64,000 nt of DNA, from NCBI GenBank assembly GCA_964188305.1, contig OZ076895.1. One strand, 5' to 3'. Made by a program: the position numbers and the translations under genes. This document shows, piece by piece, positions 1 to 64,000 of the stretch; positions within the stretch are counted from its first letter, which is position 1; every line of letters starts with the position of its first letter. The notes below the pieces were generated by a model. The model was not told the origin of the DNA, did not search any database, and saw nothing but the letters and a program-made list of their open reading frames with translations. Source of the stretch: Podarcis bocagei (taxonomy: Eukaryota).

Positions 1-375
1 AAAGAAGCTGTCATAGCTGCAGTAGCATTCTGAAAATGATTGAAATTTGTTCGATCAATAACATACTGATATGCTTCGATTAAGCTTATACAGGACAATC
101 AATATTAGATGAGAAATAATTAAAGAATAGAATATAAAAGCATAGATTTGAATTAGAATATATGCAATATAAAGTTTATCATGTGAGACAAAGTGCGGAA
201 GAGATTTGATGGAGGGAAGACACACAGGATAGGGAAGGTGGGTGCAATTCTTTTACAACTGGTGATACTTGATGTTTGTAATGTCATAATTGTTTGTTTG
301 TTTCCCTTTTGTATTTGCACATCAATGATGGAGTTTCTTTATTCTTAAATAATAATAAAAAAGGAAAGAAAATGA
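1..375 (+). mobile_element. Possible 3' UTR/tail of an L1-clade LINE, running off the left edge
   Basis: A-rich stretch, then a GGAGGGAAG purine block, a T/GT-rich tract, AATAAA and an A-rich tail. Same layout as the 3' UTR of the L1 at 8833-9114. Confidence 0.35.
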
Positions 376-747
376 TAGAAAGTTGTGGAATATCGGTATT
401 TTTCTTTGTACTTTCAAAAATTACTTCAAAGACTTCTGAGTAAATTTATCAGTCATGGAGTAAGAGGAGAGATCCACTTGTGGATCAAGAACTGGCACAC
501 AGAATAGGATTAAATAGACAGTTCTCCCAATGGAAAGATATAGAAATACAGACTCCCATTGGAACCTGTGCTTTTTAACTTGCTTATAAATGAATAGAAA
601 TGATTGCACTTACTGTACTAAATTCCAGGAAAGAAACAGTCCTGATTCTTAAGATAACTAACTTCAGATTTTCTGTATTAATTAGGAAGCAAAATCCTCA
701 AGTGACACGCTTATGGCATCCAATTTCCTTTTATTTCTAATTGTGAA

Positions 748-913
748 CTATCTGATCAATATTAAATCCAATTTACAATTGCATCCCCGAAATCGCTTGC
801 AAGGTAATGGTGTAGTAACATCCCTTATTTCTGCTTTCTTGATCAGTCTGATTAGGGCATCCACTTCTCCCTCACCTGCTTGTACCTTTAGCGTTTCATC
901 TATTAGGATGAGT
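748..913 (-). CDS. Speculative exon 2 of a small spliced ORF, or a 5'-UTR exon of a leftward gene
   Basis: Minus-strand acceptor ttactctaactacacAG|A at 913. Open frame LILIDETLKVQAGEGEVDALIRLIKKAEIRDVTTPLPCKRFRGCNCKLDLILIR* is phase-compatible with the donor at 6490. No homology recognised. Confidence 0.2.
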
Positions 914-2110
914 CTGTGTAGTTAGAGTAAGGCAATATGAATCTAAGATTTTCTGAGTGGCCCATTAGCCATGGATATTGTGGTTGGCCTTGAGCAAGAC
1001 ATTATTTCCAAGCTGCACTTCCTGAAATGGAAAATAAAAACAAGGTTGAGCTACGTGACATGATTGTTGAGAGCACCAGTGTGCTAAGAATCTTTTACGT
1101 GCTTTCTCCATTTTGGCCAAAGGGATGTAGGAATAGGTAGATATATGCACAGATAAAACAATGTTCTACAATTGTATTCAGCTAGCAAATGCTTCATTTC
1201 TGCCCTGCCAAAGGTAGGAAAATAGTATCTGAAAATGCAAACAAACAAAATTAGAAAAAGCATTTTTGTTTTCTCAATTGGTGGACCAAAGAAAACAATA
1301 ATTGTTAGTCTCTTTTAATAATGGAAAGTATAATAGACATTTCCATAAATATTCTCCAGAAAGGAATGCACAGATTACTTCACTGCAGGGGGTCTAAATA
1401 ACTTGCATTCTTCCATAATGTTACATTATTAGCATACAATTTAATTTGTACATGAATTTAACTGTCTGCAGGGCAAATCTGAATACATCGCTTGCAAACA
1501 CTTGAATGAAGTTCTGCAGTGTTTAGACTGAATATCCCAGACAAACCAAACAAGTTGTTATGCCTTTTACAAGTATCCTCAGGAGCACTTTATAGGTTAT
1601 AAAAGTTTTACATGGAGGGAAACTAAGTGTCATGAAGCTAGGAATTCTGGAACAAAGAGAAGGTCCTTGATATATGTAGCCCTAAGATTGCAGAAAGACT
1701 TCCCCAAAGAAAAGAAGAGAAGAGCTAGACCTACCATTAGATAGAATAAGATAGACACCTCAGATGCCATATGCTGAGGACAGGTGGGGTGATAGTGAGG
1801 TGGTAGAGGACAGCTGTGTGCCATGTGGCCTGTCTTGAGCTTCCCAAGGTTGCCCCCTGTCTTCAGGTACAGTGGAGAATATGGTCCCACCACTAGTGCT
1901 GAAATAAGATTTAGCTGCCAGTTTAGTCTGTATGTGGAATGGAGGTGGTGGTGCCATATTGTCCTTCACATCAGGCAGCAAAATGTATTGAGCCCACCTG
2001 AAGAGAGCTGGCAATCAACATACCTCTCTCCCAACCACCAGAAAAAGGTCAAGGCCCCCTTTGTAAAGCATTGTGCAGTAAGCACTTGTTAATTTTGAAG
2101 TAATTATGAA

Positions 2111-2325
2111 CATAAGAATGTGAGAAGAGTCTGCTGGATCAGATCAATGGCCCATCTAGTCCAGCATCCAGTTTTCAGGGTGGCCAGACAGACACTTGCA
2201 AGAAGTCCCAAAAGAGGACTTGAACACAGCAGTCCTCTACCCAGCTGTGATTCTAAGCAACTGGCGTTCAAAGGCAAACTTCCTCTGACAGTGGAAGTAG
2301 AACATACCCATCTTGGCTAGTAGTC
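2111..2325 (-). mobile_element. CR1 LINE 3' end
   Basis: Reverse complement reads gatgctggactagatgggccattgatctgatccagcagactcttctcacattcttatg, a typical reptile CR1 terminus. Confidence 0.8.
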
Positions 2326-3296
2326 TTCTCCTTCAATTGCGGATTTGCACAACTGTGGATCTCCAGTTTGCTTGGTTTTTAGTAGTTTGCAGCAATATTT
2401 TAACTACTTCATTTTCATCTGCAAACTTTATTTTCATCTGCAAGTTTCTTCTAATGTTGCACTAGCTATCTACACATGCCAGTTTCCTAATCTCCATATA
2501 CCAAAACAAATGGAGTTGTCTGTGATGGTGAGCTGCAAGAAAAGAGTGTTAACTCTGATTTCCTGGTTGGCTTGCTTGCTTCCTCCTCCTCCTCCTCCTC
2601 CTTTGAAAATAATGTATTTATAGTTTGCCACCTGATACTCTGTTTATAAAAGTTATGGAAAAGACAATGGAAAAATCTCTGTGTACGTAAATACACAGAC
2701 ATAATGCAAATGAACAATGGCTTTTTGTCCTTATGAGAAGGGTGGCAAATTTACATGTTCCAGTTTTAGAAGTAATCTCTTTTTCTTGCAAGCCTTTGGG
2801 TTTACCAGTCTAGTCATGTCTCTGCTCTTTCTAGTGAACAGTTTTCATTCAAGATAAGATGTAGGAAGGACAAACTCATCTCAGCAGAGTTTCAGGGCAC
2901 CTGCCTATCAATTCTTTATACAAGATCAGTCAAAACTTTGCGGTGGAATGGCAGTTATCCACAAGAGGGTACTCCGTTTCTTGCTGTCACTCACTGCCTC
3001 CATTCCATTTCAAGTAAGAATGTGTGTTGCTATGATTAATCCCACAGAATTACTTTTCTACCTCTCCAAAAATCCAGCAAGTGTATTGAGTTTCATCAAG
3101 TTAACAGGAGGGAAAAATTATCTAATTTCCACTTGAGCAGATGGATGGGTAGATCAGGATTAGAAAAATGAAATGGCTTTTGTCTTTGAATATTTTATGA
3201 TCTGGCACATGTAAGTGAAAACTGAATAATAAAAATGATGGTCAGGAAAATGTCCTACTACCTAATTGTTTAGCCTAAATGCTTGGACAAGCTTGT

Positions 3297-3297
<1 letters not shown>

Positions 3298-3350
<53 letters not shown>
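3298..3350. repeat. (GA)n microsatellite
   Basis: Seen directly. Confidence 0.97.
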
Positions 3351-3352
<2 letters not shown>

Positions 3353-3556
3353 TAACTGGCGCCCCCTCCTAAAGATGCACATCCATACAATAACACATGG
3401 AAAGACTTGTACAGGCATCATAACATGGCATCCTATGAAAGGTACGCAGAGTACTAACACAGTTCCAATTTTTGCTGCATGTAACCTCTACTTTAATTCA
3501 GTAGCATACATTTTTATTGGTTTTTGCAGACACAGAGGGCTCTGTGGTGCAATTTA

Positions 3557-3697
3557 CAAAAGGCAGAGACATTACATTGTTGACAAAGATCCGTATAGTT
3601 AAAGCTATGGTTTTCCCAGTAGTGATGTGTGGAAGTGAGAGCTGGACCACAAAGAAGGCTGATCGCCGGAGAATTGATGTTTTTGAATTGTGGTGTC
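3557..3697 (+). mobile_element. BovB (RTE clade) LINE internal fragment
   Basis: Translates to RDITLLTKIRIVKAMVFPVVMCGSESWTTKKADRRRIDVFELWC, the BovB ORF C-terminal region. Confidence 0.88.
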
Positions 3698-5435
3698 TCT
3701 GACAACGATCTCAACAGTAGATGTTCCTTCTGTTACACTAGCTATTATCACAGACCATCACAGAGCTAAGTGTGCTCAGGCCCACTGAAATTACTGTAGT
3801 TGACAAAAATTATTTTGACCTTTGTTGCCAAGCCTCTTTAGTACTCCTGTCTTCTCTTGTACCTTGCATAGAGTCCTTCCCTCCTGACCACAAGCATTGT
3901 GAGGTTTCTTCAGAGTCCCCTCAGTCGGCATCTCTGATTTTACCTCTTTGTTACTTGTGTCTTTTTCTTCAGCTTTTCTCTTCATCTTCCTCAACCTTCA
4001 GGTTCCTGTTTCTCCATTACCTACTTTTCACTCTTTCTTCAGCCACTTGAAGGAGCTTTCTACATTATGGGGCATCTTCCCATTCTTCAGCTTTCCCCAT
4101 GAAATTACTTCTGTCCTTGAAGTCTGTTGAGGTTTTACTTCCCGCTAAATCAAATTTCCCTTCTCTCCCTGAAGCTGCACATACTATGAACTTTCTGAAA
4201 GCTTTTTTCCCATAGTATCACAGAATGTTCATGAACCAGGTCAGCCAACCAATACCAGAGACTTTGCAAACACTAGTGCAATACAATGTAGATTTGATTG
4301 ATACATACAGATCTACATTTGCTTTGTACATTTTTTTTTTATTCAGCATTGAGTTGGGGATATGGAGATCTAACCCTTAATCAAAAAAGCTGTTTTCTTT
4401 CCTATTTATAGACAACTCTTCATTGTCAGAAATAGAAAAGGTTCAAAGAGTTCTTATCTTTTCTTAAAAAGAACCTGGTAATTGGAAAAACAAAATCCCT
4501 TTACCACCATGTGGTTTTTCTGTTCTTAAAAGAAAGATTAAATAAGGTGATGCTATTCTACACTTCAGAAACTGGTATCTGTGACATCCATCAGGTGCTT
4601 TGATTTTAATTGGTATGCACACAAAATGGTTGCGCTGTGTGACTGAAAACACTCATAGCTAACAGCTGGAGAATCATGCTTGCCCTAAGAGAAAATGGAA
4701 ATATTCTCTTTGTGAGACTCAGTTTCTAATCCTAATACAATTTATAAACTCTATTAGATATAAAATAATAACCCCCACACTGGTCATGCTTTCCCAAGAA
4801 AGAAAGCAGAGCAGAGCATACCATCCACCACCACAATAATAATAATAATAATAATAATAGGATATGCTTAAAGATCAAAGAGAGATAAAAAGAACAATAT
4901 GTTTACTAGTTTGGAGCCCATAGGATCAGGCTTCCAGTGCCAAATAAATTTATTAAAGGACTTCCCTTAGGTATCCAGCAATTCCACAAACAAACATTGC
5001 AAATCTCATTATTTTTGCCATAGGCAGAACAGTGATTTTCTTTTAAAAGGCATGTAGATACTGTACATATTTTTCCCCCTGGGTTGTTTTTGAGTGATGC
5101 CTGTTGAATTTACTAAGGTAAACATTTTTCTTCCTGTCAAGAGCAGACACAGCATAGCTACACACTGACAAAACTATATTCTAAACTTGTCTCAAAACAC
5201 TATCAAGAGAATTTCCTGGTGGTTATAGGAATAAACATGGAACTGGTGGAGCCGCTTTAAAAGGGCACTTTCTGGTGATATTAGAATTCAGATGCAGTAA
5301 GTATACAGCTGTAGACTGAGAGACTGTGAATTTGATGCTGTGTAGCAGCTCCTGCACTGGAAGGAGTTGGGAGGAAACAGGATCGCTAGTGAAACCCCTT
5401 TTTATGATTACAGCTCCCTCTGTGTTTTCATTTAT

Positions 5436-5501
5436 CATAGGATCGTAGAATTGTAGAGTTGGAAGGGACCCCAAGAGTAATCTAGTCCAGCCTCCTGCAA
5501 T
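5436..5501 (-). mobile_element. CR1-type 3' tail fragment (LINE or CR1-tailed SINE)
   Basis: tcataggatcgtagaattgtagagttggaagggacc...ctagtccagcctcctgcaat is the reverse complement of a CR1 end with a TTCTATGA-like tail. Confidence 0.75.
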
Positions 5502-5999
5502 ATATTTCAAGAAACCAAATTTAGCTTCTTGGCATCTCTCGTCACTCACAATCTATACTTTATATCAGAGCATTCTTTCAGTCCACCCTCATTCGTTCTG
5601 TTTCTGACTGACATTGACTTGAAGGGAGCGCCAGTCTTGATTTTCTGTCATGTGAGATTTGGTGCTTTGTTCAGCTGAAGTGCAACTCTTTCCATCATCT
5701 CCTGCTCATGGCTTTTCCAGGGGCATCTGGCACCAGCCTGGTCACCAATGGAAACAGATTGTTGCGGTAGATTGACCTTTTGGTCTAATCAAGCAGCAGC
5801 AGTCAGTGAGGTGCTTTGGTGGCAGGAAAATTGTCTATTCCTCTCTGGCGTGGTCAGGTGGAGAGGTGAAGTCACATCCATATCAGTAACCAGTAGGAGA
5901 TGGCGCCAGAGGCCATGCAAATATGCAGCAACTGTGCATTTTATTTTAAAAGTCACCAGTTCTTATGTTCTCTGTGGCTAGCAAATGGACAAAAATGGA

Positions 6000-7260
6000 C
6001 AGAGCTGTCTTAAGCATATCAGGCGCTGTGGTGCAAAGATCCCTCCAGCGCCTCCCTGGTTTTGACCTTTTTAAGGGGGGGGGGCGACCCCAATGTTGTT
6101 GACCTTTTTTTAAGGAAAGGTTCCCCAGAGTTGTTGACCTGAACTTGGGAGTTCCACAGATTTCCCTACAGGGAAGGAGAGGCAAGAGGTGGGGGTGGGG
6201 GGTGGGGAGCCTACCCCTTCCTTTACTGGATGAAAAGAGAGAGAGAAAGTGGGACAGAGGAAAGCAGAAAGGAGAGGTCATTTAACCCACTGAGGGAGAG
6301 GAGATGAGGGTGGTGGTCGGGAAGCTGAGCCAGGGTAGAAATGGTGTCGCTTCTCCCACCCACACGGGCCAAGAAGGAAGGACAGCAGGAGGTTTTTTTT
6401 AACACAAATACACACTCCAACCCAGTTGCTCCCTGATTCCCTTGAAGTGAGTGGGTGGGTGCGGCAGGACAGCAGCAGATTGACCTCACCGATGACCACA
6501 CAAGCAGCAAACGGGGTGTGCGTGTGCAGCCTGCTGCATTTCACAATGCTACTTAAAGGGAGAAATAAAAGTGCCCTTGGGCACAGCTAAGGACAGCTCT
6601 GCTTCCCTCTGCCCGCTGGGAAGCCGCCGCACCGAAAATGGAGCGACGGGGTCCTCACTTGCTGGTGGGGAGCTTTGACAGGGAGCTGCTGGGAGAAGCT
6701 CCAGCATCCCCGTTAACACTGTTCCCACCTGCCTCTTTGGGTCTTCTCTCCCATGCTCATGCCATGTACAGGAGGCTTGGGAGGCAAGCTGCACACAACT
6801 GAGCGAAGGAGAGCACAGCTAGGAAAGAGGAAAGAGGGAGGAGCAGGAGGGCAAAAGCAAGCTGGCCACGTGACTGAGAGAGCAAGCGCACCACAGGGAA
6901 AAGGAGGAAGAGGAGCCTCACCTCACGTGTGCCTCCTTTCGTTTCCCATCCCCAAGGCCTCGGCTCCCAAAGAGGGCGCGCGAGGGGAGGGTTGCCGTGT
7001 GTTGTGCTCGCTCAGCCACCCAATTTAGAGAAGCAAGCATGCACACGCCCCCCAACCTCACAACACAGCCAGCGAGCAACTATTGAGTCACCCAGGATGC
7101 AAGAGCGCATTAGTCGCCCAGTACGCAGGAGCGCTGTGCGTGCATGGGGCAAGTGGATTCTAGGAAAACAGGAAGCCGCTGGCAAAGCCACGCAGCTCCC
7201 CCACTTGCTTAAGAGGCTGGCGCTGTGGTGCAACGCACCACTAAACCCTATGGGAAAGAC
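6000..7260 (-). promoter_or_regulatory. GC/CpG-enriched promoter-like region, probably transcribing leftwards
   Basis: Local rise in GC and CpG without a recognisable repeat. E-boxes GGCCACGTGAC (CACGTG at 6867-6872) and CACGTG at 6924-6929. Minus-strand Inr-like TCAGTT at 6797-6802 after a pyrimidine-rich run. Minus-strand donor CG|GTGAGG at 6490/6489. Confidence 0.6.
6490..6800 (-). other. Candidate first exon of an unidentified leftward gene
   Basis: Lies between the Inr-like motif (~6800) and the donor at 6490. Contains several upstream ATGs; the ATG at 6539 (MQQAAHAHPVCCLCGH-) stays open into the donor. Confidence 0.35.
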
Positions 7261-7344
7261 GGTTCTGGAAATGTATTTACCTTATCTCAGCTATTTATTA
7301 CATCATATCCCACCTTACCTCCAAAGACCTCAAGCTATTGTACC

Positions 7345-7501
7345 CCACCTCCCCGGCCTCATTTTATCCTTGCAACAACCCTGTGATGTAGATTAGGCTA
7401 AGAGAAAGTGGCTGGACTGAGGAGACCCAGTGAGCTTCATGGCTTGGTTGGGATTTGAACCCTTGTCTTGCAGATCCTAGTCCAACATTCTAACGACTAC
7501 T
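7345..7501 (-). mobile_element. tRNA-derived MIR/CORE-like squamate SINE
   Basis: Reverse complement has B-box ggttcaaatccc and the body ctcactggg...ctcttagcctaatctacatcacagggttgttgcaaggataaaatg. Confidence 0.75.
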
Positions 7502-7631
7502 CAGTGCTATTTTTCTAGGAAAAGAGGTACCTGAACTCATCGTGAATGCCTCCTTTGTTCTCTTCTAACGGCAATGGCGCCCATCTAAGAGGTGCCGGAA
7601 TGAAAGTTCCAGCTGAAAAAAAAAAGGCCTG
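7502..7631. mobile_element. hAT-type MITE inserted into the SINE head
   Basis: Ends CAGTGCTATTTTT / AAAAAAGGCCTG with an imperfect 8-bp TSD (cgactact / ccaatact). Confidence 0.65.
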
Positions 7632-8031
7632 CCAATACTCCGCATTTTCTCTTCACGTACTGAAGTGAAGCTGCCACTCTGTCACTCATGTGGCATAGGA
7701 ATTGGCCACTGTGGAGAGTTTTGTGTACAGGCTTGCTGGACCTAGTCAGGTGCTAGGACAGTGCTGAAGATTCAAAACATTGTACCATGTTTCCACCACT
7801 GAATGGCAGCCATTTCCCATAATGTAATGCATTTCTTTTAAACTCATTCTATTCCTTGTGAAGCTGCCTTTCAAAATACAATGACAGCGAATTCCTAGCG
7901 CAATGGCCTCTTGCCCATTCTCTAGTCTTGAACATATCCTCAGATTAAAGCAAGTGTTCATGTAAAGAACCAAGACAAACAACAAACCCCTATCCTTTCT
8001 CTACAGACTGTATGTTGTATCACACTGTGAG

Positions 8032-8035
<4 letters not shown>

Positions 8036-8071
<36 letters not shown>
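8036..8071. repeat. (GT)n microsatellite
   Basis: Seen directly. Confidence 0.97.
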
Positions 8072-8073
<2 letters not shown>

Positions 8074-8832
8074 AAAGGGAGGGGAAATGTGGCATGTTTG
8101 TTCTGAGAGACATGTTCTGGTAAACAAGCTGAAGCTTTGTGGAGGCTTTAAGAAAGGGCTTCTTTTTTAAAAAAAAAGGGTGAGAAAATCCTGAACACCC
8201 GAGTGTCAAGGTCAAATGAAAGCAGCTGAACAAATGAGAGTAGCATTTAGATTTTAGATACTGCAGTGATAGGTTACGAATAATATAGATTAAGAAAATC
8301 AATTTAAAATGGCGGCGTTGAAAGGTGCTGTATTGATTGCTCCAGAAACTGAAGGTTTTTTTGTTTAAACAAGTGCTGCTTATGTAGCAGGTCAGGCTTT
8401 TCACTCCAGTAACATGGCTCAGAAAACCTGACCAGAATAGGGTTTTAAGAAGTCCCCCCCCCACACACACTTTAGGGTGGAAAGGGAAGAAATTAAATAT
8501 ATTTCCATTGCCTGTGGCAGTGCTTTCTGGTTATATCTTTAGACATAAGCAAGTTCATTTTACCATGACTTCAGAGCTGTCTTCAGAAAGTAATGGATTT
8601 TGAACTTTTTTTGAATACAAACTATTATACGACTCCCCCCTCCCCCTGTGGGGCATTTAGAAAACCTCTCTTACTTATTTCATATTAATTTCTTCCTGGT
8701 GCAGTTTTAACAACCACTAGTCTGTGGCATGTCCTGAATATCTTATAAAAGGGATGGTCAATATTTCAGTATTCGGCTTCTGCAGCTTTAATGGTTGTAT
8801 ATAAGAGGACATTTGGGCAAGTTCTGTTTTCT

Positions 8833-11061
8833 TTTTTTCTTTTCTTTTTTTTAAAAAAATATTTATTAAAGTTTCACAAATTATACAGACAAACACAACA
8901 ATACAAATAAACACAAAAAACAAGTATAATTTCAAACCCTTATTTTCTTATAACTTACTTCTCCGACCTCCTCATACCTCCCCTTTCTGCATTCCAATTG
9001 CAAATTTTAATTCAGCAAATCCTCACCCTTAAATTTATCTAATTTTTAACCTTTCTTTTCTTTTAACTTAATCCTTACAACTGTAATCCACTTAATTTCT
9101 AAACCAGCATCATTCTAACATTCATTAATTTTGCAATGTTTCTTAAGATAGTTCTTAAATTTCTTCCAATCTTCTTCCGCCGTCTCTTTTCCCTGGTCTC
9201 GGATTCTGCCGGTCATTTCTGCCAGTCCCATATAGTCTATCACCTTCATCTGCCATTCTTCCAAGGTGGGTAGATCTTGTGTCTTCCAATACTTTGCGAT
9301 GAGTATTCTTGCTGCTCTTGTAGCATACATAAAAAATGTTCTGTCTTTCTTTAACACCAATTGGCCGGCCATGCCCAGGAGAAAGGCCTCTGGTTTCTTA
9401 AGAAAGGTATATTTAAATACCTTTTTCATTTCATTATATATCATTTCCCAGAAAGCCTTAATCTTTGGGCACGTCCACCAAAGGTGAAAGAAGGTACCTT
9501 CAATCTCTTTACATTTCCAACATTTGTTATCAGGCAAGTGGTAGATTTTTGCAAGCTTGACTGGGGTCATGTACCACCTATAAATCATTTTCATAATATT
9601 TTCTTTTAAGGCATTACATGCCGTAAATTTCATACCGGTGGTCCACAACTGTTCCCAGTCAGCAAATATAATGTTATGACCAATATCTTGTGCCCACTTA
9701 ATCATAGCTGATTTAACTGTTTCATCCTGCGTATTCCATTTCAACAGCAAGTTATACATCTTTGACAAATTCTTAGTTTTGGATTCCAACAACTCTGTTT
9801 CTAATTTTGACTTTTCCACCTGGAAGCCAATTTTCCTGTCCAATTTATAAACCTCCATTATCTGATAATAATGAAGCCAGTCTCTTACTTTGTCTTTCAA
9901 TTTTTCAAAACTCTGCAATTTAAATTTGTCTCCTTCTTGTTCCAGAATTTCCCAATATTTCGGCCATTTGGCCTCCATATTGAGCTTTTTCAAAGCTTTC
10001 GCTTCCATCGGTGATAACCACCTTGGGGTTTTATTTTCCAATAAATCCTTATATCTTATCCAAACATTAAACAATGCTTTCCTTACAATATGATTTTTAA
10101 ATGCTTTATGTGCTTTGTCCTTATCATACCATAAATATGCATGCCATCCAAATACATTGTTAAAACCTTCTAAATCCAAAATGTCTGTATTTTCAAGAAG
10201 TAGCCACTCTTTCAACCAGCAGAAAGCTGCTGATTCATAGTAAAGTTTTAAGTCTGGCAGGGCAAATCCACCTCTTTCCTTTGCATCAGTTAATATCTTA
10301 AATTTTATTCTAGGTTTCTTGCCCTGCCAGACAAATCTGGAAATGTCTCTCTGCCACTTCTTGAAACAATCCATCTTGTCCACAATTTGCAATGTTTGAA
10401 ATAGAAGCAACATTCTAGGCAATACATTCATTTTAATCATAGCAATACGGCCTAACAATGAAAGTTTCAAGTTTGACCATATTTCTAAGTCTTTTTTTAC
10501 TTCTGCCCAGCATTTCTCATAATTATCTTTAAATAGATTCGCATTTTTAGCTGTCATGTTAATCCCCAAGTATTTCACTTTCTTGACCACAGTTAAACCT
10601 GTTTCATTCTGGAACCTCTCCCTTTCAATAGCTGCTAAATTTTTCTCTAATACCTTAGTTTTTAGTTTATTCAATTTAAATCCTGCGACTTGACCAAACT
10701 CTTGAATTAATTCTAAAACTCTTTTAGTACTAGAGTCTGGCTCTTGTAATGTAAGTACCAAATCATCTGCAAATGCTCTCAATTTGTACTGTTTTACTCC
10801 GACCTGTACACCTTTAACTAGCTGGTCCTTTCTAATCATGTTCAGCAAAACCTCCAGGACCGATATAAAAAGCAATAGGGAAATTGGGCACCCCTGTCGT
10901 GTCCCTTTTTCTATTTTAAATTCTTCTGTAACCACATTATTTACAATTAGCTTAGCCTTTTGCTCAGAGTATATTGCACCTATACCATTCTCAAAGCCTT
11001 GGCCTACCCCCATCCCATGTAGATTCTTCTTCATAAAACTCCAAGAGATGTTGTCAAAAGC
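8833..11061 (-). mobile_element. 5'-truncated L1-clade LINE with a 20-bp TSD
   Basis: TSD ttgggcaagttctgttttct at 8813-8832 and 11062-11081. AATAAA and an A-rich tail on the minus strand. Truncated inside the RT domain (AFDNISWSF at the 5' junction). Confidence 0.95.
9115..11034 (-). CDS. L1-clade ORF2 remnant (partial RT plus C-terminal CCHC region), 639 aa, uninterrupted
   Basis: GTRQGCPIS, FADD, KYLG, LSLLGRI, GGFALPD and CWKC-x8-H-x4-C motifs. The endonuclease and the start of the RT are missing. Confidence 0.92.
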   Translation of the reverse strand: MKKNLHGMGVGQGFENGIGAIYSEQKAKLIVNNVVTEEFKIEKGTRQGCPISLLLFISVLEVLLNMIRKDQLVKGVQVGVKQYKLRAFADDLVLTLQEPDSSTKRVLELIQEFGQVAGFKLNKLKTKVLEKNLAAIERERFQNETGLTVVKKVKYLGINMTAKNANLFKDNYEKCWAEVKKDLEIWSNLKLSLLGRIAMIKMNVLPRMLLLFQTLQIVDKMDCFKKWQRDISRFVWQGKKPRIKFKILTDAKERGGFALPDLKLYYESAAFCWLKEWLLLENTDILDLEGFNNVFGWHAYLWYDKDKAHKAFKNHIVRKALFNVWIRYKDLLENKTPRWLSPMEAKALKKLNMEAKWPKYWEILEQEGDKFKLQSFEKLKDKVRDWLHYYQIMEVYKLDRKIGFQVEKSKLETELLESKTKNLSKMYNLLLKWNTQDETVKSAMIKWAQDIGHNIIFADWEQLWTTGMKFTACNALKENIMKMIYRWYMTPVKLAKIYHLPDNKCWKCKEIEGTFFHLWWTCPKIKAFWEMIYNEMKKVFKYTFLKKPEAFLLGMAGQLVLKKDRTFFMYATRAARILIAKYWKTQDLPTLEEWQMKVIDYMGLAEMTGRIRDQGKETAEEDWKKFKNYLKKHCKINEC

Positions 11062-11139
11062 TTGGGCAAGTTCTGTTTTCTAGCATAGTGACATAATATG
11101 CTGGACCTGCTGAAATTTCTTCTTCTCCCACACCAGATA

Positions 11140-11255
11140 TGACCCTTTAGATGTTGCTGGACTACAACTCCCATCATCCCTGTCCATTGGCCATGCAGCC
11201 CGGAGTTGGTGAGAGTACAAAAACACCTGGAGGACTACCGGTTGCCCACGCCTAT
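11140..11255. mobile_element. Short squamate non-autonomous DNA element (gactacaactcccatcatccc family)
   Basis: The same motif recurs at ~26910-27040, ~27905-28025, ~29260-29360, ~42110-42230 and ~52070-52125. Confidence 0.6.
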
Positions 11256-11361
11256 TCTCTGTTAAAAATTCAGAACTGCTACTGGCAGGTCTTTTGACAG
11301 AAGCATGGCAGACAGAAATTTAGTGTGAAGGCTTTCCTACTATGGGGGAAAGCTTCACATC

Positions 11362-11511
11362 CACCTCAGCCATGAAGCGATTTCAATCCAGTTACTCCAG
11401 TTTCAGTCCAACGTACCTCACATGATTGATGTAAAGATAAAAAGGCGTGGTGTGGAGAAAAAAACATAGATGCTGCCCTGAACTCCTTGAAAGAAGGAGA
11501 GGGCATAAATG

Positions 11512-11554
<43 letters not shown>

Positions 11555-11565
11555 TAAATAAATAA
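11362..11565 (+). mobile_element. MIR/CORE-like SINE 3' part with an (AAGT)n/(AAAT)n tail
   Basis: ctcagccatgaagc...tacctcacatgattgatgtaaagataaaa...gctgccctgaactccttgaaagaagg...gggcataaatg, followed by a tetranucleotide tail at 11512-11564. Confidence 0.7.
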
Positions 11566-14500
11566 GGAAAACCATCTATCTGCCATACAGTACATAACTA
11601 TGATGATTGGAAGCTTTAAGCTAGGTTTCCACTTTTGGGGGGGACCTTTGTGTGCCCACACTACAAGCTTGATGGTGGGCTGAGCAGCCAATATTGACTG
11701 CCCTGCCCTGCTATGGGGTTGCTTGCCTCCAACTCAAAGCTAGTTAGATGATGCAAGGGTAGTACCTGGCTTGAGTGGACAAAGTAGGAACTTCTCCCCA
11801 CTGGTCCCCTCTGTGGGGATATAGCAGTGGCACCTCCATGGGCCCAGCCAGCTGATTTCTGGCCTACTTATCCTCTCTCCCTCTTTTTGTTGTGCTATCA
11901 TAGTTTCATTAATACATCCTTCTGTTGCTATGGACCCAGAGTTAGCTGCTGGCTGATGAGGCTGGGAAGGAATTTTAAGTTCTCCTTCACAACCCTTGCT
12001 AATTACTACTTTTGACACTGGGGCATCAGGCAGAATCCTTCATCACAAGCATACACTCAGATGATCAGGACGCATGAAGCTATTGATCCATGTCTGATTG
12101 AGCTGTTGACTGAGCATTTCTGGCAGCATGTTGGCTGCCAGAAACAGGATCCTTACTTGCATGCCTTGCCTTCCCACTGTGGAGTTGTATCCAATAACGT
12201 CCTGTCCTCTTTTTAGATTCATCTTCTGGATTTCCTTATCTGCTTCCATTCCTGACTACAGGCACAATGGACTCAGATGCCCATCTTCAAACCCTCACAA
12301 ACCCTGTTGTGCATGTGGACTGCATTAAAAACAAACATCACGATCTGCACATAAAACCTTGCTTCAAATTGACTTTCCTAGATTGGGTAGCTCATGTTTT
12401 AAGTGTCCTTCTTCCAGCACCAAACACAGTATTTTTGAAACATCTATTTCTTGAAGAACACAGAACAAGTTTTATGCTGCAACACATGAAAACCATTTGA
12501 CAGAAATCACAACATAAAATATATTCCGTCTTGAATATTATCAGTCTGAATATTATGTCATCGAAGGCTAAGCAAATATGTCTAGAGAAGCTCATTTATC
12601 CACTTATGCTGAAATGAAAGTTATTTTGCAAAAACTTACAGATGCAGTTGAACCACAGACTCCCCAAGTACAAGGTCTATAAAAGCATCCTTTCATTATG
12701 CAGCCAATTAAGGTGATTTGTTTGTTGCTGATGGAACCTAATGCAGAGACTTGTTTCCTTCCAATAAACGCCTTATACTAAGAAGCCAAATTAGCACAAC
12801 TTTTTAATTGCTCCAATTCCACAGGGAGGCACAAAGAAGTTGTGAAGCTGCTAATTCATTAAAGCCAATCACCTGATACGAAACAGCACCAGGTCTTCAT
12901 AAAACTTCTAGAGCAGACACAAAATGATGTTGCATCAAATTTATAGGTTAAGATATGAGAAGCTTGATAACCATTTCTAAGCTTTACATCTTACAATGAA
13001 AAATAGACCTAATCTCAAGTGCCTCCTACAAAGATTTCAACATCTGTTCCATAAATTTGAAATAGATAAAACATTTTATCCCAAGTTTAAAGTCTTCACA
13101 ATTGCATTTCCACAGGTTATGTGTTGATAGGAAGCACTAGGACCTGAGGATTGCAGAACCATATGGGCTGTAAAATATATTGATTTAAAAAATCAATGGT
13201 AATCAAAGAATTTGATCTTAATGTTCAAGTTTTAAATGCATATACTAGAAAACCCATCTGTGATTAAGACTGCTGTATTTACTGGGGCCTTTCTTTAAAT
13301 TGACCCACTTTCTCTTGTGTTATTTTAATTTAATAGTGATGCCTGTTAAACTCAGGGCTGGCCCTATCATTAGCTTGGCTGAACCACTTTTCTCGGGTGG
13401 TGGATTTGAAAGGGACACAGAATCAGTGTCTTCTCTTGCTGCCTACTTGAGTCCTGCCCCACTGCTTTAGTCTCCACCAGTAGCAACCATCAGAATAAAC
13501 AGACTCTGTGTTGTTGTAAGCACTCACTTTACTGCCCATTGAGAAGCACTTCACATCCTGTCATGGAACCCTCTCTGTCTGTGCACCTGAGACACCACCA
13601 ACATTGCAACCTTAGACCCTACCATCAGCAGCTGCCCGGTCAGGCAGTCCTTGTCTGTCATCTGATGTAGAGTAACAAATCACAAGACAGCCACTCACAG
13701 CTGGCCAGAGGTGTTCGATAGACATGTCACAAGATGTCACTAAAATCTCATGAGATTTTGGTGAAGTCTCATGAAAAGTAGGAAAGTTTTGTGAGAATTT
13801 GGGGGACTGCATGTAGTGTTGCTGTGACATCCGAACATGGTGGTGAATATTTCTGTGCACAGCGATAACATGTAGTTTTAGGCTGTGAGAGATAAAAGCA
13901 AATCTAAAACAAACCCACCACAGAATTCTATGTTACTTCATCCCAAATTATAGTGTTTTCCTTCTTTGCAGAGTACAAAATTCATAGCTGAATTTTGTGT
14001 TTTCCAAAATTGGATGGCACACTTCATGTGGTGATATGGAAAGGATAGACACTTCTAATGCCTGTTGTGAGCTGTCAGAAGGACTGCAGGAGAAGTAGAT
14101 TTTGATTTGGCTAAGTGGAATATACTAGGCATGTGCCATCTAGTTCTGTATGAACTCAATGATTAGATTGCCCATTTGCAATGGGATCATTGTGCTAAGT
14201 TCCTTTCAGATTCTTAACACAAGGTACTGATGGTGTTGGAGACTATGTAACTAACACACTTAGCTTTTGCTAATGTCTTGGCTTGCATGAGAAAGTCCCA
14301 TAACTAACAAAGTCTACATGGTAGCTGATCATAAGATATTGAAATAGTGTTTCAGAAGGATTTTCTACGTATTGTTGATGCTAGATGAATCCCTGAACCA
14401 GAGTTAATGTGAAGAAAATGAGCTAGATACATCTCATTAAAGGCTTATTGCTGTATTTGCATTTTTGACTAATTCTCAAATATTGAAATACAGCTGATGA

Positions 14501-15684
14501 GGTGTACATTTAAACCCCTTTCTTTTAAGACTAAATAAAGATTTAAGAAATGCCAATGATATGTAAATTGAATAGAAACCTGGACCATTCCATTGTACAA
14601 TAGTTAGCAGGAGCTAGAAATGGACACATAAGTAATATTTGCTTTAGCCAACTCAATAAAACAATGCCACAGGAAAATTTAAGTGTTGAACCAACAACTT
14701 TACATTGTGCAACTCTTTTTACAACTGAACTCAAAATGGCTGCTCCTCTAGGTTTCAGTTCTCTACTGGTGCTTCCCAGAACTGCTTTGCCTTGTACACT
14801 TAAGGAGCACTGGTTCCTGCTGTCATTGCAAACACTAATAGGACTCCATACCAAAGCACTGTGCAATTTAGGGTACTTTAATTTATTGAGCATAATATGG
14901 GGTAAGCAGAAATTGTGTCTCATTCGTAGACTGAAAAATTGCAATGGGCTCTCATTTGAAAAGGGAATAGAGTTTATTTCCAGTTTTTCTTCATTATCAT
15001 ATAAAGTATGACTATTGCTGACATTAAAATTCACGTTTAGATTTTTCTGAAAGTGACTCATCCTAGAGCAAATAAGGCAATCAGTTATTTATGTTCAAGG
15101 TTAGATAAGCTTTAGAAGAAAACTTAACTGTTTTGTTAACAGTTGATTCTCATATTATTATATTGGTTGTCAGTTATGAAAGAGGCTTACGTTATAAAAC
15201 CCATATTATTTATTTATTTTACCCGATAACAGGAAACTATAAAACAAGCATCGTTTTCCTAATGTGTACTTGTAGTGTCATGAATAGGCAATTCACACAC
15301 AAACCTTCCTAATCTAATGGATACTAAAATGTGGGAGGCTTTCACACCTGAAACTTAAAGCAGTTCTTGCTTTAATCAGGGTAAAATGTGAATCTGAAAC
15401 CATGATTGGCTACAGTGCTCATTTGTACTGATAATGGCTGTTCTCTACATTCTCTTTGTATGAACATTGCAATAAACAATGTAAGAAATGGTAAGTAGTT
15501 ATTTCAGCCTCATTTGTGAAAATGTTTTAAGGGATATACCAAAACCAGCACACTTATTTAATTTTATTTCACTTTTGTCCCTCAGTGTCCTGGTGCTCAT
15601 TTTTATGCATTTCCCATGAGCTTACCTAACTGAGCCTTCAAATCAGTTTCAGAGGCTTGCTCTTTAGCCTGTCATTAGTTAAAT

Positions 15685-15820
15685 TTAGCAACCCCAGAAA
15701 CGGAATCTTTTTAGTGGTGGCTCCACAGTTGATAAACTCCTTCCCTGTGGAAATCTGACGGGTTCCTTCTCTTACTGCCTTTAAATATGCTGTGAATATC
15801 TGTTCGACACAGCTTTTAGA
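15685..15820 (+). mobile_element. Degraded L2 LINE 3' fragment
   Basis: tttttagtggtggctccacagttgataaactccttccc resembles the AFSVVAPxLWNSLP-like L2 motif. Confidence 0.55.
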
Positions 15821-16399
15821 ATATCATTATGTTAAGTGAGTTTTAGTAAATATACATGTCAAGAATGAAAGCTACCATGAAGGAAAAACAATTGACCAGG
15901 ATAGAGGAAAGTAGCTGCAACAAAACAGAGGTAAACATCAGTGTAGAAACCTCTCCGGTCAGCAAGATACCATGTGTAACAGATCAATAAAACATTAATA
16001 TTTCTCAGCTAACACTTTTTGTGGGATAGCTACACAATAGCCTGATAAAATTGTTGTTCTTCCACAGAAAATCAGTGTAAGGTACAATTATAATAGTAAG
16101 ACAATTTCAACAGCTGTTGATGACAGAGAAAAAAGTGCAGTTACATCACCTGGTAAGAAGAAATAGTGTACTAATGATATGGGTGGAGCTACCCAGACAT
16201 TTCCTGATGGTGGTACAGCTTTGCAATTTCCCTTCCTCCATTTATTGGCAATGTTGGCAAGGGCAGGGTGCCTGTTAATGGCACCAGTGGAACAGTTTCC
16301 CCTTATGTTCCTGGGTGCTGGAACAAAGAATATCTGGATTTGGCCTTCCTATGCCATGAGTGATGCTTCCCTGCCTTTAGACTCTATAAGGGTATAGAG

Positions 16400-16560
16400 C
16401 AGTGGTTTCCAGTTGGTGGTCCACAGACCTCAGGGGGTCCAAGTACCCCACCCAGGGGGTTCATGGCACCCTTCACATAACAAAAATTACCACAGATATA
16501 TCAAAATTTTACAAAAGTAATAGGTCCATGGTTTGGCCTTTGAAAAAAGTCCATTTTCCA
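16400..16560. mobile_element. Partial hAT-Charlie-like MITE
   Basis: Starts tagagCAGTGGTTTCC...gtggtccacagacc...ggggtcc. Confidence 0.45.
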
Positions 16561-18029
16561 GTCCACTTGCTGGCTATTTAAGCTGGCTCCAGCCATGCTC
16601 AGTAGCTTAGTCATTGTTGGAATTCTCTCCCTCCCACCCTATGCGTCAGTTTATGGTCCTGCCCAAAGGTGAGCAGGCAGGCTATGCAAGAGACCTTGCT
16701 ATGGAGATACTTGGTCGTTGTATTTGGGGCCAAGGAGGAATTTTCCTGCAGACAAATTGGGCCTATCTGGAGGTTTTGCCTACCTCAATGCAATTGTCAC
16801 AACTTTTTCTTGGAGTGTGTGTGTTAGGCATTAAGTTGGATCCTTAGTCTTGATGGGGTTGGGGGTTTGGAGCCCCTCTGTTGCAGCAAATTTATTAAAT
16901 TTATATGTCGCCGTTCATCTGTAGATCTCAGGATGGTTCACAGCATAAAAATAAAAGATAAAAACACAAAATACATAATAAAAACAAGAGAACAAACAAA
17001 GAAACAAACCAATAACCCCCACACCTTCCCACTTGGGAGCCAATGGGCCATAGCAACCCTCCCAAATGGCGGCCTTGGAGGGACCGCCTGGAATTGATGC
17101 AGATCATAGGGTGACTGTTAACCTAGGGTCAACATAGCCAAATTAATCAACCAGCAGTCAGGTTGGTTGATTCAGGATACATACCTAATGCCTATGCCAA
17201 AGCCTGCTTACATCTGCAATCAATAAAGTTCTGGGCCATTTGAACACAAGATCCAGTCTGGTCTCTTTATTTACCTTCCTTTTGGTGGACCCCACCAGCT
17301 GCAGTCTTCCTGCACCTGAACCCACAGCTGCTCTTACCTTTATTTGATGCTTGGCAAGGGAAATGGTCCTTCATTTTATTTTAATGTCTTTCAGCAGGTG
17401 CTGAGAATCAGCTCTCCAGCAGTGGATTGCATATGTTCCCTGAATACCAACTTGGAAGATGCATATAGGCAGATATTATGTTACCAAGACATCCATCTCA
17501 CAGCCTGCAGACAACTCCCTTCTCTACCTGACAACAAGAAGGGGGAAACAGTCAGAATTGCTAAGATGAAATGCAGGCAATGATGGGAATTAGGGAGCTT
17601 GTTGATTACCTCAGCCTCACATCTTCCAAATCTTCCAAACAAAAGAGCTTATTTTCTGTTTAAAAATATGTCCCAACTAACTGTATCAATCCCTTCTCTT
17701 CTTACACACCAGAGTGCGAACAAATTTGCAGCATGTGATGTGTTGTGTACACACTGCTACAGGCTATGGGATAATGCAGGAATTTCAGTGGTGGGGAAGG
17801 GGGGAATGTACATTTTCTGCCCACCAATTGTTATTTGAAGATATCTAAAAAGCATTTAAATTTTAAACAGGCATACAAAATCCAAAGGAGACAACATTAC
17901 ACCCATATTATAATCATATTTGTACAGAATATGCCCCTGGACTAGACTAGGGATTAGCACAAAATAGACCAGACTATTGTGGCAATATATCACATTGGTT
18001 TGTAACGTTCCAATAGAAAAATGGAAATA

Positions 18030-18097
18030 AGGAAGGAAGGAAGGAAGGAAGAAGGAAGGAAGGAAGGAAGGAAGGAAGGAAGGAAGGAAGGAAGGAA
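18030..18097. repeat. (GGAA)n microsatellite
   Basis: Seen directly. Confidence 0.97.
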
Positions 18098-20329
18098 AGA
18101 AGGAGTACCCAAAGGATGGGGGTGTTTTTTGCATTGAATTAATTGAATTTTAAAGGATGACTTATTTTTTTTAAAATGGTTTCACAGCTGAAAATGAGAG
18201 ACTGGGAGTTTCTAAACTGGATTGCTTGACTATCACTACCACCCTGGAAGACAGAAAGAAGTGGGTCAGGAAGCTGAGTGTACAGTACCTGGTTTTCCTA
18301 CAACACCAGGAATCTAATCTCAAACATTTCAGTTGGGGGAGCTTAGTGTAAAAGGGCTAACAAGCAATGGAAAGAGCAAAGGATCTGAGTAGATCTGGGC
18401 CACACAAATGGAATGTGATATTGTAAGATTGTGATCTGGACATTTGTAGAAATGTGAATTACGGCACTCATACCCATTCCATGAGCATCTGAAATGTCGT
18501 ATGAGCAAAAACAGGGCACAGCTCTGCAATATGTGTCTGTTTCAAGTTTGGAGAGGTGCATCTCTCTTCTACTGCACTGCTGTGTTGTAGCCACAATGTA
18601 AAGTGATTGCAATTATGGAAGGCTAGCCATTCAGAATGGAGGATCACAGTCAAAACTGTGGTAGCCTATGCTCACTGAATTACTTTGTGGCCTTTTTATA
18701 AACCTTGCAGAACTTCACTTGAATTTCAACTGGTCTATCTATCTATCTATCCTTGGGCATTTGAGAATGAGGTGCTTGAAATTTATGGCACAGAGGTGTA
18801 AGTCTGTATTGTTGATTCACTTGCTTTGGAGAAGAATTGCATCATGAAGTTTACCCTTTCCCCCTAGGAGATCATAGCGGAGCTCCACAGAGTTACATAG
18901 TTAAAATGCAATTATAGAAGGGTAAATAACTTGCATTTTCCTGCCCTTTTGTGACACCCAATTTGAGGTGCCTGAGGCAGCTGTCCCACTCTGCCTAATG
19001 ATAGGGCTAGGTCTGTCTATAAGACTACTGCAAATAAATTCCAGCCAGTCCATTCCACTGCATCAAAGTACTTTTTAATGAGCTCAATTGGCCTATTCCA
19101 CCAAAGGGCCCTTTAGGAGCAATCTGAATGTTACATACCAAGGGCATTGGCTCCACAAATTAATCCTCATTTCTGCTTAATTTTCCACTGAGTAAAGAAA
19201 ACCTAGGAATAATCAAGGATAATGTAGATGAGTGATATCCTGTCTATTCTGGCCTCTGTACTTTACATTGACATTTTAATTTCATTGCCTGACATTTAGC
19301 AAATCCTTAGTGATATTGCACAATGTCATGATTGAAATAAAAGCTCACGAAGGTGGCAGCCCCAAGCTCACTTGTGGGCAAGACATATAGATTTCTTAGA
19401 TAGCGGCTTTAATATACTTCATCTTTAATTTTCGCTATATACCTTAAGAGCAATCAAATCTTATTTTAGCCATGTAAAAATGAACTGTATTATTCAGGCT
19501 GAATCTATTACTTAGTGCTTCTTTAAAAATATTTATTTATTTATGAGATATTTATATTAATCTAGGGAGAATGCATTAATAGAAACTCTTGAAAATGACA
19601 ATACCAGAAAGTTTTCAAACTGATGTTACTGTTGGATGTAGTGCCCTGATAATTTGCCAGCTCCTCTCTTTTTCATACATACCTAATAAGACGAGCCATT
19701 GCAATCACCTGAAGAAATGGCTTTAGGATGCCTCTGCAGATATTCTACAATAGAATCATATTCTTTCCAACAACCTACAACAAATCCTACAGGAACAATT
19801 ATGAGAACTTCATACCCACTTGGCACAATAGCATATGGAAATTTTCTGCAATGCTAATGAGTACAGCTTCAATTTTTAGCCAAAAATGTCAGCACCCAGC
19901 ATTCAATTAGTCGGCAGCAGAATTTTTAAATTGACCCTTGTGCACTAAATTAATTTGCCAATTTCTTTTCCTGGAGGCCATTTTTGAACTGTTTTTTCGG
20001 CTGATACAGTTTTTTTTAGATAAAAAAGTGCTTTTTATTTATGTTTCATAACAGTAATGTACACAAAACAGCAAGTGCATTCCTTTTATAGCTAGCCCTG
20101 CTGGTCATCCAAAAATGTGTGGTTGCTGGGATCCTATGCCTTTCCCAGTGCCTCCTTCCCTACAGTCTATCCTGGTTGTTAAGATTGGCAGACAGTCCCC
20201 TCTTGGGAGAGAGTGGCCCAGGAGAGAGTGTTCAGAAATGTGGAACTCCCTCCCTGCAGACATGCATCAAGCACCCTCATTATATAGTTCCTGCCATTTG
20301 CTGAAGATGCACCATTTTATCTTGGCCTT

Positions 20330-20560
20330 TCTTGTTGGCATCCATCAGGAATGGAATGCATCTCCCAGGGTGAAACCAAACCGCTGTGCTAGCAGCACCC
20401 AAGTGGCCTCCCCAGGGCTCAAGCCTGGGCAGAGTGTATGGAGGTTCTGGGCTGTCTAGACAACAAGCCTCACTGATGTGGTCCAAGGGAAATGAGAGCA
20501 ATGCCTTAGGCTGGGCTGCAGGAGTTGCTAGAAGGAGGTGTGCAAGGCGCCACCCATCCG
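20330..20560 (-). mobile_element. Non-autonomous RTE-derived short retroelement
   Basis: Homologous to 60490-60700. Its 3' end (ggtttggtttcaccctgggagatgcattcc...gatgccaacaag) resembles the RTE 3' UTR at 54145-54203. Confidence 0.6.
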
Positions 20561-21252
20561 TCCAAGAAACTCATTTCAGGTTGACAAACCCCACCTGCCC
20601 CTCACTTCTCTCTACAACACATGCAGAAACTGCTATCTTGACCTTTGGACTGACTATTAGTCTTGTCCACTCAATCCCCCAGAGCCTGTCTTCACATCTC
20701 TAACTGACTGGGGGTTTGAGACTCATCGACTACCCTCACCTGACAATTCTACATCTTTGAATGGCAGGTTACTACTTATACGGAGGGCTTGTTAACTTTC
20801 CTATGGCACATTTATGGAGAACACATTTCAATCTACTCCTTGTCTGGAAACTACCTTTAGTGACAAAATGCTGTGGCTTGCAGAAAAGACTGATGTGCCA
20901 GACCCCTACCCCAAAGGACAGGGAGGGGTAACCAAGGCCATAGACACACCAGCAGCTTAAAATGCAACCCAGCTGCCTTTCAAGTTGCATTTTCATGTTA
21001 CTAAGTGTCAGGATACTTTCCTGGGCTCCTGGCTGGTTGCCCAGGAAAGTATAAACACAAGAGAAGGTTTCTTACCATCTTTTTTATTCAATATTTAGAG
21101 AGAGAGGCTATAGAATCCAGCCTCTTGGATAATGGTGCTGTTCTCCACCCCCTGTCTCTCCCACTTCCTCTTTTGTCACTTCTACGGGTGCTGCTACGTG
21201 CCCTCTGTCTTTGAGCTGTGACCTCCCTAAAACCCCTGTTGTAAAACTATAC

Positions 21253-21499
21253 CAGGGGTAGGCAACCTAAGGTCTGGGGGCCGGATGTGGCCTAATCGCC
21301 TTCTCAATCCAACCCACGGATGGTCCGGGAATCAGCGTGTTTTTACATGAGTAGAATGTGTCCTTTTATTTAAAACGCATCTCTGGGTTATTTGTGAGGC
21401 ATAGGAATTCGTCCACCCCCCCCCCAATATAGTCTGGCCCACCACATGGTCTGAGGGACGGTGGACCGGCCCATGGCTGAAAAAGGTTCCTGACTCCTG
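21253..21499. mobile_element. hAT-Charlie-like MITE
   Basis: TIRs CAGGGGTAGGCAACCT / AGGTTCCTGACTCCTG; 8-bp TSD aactatac / atctatac. Confidence 0.85.
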
Positions 21500-22862
21500 A
21501 TCTATACTGTCTTCCTCTTCCTCCTCCCTGGGAGGGTCAGGATGCCCAGTCCCTGACACTGAGGGAGTAACATTTCATGTTACTAGAGAGAGGGGGGGGA
21601 TGTTTTCACCCAATGCACATTACCTGATTTCCCTGCATTTGCAAACTCTCAAAACTGCAGTTCCCTGTGCATGTGCTATCATCTGCACATGTGCAACAGC
21701 TGTCTCTAATGTACACACCTCAGCTTAACTGCAGTTTATGTCTTCACATTGAATGGAAGCTGTCTTGAGGAGAAACACATCAAACAGCTGTGTTTCTCAA
21801 AACATTGCAAGATACATATGGATTGTGGCTCATGTCATGTGTACTCTTCTTCAAACACCAGTGGGGGTGAGGGTGTGCACTGGGAACTGAAGTACCTGTG
21901 CATCACTCAGGTTTGACAGCTGGGTGGGTAGTGATGCAACAAGCATGGAATAGTCCGTTGCCACTACCTAACCAACTCTTCAGCAGTGAGATGCACGAAT
22001 ACGTAAGCTACTTTTACTATGGGTGTACAATTGGAGAGGCAAGCTATGCAATCCTATGCATTTTCTTATTGGGGAAGACATCCAACTCTCATCAATGGGA
22101 TTTCCCCCTAGGTAACTGTGTAGGATTTCTGTTAATAGGAATTAATAATATAGAATGTTTATGAATGTTTACTTCTTTTATTAATGCAAATAATGGTAGA
22201 ATGAAGTGTTTGCCTTAGCATGGTTTCCTCTTACCATATCAAACTGACACTTCATTATTTTGCTGTAATGTCTCTCATTAGGGAAAGAACCAAATCCACT
22301 ACATGCAGTGGCTCCAAATGTTAGTACAACTCAGTTCGAATATCTGAGCCTTGTTCTTTATCCTAACTAGAACTCTCTTGATATAAATTGGGAATATAAA
22401 TTGATATAAAGCCCAAGAATAAAGGCTGAACAGCTGGGAAGATTTTTTTTGTTCAGTTTTATCTTTTGTTCAGTTTTAGCCAAAATATGCCTTTTATTCA
22501 ATTCTTTCTCCCCCACCCCCTGAGACAGTTACTCTGCAGAGAAGTTACACATTGTTCCATCCTGTGGAGAAAATTAAAAACAAGTTTTCTGGCAGTTCCA
22601 GCTCTGCAGTACATTCTAGGCATTAAACTGTGTCATGCTGTTTTAAAAGAAGGATACTTCGGTGCAGCTCCTCAAATGGAAGCTGTGACTTTTCTAAGTG
22701 GAAGAAAATCTGTGAAGTAGAGTGAAAAGGGACATGCATGAAACTATTCTTGACTCACAAGACCAGTCATAGCTCCCAGCTATATAGCAATAACCTGTAA
22801 AGTCGGGGATGATCTTTAAGGTCAGCCTCTCGTAATGCGAGGGACACAAATATCAACCCAAA

Positions 22863-22988
22863 TCACAGAATCACAGAATTATAGAGTTGGAAGGGACCAT
22901 GAGAGTCACGTACTCCAACCCCCTACAATGCAGGAATATTTTGTCCGATGTGGGGTTCAAACCCACAACCCTGAGACTAAGAGTCTCC
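22863..22988 (-). mobile_element. SINE with a 5'-truncated tRNA-Lys(CTT)-like head and a CR1 3' tail
   Basis: Reverse complement gagactcttagtctcagggttgtgggtttgaaccccacatcggac resembles tRNA-Lys-CTT. It is followed by ttcctgcattgtagggggttgga...cccttccaactctataattctgtgattctgtga. Confidence 0.78.
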
Positions 22989-23896
22989 CCAGGAGAGATT
23001 GGGGCAGGGGAATTGTCACCCTTCAGCAAGCACACAGTTACCTTAAGGGTCACTGGTGAGTGAATGGCTTCCAGCATCACCCATGGATTTTTTTAAAAAA
23101 TACAGTGGACATCCAAGGCCACATGGTGACTTGAAAGCTTAGTGAGTCCCTAATCTGACTTGAGATGCAACTGAAAAACATTAGAACTTTCCCCAAATCA
23201 CCCATTTGTTTCACAGTTTGGGGTGCACAAAAAACTGATGCACACCCCTTAATAGGTAGCCACCAGGATGAAAAAGAATTTTAGGAATGTGAGGTCCCTG
23301 TTGATAATACTCACCCATCAGATGGGGGAGGGTTCTTTGCCCAGGGACCTCTCTCTCCACTGCACTCACAATGACTGCTGTTTTGGATGCTCAGATATGA
23401 AAAGAATTTATATTGATTCTGCAGCATTGAATACAAAAGCACAGTGGGACGCTTGCAATTATAATTCATATTGCCTTTCCCACTTTCTATTCCCTTCCTC
23501 TCCTCTCTTCATTTTCATAATTTGTCTTTGGGCCTTCATGTTATTCATGAGCACATACAAACACAACCTTATAAATTGGGCATTATCTCAGAGTGGAGTT
23601 CCTCCCTGGCACAACCACTAAAAAACCTGTTTAGAGAAGGACAGTTTTGTGGGCTGGTAAGCTGCAGAGACCTATGCAGGTGGCAACTGCCCTGCTGCAG
23701 AGCACAGGCAGTCCAGTAGGTCCCAGGTTCAGTCACATATAATAAGCCTGCGTTATTGAAAAGCCTTAGACATATTAGGGCACCCCACACTTTGCAGGCG
23801 GAAGCTCCCAGGTCACTCCTTGGCAATTCTATCTGCAGTGTAGGCATTCCAGGTTCAATCACAGAGGTACAGGGTTGTATCAAGGGAACCCATATA

Positions 23897-24154
23897 CCAT
23901 ATTTTTCGCTCTATAAGACGCACCAGACCACAAGACGCACCTAGTTTTTGGAGGAGGAAAACAAGAAAAAAAAAATCTGAATCTCAGAAGCCAGAGCAGC
24001 AAGAGGGATCGCTGCACAGTGAAAGCAGCAATCCGTCTTGCTGTTCTGGCTTCTGGGATAGCTGCACAGCCTGCATTCGCCCCATAAGACGCACACACAT
24101 TTCCCCTTACTTTTTAGGAGGGAAAAAGTAAGTCTTGTAGAGCAAAAAATACAG
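23897..24154. mobile_element. Tc1/mariner (pogo/Tigger-like) MITE, copy 1
   Basis: TA|CCATATTTTTCGCTCTATAAGAC ... GTCTTGTAGAGCAAAAAATACAG|TA. A second copy lies at 51378-51624 in the opposite orientation. Confidence 0.9.
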
Positions 24155-26426
24155 TACATGATTGGACATAGCTTTTGGATGTATAAGTTTCCAAGGACAG
24201 GACTTGTGCCCAGTCTAGGAGGCTTCCAACAGGCTCTAGCACACATCTTGGGAACAAGACACTTGGAGCACCTCTGTGCTTCAGGGCCTTGCTCAGGTTC
24301 GAGCCTACTTCATTGACAAAATGGAGTCTCTGGGATCATTTGCCCAGTCAGTCACTGCCTGCTGCTCTGCCCACCTCAGCTTGTGTCAGTGGCCCAGTCT
24401 CTGCCTACAGCCTGTATTCTTCATGGCTGTAGTTCTGCCTGCAGTTACAAGGAAAACAGTCAACTTCATAATGCAAGTTTTACCTTGGAGAAGTCTTGCC
24501 AGCAGCGTTTTTCAGTGCTGAGTTTCAAGTATCAGTGTGAGTCTGCTTGCTTACAACATCTCTGCTTAATTTTGATCAACTGTATTCCACCCCCCCCCCC
24601 CGAGCTGACGTTTCCTTGCTGAGCTGGTCTGATATATTGCAACCAGGTGTGTGTGAATCAGGTTTCAGAGGTTACGAGATCTGTGAGATCTGCAGAGACT
24701 ACCAAAGCTCTAAACTATGAATTCTCTGAGTGATAATGGCCAAATCAACATATTTTATATCCCCATTATGATAGACTTAAAAAATTGCGAGCTTTCTGAT
24801 GTGCCCATGATTCAGTAATGTTAATTTTTTAAAAGAAGCTGAAAGGAAATTTTGTCATGGCTCTGTCACTGCGTTCAAGGCACTCTGCCTTATTATATGG
24901 AGCACTGAGTTCCTGTGAGCAGATCTGCTTCATCCTTCAAGCAAGAACTGCAGAGGAGCAGTTTTTGCTTATGTACAGGCCAACATCTTGCCAATTAAAT
25001 TAATGCACATTGTGGCAAGTTCAATATACTGTCCCATTTATACAATACAGAGTTAATGAAAGGATGCTAATTTCAGCCTCAGAACAGGTTACATGATAAT
25101 CACTTATGGGCCCACAAAGTGTAATTATGTTTCCAGACATCAGTTCTGGAATCCTCATTTCTAATTTAAGATTAACAATTTTATCTCAGCACTGTAAACT
25201 GTACCTTTAGAAGGCATAATTTCATTAACTTGATTATATTTTGGACTGGTCAGAAGAAAACAAAATAGTTAATCCAAGAATTAATTATTCCCAAACACTA
25301 TTATTTAAAAAGTACAGAAAATTCTCTAAAACTGGCCAAATCAATAGCTTGAATTTATCTTTTCATTCACAGTATGAAATAAAAGTTTTATTTCTTGGCT
25401 GTCTAAAAAAGTTTTCCTCAAAATACTCAATGGATTTGGTGCATCCATAAGTCACATTAATTTCTTTCTGCTCTTTTAATACCTTGAGGTACTTGTTCTA
25501 TTTTCAAGAAAATTGCCCCCATCCAATCAATAAAAATATAAGCAGAGGATATGAATCTTTCAGAATCAATGGTGCATATAATAATTACATGAGTGATGGT
25601 TGGGAAGCTTAGTCTGTCAAAACAAAAAGCTTGATTTCAAAAAATCTTAACAAACTAGGAAAAAAGCAACCAGGGTACAATCCTATACATGTCTACTCAG
25701 AAGTCCCATTAAGATTGATGTCAGTTATTCCCATATATGATTGCAGCCTCAGCTACTCCTTTCTTTTATGAGGAAATATCAAGGCAAATCTCCATTTTCA
25801 CAAGAAAATACCTTTCTCAAGAGCTCAGAGGTACTGTATTTGTAATGGGCAAAAGTATTAATTTGGTACAAGACCGGTATATTTGAAGTCCTGAAATCAA
25901 CTGGTTGCATTTTATTTCAAAAGGGTTTCAAGAATCAGACTTTAAAATATATTTGTAGCAAGTGTCATAGCTCAAAAGTGACTTGGTTTGGAAACTATGA
26001 ATTTGGCATAATTACAGTCTTCGGTAAGACATTCTTTTGACAAGTCTTGAGCAGTGTTTCTCAAATCCTTTATCAAGGAGACAGTTCAGTGCAATATTAT
26101 ATTTGTTCATAAGCAAGCAGCTTTGGATGTTTCAGAAAGTGCCAATAAGTGGATTTGAGGGTTCCTTGTATTTTGTCTGCCCTTCTATTATAATGGCTGA
26201 CTAGGAACTCACAATCTGTACATTCTACCACACAAGTTATTGTTTCGGCACCTCAGTGAAAATTGTACAAGTAAAGCACTGCACACTTACTTGTTGGTGC
26301 TCTTGCAGTGTCTGGAGCCACATGTTTTTTGCCTCGATGTCACCACTTGTTAGGTGCTTGCTGACCCAACTAATGCATCAGTTCAAGACCCAAGAGGCTG
26401 CAGTGCAGATTCACTCAACCATATCT

Positions 26427-26744
26427 AGAATAGAATAGAATAGAATAGAATAGATTCTTTATTGTCATTACACAAGTGCAACATTGTACAAAGTGCAACG
26501 AAATTGGATGCCATCCCTTAAAACATCAAAAGCAAAACAACAACAACAACCAAACAAACCACATTCCAGCCACACCCACACCACACCCATCAAACTCCCA
26601 GGTCACACTATCGAGTTACAGCATTCAAAAAGGCCACAGCTCTTGGATAGAAACTGTTTTTCAGTCTATTTGTCTTTGACTTGATGTTTCTATATCTCCT
26701 GCCAGAAGGCAGTAGTGCAAACAGACCGTGTCCCGGGTGAGATG
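26427..26744 (-). mobile_element. Rex1/Babar-clade LINE 3' end with a (TTCTA)n tail
   Basis: Minus strand translates SHPGHGLFALLPSGRRYRNIKSKTNRLKNSFYPRAVAFLN, then AATAAA and a pentanucleotide tail. Confidence 0.85.
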
Positions 26745-28064
26745 AATAAAATAGCCGCCATCTATATATATGCATGTCATTTCAGTTGTGAAAATTCATT
26801 AATAGTCTGAAAAGCAGCCTGGGATTATGCTAAGATAATACCAAACAAACAGCAGATGCTGACATCACAAATGAATGTTTCGCTGACCACATGGAAAAGC
26901 CATAGAACATCTTTCTCCAACATGGTGCCTTCCAAGTGCCCACCAAGTGGGCACTCTAACAGCACCAGCCAGCATGGCCAATGGTCAAGGATGGTGGGAG
27001 TTCAAAACATCAGGAGGACACCCATTGGGGAAAGCTGACCTAGACCACTGAAAGGCAAATGCTGGCATATTTGCTTATACGTCTGGTAAAAGAGAGCGCT
27101 TAAGTACAGTGCTACTTCATGTATCAGACAAAAACCATAGCAGTTGTGTGGGCGCCACCCTGTGTCTGAACTGCATCGGGCAACCAAATGTCTGAGCTGC
27201 AGTAAAGATATACTAATTGGATCTACATTGACAGAATGTGCCATTTGAGGTTGTCCAGCTATTGAGCAATTATGCCTAAAGAAGAACCTTTGGTTTGAAA
27301 GACAGTAGAGTTTTATCTGTCTTCCTACACTACTGGCACAGCCCTCTCTGTCTGCGTTTCCTTAGATCTATTCCTCTTCCACACAAAAATAGAGATCTAT
27401 ATTTCTTGCAGATTTTTCACAGTGTTAATGTTTCCTGGATGACCTTTGAATAATCCATCAGGGTTAGAGGTTAATGAGATGCAGAAAGTGTAGGAAGAAA
27501 TTGTCAGTCTAGCCTGGCTACAAATGTTGGTGTGGTGAACTTCAAAGGCAGTTAGAAGGATATAAACAAAATTCAAATTAGGAAAATAAGAAATGATACG
27601 CATTATAAAGGATTTCCATTTTAATATTAAAGTTTCGAAGTGTCACATTGAAACTCAACTTTACCAGCAGGAGTCTACATGCTTAAATTTCAAACACTGA
27701 AGAAAATCACCTATTCAAGAGTTTGACAGTACCTTGTTCACAGAGATGGGTGACTCTTTTAAAAAAAATCAAATAAAGTGAACTTGAATATGCCTTCATT
27801 TTTGTGTCCTTGAGCTGCCAAGGAGAATGATACAACTGCTTAAAAGGAAATTTATAGCAATCATAAATGTCTGCTTCTTTGTTATACTCATGAAAAATAT
27901 CACTAGGGTCCCTGTAGCAGCCAGCACCTTCAGATGTTTTGGACTAGAACAACTCTGGCCAGCAGAGCTGATGAAAGTTGTAGTCCAAAGTATCTGGAGG
28001 GTACCAGTTTGGTGAAGGCTGCCGTAAAGACTCCATGAGTGGTACCTGATTTAAACAAGAAAGG

Positions 28065-28465
28065 GATGCTTGAGGGGTTGCTCATAAATTAGCAGATGAC
28101 CCCATTAGCGGTAGCTAATGCCGCAGAAGACAGAACCAGGATTCAAGATGACCTTAACAGATTCCATAACTGGGCCCAAACTAAAAAAATCAATTTCAAT
28201 AGGGACAAATCTAAGGTTCTACACTTTGGTAGGAATAATCAGTGCACCAATATAAGATTAGGGGCACCCAGCTTGCCAGCAGTGCATGTGAAAAAGATCT
28301 AGGGGTCTTAGTAGAGCACAAGCTTCACATGAGTCAATAGGGTAATGCAGCAGAAAAAAGAAGAAGCTACGACTATTCTAGGCTGTATCAACAGGATTAT
28401 AGTGTCCAGATCAAGGGAAGTAATAGTCCCACTCTATTCTGCCTTGGTCGTATCACACCTGGATT
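28065..28465 (+). mobile_element. Degenerate CR1 RT fragment
   Basis: Decayed FADD (ttagcagatgac), EDRTRIQDDLNR..NWA..KINFNRDKSKVLHFG, DLGVLV, and the agggaagtaatagtcccactctattctgccttggtc motif. Confidence 0.85.
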
Positions 28466-29599
28466 AGAGAGGTGTGTGTAGGATCTCTTTTTTGAGGTTC
28501 TGCATCTTATGAGACATATGAATATGGAAGTCTGCTTTCATGTGTGTAAAGCTGCTAGCTGGATTGGAAAGACTAGCTATTATTCCTATATGAAGTAATA
28601 GGATTTTATTTTATTTTTACATTTCATAGCATATGTAGCTATTACATTACTTGCTCCCTCTCCCACCATGAGATCCAACCCATTCCACTGAGTTGCAAAT
28701 AGCCAAAAGTTTTAAAGCTCGCCATCTTTCTGCAAACAAACTGTATAAACTTCAATTTAATACACCCACTTCCCAATTTTCTGTCATTTTACAAATGCTC
28801 CACTATTTGAAATTTCCACTCATTGTCAAGCTGTGGGGAAAGGACTTTTTACTCTACAGGTAATCCTTGTATATTTATTAGTTGTACCAAGAGATTCATA
28901 ATTTGTGTTTTGTTTGCCCTAAAACAACCTCTCGCAGTAGGTGTGAAATTAGTCTGCTAGGACATATATCTGTTGATATGCAGATTCTCCTCTTGTAATG
29001 CAGTGGCCGTTTGGTATTAAGTCATATACAGATGATATATGGAACACAGATTCACAAACTTCCTGTAACTGAATCTTCTTGAATCCCCTAGAAAATGAAT
29101 AGGGTTTCTGCAAGACAGACAAAGGGGAGTTTAATGGAGGCAGATAAATGTGGTGTGATCCTTTGTGATGGAGACAAGCTGGGTTAGCATGTCTGGAAGA
29201 CTTTCATGGATCAGGACTTCCAAGATGTGCATAAACTAAAGGAAAGGGGTATTTTATAAAACAGGGGTGGGGGGACCTGTGGCCTGCCAGACACTGCTAA
29301 ATCACATCTCCCAGTATCTCTGACTGTTGGCCATGTTGGCTGAAGCTGATGAGGTATTAAAGACCCTTTGAATCTTGCACCTCTCATGGTGGTAAAATAA
29401 TTCTGATAAATTCTGATAACTTGGTGTCCTTCAATGGTACTCTCAATCATTGCGGCTGTCATGGAAGAAAGACCTGCTCCCTGCTGCAAGGGCCATTTCT
29501 ACCTGGCCTAGGGGGCGAGGCCCAGACTCACACCCTGAGCAGCTAAAAGGCTCCTGGGAGGCTACTGGGACATTGCTGGAACTACTCTTGGGTTGGGGC

Positions 29600-29945
29600 A
29601 ACTGGCTATAATGTTTTAAAACATTTTAAACAGTTCTAATTTTGGTTCCTCTGTTGTCGGGTTGGTGTTGGTTAAATGGTTAGTTGGGGTTGGTGGTTAT
29701 TTTAATTTGGGTATGACTGTAAACTCCTTATTGTTGTTGTTGTTATTGTTACTACAGTATTATTGTTGTTGCTATTGTTGTTGGTTTCTATTGATTTATT
29801 GATTTGTTTGTTGCTTGTACAGGATATTTTGTTTTTTAAAGTTTGATGTTTTGTTGTGTTTTTATATATGTTGTATGCTGCCCAGAGCGGTTGGGGAAAC
29901 CCAGCCAGTTGGGCGGGATATAATTTTTTTAAAAATATTATTATC
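29600..29945 (+). mobile_element. L2-type 3' end
   Basis: T-rich tract then gctgcccagagcggttggggaaacccagccagttgggcgggatata, the same terminus as 51940-51990. Confidence 0.65.
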
Positions 29946-29954
29946 CATCTGATA

Positions 29955-30160
29955 TCTGATCACAAGTGGGGAAAGTGCTCCTGTGCTCAGATCCTGCTTG
30001 CGGAATTTCTGTAGTTATCTGGTTGGTCACTGTGAAAACAGGATGCCACACTAGGTGGGCCCTGGTCTGATCCAGCAGGCTCTTCTTAGATTCTTAGAAT
30101 CTAAGAAGGATCTAAGGACCCTTCTTAGGATCTAAGAATCTTAGGATTCTTAGGATTCTA
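29955..30160 (+). mobile_element. CR1 3' end with a rearranged, palindromic tail
   Basis: gtcactgtgaaaacaggatg...ctgatccagcaggctcttctta, followed by repeated and inverted TTCTTAG units. Confidence 0.8.
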
Positions 30161-30365
30161 ATGGCAGGATCACTCTTGAACCAGCATAGCTCACCTTGAA
30201 GACTGCGGGCCCCAGATGCAATCTCAAGAATTGCCTTTATCTGGAAGCTCTTTAGATGTCAGTGCAAGGCATAAGCTGTTAAAGAGTCAGAAACTGGAAG
30301 ACAGGTAGTCTAGAGCATCTCACTTCCTACTGCACGCTACATTGCAGGTGTTTGGGGAATATATA

Positions 30366-30776
30366 GTTGTTGTTGTTTAGTCGTTTAGTCGTATCTGACT
30401 CTTCGTGACCCCATGGAACAGAGCACGCCAGGCACTCCTGTCTTCTACTGCCTCCCACAGTTTGGTCAGGCTCATGTTTGTAGCTTCGAGAACACTGTCC
30501 AGCCATCTCGTCCTCTGTCGTCCCCTTCTCCTTGTGCCCTCCATCTTTCCCAACATCAGGGTCTTTTCCAGGCAGTCTTCTCTTCTCATGAGGTGGCCAA
30601 AGTATTGGAGCCTCAGCTTCAGGATCTATCTTCCAGTGAGCACTCAGGGCTGATTTCCTTAAGAATGGAGAGGTTTGATCTTCTTGCAGTCCATGGGACT
30701 CTCAAGAGTCTCCTCCAACACCATAATTCAAAAGCATCAATTCTTCAGCGATCAGCCTTCTTTATGGTCCAGCTCT
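30366..30776 (-). mobile_element. BovB LINE 3' end with a (CAA)n tail
   Basis: ORF MRREDCLEKTLMLGKMEGTRRRGRQRTRWLD...WRALFHGVTKSQIRLND; (GTT)n on the plus strand. Confidence 0.93.
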
Positions 30777-30784
30777 TTATGGTC

Positions 30785-30979
30785 GCCTTCATGGATCACT
30801 GCCTTGTCGTGGCGAAGGGGCTTGAATAACTCAGAGAAGCTATGAGCTACGCCGTGCAGGGCCACCCAAGATGGACAGGTCATCATGGAGAGTTTTGACC
30901 AAACGTGATCCACCTGGAGCAGAAACCGGCAAGCCACTCCAGTATCCCTGCCAAGAAAACTCCATGGACAAAGACAACA

Positions 30980-30983
<4 letters not shown>
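30785..30983 (+). mobile_element. BovB 5'-region segment, inverted relative to the adjacent 3' end
   Basis: cactgccttgtcgtggcgaaggggcttg...gggccacccaagatggacaggtcat...ccactccagtatccctgccaagaaaactccatgga. Confidence 0.8.

Positions 30984-31032
<49 letters not shown>
30983..31032. repeat. (TA)n microsatellite, left flank of the Penelope-like element
   Basis: Seen directly; a matching (TA)n lies at ~31924-31945. Confidence 0.97.
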
Positions 31033-31034
<2 letters not shown>

Positions 31035-31110
31035 CTTTCGTAGATTTTCACGGGTACAGGAATGCAGGTTTTGGTGTCTTCGGGTGTCTTCCCGTGTAAG
31101 AGTTGGGGTG

Positions 31111-31160
31111 TCTAGGCGACGTTTCGACGAGGTCTCACTCGTCATCTTCAGGCTGGTGCT
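31111..31160 (-). ncRNA. Minimal type I hammerhead ribozyme motif, minus-strand copy
   Basis: Exact reverse complement of the copy at 31827-31876. Confidence 0.75.
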
Positions 31161-31826
31161 TTCGGCTTCTTGTTACTAGAACAGAGCAGGATCTCAGTGT
31201 TTGAGTTCCTATAAATACTGTTGAGGGGGTGTGGTGTATAGCCTCCAACGTTCTGGGCAGAGAGGAAGTTCCCAGGTTAATGTGTCTTTTCTTCTTTTGT
31301 TCATTAATTACTTGAGGGATATCTTGAGTGATTACTTGAGTGATATTCTGAGTACCACTTAGGAGGGTCATTAGGTGTGGATTAGTTGCTAAAGCTTTCG
31401 TGTCTTGACCTCTTGACCTTGTGAAGAGTTTTTCTGAGAAGATGGCTGTACTGCACTTAGTTGTGCTCTGGCTTGGCTTCGTGTATAGGGGCGAGCTGTG
31501 GTTTTGTGCCCTGTGCCAGCCAGATCTGTGTAGGGATTGCAGGGGGGTGCAGCATCCGGAGGTGCCACTATGGTTTGGCTACTGGATGGTGTCTGTAATT
31601 TATCTGTGGAGAGGGTCTGGGTTTGGGTCTGGTACTCAGAATATCACTCAAGTAATCACTCAAGATATCCCTCAAGTAATTAATGAACAAAAGAAGAAAA
31701 GACACATTAACCTGGGAACTTCCTCTCTGCCCAGAACGTTGGAGGCTATACACCACACCCCCTCAACAGTATTTATAGGAACTCAAACACTGAGATCCTG
31801 CTCTGTTCTAGTAACAAGAAGCCGAA

Positions 31827-31876
31827 AGCACCAGCCTGAAGATGACGAGTGAGACCTCGTCGAAACGTCGCCTAGA
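31827..31876 (+). ncRNA. Minimal type I hammerhead ribozyme motif, plus-strand copy
   Basis: CTGAAGA (31836-31842), T, stem II GACGAG-tgagac-CTCGTC, then GAAAC and GTC (31862-31869). Palindromic ACGT stands in place of stem III. Confidence 0.75.
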
Positions 31877-33214
31877 CACCCCAACTCTTACACGGGAAGA
31901 CACCCGAAGACACCAAAACCTGCATATATATATATATATATATATGGTTTGATATAATTTTAATCTCCTTCTCACAAACAGGAGAAGAAATGAGAGTTTC
32001 ATAAACACCCTGTGAAGTAAAGCTTGTACAAAAAAATGATAAACAAAATCATCGTGGGACCAAGATCCTTGCCAACATGCTTTCTCTCAGCAACAGCAGA
32101 TGCCAATTTTGAAGAAAATCCCAAAGATTCAAAGGATTTGTATATGCGTATGCATTATCATATTGTTGTTTAGACAAATAGTATGCCTGGTCAAATAATA
32201 TGGGAAAATTAATATTTGCAAATAATTATTGTATGAAAAAGTGCCAGTAATCAAAAGTGATATTATTTGCAAACACTTTTGGGGGAGAGGGAGGACTAGC
32301 TCTGATAAATAGGATAGCAGATGGGTCCAGATTAAATACATGGCTGTAAAATACTCCAGGGACCCGACTTGTTTACGAACAGCAGCTGAACCCTAAGAGT
32401 AAATTTTACCCTGGGAGCCTCCTGTTGTTGAATGTTGTTCTGCTTGCTGGATTTCTTTTTTAGCTAGGTTTTTTTGGGGGGGGGCACAGTGACATTCATT
32501 ATTTTTTGAAAAGTTGGGAATGGCTTTTGTATTGGGAATTGTGTTTCTTTGAATCTGTTTACCTCATGTGGTGTGTTTTTCCTTTTGACACTACAGTGGT
32601 AGGCCTATATCACTTTACTGGCCACTAGTTCAGCACATCTGCCACTTCACCTGCAGAGGATGTAGACGAGTAAACAGAGCTGCATGTCATCAATGTATTG
32701 CTTCAGATACGCATATAATGTGGGTAGAAATAACACGCTAAAGGCCACAGTTCTAGTCCAAGCTGCATTAGGAGCTTTAACACAGCTGAGAAATGCTGAA
32801 AGACCCCACATGCAAACAAATGTAACTTTAAAATATGTGAAATATTCATCTGTTTCTGATTCTTGTGAAATCTGATATTCATAATGCATAAATGAACAAC
32901 AACCATTTATTCATGTTTGCTTTTCTCCTTGCAAGCCTTATTTGTGATGGCTTTTAATATGTATTAATGCCTAAAAGAACAACATTAAGTCATGGAGCAA
33001 CTCAGCTAAGACTTGCTGAAATTGATTAAATAGTTGGATCATCTTATCCCTTTTATTCAAATTGACAGAACGTAGGCCAAATACGCATACCATTGGTTTG
33101 CCCTTTTCGTTATGCTATGGCATGGTGATATACCACCTTGTTATTTATCTGTTCTTTAACGAAAATTGTACTAGGTAATTAGCAATGAAGATATACAGAT
33201 ATTCTGGGGTCTGA

Positions 33215-33982
33215 ACTGTTAGCAACTGACCAGGTACCAGACCTTGGAGTCATAGCTGATAGCACAACAAAGATGTTGACCTAGTGTGTAGCAGCTGTGG
33301 AAGAAGGAACATTCCACAGAATCACTAGCAAAGGAACTGAAAACTGCCAATATCATAATGTGGTTATATAAAGCTAATACAATGTACAATTCTGGTCATC
33401 TCACCTCCCAAGGGACATTGTATTGCCAGAGAAGGTTCAGAAAATGGCAACCAAAATGATAAAGGGCATTGAACAGCTCTCCTGTGAGGAAAAGTTTCTA
33501 CATTGGGGTTTTTTTGGGTTAAATAAAAGGCCAAGTAAGAGGCAACAAGTTAGAGAAAGCGGATAGATAAAAGTTGTTCCCCCTCTCTCTTAATACTAGA
33601 ACTTGTGAACATCTGGCGAAGCCGAACGTTGGAAAATTCCAGAAAGTACTTCACACAGTGCATAGTTAAATTATGGGATTTGTTTCCATGAGAAGTAGTG
33701 ATGACTTCCAACTTGGATGACTTTAAAGGAAGATTAGACAAATTAATGAAGGATAAGTCTATATCAGTGGCAACTAGCCACAATGGTACTGTTCGTCCTC
33801 CATAGCAGGATGCACTATGCCTTTGAATACCAGTTGCTGGGAATTGCAAGTGGGGAGAGGGCTGTTGTGGTCAGGTTCAGTTTTCAGGCTTTCTATGGGT
33901 ATCTGCTTGGCCACTGTGACAACAGAGTGCTGGACTAGATGGGCCTTTGGCCTAATTCAGCAGCGCTTTGCTTATGTTCTAT
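33215..33982 (+). mobile_element. CR1 LINE 3' portion, degenerate
   Basis: gaccttggagtc (DLGV), gagaaggttcagaaaatggcaaccaaaatgataaagggc, aagtacttcacacagtgcatagttaaattatgg, and terminal gctggactagatgggcctttggcc...cttatgttct. Confidence 0.88.
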
Positions 33983-35513
33983 AACACAAAATGGTATCTC
34001 TGCAAAAACTGCTGACTTAATGCAATATTTTTCTTCTTCTTCAACAGCTTCGCTGTTGTATATTGCAGCTAAGTCTTGATTATTAACTTTTTGAAAACAT
34101 TACATTAACCAGTATGGTGGTGGAAGACAAATGCACCTGAAGCAATAAGAACGTGCTGTTATTTTTGCAACACAGAGAAAGAAAAAATATGAAAGAAAAT
34201 GTAACATTGACTAGCCTATTGATTGGAGACTTGTAACCAGACACAGTTCTATAAAACCTGCCATCCTGAACTCTCCTTAGCTTTATCTTCTACACCATGC
34301 TCAGTTCCTATCCTACTACCCCCCTGCCTTGCCTCACTACTCTGCTTTTTCCTAATTTTAGTCCTTGGCTCTATCCCTATAGCATTTTGATTCATGGCCT
34401 GTTCTTCTGTTGCTGCCATCCTTTTATGACTGAGTGTTGCGCAAAGGGAATGTCAGAAGCACGAATGCTGCCATAGCAAGGCTGTGACTGACTAGAATCC
34501 GCTTTCTGTGCCTGCATGAATATCAGAATCTCATTACGATTTTATTTAAATAGCAAAGGAACTATTTCCTGTCTTCTACCACCAGGGGGGACCATAGTTA
34601 CAACCATGGCTGTGTCCTTGACTACTGTCAAATAGGTTTGCTTCTTGCATAGAAAAAAAAAATGATTTCAAAAGGAGTTTACATATTAAACCAGAAACAC
34701 CACTAGCATCACAACAACAAAAGCCACATCTGCCCTCTTTCAGAGCTACTATAAAATTTGCTAACCTCTTTACGTTAAATGCACTTCAGGAAGCAGGGTA
34801 GACCCTTCTCTTAAAGTAAGGGCAAGCTATTTGGTTTCTTTTGTAAATGAAAGGGAGAGAAGTTTTCATATACTGCTGTTAAAAGGATAACCGAGACACC
34901 TACTGATTGCATACATTAGTTAAATAAAGTGATACTTCAGCAGAATGCATTTTCATTGAAGTGCATGAGGAAAGATGCCTGTGAAGTAATTCCATGTGAG
35001 CACTGCAGCATAGGTGGGTTCTGGATGGGGGCGGGCTCATAAGGCAGTGACCACCAAACCACCTATCAGCAAATTAATCAAGCAAATTCTTTCTAGCTAA
35101 GCAATAGTCCATGAGAGCTTAGTGTAATGCTTGACTATTAAAAAGTGAACATGAAAAAGTTATTTGGATCATGGGATTTGAAATTCAAGTTAAATATGCA
35201 CAAGTTAGCAAAAAGAAAGATACTTTTATAAAATAAAATAAAAAGGTGAGTAGTTGGAGAGTGGTCCATGGAAAATGGAGGCAGTCCTTTGCATGTTAAC
35301 GATTGCAAGTTTAATCTGTAGTTCAAGTACTAAGGAACTCTGAACAAACCAAGATCTCTACTTGAGATGCCCCAAAGATGCTGTTACCTGACTTATTTAT
35401 CTATTATAAAATGCATAACCTGGACTTCAAAAATACTTTTCTTGACCTTCTAGGTTTGTGACGTTCAGGGTCCACCTGCTGTCACTTTCAAGGGTTCGAT
35501 GTTTGATATTTAT

Positions 35514-35680
35514 TAGAACAATAGAATAATTGAAGTCTATGGAATTGGAAGTGACTCTGAGGGCCATCTAGTCCAACCCCCTCCAATGCAAGAATTCTGT
35601 CCACAGCCATCCCTGGGTGGGCTTGAACCACCAACTTTCTGGTTATCAGCCAGATGCATTGACCCACTGCGTCACATAAA
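35514..35680 (-). mobile_element. SINE with a tRNA-Asn(GTT)-like head and a CR1 3' tail
   Basis: Reverse complement tgtgacgcagtgggtcaatgcatctggctgataaccagaaagttggtggttcaagcccacccagggatg resembles tRNA-Asn. It is followed by ttcttgcattggagggggttggactagatggccctc. Confidence 0.78.
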
Positions 35681-36892
35681 GTTCTCCTAGCAATTGCACT
35701 ACAAAAGATGTCACAGTGACCTGCCCCAAGCTGAAGCCTGCATGTGGCAAAAGCTGCTGTTCTGTTCCACTGGTGTAGTCTCAGCCAGATTGGGTTCTAG
35801 TCTGAATGTGTTATGCATGACTTTGGTTTCCAGCAAGGGAAGCAATGCAAAGTCAAGCAAGTCCAAATCTGAATTCCAGTAAAGGCAGCATCATGCAAGG
35901 CAATGGTTCAGGTTTTGATAAAGCCAAGTCATGCAAGGTATAGTTCAGGTTCCAGTAAAATTGTTCAAGCAAATGAGAGGTCAGATTTCAATAAGGTAAA
36001 GTCAAGTGAAGTTGAAGTTAAGTTCCAGCTAGGCAGAGTCCAAGCAAATGGGTAGCACCTTGAAGAATTATGTGTGCCATTCCAGCTGAAGAGTCACACA
36101 AAGAGGCCCAATAATGGTTTCATTTAGATGTCCTTTTTATTGCACATTGCTGATTATTTGTATTCATGACACAGTCATGTACAATCTCCCTTTCAATACT
36201 GTTTGAGCCTGCAAAAATTTTGGGATGGCCACACATCTTCATTTCTAATCAGTGCATATCCCGTGACTTCCTGCTTGAAATCCTATAACATAGCACAAAT
36301 AATATGGTGGCAATGGGGTTTTTTTTGACATGCTTTTGTTGTGCTGCAGCCCCTTTAGACAGCACTAATGTGGTAGCATTGGAGGAGCATCACAGAACTC
36401 AGTAAAACAGAACAAAGCCATCACTTTGATTGTGCTGAGAATGTGTTGCAGAATACACCCACTGTAAAACACCCGTCTGGAAGGACTCAAAGACAAACCA
36501 ACCAACACTGAGCCTTAAACAGAGAAGAAGCTCCACCTGGGTGACTGGCTCTGCCTCAGGTCACCGAAGACTCTTCAGTTAAAGGGGCCTACCTGATTTA
36601 GCAGCCATTGATTATATTGGGGCTGGGAGATTGTAGTTTCACCAGGGCTTCTGGGCTGAAACCCAAGGACATTAATACAGCTTCCTCAGGCTGTACAGGT
36701 GTTTGCAACATGGACTTGGACTAGATCTTCCTTTGAATCTCTGTCCTTCTCCATCAAAATTAGGGAGTCAAAACCCAGGGCCATGAAAGGAATATGCAAC
36801 ACTGGTTGGCTGTGGACAGAGAACCAAGACATACAAGCATATATGGTTTGTTTTTGTTTTTTTAAAGGAAACAACCACATATTCTGAAAGGA

Positions 36893-36965
36893 AAGGACAT
36901 AGCTCATAGGTAGAGCATCTGCTTTACACACAGATGATCCCAGGTTTAATCCCCATCATCTCTAG
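36893..36965 (+). mobile_element. tRNA-Ala-like SINE head (Squam2-type)
   Basis: tagctcataggtagagcatctgctttacacacagatgatcccaggtttaatcccc. Confidence 0.65.
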
Positions 36966-37022
36966 TCTGCAGGATTAACAGGGCTGAGGTACATGAGCTG
37001 GACACAGATAAGAGAGCTTCTC

Positions 37023-37026
<4 letters not shown>

Positions 37027-37082
<56 letters not shown>

Positions 37083-37083
37083 G
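37027..37083. repeat. (GA)n microsatellite followed by a CR1-type tail (37098-37142)
   Basis: Seen directly; tail ends ccattccaaccctacaattctatgattc. Confidence 0.9.
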
Positions 37084-37303
37084 GAGGGCCATTAGCTGTG
37101 ATTCCTGCAATGTAGAGGGTTGGACCCTTAGGATCCATTCCAACCCTACAATTCTATGATTCCCACTATTTTTAATTTACTCAAATGTTCCAGTGTCTTA
37201 TTTGCCATACCTGCAGAAAAAAACTTTTCTCTTGTTTTTGCTAGCCAAACTTCTCAATCCTGAGTGATGATTTCGCCTCCCCTCTCTTCTCTAACTGCTG
37301 CCT

Positions 37304-37353
<50 letters not shown>

Positions 37354-38137
37354 GCATTCCCTCCAGCATCAAGCTGTTGTCCAATGTAAGCCATCACAAT
37401 GTGTCTTTGTCACAATTTGTCTTTGGTGAAGAAAGGTTCCACATTAGTGGAGAAATCACATCATCCTGACATTCACCCCCTGCTAGCTTTTGGTGAGTAT
37501 GTTAGATGAGGGAGACTAAGAAGAAAAATGAAAGCCCTGAAAGTCAAAGGAAACTGTTAAACACTTTTCTGACATCAAAATAAGCACAGTGTAACCCAGC
37601 AACACTTCTGATTCTGTGCCTGAGTTATGGATTCTCTCTTTAACAAATCAACCATAAACAGCCCACACAGTTGGCTCTAGTAATTTTCAAAATATGATAT
37701 ACATAAATTTAACTTTATAATCTTGTGATCAGTGCCACTGTCGGGAAAAATAATAAATCAAGCTCTATTGTGCTGTTTTATATGCTGCCAGAATGCATAA
37801 CTGCTGTGCAGATATTTGATTGATTTGTCATGCATGGACAGGGAGACATGGATGGGGCTTATCAAGTGCCATTTTTGGCTTTGCAAGCCTGCAAGGCAGT
37901 CACAAAACTCTCACCATGCTCCAGTGTGTTTCTCAATTATGCCCCAGCTTATTTTATTGGTTATAGTATCTGTGGGACCTAAGCATAGTGCAAACCACTT
38001 GGTTCCATCTTAATGCCATGAAGCAGCAAGCTGTGTTAGCTGAGGAGGGAAAAAAACCTTAGGCTGCAATATTATGGATACCTACATTTAGAGAAAGCTT
38101 CATTGAACTCAGAGGTACTTGCCTCTGAATAAACATA

Positions 38138-38308
38138 CAGGTGTACCTTGGAAGTCAAATGGAATCCGTTCTGGAAGTCTGTTCAACTTCCAAAATGTTT
38201 GAATTCCAAGGCATGGCTTCCGATTGGCTTCAGGAAGCTTCCGGTTTTTGATCATTCAGGAGACAAAACGTTCAGCAACTAAGCCGTTCAAATTCCAATG
38301 TACAACTG
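38138..38308. mobile_element. Tigger-like MITE nested in a short reptile repeat
   Basis: TA|CAGGTGTACCTTGGAAGT ... AATTCCAATGTACAACTG|TA. The flanks rejoin into the ggctgcaat...cataggatt repeat also seen at ~22045, ~25670, ~52775 and ~56990. Confidence 0.75.
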
Positions 38309-38967
38309 TACATAGGATTATGGTATCAAAAACTGCCTAGTCTGAATCCTTTATAATCAATGAAGTTATCAGACATCAACTTCCAATATAAATGGTCTAA
38401 GAGCCTTGTTTGTATGTAGTGTTAAACCATAGTATGATAAACTGCGGTTTATCAAACCATGGTTTCTTGATAAACTGAACCCTTCCCAGTTGCGTAACTA
38501 TGGTTTGTTTACTGCTAACAAACCACATCTGAAGTAATGGCTTGTTGGCTTATGAACCTTGGTTTATTTTGATTTGGTAGAGTGTGTGGACTTTTCCTTA
38601 ACCATAGTTTGTTTTGCCACCTTCAGCCAAGATGCTCCAAACCTGCAATGGGATAAAGCAAGAGCAGCTGGAAGACAAACCAAGCTTTGGAAACTTGGCT
38701 TGTAGCTGAAACCTGGGAAGGGCAACAATGTCATGCAACCCACTGTGAAATAATTTCAGAATTGTGTGACTGGATAAATAAATTGCATTTGGGTATTACA
38801 GCAAACCATGGTGTGCTGTAATGAGATGGACCATCGCACACCTCATGCTTGTTTGCTTCCCTTTCCTTCTTCCTCCTTTGTGCATGAGAGGAGATTTTAA
38901 GCTTTAAGATGCATTCAGAGGGAACCACATTTTCCCATATCTTCCAGAACACGAAATAAAACTGTTA

Positions 38968-39846
38968 CAGTGGTACTGTAGCCTTATTGGAATTTACCGA
39001 TTGGGTCTGCGTTGCTCCGGGACAGGAGGAAGGAAGTCAAACGACACCTGAGGTTGATTCAAAGAAAGAGTTTATTCTGCTCTCCGGATAGCAGAAGGCA
39101 CTTGCGTGATCAAGTCCACAGCAAGTCCAAAGAAATGACAGGTTTCATGCAGTTTATATATCCTCCAGGCATCCTCTCACTCCTCCCCTAGGAGCCCAAC
39201 CACGTCGGCCTACGTACACAGGTTGACATCACATATGTTCCTGCTCTGGTACTCTCAACCATAAAAGGATCTTCCTTCCTGTACTTCTGATCATAAAAGG
39301 ATCTTCCTCTTCCTACTCTTATCTGGGACGCAGAGGTCACCATTTCCGAGAACACACTCTGGCGTTATTCCCAGACATGGGTCTGCGCGTCTTTGTGGTC
39401 AGGACATAAGATATGTCTGTGTCTGTTCTACTGGTAAAGTCAAGGCCAGTCTTGCCGTCAAACTGATAAGGGAGAGAGCTGTGTTCTTGTTTTGCATTTG
39501 CTCAACGGCTAAAGTTTATGCATTTTAGCTAAGGAGAAATAGGGATTTTTGTGCAGTTTAAAAACTGCCTGCACAGTCAGTTTTGGGGTTTGGGAAACCC
39601 ATTCCTTCAGTACCTTGGGTTACATATGCTTCAGGTTACATATGCTTCAGATTACAGACTCCACTAACCCAGCTATAGTACCTCGGGTTAAGAGCTTTGC
39701 TTCAGGATGAGAACAGAAATTGTGCTCCAGTGGTGTGGCGGCAGCAGGAGGCCCCATTAGCTAAAGTGGTGCTTCAGGTTAAGAACAGTTTCAGGTTAAG
39801 AACGAACCTCCGGAACGAATTAAGTACTTAACCCGAGGTACCACTG
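38968..39846. mobile_element. Tigger-like MITE whose left TIR is interrupted by a solo LTR
   Basis: TA|CAGTGGTAC[LTR]CTTGGGTTA ... TAACCCGAGGTACCACTG|TA. Confidence 0.88.
38977..39609 (-). mobile_element. Solo LTR (633 bp), ERV1- or Gypsy-type
   Basis: TG...CA termini with a 4-bp TSD GTAC (38973-38976, 39610-39613). Minus-strand TATATAAA (39153-39160) and AATAAA (39071-39076). Duplicated cataaaaggatcttcct in U3. Confidence 0.88.
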
Positions 39847-42328
39847 TATTTGATTTCTATTTTTTTATTTGTAAAGTTGATTGTTTGCTAAAACCCCTGG
39901 ATGACTGTTTGATGTTTTATTAATGGAAGCTAATGACAAGAGATAGTCGCTTGCTTTACAGTCCACCTTTAAGCTTTTGGTAGCCATCACAAAGCAACAT
40001 CGCTCCAGATGAGCTTTTATCATTGAGCTTTATCAGACAGAATCAACAATGGGCCCATAAAAGCCCATTACCTGTCGATATTTTACAATATTCTTGGAGC
40101 ACCCCGAAAAGAACTACAAGGAATTGAGGGGTGCACTTGTCAGATTGTGTGTGCAGCCTCTTGGGACATAAAATGTCTTTGGCCGGTTTTGACATTATCA
40201 GAGGGAATTACTCTTATGCCTCAGTCCAAATCAAAATGCCAGATTTGCCTTTTAAAAAGAAGTGTTTGTTCCTTTTTGACACTACCACCATCCTGGTGTA
40301 TTTCTGTACTTCACAGAATGTTTAGCACTTTCTGCCCTGTTGAGCACACCTTGACATCTTTGTCTTTCCCTTTAACAGCCCTTCCGTAGCATATGGCGTA
40401 CATGCACAACTGCTCAAGTATTTTTAGATTTGCTCCCTTACAACCACCCAAATATCGAACAGATGTGCTAATGGTCTTTACAATGAATGCACTGTGGACA
40501 CAGAGGTATGATGAGGCTCGTAGCAAACTCATTTCTCCATTTGCTCATGCGGTGCTCACCTGTGTTATACTGGCAGCCTGTTTGCTTACTGTAAGCACAA
40601 TTCTCTTCAAAACTAACTTTGGATCTTTATTTTTACCTGAGGGAAGCGCTTTATGTGACTTGCCCACCTTTTACACCCCCTAGACTTAGTTTGCTAGGGA
40701 GAACTAAACTATGCCAGCAGAGGTTTATCTCATACATCCAGTGTTTAAACAGAATGCACACAAAATGAGCAAAAGTAATAGCTGGCTTGTTTTTAAGCCC
40801 ATGTGGAAATTGGTGCTCTTAAATTTTCCCACATAAAGTCTGCTGTCAGTTCTCGTTATATATATGAGTTCCCATTTGTAATGTAAATGGACATATGCAG
40901 TCAGGAACAACCCATTGCAAGATGCTGGCTTTTGGGTTCACACTGATAGATATGCCCTTGGCTCTCATTTAAGTCTCATGGTTGCTGGTGAGTAGCAAGG
41001 CTTCACCTGAATTCAGTCTTGGTTGGATTGTGAACCTAGCCTGCTAGGTTGACAACTTTTTTTGTAAGTTATAAGTAAACACTCTTGGATGTAAATACTG
41101 TTGAAATAAATAGGACTGGTTTCCAAGGGAATGTTTCTTAGGATCTGGATGTAGGTAGCACAGAGGAAGATAATATTTATAGAACTACCACACACTTGGA
41201 ACCACGAAGGAAAGTTTAGCTGTTCTTAATGAACTGTGTACATCACCTTGATACATATATGTGGAAGTGATATTCTTATTATTAGCAATGAATAACCTTT
41301 CAGAAGTAAGAAGGGATTAAATGGCAATCTGGACCCACAGCAGTTGAAGCATAGTCATACAGTGATTTAAATTTAAGATTTTAAATCTTAAGAGCGTAGG
41401 CTGTTATTGTGTATAGTCTGAACAAAATGGGTGCCCTGATCATAATGTCCAGCCCTTGTGGTACAAAAAGATGTTCTCCAGATGAGCAAAACTAAGATAT
41501 AACCATTTATGGAATTCTGTCATCTGAATTTCTATTTCTGTTCATCTAGTTCCTAACATGCATATTCTTCGCACTGAGGTTCTGGCAATCATGAAAATTA
41601 CAGTGACTGAAACTGGTTATCATGGACAAAATATAACATTAGAGCTTTGAGTGACCAATAAAAAACCCAAAAGAACCATGTTGACTGTCTGAAAAGCCAT
41701 TTAGCTGAATAGTTTTCTACGTAATGCTGCTTATCAAGAAAGTGGCTGCTGATCGCAATGATTCTGCAGTTGCAATGGCCCTTGTTCAGAAGTCATTTTG
41801 TAGGCAGGGACATTTTTCTGATATAATAAGTCTTGTGCCAGCAGAACTCTCAGTTGTGTTCATTGTCTTTGCCACTAAGAGTTCAATGGCCCTTGAAAGC
41901 TAGAGGCTCTTAGGCAGTAACAGACCTGCATTAACTCTGCTGCATTTACCTGTAGATATTTTGTCAGACTTTATTAGTGCATGAATATTTGTTATGGATC
42001 CTTATGAGAAAATAATAGCTCCATGGCCTTTTAGGTTTCTAATACGTGGTTTGTTTAAACTGTAGATACTATACTTCTCTTAGTGTCTCCACAGTGCCTA
42101 CTCTTTATTCAAATAAGCTACCAAACTTGGGTCTCCAGCTGGTCTCCTGACCACTGCTCCTGCTAGCTAGGGATGATGGAACTTGTAGTCCAAAAATAGC
42201 TGGCAACCCATGTTTGGGAAACCCTGGCCCTATGTGCACGACTCTCAATTTGAGGGCAAGAAGTTCTGGGTTCATTCTCCAATCAAGCTTCTGTAGCAAG
42301 GGGGAAGTAGGGCCATGCCTTGCATGTA

Positions 42329-42586
42329 GAGCCAGTGTGGTGTAGTGGTTAAGAGTGGTAGATTCGTAATCTGGTGAACCGGGTTCGCGTCTCCGCTCCT
42401 CCACATGCAGCTGCTGGGTGACCCTAGGCTAGTCACACTTCTCTGAAGTCTCTCAGCCTCACTCACCTCACAGAGTGTTTGTTGTGGGGGAGGAAGGGGG
42501 GAGGATAATGTTAGCCACTTTGAGACTCCTTCGGATAGTGATAAAGCAGGATATCAAATCCAAACTCTTCTTCCTCTTCTTCTTCT
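42329..42586 (+). mobile_element. Full-length tRNA-derived squamate SINE (Squam3/POMSINE-like) with a (TTC)n tail, inside an old L2 fragment
   Basis: A box TGGTGTAGTGG, B box GGTTCGCGTCT, CORE-like gctgggtgaccctaggctagtcac, and an L2-like end agccactttgagactcc. Confidence 0.88.
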
Positions 42587-42944
42587 AGAATGTCCCAACT
42601 CCAGCTTTTGACACATCCACTATATTGAAACAGGGATTGGAAATCTCTGGCCCATGGATTGAAAGCAGCCTTCCAAGCATCTCCTTGGGGCTCTCCCCAG
42701 ACCATGCTTCTCCACGGCCCTGTTTTGTGCCCTTGTCAAATGCTTGCATGGTGGGGATGTGTATGGTGATGAATGCCTCTTGCTTATTTGGGAGGTGTAG
42801 ACGGTGGTGTAGAAATCCTTGGCTTTTGCGTGGCTGGAGTGCAGCCTGCCTTAGAAAGAGAAGAATTGCATGCATCCTTTGATCTGCTTAACTCTGACCA
42901 AGCAGAAATGTAGCCCTGGGGCGGAAAATGGTTCTTCGCTTCTA

Positions 42945-43599
42945 CATATGCTCCAAGTGTCCCAATTTTCCAGGGACAGCCCCAGAAGTACATAGCCCAC
43001 CCCAGTTTCTGATTTGATCCCAGAATGTCCCTATTTCCCCTGCCAGTGCTGCTGTCACTGAGCTCAGGGAGGTGAGTGAGATGGTGCTTGTCCTGAGCAG
43101 TGGCAAGGGAAGCATCCTGTTACCACTCCTTGGCCTCTCCATGGCTGCTGCTGTCGGCCTCCTCCCTTGGGCAGATTGTAGCAGTTGTGGGAGAGCAGGT
43201 GAGGAGGAGGAGAGGCTGCAGCCCTGTGTAATGCACTGGCCCTGAGGGGCAGGAAGAGAGCAGGGCTGCCCTGGGTGGGAAGAAAGGAGGAGCAGAGCAG
43301 AGCACTAGGAGTCTTGAATTAAATAATAATAATACATTGTGTGTCCACATCTAATCTTGCCACTTTCTAAAATTTATTTATTGGTGTGTAAATCTTCCAA
43401 AGAATAAAATAAAATCAGGATTAAAGGGTTTTCTCAGGACAATGGAGGGTGTGAGTGCTGTGTTCCATTGGTGTGGTGGCGGCCCTCACCCTTCTTCTGA
43501 TAGGAAATGCTCTGTGGGGGGGGGGAATGGTGGAATGAGGAGGGTCAGTGGGGAGTGAGAAGTGTTCCTATTTTCATCTAAGGAATGTCGGAGGGTATG
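42945..43599. mobile_element. hAT-like non-autonomous element
   Basis: Ends CATATGCTCCAA / TCGGAGGGTATG; subterminal sequence shared with 47487-47731. Confidence 0.7.
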
Positions 43600-43609
43600 C
43601 TTCTGTACT

Positions 43610-43737
43610 TAAAGGATCAGGTTGCAGTTGATGAGAGGGGCTTCTGTCAGAGACTCTGGAGAGCTGCTGTCAGAGCAGACGATACTGAGGTAAATGCACA
43701 AATGTTCAGATCTTGGTACAAGGCAGCTTCCTATTTA
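43610..43737 (+). mobile_element. Squam2-type SINE 3' part
   Basis: gactctggagagctgctgtcag...gatactgag...gtacaaggcagcttcctat. Confidence 0.6.
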
Positions 43738-45580
43738 ATGAAAATTGAAAATTTCAGCCCTGTTCTTCCGATTTTTTTTCTTGATTTATATAACAGATAG
43801 AAGGTGTGTGCTTTCCCCTGCTAACGTCAAACTTCATCATTCAGTTGTGTAAGAACATTTCAATCAGCAGAATATTTCTGAAGCCATTGATACACCCACT
43901 CAGTTGTGCATATGCTAATTTAAAGTTCGAACTTTCGTCTTCACAAAATATCAGCGTTAAGTGTACTACCTCATACAAAATTTCACACAGCATCTTGAAG
44001 CAGAAATGTTGTCAGCTATGAGTATAACTGGGAAATGCTGAAACTACTAGTCTTTTGCTTCCATATGCACAAGAGACCATTTGCTAATCATCAGGCTTGG
44101 AATACCTTTCCAATTCTCAATGATTTTTCTAGGGATTGATGGCAAAAAACGAGTTGGGAGTCCAAGCGCTGCATCCACCAGCGAGGGCCAAGAGTCAGAC
44201 TTAAACTGCTGAATGCTGGCCAACAAAGGATTGGTTGTCCATGGTGCCCCCTCAGCTCACCCCTTGTAAGCAGCTGCTGAAAGACATATTGGAATCAGGT
44301 GGTTTTGCCCTTGATATGGCTGAAGGTGAGTTTTAACAGCAACTCACTTCAGCCTACACTTCTAGGTAGAATGTTAACAGCCCTTTGTAGATCTGCTATT
44401 ATTAAAAGCCATGCCTCTTTAATCCCATTTAATTGTCTCATGTCTTCATTCTGGGTGAGAGGTATGTTCGCTGATTTAAATTAGATTTTGCAACACTAAG
44501 TAGTATCTCTAGGTCTGCTCTTAGGGCCGAAAACTCTCAGCTGTCATACAAACTTAGGCCAAATTTTACAGTGAAAATGCACAGTAACTTCTATCATTCT
44601 AAACACTAGTTATTTGTTAAGAAAAACATTTTCAGACGGATTTTCATTTTTAAAAAACTCATTTTTATAAGCACAAAGGTGTTCATTTCAGTTCTTAACA
44701 ACTGAGAGCTGGACTCCCCCTCCCTTCACCCCAGTTTAAATATCACTGTTTTCTCAGTAAATATACAACTGTATGATGTTACCACTTGCCGCTTCAGGCT
44801 TGCCTTTATATTGCTGTAATTCACTGCACTGTATAAACCTTTATTCCTTTTCCTATACAGGGAATCGTGTAACTCAAAATGTTTTCCTGTTGTGACGGAG
44901 AAGATGAAGAATTATAAAGACTAACACTACAATTTAACGCTTCACAGAAACAGTGTATACCATTCCTTCTCTGTAGACAAGCACACTAATTAATATTTAT
45001 TGCACCTGTCAAACCTGTAGCCATGGTCAATCCATTGCCGCGGCAGTTCAGTGGGAGGCTGGGCACCATCTTTCTCCTTGGCAGGCATGTTTAGGTCATC
45101 AACAAAGACAAAAGCCCTTTTCCCTAGCGGAGCACTGCAAGCCCTCTTCTTTCTCCTGCAAAATTAAACCATTAATTTTATTCATGTTAATTTTCATCCT
45201 TGCCTGAAACAGCAGGAAGAAGAGGCAGAAGGGAGGGAAAGAGATATATAAAAAAAGAAAGGCAGCCTCTCTTTACCAGGAAACCATCTGACATTATTGT
45301 TAGAATCAGTACTTTTGGAATCTGTGACCTTTGATTTTTATCAGCTGTGCCTTAAAGGTCAGGGAAGCATGGGGAGAACATAGTTATAAATCCACATGGT
45401 GTTTAATCAAAGATGGCAAGCCCTTCTGAAGTAAACAAGCTAATAAAACCATTCTAGTTAAAAACCTTTGTTAACAGAGTGTCAACAAAACCCTGCTGTC
45501 ATTAAGTGACTAGCAACTGAATTAATTAAACATGGAGGGTAAAATTAAACTAACTTGGGTTGTCTTGCCTCCTGAAAGTA

Positions 45581-46421
45581 CAGTGGTGCCCCGCAAGAAG
45601 AATGCCTCGCAAGACAGAAAACTTGCTAGACGAAAGGGTTTTCCGTTTTTGAGCTGCTTCGCAAGACGAATTTCCCTATGGGCTTGCTTCGCAAGACGAA
45701 AACGTCTTGCAAGTTTGTTTCCTTTTTCTTAACACCGTTAATACAGTTGCGACTTGATTTCGAGGAGCAACTTATAGAACGCAGTGTACATAGTAGCCTT
45801 TTTTGAGGTTTTTAAAGACTTTGGTGATTTTTGAAGCTTTTCCAAAACTTCTTTTGCAGCCATTTGGTAAGTTAAGCTTTTAAAACTTTTTTGGGGGGTT
45901 CTGGATTTTGGGTTGGGGTGTTTGGAATTCAAGGACTTGGTGTTGGGAAGGGGTTTGCAAGAATCTGGAAGCTTGTGTGTTTTTTTCTGCATTTTTATGA
46001 TTTTCTGTGACTATTGGACCACTCTGCTGTTTTTTAAAAAAAAATCTGGATTTGAATTTCTGTGTGCTGGGTGGCTGGGGGAACAGTTGGGGAGGGGTTT
46101 GCAAGAATCTGGAAGCTTGTTTTTTTCCCTGCATTTTTATGATTTTCTGTGACCATTGGACCACTCTGCTGTTGTTGTTTTTTTTTAAAAAAAATCTGGG
46201 TTTGAATTTTGAAATGCTCTTTACAGTATGTGTGACTTTAAAGAGCACTTAATAAACTCTTGTTGTACCAAATTTGGCTTTGTTTGGACTTTTTTGACCA
46301 TAGGAACACATTAATTGATTTTCAATGCATTCCGATGGGAAACCGTGCTTCGCAAGACGAAAAATTCGCTAGACGAAAAAATTCGCGGAACGAATTAATT
46401 TCGTCTTGTGAGGCACCACTG
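45581..46421. mobile_element. Tigger-like MITE with an internal duplication
   Basis: TA|CAGTGGTGCCCCGCAAGA ... TCTTGTGAGGCACCACTG|TA. Repeated gcaagacgaa subterminal motifs; duplicated block at ~45949-46059 and ~46094-46210. Confidence 0.9.
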
Positions 46422-46931
46422 TACTTTGGCTTCTTGAGTTAGGCCCTTTCTGAGAACATAGTCTCTGGGCACACTCCTTCTGCTGTTTCTTTCATCTTAG
46501 CTAAATTTGGAGGTATAAACATTCCCAAAGACAAAGGGTAAACTAGTCATGTAAACTAATTGGTATGAACAAAATAACACCAAGTAGTATTAGAAAGTTG
46601 TAACCAATGATTCCAGTTACGAGGGACTGAGGCCTTCAAAAATACAGATGCTTGAAAGTCGATAAGATTCTCTGGCCCTGATGTTTAGAATCTGTGTATT
46701 CTGTGAATAGAGGAAGAAACAGAATCCTGCCCTTGTTCTTGCTCCCAGCCTTGGCTATGTGCACATAAAACCCATGAATGTGAAAGCTGCATGCTCTTTC
46801 TGTGCAACCAGCCCTAAGTACAGATGCAGTTCCCCTGAAAATATAGTATAAGTGGGAGGCGGGGGGGGGGGCGGAGGGGTGAACCTGCCAAGCCTACTCA
46901 TGTCCCTCATTACACACTTCATACCTAACAC

Positions 46932-47082
46932 CAGTGCCTTTTTTCCCCCTAAAAAAAATGTTTAGGGGTACTCTCATTTTCCTACTCATATTGAAATACT
47001 GCCCCTCAATGAGGCCAAACTTAGATTCACAAAATATTTAGGGGTATGTGTACCCCTGCATCTCCCCAGAAAAAAAGCACTG
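46932..47082. mobile_element. hAT-type MITE
   Basis: CAGTGCCTTTTTT / AAAAAAAGCACTG termini; TSD cctaacac / cctaaacac. Confidence 0.82.
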
Positions 47083-47486
47083 CCTAAACACACACACAAT
47101 CCCCCAAAGGAGTGATATTTTGAGATTTTAGGAAATTAGCAAAAATCGCTAAATCCCAATTTCCAAAATAAATTTGTTTGTTATAAGCACCAAGATTGGA
47201 TTCAAGACCAAAATGGCCGCGTAGCTGGAATCGCCAAAATGCAGGCTCTACAAATCTGACTAAAGCTTATGCTTTTTTTTCCTCGCCCCCCTCCCACTTT
47301 GATAGAAATAGACAGAGGTGAGGAATAATGCTGCTGCACTGGAAGGAGAGAGGTGTGGCACTAGAGATCTGTCAGGCTGCAGCGTAAATGTGGGACACTG
47401 TAGTTTACCCCCCCCCCCCGGTTACAATTCTCAGAAACCCTGAGCAAACTACAGTGCCCAGAATTCTTTGAGGGAAAGAATGTTAA

Positions 47487-47731
47487 AGTGTCCCTATTTT
47501 CCAGGGACAGCCCCAGATTTACATAAGCCATCCCGGTTTCAGATTTGATCCTGGAATGTCCCGCTTTTCCTTAGGTTGCCCCTATTTTCATCTGAGAAAT
47601 GTTGGAGGATACTGTAGGACATCCCTATTTTCATCAGCAAAATGTCGGAGATTATGGAATAGGACATCCCTATTTTCATCAGGTAATTGTTGGGATGCCC
47701 CTCTTTTCACTGAAGAAATGTTGGAGGGTAT
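47487..47731. mobile_element. hAT-like element with a tandemly iterated right end
   Basis: Four ccctattttcatc-like units, three followed by aaatgt(t/c)ggag; related to 42945-43599. Confidence 0.7.
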
Positions 47732-50126
47732 TAGCAGTATCTGCTTAAAAGGAGATGTCAGCAATAAGGCTCCTGTGCCTTTAATACTTGTCTAGAAGAG
47801 TGGTTCTTAGCACATCTGGTTTGTCATATCACAGTTTTGCAAGGATTTAAGAGACTGAATATTCCCTTGTCTGCACAACTATTCTAAGCACAGGGGCCCC
47901 TACTTTGAAAAGTTGGCCAATTCTGTGCTCATTGCCCTCATAAACCCTCCAGGTTGCACCAGGTACCTCCAACCACTGGTGGGACGTCATGCTTTTTAAA
48001 TATGACCATGTTTATTTTTGCTTGAGACAAACTCTTCACAGACAATTTGGCCGCTAGGCCTGGAGAACAAGATGCACAGAGTCCTAATAGTGTATTGAAG
48101 TGTTATTTTCTCCCTCACTGTTGCTTACACCTAATTTGTACAATAAACAGAATATGTGTTTGCAGCATCTTATTACAATCAAGGAACCAGCAGCATTTGA
48201 CAATGAGTTTATTCATCTATCAAATCATAGATGGGCGCCGTGCATGGGTGGTCATGGTCGTCGACGGCAGAATATAACCTGAGACCGTAGATTGCCGGCT
48301 AAATTATTACTTTTATGAAATCACCCTTAAAATGATATACAGTCAAATATTTTAACACACACAATTTAATTCTCAGAAGAAACTCAATTTAATGCTTGTA
48401 TAGTGTAGCCATAAGTCTTTTCTTTCAAGTGGATGAGTATTCCAGACGATGTAAACTACAAAATTATCATATGCTGCTGTAAAAAGCATTACTCAAATCC
48501 TGTAATGTTTCACATCATGGGCTATTAATAATTTAGCATAATTAATTCAAAACACTTCACGCGGCGTGAGCTGGGGAGGGGGAGGGGGAAACGATGCATA
48601 TTCCAGCCTTCAGTAGTGGAATTAAACACGAAAAACAAGGAAAAGATAAAGAGCTGCCAACACTTATTTGGAGAGTAATTCACCTATTTTGAACTTGATA
48701 TAAATTTCATGTTTTAAGACTTTCAACTAAATTCACAGACCTAAATAAAACCTTCCTTTGCAAGCAAATTGTTTAACATAATTATAGTTGTTTGTCAGCC
48801 CTATGAGGAAAAGGAACAAATTAATCAATGAAGGACAAAGCACAGTGATTAAACACAAGAAGAGCTTTGCACAGAGCCTTTAAAATGCAGCGCCGCTCCC
48901 CAAATTGCAGCGCTTCACTGCCAAATGAGAGGAGCCATGGCTTTGTCTGTAAACGTTTCCCTCTGCATATGCTTACAAGCACTCTGTTCGTCAGTCACTT
49001 TGCCATATGCCTCATTGCATGCCCAATAAGCGTGGGATGCCTTTGCCCGGTGGTGTTGTGGCCCATAGATTGCAGCAAAATAGTGGGCAATTTGCCCAGT
49101 ATCCTGTCTGCATGGGCTCATGGGAAAAAGCTGTCCCATAAGCCTTTGTACAGGGGAGGAGAGGAGAGTCTATATAAGGCTGCTTCCCCTGGAACTCAGG
49201 GCCATTTTGCCTTGAAAGCTTCCTACCCTTCCACCTTGGGGTTAGAGCCTTCACTGAGCAATTTTGGGTCACTGGTTAACAGGGCCAGAAAGGTCTCTTT
49301 TTTCTCTCAATCTGATTGGCACTTGGTTGGTTTCTCTCCCCACCCCACCCCCCGGCCCGGCCTTTCCCTTAGTGATATTATGGCTTGCCTTTGTTAGGTG
49401 AAAAAACAATGTTTGTTGAAGGCAGAAATAGCATTGGGCAGGATCAACATAGTATAGGGGGCCTGAGGGAAGGACCCCCCTGTTGAATGGTCTCTTTAAA
49501 TTTGAAGGTTCAACATTGTTCCGCAAGATGTGTATTTCTTTAAAGGCCAGAGCAAATAACGTGACCTAGTTTTACAGGTGTGAAGCAGTGTAGCAGGTGC
49601 TGTTAAGTTGTGGTAATTAAGTTGTTGGGTATGGTATATAAAGAGCAGCATGTAGCTCTCACAGTACCCTGATGGATGGGTCATGCTTATTGATATATTG
49701 TAATATAGTGTAAAAGGAGTTTTTGTTTTTGTTATTAAAACCTAGCAAAAGTTACTTTGGGGTTTATTGAAATGTGCGGTCCCCCCAGCATGCCTTCTGC
49801 AGTGCAACTAATCTGCAAATAGCCAACACCCCCCTGCTCAGGTAGGGGTATCTGCCTGGTTGGAATCTGCACCCTGGTTCCCCAGTGAGACCTTGCTTGG
49901 TTGGCTTGCACCATGGAAGGTTCAACATTGGGTGATTCCCATGGAACAGGTTTGGGGCAGTCCAAACCTGACAGATCCTTTCCATCAACACGGGGCTTGT
50001 GGAATGATGAACTGATCTTGGACCCAGCGCCATGCCAAGCCTTCCCCTGCCTGCTGCTGTCAATAAAGATTTGGCCTGATTTTATCCCACCACCGTTCTA
50101 CAGTGTGGTTATTTTGCTGCTCTCAT

Positions 50127-50272
50127 CAGTGGCGTAGCGTGGGGGTGCAGGGGGGGCCGGCCGCACCGGGCGCAACATCTGGGGGTTAGGGTTAGGGGGC
50201 GCAAATCCACGGGTTAGGGGGTGCAAATTACTTGCCTTGCCCTGGGTGCTGACAACCCACGCTACGCCACTG
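50127..50272. mobile_element. Young hAT MITE containing TTAGGG repeats
   Basis: Perfect 17-bp TIRs CAGTGGCGTAGCGTGGG / CCCACGCTACGCCACTG; perfect 8-bp TSD GCTCTCAT (50119-50126, 50273-50280). Confidence 0.95.
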
Positions 50273-51377
50273 GCTCTCATGAGTCACATAATGCACCTGC
50301 CTGGGCAACCTCCGCTCCCGTTCTAGGGCTTAGCTCTGGCATTTGAAATAGACACAAGCAAGTCATAACAAACCCGATTCTTCAGAGGAAGTTCAGGAGT
50401 ACACTTTTTTCTTTTTGCGAGTTCTTATTGATATTAGTTTGCAGCCTTCATAATTGTGAATAGGCCTCAGGGGTGATCACAGCCTTAACAAAGAGGCTGG
50501 ATTTTCTTTAGTTGTTAAATTTTTCCCACCAAATAGGGCGCAAGCTATCATGAACCTATCACTTGGTCCCGGTGCATGTGGGAAAGGTGATTAAATAATT
50601 GAACAACCAAAATATAAAGACACTTCCCCTGTAAATATATGTCCATGTATTCAAAGCATAACCTAGAATTGTCTTTCAAAAATATTATTCACTTGAGAAT
50701 TGCAAAAATACACATTAGACATAATCAGCAGTTGAAAGCTGGCGGCAGAAAATTGGTTCAGTCTCTCACCTGTTCAGAAATAAAGAGCAGATGGTACATA
50801 TATCACAAGGAGATCCAAATTCAGTTTGTGCGACACACAGGTGGTTGGTTCTTGATTTGTTTTAACAAAAACTGGCAGCACTCAAAAGCCAGTTCATTCT
50901 CCCATTATGCCAGCCATCCAGACACAGGAGGAATCCATCCCTGTGATTTAGACACAGTGACTATGAACTTCTGTCATTCCCATTGTTTTATATGCTGTAT
51001 CTTGCTAGCATGGCCAGAGAGCATAAAAGCTCATTGAACATGTGTGTTCAACGTGGTATTCAAGCAAAGAAACTGACACTGAATCTATTAAAAAGAATTG
51101 TCTGGCTGTTCCTTGCTCTTGTATTATGTTTAATACTGTGTGCAATGAGTAACTTCTATGAGAGAATATGCACAAAATGTTTGAACATTTGTGTGATGTA
51201 AAAGAAGTATCCACAAGATGTCTGAGCTTGCTATTGGTACATGAAAAAAACAGAGCAGAAGGGCCAACCTCTTATTTGAATAGCTATAAATAGTAAGAAA
51301 ATATTATTCTGAAGTTGGTGCAGAATGACTCCAGAGAACCAATAGCATCTGTTTTATGCTATTCTTGTTATATATTA

Positions 51378-51624
51378 CCGTATTTTTTTGCTCTATAACA
51401 CTCACTTTTCCCCTCCTAAAAAGTGTGTGCGTCTTATGGAGCGAATGCAGGCTGCGCAGCTATCCCAGAAGCCAGAACAGCAAGAGGGACTGCTGCTTTC
51501 ACTGCGCAGCGATCCCTCTTGCTGTTCTGGCTTCTGAGATTCAGATTTTTTTTTTCTTGTTTTCCTCCTCCAAAAACTAGGTGCGTCTTTTGGTCTGGTG
51601 CGTCTTATAGAGCAAAAAATACGG
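51378..51624. mobile_element. Tc1/mariner (pogo/Tigger-like) MITE, copy 2
   Basis: TA|CCGTATTTTTTTGCTCTATAA ... TTATAGAGCAAAAAATACGG|TA; inverted homologue of 23897-24154. Confidence 0.9.
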
Positions 51625-51759
51625 TAGTTGATTGGTCTGTTCAAAGTGTAGACGACTGCCATTAAAGCCCTGGGTTAGTTGTGGGAGACCTCCAGTCCAC
51701 GGGCCTTTTTCTGTAAAAGATATCCACCTGCCACACACCTGATGGCACTGTGAGAAGCA

Positions 51760-51993
51760 AAGTTACAGGAAACCAGGCAGAGGGCTGTCTCGGTAGTAGC
51801 TCCCACCTTGCGGAACGCCCTCCCATCAGATGTCAAGGAAATAAACAACTAGCTGACTTTTAGAAGACATCTGAAGGCAGCCCTGTTTAGGGATGCTCTT
51901 AATGTTTGATGCTTTATTGTATTTTTAATATTTTGTTGTGAGCCTCCCAAAGCAGCTGGGGAAACCCAGCCAGATGGGTGGGGTAATAAATAA

Positions 51994-52068
<75 letters not shown>
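51760..52068 (+). mobile_element. L2 LINE 3' end with a (TAT)n/(TAC)n tail
   Basis: RAVSVVAPTLRNALP...FRRHLKAALF-like coding remnant, the gggaaacccagccagatgggtggggtaataaa terminus, and a trinucleotide tail. Confidence 0.85.
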
Positions 52069-53436
52069 GTATATGTGATGGGAGTCAGAGTCCAACAACA
52101 TCTGAAGGTTAGCCACTCCTGCTTTAGGGACATCTGTTTTTATAATTCCACTGCTTCTGTCTTTATAATTCCACTGAGGTCAAAGAGATCTTACTCTTCA
52201 TGAGCTAAGAAATACTGAGAGAAGGTCACAGAAAGGCCCTTTTCATTTGTTTTCCTATCCACAACTGTGCTTCCTCACTGTACTTTTCCCTTGTCCAGTA
52301 AAAAAAGAGGGCTACAATGGTTCATCAATTAATGTGTTAGATTAATCAATTAAAAGCGTTTTGATGGATTAGAAAATCACCCTCATTTAATCAAGCAGCG
52401 TATTTCCCCTCCACAAAAAACCTTGTTAATAATTTTAAATGCAAGTACTTTAATATAAGTACATATATAAGTTTCACGGGTGACAGGTGCCATTTCCCTC
52501 TCTCTAACAATGGACATTATGCAGATGATGAATATGCTAACTGAAGTACACCTCAATTATGTTACATCTAGCAGGAAAGAATGTCTCTTCTGCTGCTAGT
52601 GTTGAATACTTTTAAATGTATTTCTTTTTCAGGCTTTTATATGTTACCCATATTAGTTTATAATGAGTTTTTAACAGTATGTCACTTAAGAGAGAAGTGA
52701 CTAATAAAATATATAAATGAATAAAACAATAACACAGTTCAAGTTTTTCCCTGTTTCCTACAATTTACAGATGGAGGCTGCAATCCTATGTACATTTAGA
52801 GAGTACGCACTATTCAACTTTTGTGTTAGCATTCATAGGATTGCACTGAGGCTCACTAAAAATGAGAGGGTATACCTTTGTCTATGGCAGATAGTGTTGG
52901 GATAGGCCAGTGACTTAAAGCAAGCCTTTCTGCTGCTGGGTGATATTGACTAAACTACGCTCTCATTCCTCATTAGGGATGGACAAAGAACGTGTTTTAA
53001 ATAGATTTATGCATGAAATTTGGTAGAGCTGACTCATCTGAGCTTTGCCTTCATTGGATTTTGAATGATGTGGCCCACTTCTTAAACTTCTACATCTCCC
53101 TGTATAGCTTCACTTTCTGCAATTCTTGCCTCCCTAAGACTTTGCAGTAGAAAAAACCGAGAACAGTAAGAGCCTAGCATGTTCTCAAGCCTTGACTTTG
53201 AGTGCTGCATTCTTTCATTGCAGTACCTGAGGACAGACTGGTCGTGTACCCACAAGAATCACCAGAGTAATGTGGTTATTAATATTGTGCATATGGAAGC
53301 AACAGGATGAATAAAAACTAACGCTTGAATTAAAAATTGTCCAGTCCAAAAATATGATTCCAAAGCTTTACTAACAGAACTTGTTCCAAAACAGACACTC
53401 AAAACACTAATGTTACATCCAAATGGTTGCATAATA

Positions 53437-53520
53437 TCATCATCATCATCATCATCATCATCAAACCTTTTATTGGCATCACATACAAACATCAAAAACA
53501 AATCAATACAGAATTACCAC
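53437..53520 (-). repeat. (CAT)n microsatellite, probably the tail of a minus-strand LINE end
   Basis: Reverse complement reads gccaataaaaggtttgatgatgatg. Confidence 0.6.
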
Positions 53521-53982
53521 TTCCCCAGTGGCACTAAACATTTACTAAAAGAAAGGAGGCAGAGCAGTCTATCGCATAATATCATGTGATTGTCCAAGCA
53601 CAGGTACAGCATGTTAGAAATATAAAATTACTTCAAACAGAGCTGAAAACAATAGCTCTTTCTCTCCCACAGCCTCCATTACAGCGTGAGGCTGTGTTCT
53701 CCTTGAGAGAGGATCATTAGCACACCTTCCTCTTGGGATGCTTGAGAATAAAGACTAGCTCACACACCCAAAATGGAGATTTGCAACTGAATACTTCTTA
53801 TGTGATGTAAAATTAAAGACCTCATGGCAGAGTAGCAGAGATACATTCCAAGTTAATTATCAACCTGCTGGCTCTCTGCAACTCCTTTGTTTAGCTACAG
53901 TGGAAGTTTCCATGTTATGCATTTAGCAGTACACACACAGAGTTATTTTCCATTTCAATGTACAATTAAACAGTTATACTTA

Positions 53983-54203
53983 ACAAAGAGGAGGAATGCC
54001 CACTGGGAAGAGTGCAGAGAGAAGGAACACCATGGTGCACCTGTGGCAACAAAACCAGATTTCTTCATCTGCCCCAACAGCAATAAAACATGTCTCTCCC
54101 ATGCTGGTCTCTACAGCCACAGCAGGTGCTGTAACTCTCCAATGATTTGACTTTGCCCCTGAAGGCACACTCTTCCACTGCCTCCTGAGACAGATGCTAA
54201 CAA
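53983..54203 (+). mobile_element. RTE-clade LINE 3' end with a zinc-finger-like remnant
   Basis: FICPNSNKTCLSHAGLYSHSRCC* followed by the 3' UTR gatttgactttgcccctgaaggcacactc...gagacagatgc. Confidence 0.75.
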
Positions 54204-54287
54204 TTTTTTAAAAATACATTCAGTTCACTTTCATCTTAAAGGAAAAAAAATTAACTGAAGTTATGCCACTGAAAAGCTCAAGGGTTT

Positions 54288-54301
54288 CCACTAGATGGCT
54301 G
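54288..54301 (+). promoter_or_regulatory. Candidate CTCF site
   Basis: CCACTAGATGGCTG closely matches the CTCF core; motif evidence only. Confidence 0.4.
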
Positions 54302-55563
54302 GCAAAATCCTACCTATGTAGGGAGCGCAAATAATACACTAAACTTTTCTTATGGTGCCAATTAATGTTGTACTTGCTTTTCTGCCATGTGATGAGTTAA
54401 AAAATGTATGAGCTGGATGCTGAAAAAGCCAAAGACAATCCCCCTTAGACTCTGCAGTTCTTCCCATTGATCTTTTTGCCCTCCCTGTGTTGGCAAGGAC
54501 TACCTATAGGCTATCACTCAGATCTTTCTCTAACAGATGGTTCTCTTTAATACTCAGAACCCAATCTGGCAATTCCCTTTAATATGTTTTAGACTGATGA
54601 ATACCCTGGACGGACAGTTAATTCATTCCCCTTCACCCGAAAGAAACATATGAAGAAAAAGTTAAGTCAACACATTCCTTTAGACTTGTCTTCCATATCT
54701 TGCACATCACATCCATCAGCAGATTTGTCAACATCAATTAGAATGCAGTTTCCTCACAAATGAACAGTATATAGGGAAACAAATCAAATTTTATTTATGT
54801 TGTCAGAAACTAAAAGAGCTATCTTTGTATTATTTTATGAACAAACTCTGTTGGGTAAACTAAGTACAATTGTGCACTTGTTTTTAATTAAAACACTGGG
54901 TGTCTTTTCAGGTTTTGTTCGGGAAGTGTCCTGGGTCTGATTAGCTAGGGCCTGCACTGAGAAGTTAATTTGACATCTAACATATTTTTCATGAGGTAAC
55001 TGTCATAGGAAGTTGTTTGTAAAAGCACTCTTTCCAGGGCCTGCGGGGCCTACAAAAAGTAACGGCTTATTCTGAAGCAGCATCTTTTCCAGGAAGTGCA
55101 TCTGCATAACGGTCTGAACAGCTCACAATAATGTCATTAAGCTGTGTGAATAAAAGAGGGGGTCCCAAAGATGTAGATAAAAATGTTTCATTGCCCAACT
55201 GTACACAAAGCAACAATAGAATTCAATCATAAAATAGTTTCAAAGCACATTAAAAAACAAGACCTAGAGAAAAGGCAGGAGGAAGGTAGAGAGAAAGTTA
55301 CAGATAATGAGCAGTGGTAATGCTGGTTTGGAAGATTTGATGTAATGGAAAAAAGCTAAGAATCAATGTGTATTTGAGGACAGGATATTGAAACATAGCT
55401 TTTAATGATAGTGTGTAGTGTTTATTAACTGCTTTCATTTACAACACATGACACAAGGTTAAATGATGCTGTCATTAGGCAACCACCCCATGCAATACGA
55501 TGGTAAGTATTTTTGTAGTTTTATATTGTAAACCACTCTGTGATCCTTGGATGAAGGGTGATA

Positions 55564-55799
55564 CAGTGGTACCTCCGATTATGAACTTAATTCATTCTGG
55601 AGGTCCACTCTTAATCCAAAACTATTCTTAACATGAGGCGTGCTTTCGCTAATGGGGCCTCCTGCTGCTGCCACGCCACGCGACTTCCGCTCACATCCTG
55701 GGGCAAAGTTCGCAACCAAGAGCTTCTACTTCTGGGTTAGCGGAGCTCGTTACCCAAAGCGTTCGTAAGGATGACTGTACTTAACCAGAGGTTCCACTC
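55564..55799. mobile_element. Tigger-like MITE (related to 38968-39846) inside an L2-type tail
   Basis: TA|CAGTGGTACCTC ... GAGGTTCCACTC|TA; shares gctaatggggcctcctgctgctgccac with that element. Confidence 0.82.
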
Positions 55800-57223
55800 T
55801 ATACGAATTTAATGAATAATAGTAAAAACCCATAGACATAGCAAAGAAGACTTGTATGCTGATCTGCCTTGCCTCTTCTTGCCTTTCATTCTTTAGACAG
55901 AAAACCAACACACTTTACCTCACGTCTCAAAAGATAGGCCTGATATAAAGTGCTACATCTACCTTGTGCTTATTTCAGAGTTGATTATTTTTTAAGGCTG
56001 TTGTTTCAGATGATTATAAGTGTAGGTTTGGCCAGTCATGAGGCCATGGAACCTTATTCAGCTGTCTGCCCCACCTCACTTTCCAAAGGATTTGACAGTT
56101 TACCACAAGTTATTGTGAGTGAAATTATCTTAGAGATTTCAGGGCTGCAGTGCACATTGTCTGCAATTCTCCCATTTCTTATGCGGTTGAAGTTCACAGA
56201 AAACGATTTCATATAGCCAGAGCCAGCTTATATAAAGGGAATAAAGAAGAGTTAAACATATTGAACCTTATCATTCCTTCTAATAGCTAACCTGTGGTTG
56301 AACGCCTGTAGGTTTGGAAGTAAAACACAGCCAACCAAAAATAAAGCAGTGGTTTCTAAATACGACATTAAAAACAGTTTGAAACAACTTACAAGCAAAA
56401 AAATGGATGGGGCCTAAAATATACATCTCAGTATGATGATGATGATGATTTTATATTATTTATATATTATGTTATTTTATAATGTAGTGCAGTGTTATCA
56501 TTTTAATTAATAATCATTGGGTATGCTTGCAGTATATATATTTCGGTATATATAGGTCCCTTGGTCCGTTTAGATAGCTCTCCATTGGCCAGATTAAAGC
56601 CAGCAACAAGTCCAATATACCCACCCACAACCAAGAGGTCAGTCTCCAGGTCTCACCTCAACACCTCTTTTAGGGAGGACACACTTTGTTGAATGCTTGC
56701 CATACTTTTTCGCTGAGTTTAATTGCTGCTCAGATATCCATACCATGAGATCCTCCATACCAAATTTCATAGTAATAGGAAAAGTCATTTTATGAGCTGG
56801 ATTTTCATGGTTTTATCATACAATCCCTCATAGAGCTGCCAGCTCTTTCTCATCCTGCCTTCACCATCTAAAAATGATATGGCAGCATAACTTACCCTTT
56901 TCTTTCCATTAACTAAAATGGACTTTTTTCACCCCTTAACCTTAAAACCTCAAAAGGTATTTCATATATATATATATATATTCCAGTAGAATTCTACACA
57001 TCTATTCAGAAGTAAGTCCCACTGACTTCCATGACACTTCCAGGCAAATGGGTATAGTATTACAACTACACCATTTCAGTCTCCAGAAAGGGAGTTGGTA
57101 CATTCTTTAATGCAATGCAACCATTTAATACACATATAACGCAAAAAAGTGTAAACAATCCTTCCTTTTCTAGACTTTTTTTAATGTTCAACTTGGCCAT
57201 TTTACTGTGTTGTAGGGCTGATA

Positions 57224-57538
57224 TACCTATCCATTCTTAAGGAAATCAGCCCCGAGTGCTCACTGGAAGGACGGATCATGAAGCTGAGGCTCCAATACTT
57301 TGGCCACCTCATGAGAAGAGAAGACTCCCGGGAAAAGACCCTGATATTGGGAAAGATGGAGGGCACAAGGAGAAGGGGACGACAGAGGACGAGATGGTTG
57401 GATAGTGTTCTTGAAGCTACCAGCATGAGTTTGACCAAACTGCGGGAGGCAGTGGAAGACAGGAGTGCCTGGCGTGCTCTGGTCCATGGGGTCACGAAGA
57501 GTTGGGCACGACTAAGAGACTAAACAACAACAACAACA
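57224..57538 (+). mobile_element. BovB LINE 3' end with a (CAA)n tail
   Basis: ORF MKLRLQYFGHLMRREDSREKTLILGKMEGTRRRGRQRTRWLD...; same family as 30366-30776. Confidence 0.93.
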
Positions 57539-58281
57539 TTGGTTCTTCTGGACAAGCTGTAAATTTTACACACATGATTCTCCATGCCAAATTTCATATC
57601 AGCATTATGAAGTTATCATATTTCACATCATCAAATCAGTTTTACGAGGAGTAGAAACAATAGCAGAACAATATAAAATGGTCACACCTTAACTTGCATC
57701 TTTCCTATACAGCACACCCATTGCTGTATGATTATACATAATATCTGTTACATGTCATATGTTATTTGGCCTTTTCTTGACCATCTATCTTTTCCTGACT
57801 CTCCTGTATATTAAGAGTATCCCAATGCCAGGTTCCTGACATATGCCAGGAAATCATCCATCTTGAAAGAAAATGTGCAGGTTCAAGTGCAATACTAGTG
57901 TGTAAAGGGTAGACTCTGACATTTCAAGATAATTGTAATGGTGTAGACTCAAACGTGAACTATCGTGATGGCTTTGACAGTGAGACAAATATTAGATGCC
58001 AAGAGACATAAATGGGTTTCCGTGTCAATCAACTGAATAACTTCTACAAAGATCTGACACACATAAACATCCGCCTGTGGAAACCTCCAGAATGTGGAGA
58101 ACAATATTGCTAAATGTTTTTCAGGCTGTCCAGAAATTTGCTACAAATTATTTTTATACATTTTGCATCCATACCTGCTACAAAGAAGCTCAGAAATGCA
58201 TTGACTATGCCCCTGTTTCTTAGGACAAGCACCATACTACTGCCAGCTATCAGGATCTAGATGGGGCTGTAAACACAGGTT

Positions 58282-58287
<6 letters not shown>

Positions 58288-58323
<36 letters not shown>
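58288..58323. repeat. (GT)n microsatellite
   Basis: Seen directly. Confidence 0.97.
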
Positions 58324-58325
<2 letters not shown>

Positions 58326-58351
58326 CAACTGTTCATTCTAGAACATTTTAC

Positions 58352-58962
58352 AGTGCGGCATAGTGGTTAGAATCTCAAACAAGGACCTGAGAGACATAGG
58401 TTCCTACTCAAATATGAACTTCACAGGCTGACTGTCTCTCAACCTGACTTACCTTACAGGTAGGGATGGAAGATCTGTCAATTTCAGTTTCTTGTCTCTC
58501 TCTCCCCCCCCATATCAAGTTCAGCCCTCCACATTTCTGCAGCAATTTCTGAATTTTTATTTCTGAAAATTCTTCAGCATATTAGTGCAAAATTATCCCA
58601 ATAAATACACTTTTGTGTGCAGCTTTGACTAATGCACACTTTCTTGCAAGCAGTTTCCCCTAATATAATGCCTTTTCGTTCACTAATATGTTCACTTTTG
58701 TCCAATATATGCATTTTTGTAAACATCGTTTGGGGAACTGCATTGCAAAATTTGCCTTAGGATGCTTGTGTTTTGGCTTTCTGTTTGTTTCAGAAACTAT
58801 GAATCTGATAGATTTACCTTTCAGTGTAAAGTTAACTGAACTTCTCTACCACATCTACTTACTGACAGATTGTTGTGAGGATAAAATGGGAGGGAGGAGA
58901 ACCTTTCATGCCACCTTGAGGCCCTTTGAGGAAAAGTGGGGTGTAAGTGTCATGAATACAAA
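58352..58962 (+). mobile_element. MIR/CORE-like SINE split by a TAGGGATG-ended DNA element (~58461-58857)
   Basis: The head ggcatagtggttaga...taccttacag resumes as attgttgtgaggataaaatgggagg...gccaccttgag after the insert. The insert ends are TAGGGATG / CATCTA. Confidence 0.65.
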
Positions 58963-59428
58963 TTTTGGATGGGCAGTTTTCCGATCAGAATTTGAATTGC
59001 CACTGATTTGAAGCTATCGGGTCCCTTTGCCTTTCCAAGAAAAACATTAACGTCATCAAACGAAAGATCTGGCCTGCCCCATGTGTTCAGTAGCCAGCCT
59101 GGGAGAGACCCAGTTCACAGGGAATCCCTTTAATAGCCCCAAGGTAAAGGCTCAGGTCATATAAAAACAAGCCCCACTGTTTGCAACTATGGAATGAGAA
59201 GCCTAGAGAAACCAATCCAAGAATGCATGACAATATAAAACCAGTATCAAAAATTTGACAAGTCTTAAGCAGTAGCAGATGGGGTAGCATCACACTGGCA
59301 CTCATCTGACCTTCCTACAGCTGAGTTACTTGCCAGGAAGGAAAGGGGAGTTCAGCATGGTGCAAATGCATGGGCAGGAATGCTGGATTGGCTCTACTGG
59401 TGCGTTTGCACCATGTCAGCCTCCTGGC

Positions 59429-59518
59429 CATAGCTGTCAACTTTTCCCTTTTCTTGTGAGGAATCCTATTCAGAATAAGGGAATTTCCCTTTAAAAAAGG
59501 GAAACGTTGACAGCTATG
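59429..59518. mobile_element. 90-bp hAT MITE
   Basis: TIRs CATAGCTGTCAAC / GTTGACAGCTATG; perfect 8-bp TSD CTCCTGGC. Confidence 0.93.
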
Positions 59519-60489
59519 CTCCTGGCTGCATCACACCTCCTGCTTTTCTTTCCAATACGCAGAAACAGGTCAGCAGATAGGAGGTCATTATGTCTTCAAG
59601 TGTTTTGCTTCTGGGGTAAACCTACAAATTAAAATTGTTGCTGAAATTTGTCTGCAAACTCATATCACAGTGAGCTGACAGTGATGCTCAACAGAAACAG
59701 GACAGATTTATCCGCTCTCCTTCACTACCTGGAATAGATCTGCTGGATGGAGCTTTTCAGATGCAATGGCTGCTGAGCAAAAACGCAAAACACGCATAGG
59801 ATTTTATTTAGCCTCACATGCTTTGAATAAAGAAGCATAAACAAAACTATGTGACTGTAGGAGTAGCAGGTTTTAAAAGGGAAACAATTTCTAACTGTGG
59901 CCATGACAGCTCATTTGACTGTTGAGGTTTTAATTGTGTTTTGTCACTTGAAATGAAATGCATTCCCAAGAAACTTTTTTCATCCCATAGCGGTTAGCCT
60001 CCCCTCTAATTGCAATGAACCTATGCCTTTAAAATATCTTAAGATGAACATCCTTATTACTAATTCATCACTGGGTTGTTTTGTTCATAATTAACACAGC
60101 TAATACAATGTGAGGTCAAGTAAAATGAAGGGTATGCAGAGGTTCAAAAACAAACAAATTGACCTCTTTTACATGTTCCATAAATACACACATGTAATAT
60201 ATTTATCTAATCTTCAGAAATAAACTAAGCCCTGACTTTTGTTACTAAGTAAAGCATCTGAAAGGTCTGAAGAATCCAGGCACTGTGCATGCTTTTTTAT
60301 GTCTTATATTTTCAAAGCATAATATAAAGGCTACTACTATTGAATGTATATTAATGATTTAGGAATATCATAAATAGGAATAACACAGGCAGAGGATCTT
60401 ATAGGGCTGAGAGATAACTGATAAAAAAAACGCTGCAGAAGGCTGCAGAGGCTTGTAACTCGTAACTGCTGCCTCCCATATTGTTTTGA

Positions 60490-60905
60490 TGCTTTAGCAG
60501 CATCAAAGTGCTGGTGTCTGCAAACCTGGGCAGTGTGTATGTTGGTCCTAGGCTGCCTGGATGACATGACCCACCCATCCCTGGCTTTGCTGATATGGTC
60601 CAAAGGGAAGGAAAGCAATACATTTGCACCAGCTTGGCTGTAGGAGTTGTCAGAAAGAGGTGTTCTGTATCAGAGGCCATCAAACCACCCTAGAGAATCT
60701 ACTCTGGATTTGTGTAGGATTTACTCCTTAGCCATTTATTCTCCCAAAGATGTCCTGCACTCATTCCAAAACCTTTATCAGAAATGAGTGTAGCTGTGAG
60801 GCAACAGAGTTTTAGGATCAGAGTTTTCCTTCTCCTAGATGGGCTACCTTTCCAGGTTGATGAGCCCCATCTGCCCCTCACGTCCCTCTACAGCATGTGA
60901 AGAAA
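60490..60905 (-). mobile_element. RTE-derived element, 5'-UTR region
   Basis: Reverse complement ggggcagatggggctcatcaacctggaaaggtagcccatctaggagaaggaaaactctgatcctaaaac is an RTE 5'-UTR motif; homologous to 20330-20560. Confidence 0.65.
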
Positions 60906-61564
60906 CCAGCTTCTAAATGACTTTGCTGGGACCACAAATCTGTTTCCCCCGGATTGCTGTGCTTTAATATGCTTTCTTTCAGCATGAATTATGAGTGTGA
61001 TTAAAGTATTTAGGTGAATGAATGATGATATTATGATTAATTGCAATGCATGGAATGCCTCTCCTTACAGCTCCATAGTGGAAATAAATTATAGTGAATT
61101 TAAGATAAAAACTCTCTTGTTGTACCAGGGAGTGAAATAGTTCATTTTGGGTTATGGTGGTTTGATATTTCTAATGAATTTAAAGGAAACAGAGCTTAAA
61201 TTGACCATCCCTCAATAGGGTGTTTCATTTTAGGAAGTAGAATGTAATTTTTGCAAATTTCTTCAGTGAGGTATCTTAAAAAATATGTTTTTGGGTGTGA
61301 GGGATCATTTTTGTGATGGGACAACATTTGGCTTGGTAAATTTACATTTGATTGAAAAGCACATAAACTATGTAAAATGTAATATAATATGTGTATGCAT
61401 AGTATGTATGTCTAGTATGTAATTATAAAAAAACCAATAAAGATCATATTTTTTAAAAAGCACATAAACTGTTCTCGGAAAGCCAAAGAATGTCAGGGAA
61501 TGCTATAAAAATGTTAGTTTCTCTGCATAAAACTAAGCATACCACATGACCTGGGGCACTCAGA

Positions 61565-61645
61565 GCAGGCATCTGATTGGCCACTATGAAAACAGGATGC
61601 TGGACTAGATGGGAGATTGGCCTGATCCAGCAGGCTCTTCTTAAC
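61565..61645 (+). mobile_element. CR1 3' end
   Basis: ggcatctgattggccactatgaaaacaggatgctggactagatggg...ctgatccagcaggctcttctta. Confidence 0.8.
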
Positions 61646-62301
61646 CTTCATTTCAAATATTGGTGGGAGCTTCTTCAGGAAATGTCCTATAATTTAGAGC
61701 ATATCAGTTGCAGTGGAAACTCTGAGTTGTGCCATGGTAGGCAAGTAATAGCCTGTTCCCAGGCAGGGGAGATGAAGCTGTGACCTTGCCCTTCTTGCCA
61801 TGTATTAAGAGACAAAGACTAAAATGAATAATCCAAACACCTGGGTGGACTGACACTAGAGTTTATGCAGATTTAGAAATTGTAAGGGAAAAGATGTAAT
61901 GACAACTAATTTTAAACACACACACACACCTACAGATCTGTTGCCATTTTCTGAAGCAGATTGTGAAACACTATCAGAATGCACATTGTTAAAGGTAGAA
62001 GTTCAGGCACAACTACTTATATGATTCCTATAGTGAAAAAGTCTAGCTTTCCATTTCCAATAGCTATAACTCTATGGACTAAACCCCCACCCCACCCCAC
62101 CACTCTTTAAAGGACTTGGAAAATACAATTCATTTCTGATCATTCAGTGCTGGCATTTCCAATACACTTACAAAAGTGGAAAATTCAGCAAATATTTAGA
62201 AGAAAGTTTAAGCTGCCTTATATTGAAGTCTTTAGTCACTGTCACTTCATAGTCTTCAGGCTATTCGTACCAAAAATATTTGCTTTTATAGGGAATTTAA
62301 T

Positions 62302-62303
<2 letters not shown>

Positions 62304-62344
<41 letters not shown>

Positions 62345-62379
62345 TCCCTCTCCCTCTCCCTCTCCCTCTCCCCCCCCCT
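62304..62379. repeat. (CT)n/(CCCTCT)n microsatellite
   Basis: Seen directly. Confidence 0.95.
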
Positions 62380-64000
62380 CTGTTTGTGCATGTGTGTCAG
62401 TGTAAGCAAGTCAAAAAGTTTGCAGATTTCCACCCCACCACTACCCAGTAAAGAGCCTTGAGCTGATAATGGACAACTACATTTGTTTTGATATGCTATT
62501 AGATTTCTGCAGAAAATGAGAAAAATGTTACATATGGTTTGTTAAGGACATTTTACTGCTATATCCGTTGCAATAATTTAAATTCACTATGTAAAAGCAC
62601 TGTTAGACATTGCCTCTAGTCTAAATAAGTGTGGTGCAGTACTCTAAAACAGCAAACCAGAATAGTTATTTCTCAAGAGATTCCTACATAAATGGAAAGT
62701 GTCCCACACATATATGGGATAAGTTATTTAATAGGTCAAAAAGAAAAGAGCATTTACTGTATGTTGTCTGTGGACAATCACATATAAACAAGCAAGAGAG
62801 AGAAAAAATCCTAAACAATATTATAAACTGTTCTTGGAGCAGAAAGATTTTGGTTGAACTGCAAGGCTGTTTCTGATGAATGAGAGAACTAGTGTGTCAA
62901 AATAACATTTTAAAATTTTTAAATAGAAGTAAAAGGAAAAAAAATCACTAATTATAAATCAACATAATATAATTACTAGAAACTCTTTTGAAAATTTAGT
63001 CCCCTGTGTTTGAGAACATTTTAAAAAGATTAAATCAAACTACCTGCTAGCTGTATGTGGATTCCAATTGTTATTATTATTGGCCAAACTGAAAGGATAT
63101 ATAGCCATTTAATTAACCCTCATACAAGAGCTAAGTATAATCCTTATTTAATCAAGGAGTCTATGGAAGCAGAGAACTTGAGTGGTCTACTGTAGGCAAT
63201 AATGTGAGACTGTGACCATCTAAAGTCTACAGAAGGTGGTGGTGATGAAGACATTGTACCTTGCTTTTCCAACAAGTGGCCTGGGGTGGGGAGGCCACTC
63301 TGTGTTTGCTTGTTTTTCCTATCTTGACAGGCAACCCTGAAATGGAGATTGTGATGAAACAATCCTGAATGCGTGGATGGAAGCATAAATGACACCACTG
63401 ATCACAGTTGATAACAGGATTTCAGGTAGCTGGTTGTATGAGTTTACAATACCCTATACTCTTTCTTCTAGACAACTGGGGAATAAGTCACAATGTGTAA
63501 TTTTACACTTAACATTAAGGGTAATATAAAGGCAGCACACTATTCTGATGTATCTTATCTATAACAATTACAAAGAACTTTCAGCCTTAAACTGCTAAAT
63601 GGTAGAGCCTGGAGAAACAGGAAATCTTGGCACAATGGGAATATTTTTAAAAATAGTATTTTGAAGTAATATGGACACTTTTCAAACAATTCGGCTACAA
63701 GAGGCCTTCATGCAAAAGTACACATCAATTTTGTACACAGTCACTTTAGCTGGTTACATCATGAACTATATTTAGAAGGTCTCCGGTGTAACCATGGAAA
63801 CTGCTTCTTGCTTAAGCTACTGCATTAATTCAATCAACATAAGATGAGGGTATAGAAATACTTTAGAGCATTTATAGAACACTTTCTCCCAATTGTCAAA
63901 AATGAGACAATTATGTGTAGGCGGTAAGTTTTTCTGTTTATTTATGCTAATGTGATTGTAAAAAATGGGGAATATTGACATTTTTTAATATATTGTTTTC

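What the first reader, a model, noticed from the sequence alone, without database searches (positions are those of the whole stretch)
31111..31876. A pair of minimal hammerhead ribozyme cores, one on each strand
Seen: CUGAAGA-U-[GACGAG ugagac CUCGUC]-GAAAC-GUC at 31836-31869 (+) and its mirror at 31118-31151 (-). The catalytic core and a 6-bp stem II are intact. Stem III is reduced to the palindrome ACGU, and stem I is only about 2 bp (GC/GC). A CACGGG...CCCGTG pairing closes the element's 3' end. Established: PLE pseudo-LTRs carry minimal type I hammerheads thought to cleave as dimers. Inference: cleavage would fall after GUC (31869 / 31118). Because the copies are inverted, a transcript from either direction carries one sense ribozyme plus its antisense, so cleavage would need a partner in trans. 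No RT or GIY-YIG coding sequence is present, so this may be a non-autonomous, retrozyme-like unit. This is my best candidate for an undescribed system here, although the motif class itself is known.
Basis: partly seen in the sequence, partly recalled or inferred. Interest (0 to 1): 0.8.

Follow-up and report, generated by a model that had tools for sequence, protein, structure and literature searches.

The report
Head-to-head truncated Penelope retroelement insertion
The two hammerhead ribozyme motifs are real, but they are the normal ribozyme of a very abundant Penelope-like retrotransposon that landed in a (TA)n repeat as two truncated copies joined head to head, a layout already described for these elements, so the finding is ordinary.

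Summary
An identical 34-nt minimal hammerhead (CUGAAGA-U-6 bp stem II-GAAAC-GUC) lies at 31836-31869 (+) and 31151-31118 (-). The two motifs are one event, because both lie in a perfect 296-nt inverted repeat (31062-31357 / 31630-31925).

The structure is a young insertion of a Poseidon-type Penelope-like element (PLE) into a (TA)n microsatellite.
- A 572-nt 5'-truncated copy lies on the - strand, with a 28-nt 'tail'.
- A 296-nt copy lies on the + strand. The two are joined head to head at a 4-nt microhomology.
- The ribozyme straddles the element's ATG, as in the Anolis element PAc. The two outer ends fall 84 and 112 nt into the ORF; PAc starts reverse transcription 111-118 nt in, and its tail lies between two start sites.
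- Public reads show a family thousands-fold deeper than single-copy flank, transcribed, ending in (TA)n, and continuing 5' beyond the truncation point.
- No read pile-up marks the cleavage site.

A retrozyme-like, non-autonomous or undescribed system is not supported. This locus keeps the ORF's last 81 and first 28-37 codons and has no direct repeats. The scan flagged at least six similar palindromic Penelope insertions elsewhere in this genome. Interest is low.

The parts
30983..31033 (.). (AT)25.5, left part of the target microsatellite
   Evidence: Tandem Repeats Finder. Loose ends 'before 31062' in three runs read (TA)n, so the family usually sits in (TA)n.
31034..31061 (-). 28-nt 'tail' extending the - strand copy from +85 to +112 of the ORF. 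It carries CCCGUG, which pairs with CACGGG in the arm to close an AC-rich stem-loop.
   Evidence: It is present at one end only, as described for PLE tails (PMC8557442, PMC11167929).
31062..31633 (-). Long 5'-truncated PLE copy (572 nt): ORF tail, pLTR-like stretch, hammerhead with ATG, and first 28 codons
   Evidence: A loose end 'behind 31633' with one shared consensus appears in all four runs, so the parent runs on from left arm through spacer and beyond.
31392..31633 (-). Last ~81 codons of the PLE ORF (frame open, polar tail). The stop TAG follows at 31391-31389.
   Evidence: By eye, the stop region resembles the Poseidon_Ac stop/pLTR junction.
31152..31388 (-). pLTR-like non-coding stretch with 12-nt tandem repeats and a TATTTATA box. 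The same stretch lies at 31599-31835 on the + strand, as arm sequence from 31630.
   Evidence: Its position matches the 126-nt pLTR of Poseidon_Ac.
31118..31151 (-). Minimal hammerhead of the long copy. ATG at 31145-31143, TGA in loop II at 31137-31135, predicted cut between 31118 and 31117.
31630..31633 (.). TGGT, a 4-nt microhomology at the head-to-head junction. It is complementary to ACCA at 31354-31357.
   Evidence: The inverted repeat starts at 31630, while family reads fit through 31633. Sequence.
31630..31925 (+). Short 5'-truncated PLE copy (296 nt), ending at +84 of the ORF without a tail
31836..31869 (+). Minimal hammerhead of the short copy. ATG at 31842-31844 (A9, extra U, G10.1), TGA in loop II at 31850-31852, predicted cut after 31869.
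31924..31945 (.). (AT)11, right part of the target microsatellite

Best explanation
This is a young, dead-on-arrival insertion of a Poseidon/Penelope-clade Penelope-like retrotransposon into a (TA)n microsatellite.

Two 5'-truncated cDNA copies of the same element lie head to head, with their 3' ends facing outward. The long copy is on the - strand (31633 to 31062, plus a 28-nt tail to 31034). The short copy is on the + strand (31630 to 31925).

The hammerhead is the family's own ribozyme. It sits at the pLTR-ORF junction, and the start codon is formed by A9, the extra U and G10.1.

The mechanism is inferred. The element's protein cut both strands of the AT-rich target. Each strand primed reverse transcription at one of the two internal start sites, +84 and +112 of the ORF. 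The 3' ends of the two cDNAs then annealed through TGGT/ACCA and primed each other's second strand. That would give perfectly identical arms around a unique 272-nt spacer.

At this locus the ribozymes are passive cargo. Each copy lacks the ORF, and also the region up to +172 that the Anolis enzyme needs in its template. In a read-through RNA the ribozyme would be locked inside a 296-bp duplex.
For: Shown here:
- Exact motif and perfect inverted repeat.
- (AT)n on both sides and a 28-nt non-repeat tail on one side only.
- Copy ends at +84 and +112 from the ATG.
- In a run of the window's own species (its contig matches the unique right flank 100%), summed word depth over the element is 2.6e5-1.4e6, against 98 on that flank. 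The family is therefore highly repeated.
- A loose end behind 31633 with one consensus in four runs. It continues the - strand frame open, so the parent runs from the left arm through the spacer and further 5'.
- Loose ends before 31062 read (TA)n.
- Strand-biased RNA reads over the element (27-41 against 4-12 across the spacer).

From papers:
- Minimal hammerheads in PLE pLTRs have a long helix II, an unpaired nucleotide 5' of it, a palindromic 15.2-16.2, and occur in opposite-strand pairs 100-700 bp apart (PMC4209133).
- Inverted 5'-truncated copies, a 30-40 bp one-sided tail, and (TA)n targets (PMC8557442).
- In Anolis PAc the ORF starts at stem II and the cut is 26 nt after the ATG. Reverse transcription starts at two internal sites, with the main one 111-118 nt into the ORF in an AC-rich stem-loop, and the tail lies between them. 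The protein cuts and extends both strands (PMC11167929).
- The Poseidon_Ac consensus has the same layout: CUGAGGA-U-G...C-GAAAC-GUC. Its stem II differs from this one by three double changes and one single change among 6 pairs, and pairing is kept.
Against: - No RT or GIY-YIG domain is in this locus. I could not fetch a full-length family copy, so the family's autonomy rests on three things: the open frame 5' of the truncation point, by-eye similarity to Poseidon_Ac, and an unchecked earlier scan note of an intact PLE in this genome.
- The comparison with Poseidon_Ac was by eye only.
- The twin-priming and mutual-priming steps are inference from one locus.
- Stem-loop and monomer folds are not more stable than shuffles (z -1.0 to -1.5).
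- The canonical dimer fold (-20.3 kcal/mol) is not the predicted optimum (-29.4 kcal/mol).
- No RNA ends pile up at the cut site.
Confidence: 0.8

Rival explanations
1. Same PLE insertion, but made by a single priming event followed by snap-back. The 3' end of the first cDNA (TGGT, 31630-31633) folded back onto ACCA (31354-31357) of the same strand, and the enzyme copied the cDNA back to its own 5' end.
For: The 4-nt complementarity sits exactly where it is needed, and the arms are 100% identical.
Against: Snap-back copying should reproduce the 28-nt tail at the right end. The right arm stops exactly at the tail-less site, +84, and is followed by (AT)n. PAc extends both strands in vitro (PMC11167929).
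Confidence: 0.12
2. A dedicated non-autonomous, retrozyme-like element that is mobilised in trans and processed by its hammerheads, possibly through circular RNA.
For: There is no RT or EN at the locus. The family is transcribed. Animal retrozymes are reported to derive from PLE pLTRs (bioRxiv 10.64898/2026.07.22.740005).
Against: - There is no direct tandem repeat, only an inverted one.
- The hammerhead is the minimal PLE type, not the canonical type I of retrozymes (PMC7229834).
- The piece keeps ORF ends.
- Family copies run on 5' in an open frame.
- Each copy ends at +84 or +112, short of the +172 the PAc enzyme needs in a template.
- Among the joints listed for the RNA run, none lies in the element; 50 further joints were not shown.
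Confidence: 0.05
3. An assembly artefact: a fold-back chimera of long reads created the palindrome.
For: The 296-nt arms are perfect. PLE inverted structures are known to trouble assemblies (PMC8557442).
Against: The structure has biological detail that an artefact would not produce: a unique 272-nt spacer that is parent sequence, different termini at the two ends, a microhomology junction, and (AT)n on both sides. A run of the same species holds 95% of the sampled words.
Confidence: 0.02
4. A fold-back or MITE-type DNA transposon in which the hammerhead-like core is a chance match.
For: Terminal inverted repeats, and a TA-rich target that hides any target-site duplication.
Against: - Chance expectation is 0.01 per window.
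- The motif has features no descriptor asked for that are typical of PLE hammerheads: the extra U, G10.1-C11.1, the ACGU palindrome, and the ATG.
- Family reads leave the inner arm boundary into other sequence.
- One end has an extra 28 nt.
Confidence: 0.01

Closest known systems
Poseidon_Ac (PAc), the Penelope-like element of Anolis carolinensis (Frangieh et al. 2024, PMC11167929; consensus in its File S1)
   Same: - The hammerhead lies at the pLTR-ORF junction, with the ATG made of A9, the extra U and G10.1.
- GAAAC-GUC with no helix III loop.
- The cut is 25 nt after the ATG here, against 26 in PAc.
- Stem II is 6 bp.
- Copy ends lie inside the ORF start. Here they are at +84 and +112; in PAc the main start site is at 111-118 and the tail lies between two start sites.
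- An AC-rich stem-loop at those ends, and an AT-rich target.
- By eye, similar sequence at the ORF stop/pLTR start and around the CCCGAA(A)GACA block.
   Different: - Stem II sequence is almost entirely different (GACGAG/CUCGUC against GCCUGC/GUGGGC).
- Helix I is 2 bp against 3 bp.
- The pLTR-like stretch is about 237 nt against 126 nt and carries 12-nt tandem repeats.
- The ORF N-terminus is not alike at the protein level until the tail region.
- This locus is a truncated inverted pair, not a tandem full-length copy.
Minimal hammerheads of metazoan PLEs (Cervera and De la Pena 2014, PMC4209133)
   Same: [quoted passage not shown] The paper also reports pairs on opposite strands 100-700 bp apart. 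Here the two motifs are separated by 684 nt (31152-31835).
   Different: Helix I here is 2 bp, as in the D. virilis variant, rather than the 4-5 bp of the Schistosoma families.
Non-LTR retrozymes of animals (Cervera and de la Pena 2020, PMC7229834; Li et al. 2026 preprint)
   Same: A short, non-coding-looking piece with a type I hammerhead, related to PLE pLTRs.
   Different: Retrozymes are direct tandem repeats with canonical hammerheads (helix I about 6 bp, loop-loop contacts) that yield circular RNAs. This locus is an inverted pair of ORF-end fragments with minimal hammerheads.
Penelope of Drosophila virilis and the general PLE insertion architecture (Craig et al. 2021, PMC8557442)
   Same: An inverted 5'-truncated copy next to another copy, a one-sided 30-40 bp tail (28 nt here), and microsatellite (TA)n targets.
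   Different: No full-length ORF copy lies between or beside the inverted pieces. Both pieces are short.

Membership tests
Hammerhead ribozyme, minimal PLE type | Catalytic core CUGANGA ... GAAA ... UH in type I order | tested here: met
   CUGAAGA, GAAA and GUC lie at 31836-31869 (+) and 31151-31118 (-).
Hammerhead ribozyme, minimal PLE type | Helix II closed by G10.1-C11.1, with an unpaired nucleotide between A9 and 10.1 | tested here: met
   6-bp GACGAG/CUCGUC stem with the extra U at 31843. The stem forms in every fold.
Hammerhead ribozyme, minimal PLE type | Palindromic 15.2-16.2 that allows a dimeric helix III | tested here: met
   ACGU is present. The forced dimer fold scores -20.3 kcal/mol, which is not the predicted optimum of -29.4.
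Hammerhead ribozyme, minimal PLE type | Helix I of several base pairs | tested here: inconclusive
   Only 2 contiguous pairs (G31870-C31835, C31871-G31834). The same number is reported for the D. virilis variant.
Hammerhead ribozyme, minimal PLE type | Match to curated hammerhead covariance models | tested here: not met
   No Rfam hammerhead hit at gathering score or at E up to 10. The models require helices that this variant lacks.
Hammerhead ribozyme, minimal PLE type | Self-cleavage after H17 | not testable with these tools
   RNA reads show no place where many molecules begin or end. PAc cleaves only with its protein present, and public reads show no ends at its site either.
Hammerhead ribozyme, minimal PLE type | Helix II pairing kept through compensatory change among relatives | tested here: met
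   Compared by eye with Poseidon_Ac: three double changes and one single change in 6 pairs, all still pairing. This rests on two sequences only. None of the 40 listed variants (of 90; 50 not shown) falls between 31101 and 31177 in family reads.
Penelope-like element insertion | ORF with RT and GIY-YIG endonuclease | tested here: not met
   This truncated locus has no Pfam domain in either ORF across the spacer. For the family as a whole it is not testable here, because no lizard genome collection is on hand. The frame stays open 5' of the truncation point in family reads.
Penelope-like element insertion | Hammerhead at the pLTR-ORF junction | tested here: met
   The ATG lies inside the ribozyme. 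An ORF stop and a pLTR-like stretch lie upstream. The layout matches Poseidon_Ac.
Penelope-like element insertion | Variable 5' truncation with tandem or inverted partial copies | tested here: met
   Copies of 572 nt and 296 nt lie head to head.
Penelope-like element insertion | Optional 30-40 bp tail at one end, lying between two internal RT start sites | tested here: met
   A 28-nt tail lies at 31034-31061 only. The copy ends are at +84 and +112. Most family copies end at 31062 directly next to (TA)n.
Penelope-like element insertion | AT-rich or (TA)n target | tested here: met
   (AT)25.5 and (AT)11 flank the insertion.
Non-LTR retrozyme | Direct tandem repeats, each unit carrying a hammerhead | tested here: not met
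   No direct repeat of the unit exists in the locus or the window.
Non-LTR retrozyme | Canonical type I hammerhead with a 6-bp helix I and loop contacts | tested here: not met
   Helix I is 2 bp, and no Rfam Hammerhead_1 hit was found.
Non-LTR retrozyme | Circular RNA products | tested here: inconclusive
   None of the joints listed for the raw RNA run lies in the element, and 50 joints were not shown. Only one run was read, at about 12% of its reads.
Fold-back / MITE DNA transposon | Fixed unit bounded by TIRs with a target-site duplication | tested here: not met
   Family reads leave the inner arm boundary into further parent sequence. The two ends are unequal, with a tail on one side. A duplication cannot be read inside (TA)n.

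The most novel reading that the evidence does not exclude
Palindromic PLE insertions like this one are not only scars. When transcribed through, their perfect 296-bp hairpin would be a substrate for small-RNA or editing pathways. Thousands of such hairpins could then form a self-made silencing trigger against the active Penelope family. Separately, the unequal ends (+84 and +112) together with the 4-nt junction are a sequence-level signature of twin-strand priming, which could be counted genome-wide to test how PLEs integrate.
Probability: 0.12. Interest if true: 0.4.

Novelty: new member of a known kind. Interest (0 to 1): 0.12.

Why it matters
It matters little as a discovery. The ribozyme class, its place over the start codon, the one-sided tail, the (TA)n target and the inverted truncated copies are all published for Penelope-like elements, and the scan has met the same layout repeatedly in this genome.

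The locus has modest value as a clean natural example. Its two ends use the two different internal start sites of reverse transcription, and its inner junction shows a 4-nt microhomology. This fits the in vitro finding that the Anolis enzyme cuts and extends both DNA strands. It also suggests a simple genome-wide count that could test how these elements complete integration.

Tried and rejected
- **Rfam.** Searches at gathering score over the whole window and at E up to 10 over 31000-32000 gave no hammerhead family. Only AT-repeat noise and one tRNA-like hit elsewhere appeared.
- **Gapped DNA search pattern.** I replaced it with a script.
- **Other copies in the window.** None found.
- **Pfam.** Neither ORF that crosses the spacer has a domain.
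- **HMMER search of 1.84 billion representatives.** I ran this with the 147-aa - strand ORF and later saw that its first 52 residues are in the wrong frame for this copy. The search returned only one protein, P0001. It is a translin-family gene model ending in an exonised fragment of this family, not a PLE parent. Its encoding contig is not on record.
- **The search for homologous proteins.** Not run. Only one hit for a family with thousands of genomic copies shows that lizard repeat ORFs are hardly present in that collection. The tool's length window would also exclude a full-length PLE protein when the query is an 81-aa piece.
- **Computed alignment to Poseidon_Ac.** Left out. It was compared by eye only.
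- **Earlier findings.** Look-ups by sequence and by two word sets gave nothing further.
- **Thermodynamic support.** Folds give no special support for the 3' stem-loop or for the hammerhead dimer.
- **ARAGORN.** It does not confirm the Rfam tRNA hit at 35614-35674.

Full report
**Observation**

CTGAAGA-T-GACGAG-TGAGAC-CTCGTC-GAAAC-GTC lies at 31836-31869 on the + strand, and its reverse complement lies at 31151-31118. A script that looks for CTGANGA, an optional extra base, a hairpin and GAAA on both strands finds only these two places in 64 kb. Two hundred first-order shuffles of the window give 0.095 such hits with a stem of 4 bp or more, and 0.01 with 6 bp or more.

Helix I is 2 bp, and helix III is only the palindrome ACGU. 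Rfam has no match, either at gathering score or at E up to 10. That is expected for a motif without helices I and III.

The two motifs are not independent. They belong to a 296-nt inverted repeat, 31062-31357 and 31630-31925, that is 100% complementary around a 272-nt spacer.

**Anatomy**

(AT)25.5 lies at 30983-31033 and (AT)11 at 31924-31945. Between the left (AT)n and the left arm there are 28 non-repeat bases (31034-31061). Nothing comparable lies on the right.

In each arm the ribozyme reads outward. A9, the extra U and G10.1 spell ATG (31842-31844; mirrored at 31145-31143). From that ATG an open frame runs to the end of the arm, 84 nt (28 codons) on the right. On the left, with the 28 extra bases, it runs 112 nt (37 codons).

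Upstream of the ribozyme on the - strand, one frame is open from the inner junction to a TAG at 31391-31389 (81 codons, polar). About 237 nt follow with stops in that frame. They include 12-nt tandem repeats and a TATTTATA box.

**Evidence from public reads**

Run X1 is from the window's own species: a 1541-nt contig matches the unique right flank 31955-32300 without a difference, at depth 98. In that run the summed word depth over the element is 2.6e5 to 1.4e6. The tool warns that this is not a copy number, but a ratio of thousands shows a very abundant family.

In all four runs, records that fit the spacer up to 31633 then leave the window sequence with one shared consensus. So the parent element runs from the left arm through the spacer and beyond. 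The long copy is therefore on the - strand (31633 to 31062). The short copy is the right arm.

Read on the - strand, the loose consensus keeps the ORF frame open. Because the inverted repeat begins at 31630, the bases TGGT (31630-31633) fit both copies. This is a 4-nt microhomology, complementary to ACCA at 31354-31357.

Records that end at 31062 are preceded by (TA)n in three runs. The family therefore normally ends there and sits in (TA)n, and the 28-nt extension is optional.

A raw RNA run of a related species covers the element with a strand bias: 27-41 against 4-12 over the spacer. If the library is of the usual dUTP kind, that is the sense strand of the long copy. No place shows a pile-up of read starts or ends, so nothing marks the predicted cut site.

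Among the 40 best supported differences (50 more were not shown), none falls between 31101 and 31177, which contains the ribozyme.

**Comparison with the literature**

Cervera and De la Pena (PMC4209133) defined minimal hammerheads in the pseudo-LTRs of Penelope-like elements. These have a long helix II, an unpaired base between positions 9 and 10.1, G10.1-C11.1, and a palindromic 15.2-16.2. Their activity as dimers is low. They also occur as pairs on opposite strands 100-700 bp apart, ascribed to truncated elements.

Craig et al. (PMC8557442) describe three features of PLE insertions: an inverted 5'-truncated copy next to PLE insertions, a 30-40 bp tail at one end, and (TA)n targets.

Frangieh et al. 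(PMC11167929) studied the Anolis element PAc and reported the following.
- The ORF starts at stem II, and the cut lies 26 nt after the ATG.
- Reverse transcription starts at two internal sites. The most common start is in an AC-rich stem-loop 111-118 nt into the ORF, and the tail lies between the two sites.
- The protein cuts and extends both DNA strands.
- The template RNA needs the first 172 nt of the ORF.
- The ribozyme cleaves only with protein present and is not needed for insertion.
- Public RNA reads show no ends at the cut site.

The Poseidon_Ac consensus printed in that paper's supplement ends ...CTGAGG and begins ATGCCTGCC...GGGCGAAACGTCAGG. This is the same layout as here. Its stem II, GCCUGC/GUGGGC, differs from GACGAG/CUCGUC by three double changes and one single change in six pairs, and pairing is kept.

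By eye, three other blocks also resemble each other: the stop codon/pLTR start (AAGCTTT..CAA..CTAAT), the CCCGAA(A)GACA block, and the GAAA..CT.CGA block at the tail.

**Interpretation**

Everything fits one young insertion of a Poseidon-type PLE. It consists of two 5'-truncated copies head to head in a (TA)n tract. One outer end is at the tail-less start site (+84) and the other at the tailed site (+112).

I infer that both strands of the target were cut and each primed a cDNA. The two cDNA 3' ends then annealed through TGGT/ACCA and served as each other's second-strand template. That would explain the identical arms, the unique spacer and the unequal ends.

A single priming followed by snap-back is the main alternative for this step. 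It predicts that the tail would be mirrored at the right end, which is not seen.

**Status of the ribozymes at this locus**

The ribozymes here are cargo. Neither copy has the ORF or reaches +172. A transcript through the whole element would fold into a 296-bp duplex (-693 kcal/mol, z -47). The canonical dimer fold is not the predicted optimum (-20.3 against -29.4 kcal/mol).

**Why not a retrozyme-like or new system**

- There are no direct repeats.
- The hammerhead is the minimal PLE type, not the canonical type I of animal retrozymes (PMC7229834; preprint 10.64898/2026.07.22.740005).
- The piece carries both ends of an ORF.
- Family members continue 5'.

What I could not show is the RT/GIY-YIG part of the family itself. 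No lizard genome collection is on hand. The one large protein search found only P0001, a translin-family gene model whose last 95 residues are 92% identical to the - strand frame that ends at the TGA in loop II.

**Earlier notes of this scan (unchecked AI notes)**

- The notes say the genome is a lacertid lizard.
- They say an intact PLE elsewhere in it has an ORF that starts in one hammerhead and ends in the next.
- At least six other palindromic Penelope insertions with a hammerhead on each strand were flagged on other pieces.

My data agree in part with the second note. A one-base difference in family reads (an extra T after 31418 or 31428) joins the ORF frame to the frame that stays open up to the TGA at 31137-31135, and P0001 shows that joined reading. 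This copy stops earlier, at the TAG.

**Verdict**

The link to PLE hammerheads is right. The proposal of an undescribed non-autonomous system is not supported. This is an ordinary member of a known kind, and interest is low.

Noticed in passing
window 31389-31430 (- strand), and family reads: Family copies differ by one base here. An extra T after 31418 appears in 25 of 28 RNA reads of a related species. An extra T after 31428 accounts for about 11% of depth in the window's species. The extra base would join the ORF frame to the frame that stays open through the pLTR to the TGA in hammerhead loop II. In those copies the ORF of one unit would therefore end 8 nt after the ATG of the next. This copy stops at TAG 31391-31389 instead.
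   Followed up: partly
P0001: A 268-aa predicted protein has a Translin-family N-terminal part (Pfam E 1.4e-28). Its C-terminal 95 residues are 92% identical to the - strand frame of this element and end at the TGA inside the hammerhead. It looks like a gene model whose last exon is an exonised fragment of this Penelope family. Its contig is not on record.
   Followed up: partly
window 30400-30982: The left flank is itself a very abundant repeat, with summed depth 1e6-1e7 and sharp loose ends at 30776/30786 in all runs. A 93% identical inverted copy of 30400-30675 lies at 57225-57500, and a 59-nt piece at 3638-3696. It was not classified.
   Followed up: partly
window 9115-11034 (-): A 639-aa ORF contains the second half of an RT domain (RVT_1, E 2.5e-15) and a C-terminal CWKC...H...C cysteine motif typical of L1 ORF2. 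It is a 5'-truncated L1-type LINE, unrelated to the Penelope piece.
   Followed up: partly
window 35614-35674 (-): Rfam tRNA hit of 37.4 bits that covers model positions 6-65 only. ARAGORN finds no tRNA there. It is probably a tRNA-derived SINE head or a decayed tRNA.
   Followed up: partly
window 31634-31680 and 31307-31353: Three to three and a half copies of a 12-nt unit (ACTCAAGTAATC-like) lie at the inner ends of the arms, in the pLTR-like stretch just 3' of the ORF stop. They help explain why this stretch is about 110 nt longer than the pLTR of the Anolis element.
   Followed up: no
window 31770-31777 (+) and 31210-31217 (-): A TATTTATA box lies 59 nt upstream of the hammerhead core in each arm. 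Poseidon_Ac has an ATATATATTA stretch in the corresponding part of its pLTR. Each arm might therefore fire transcription outward into the flanks. This was not tested.
   Followed up: no
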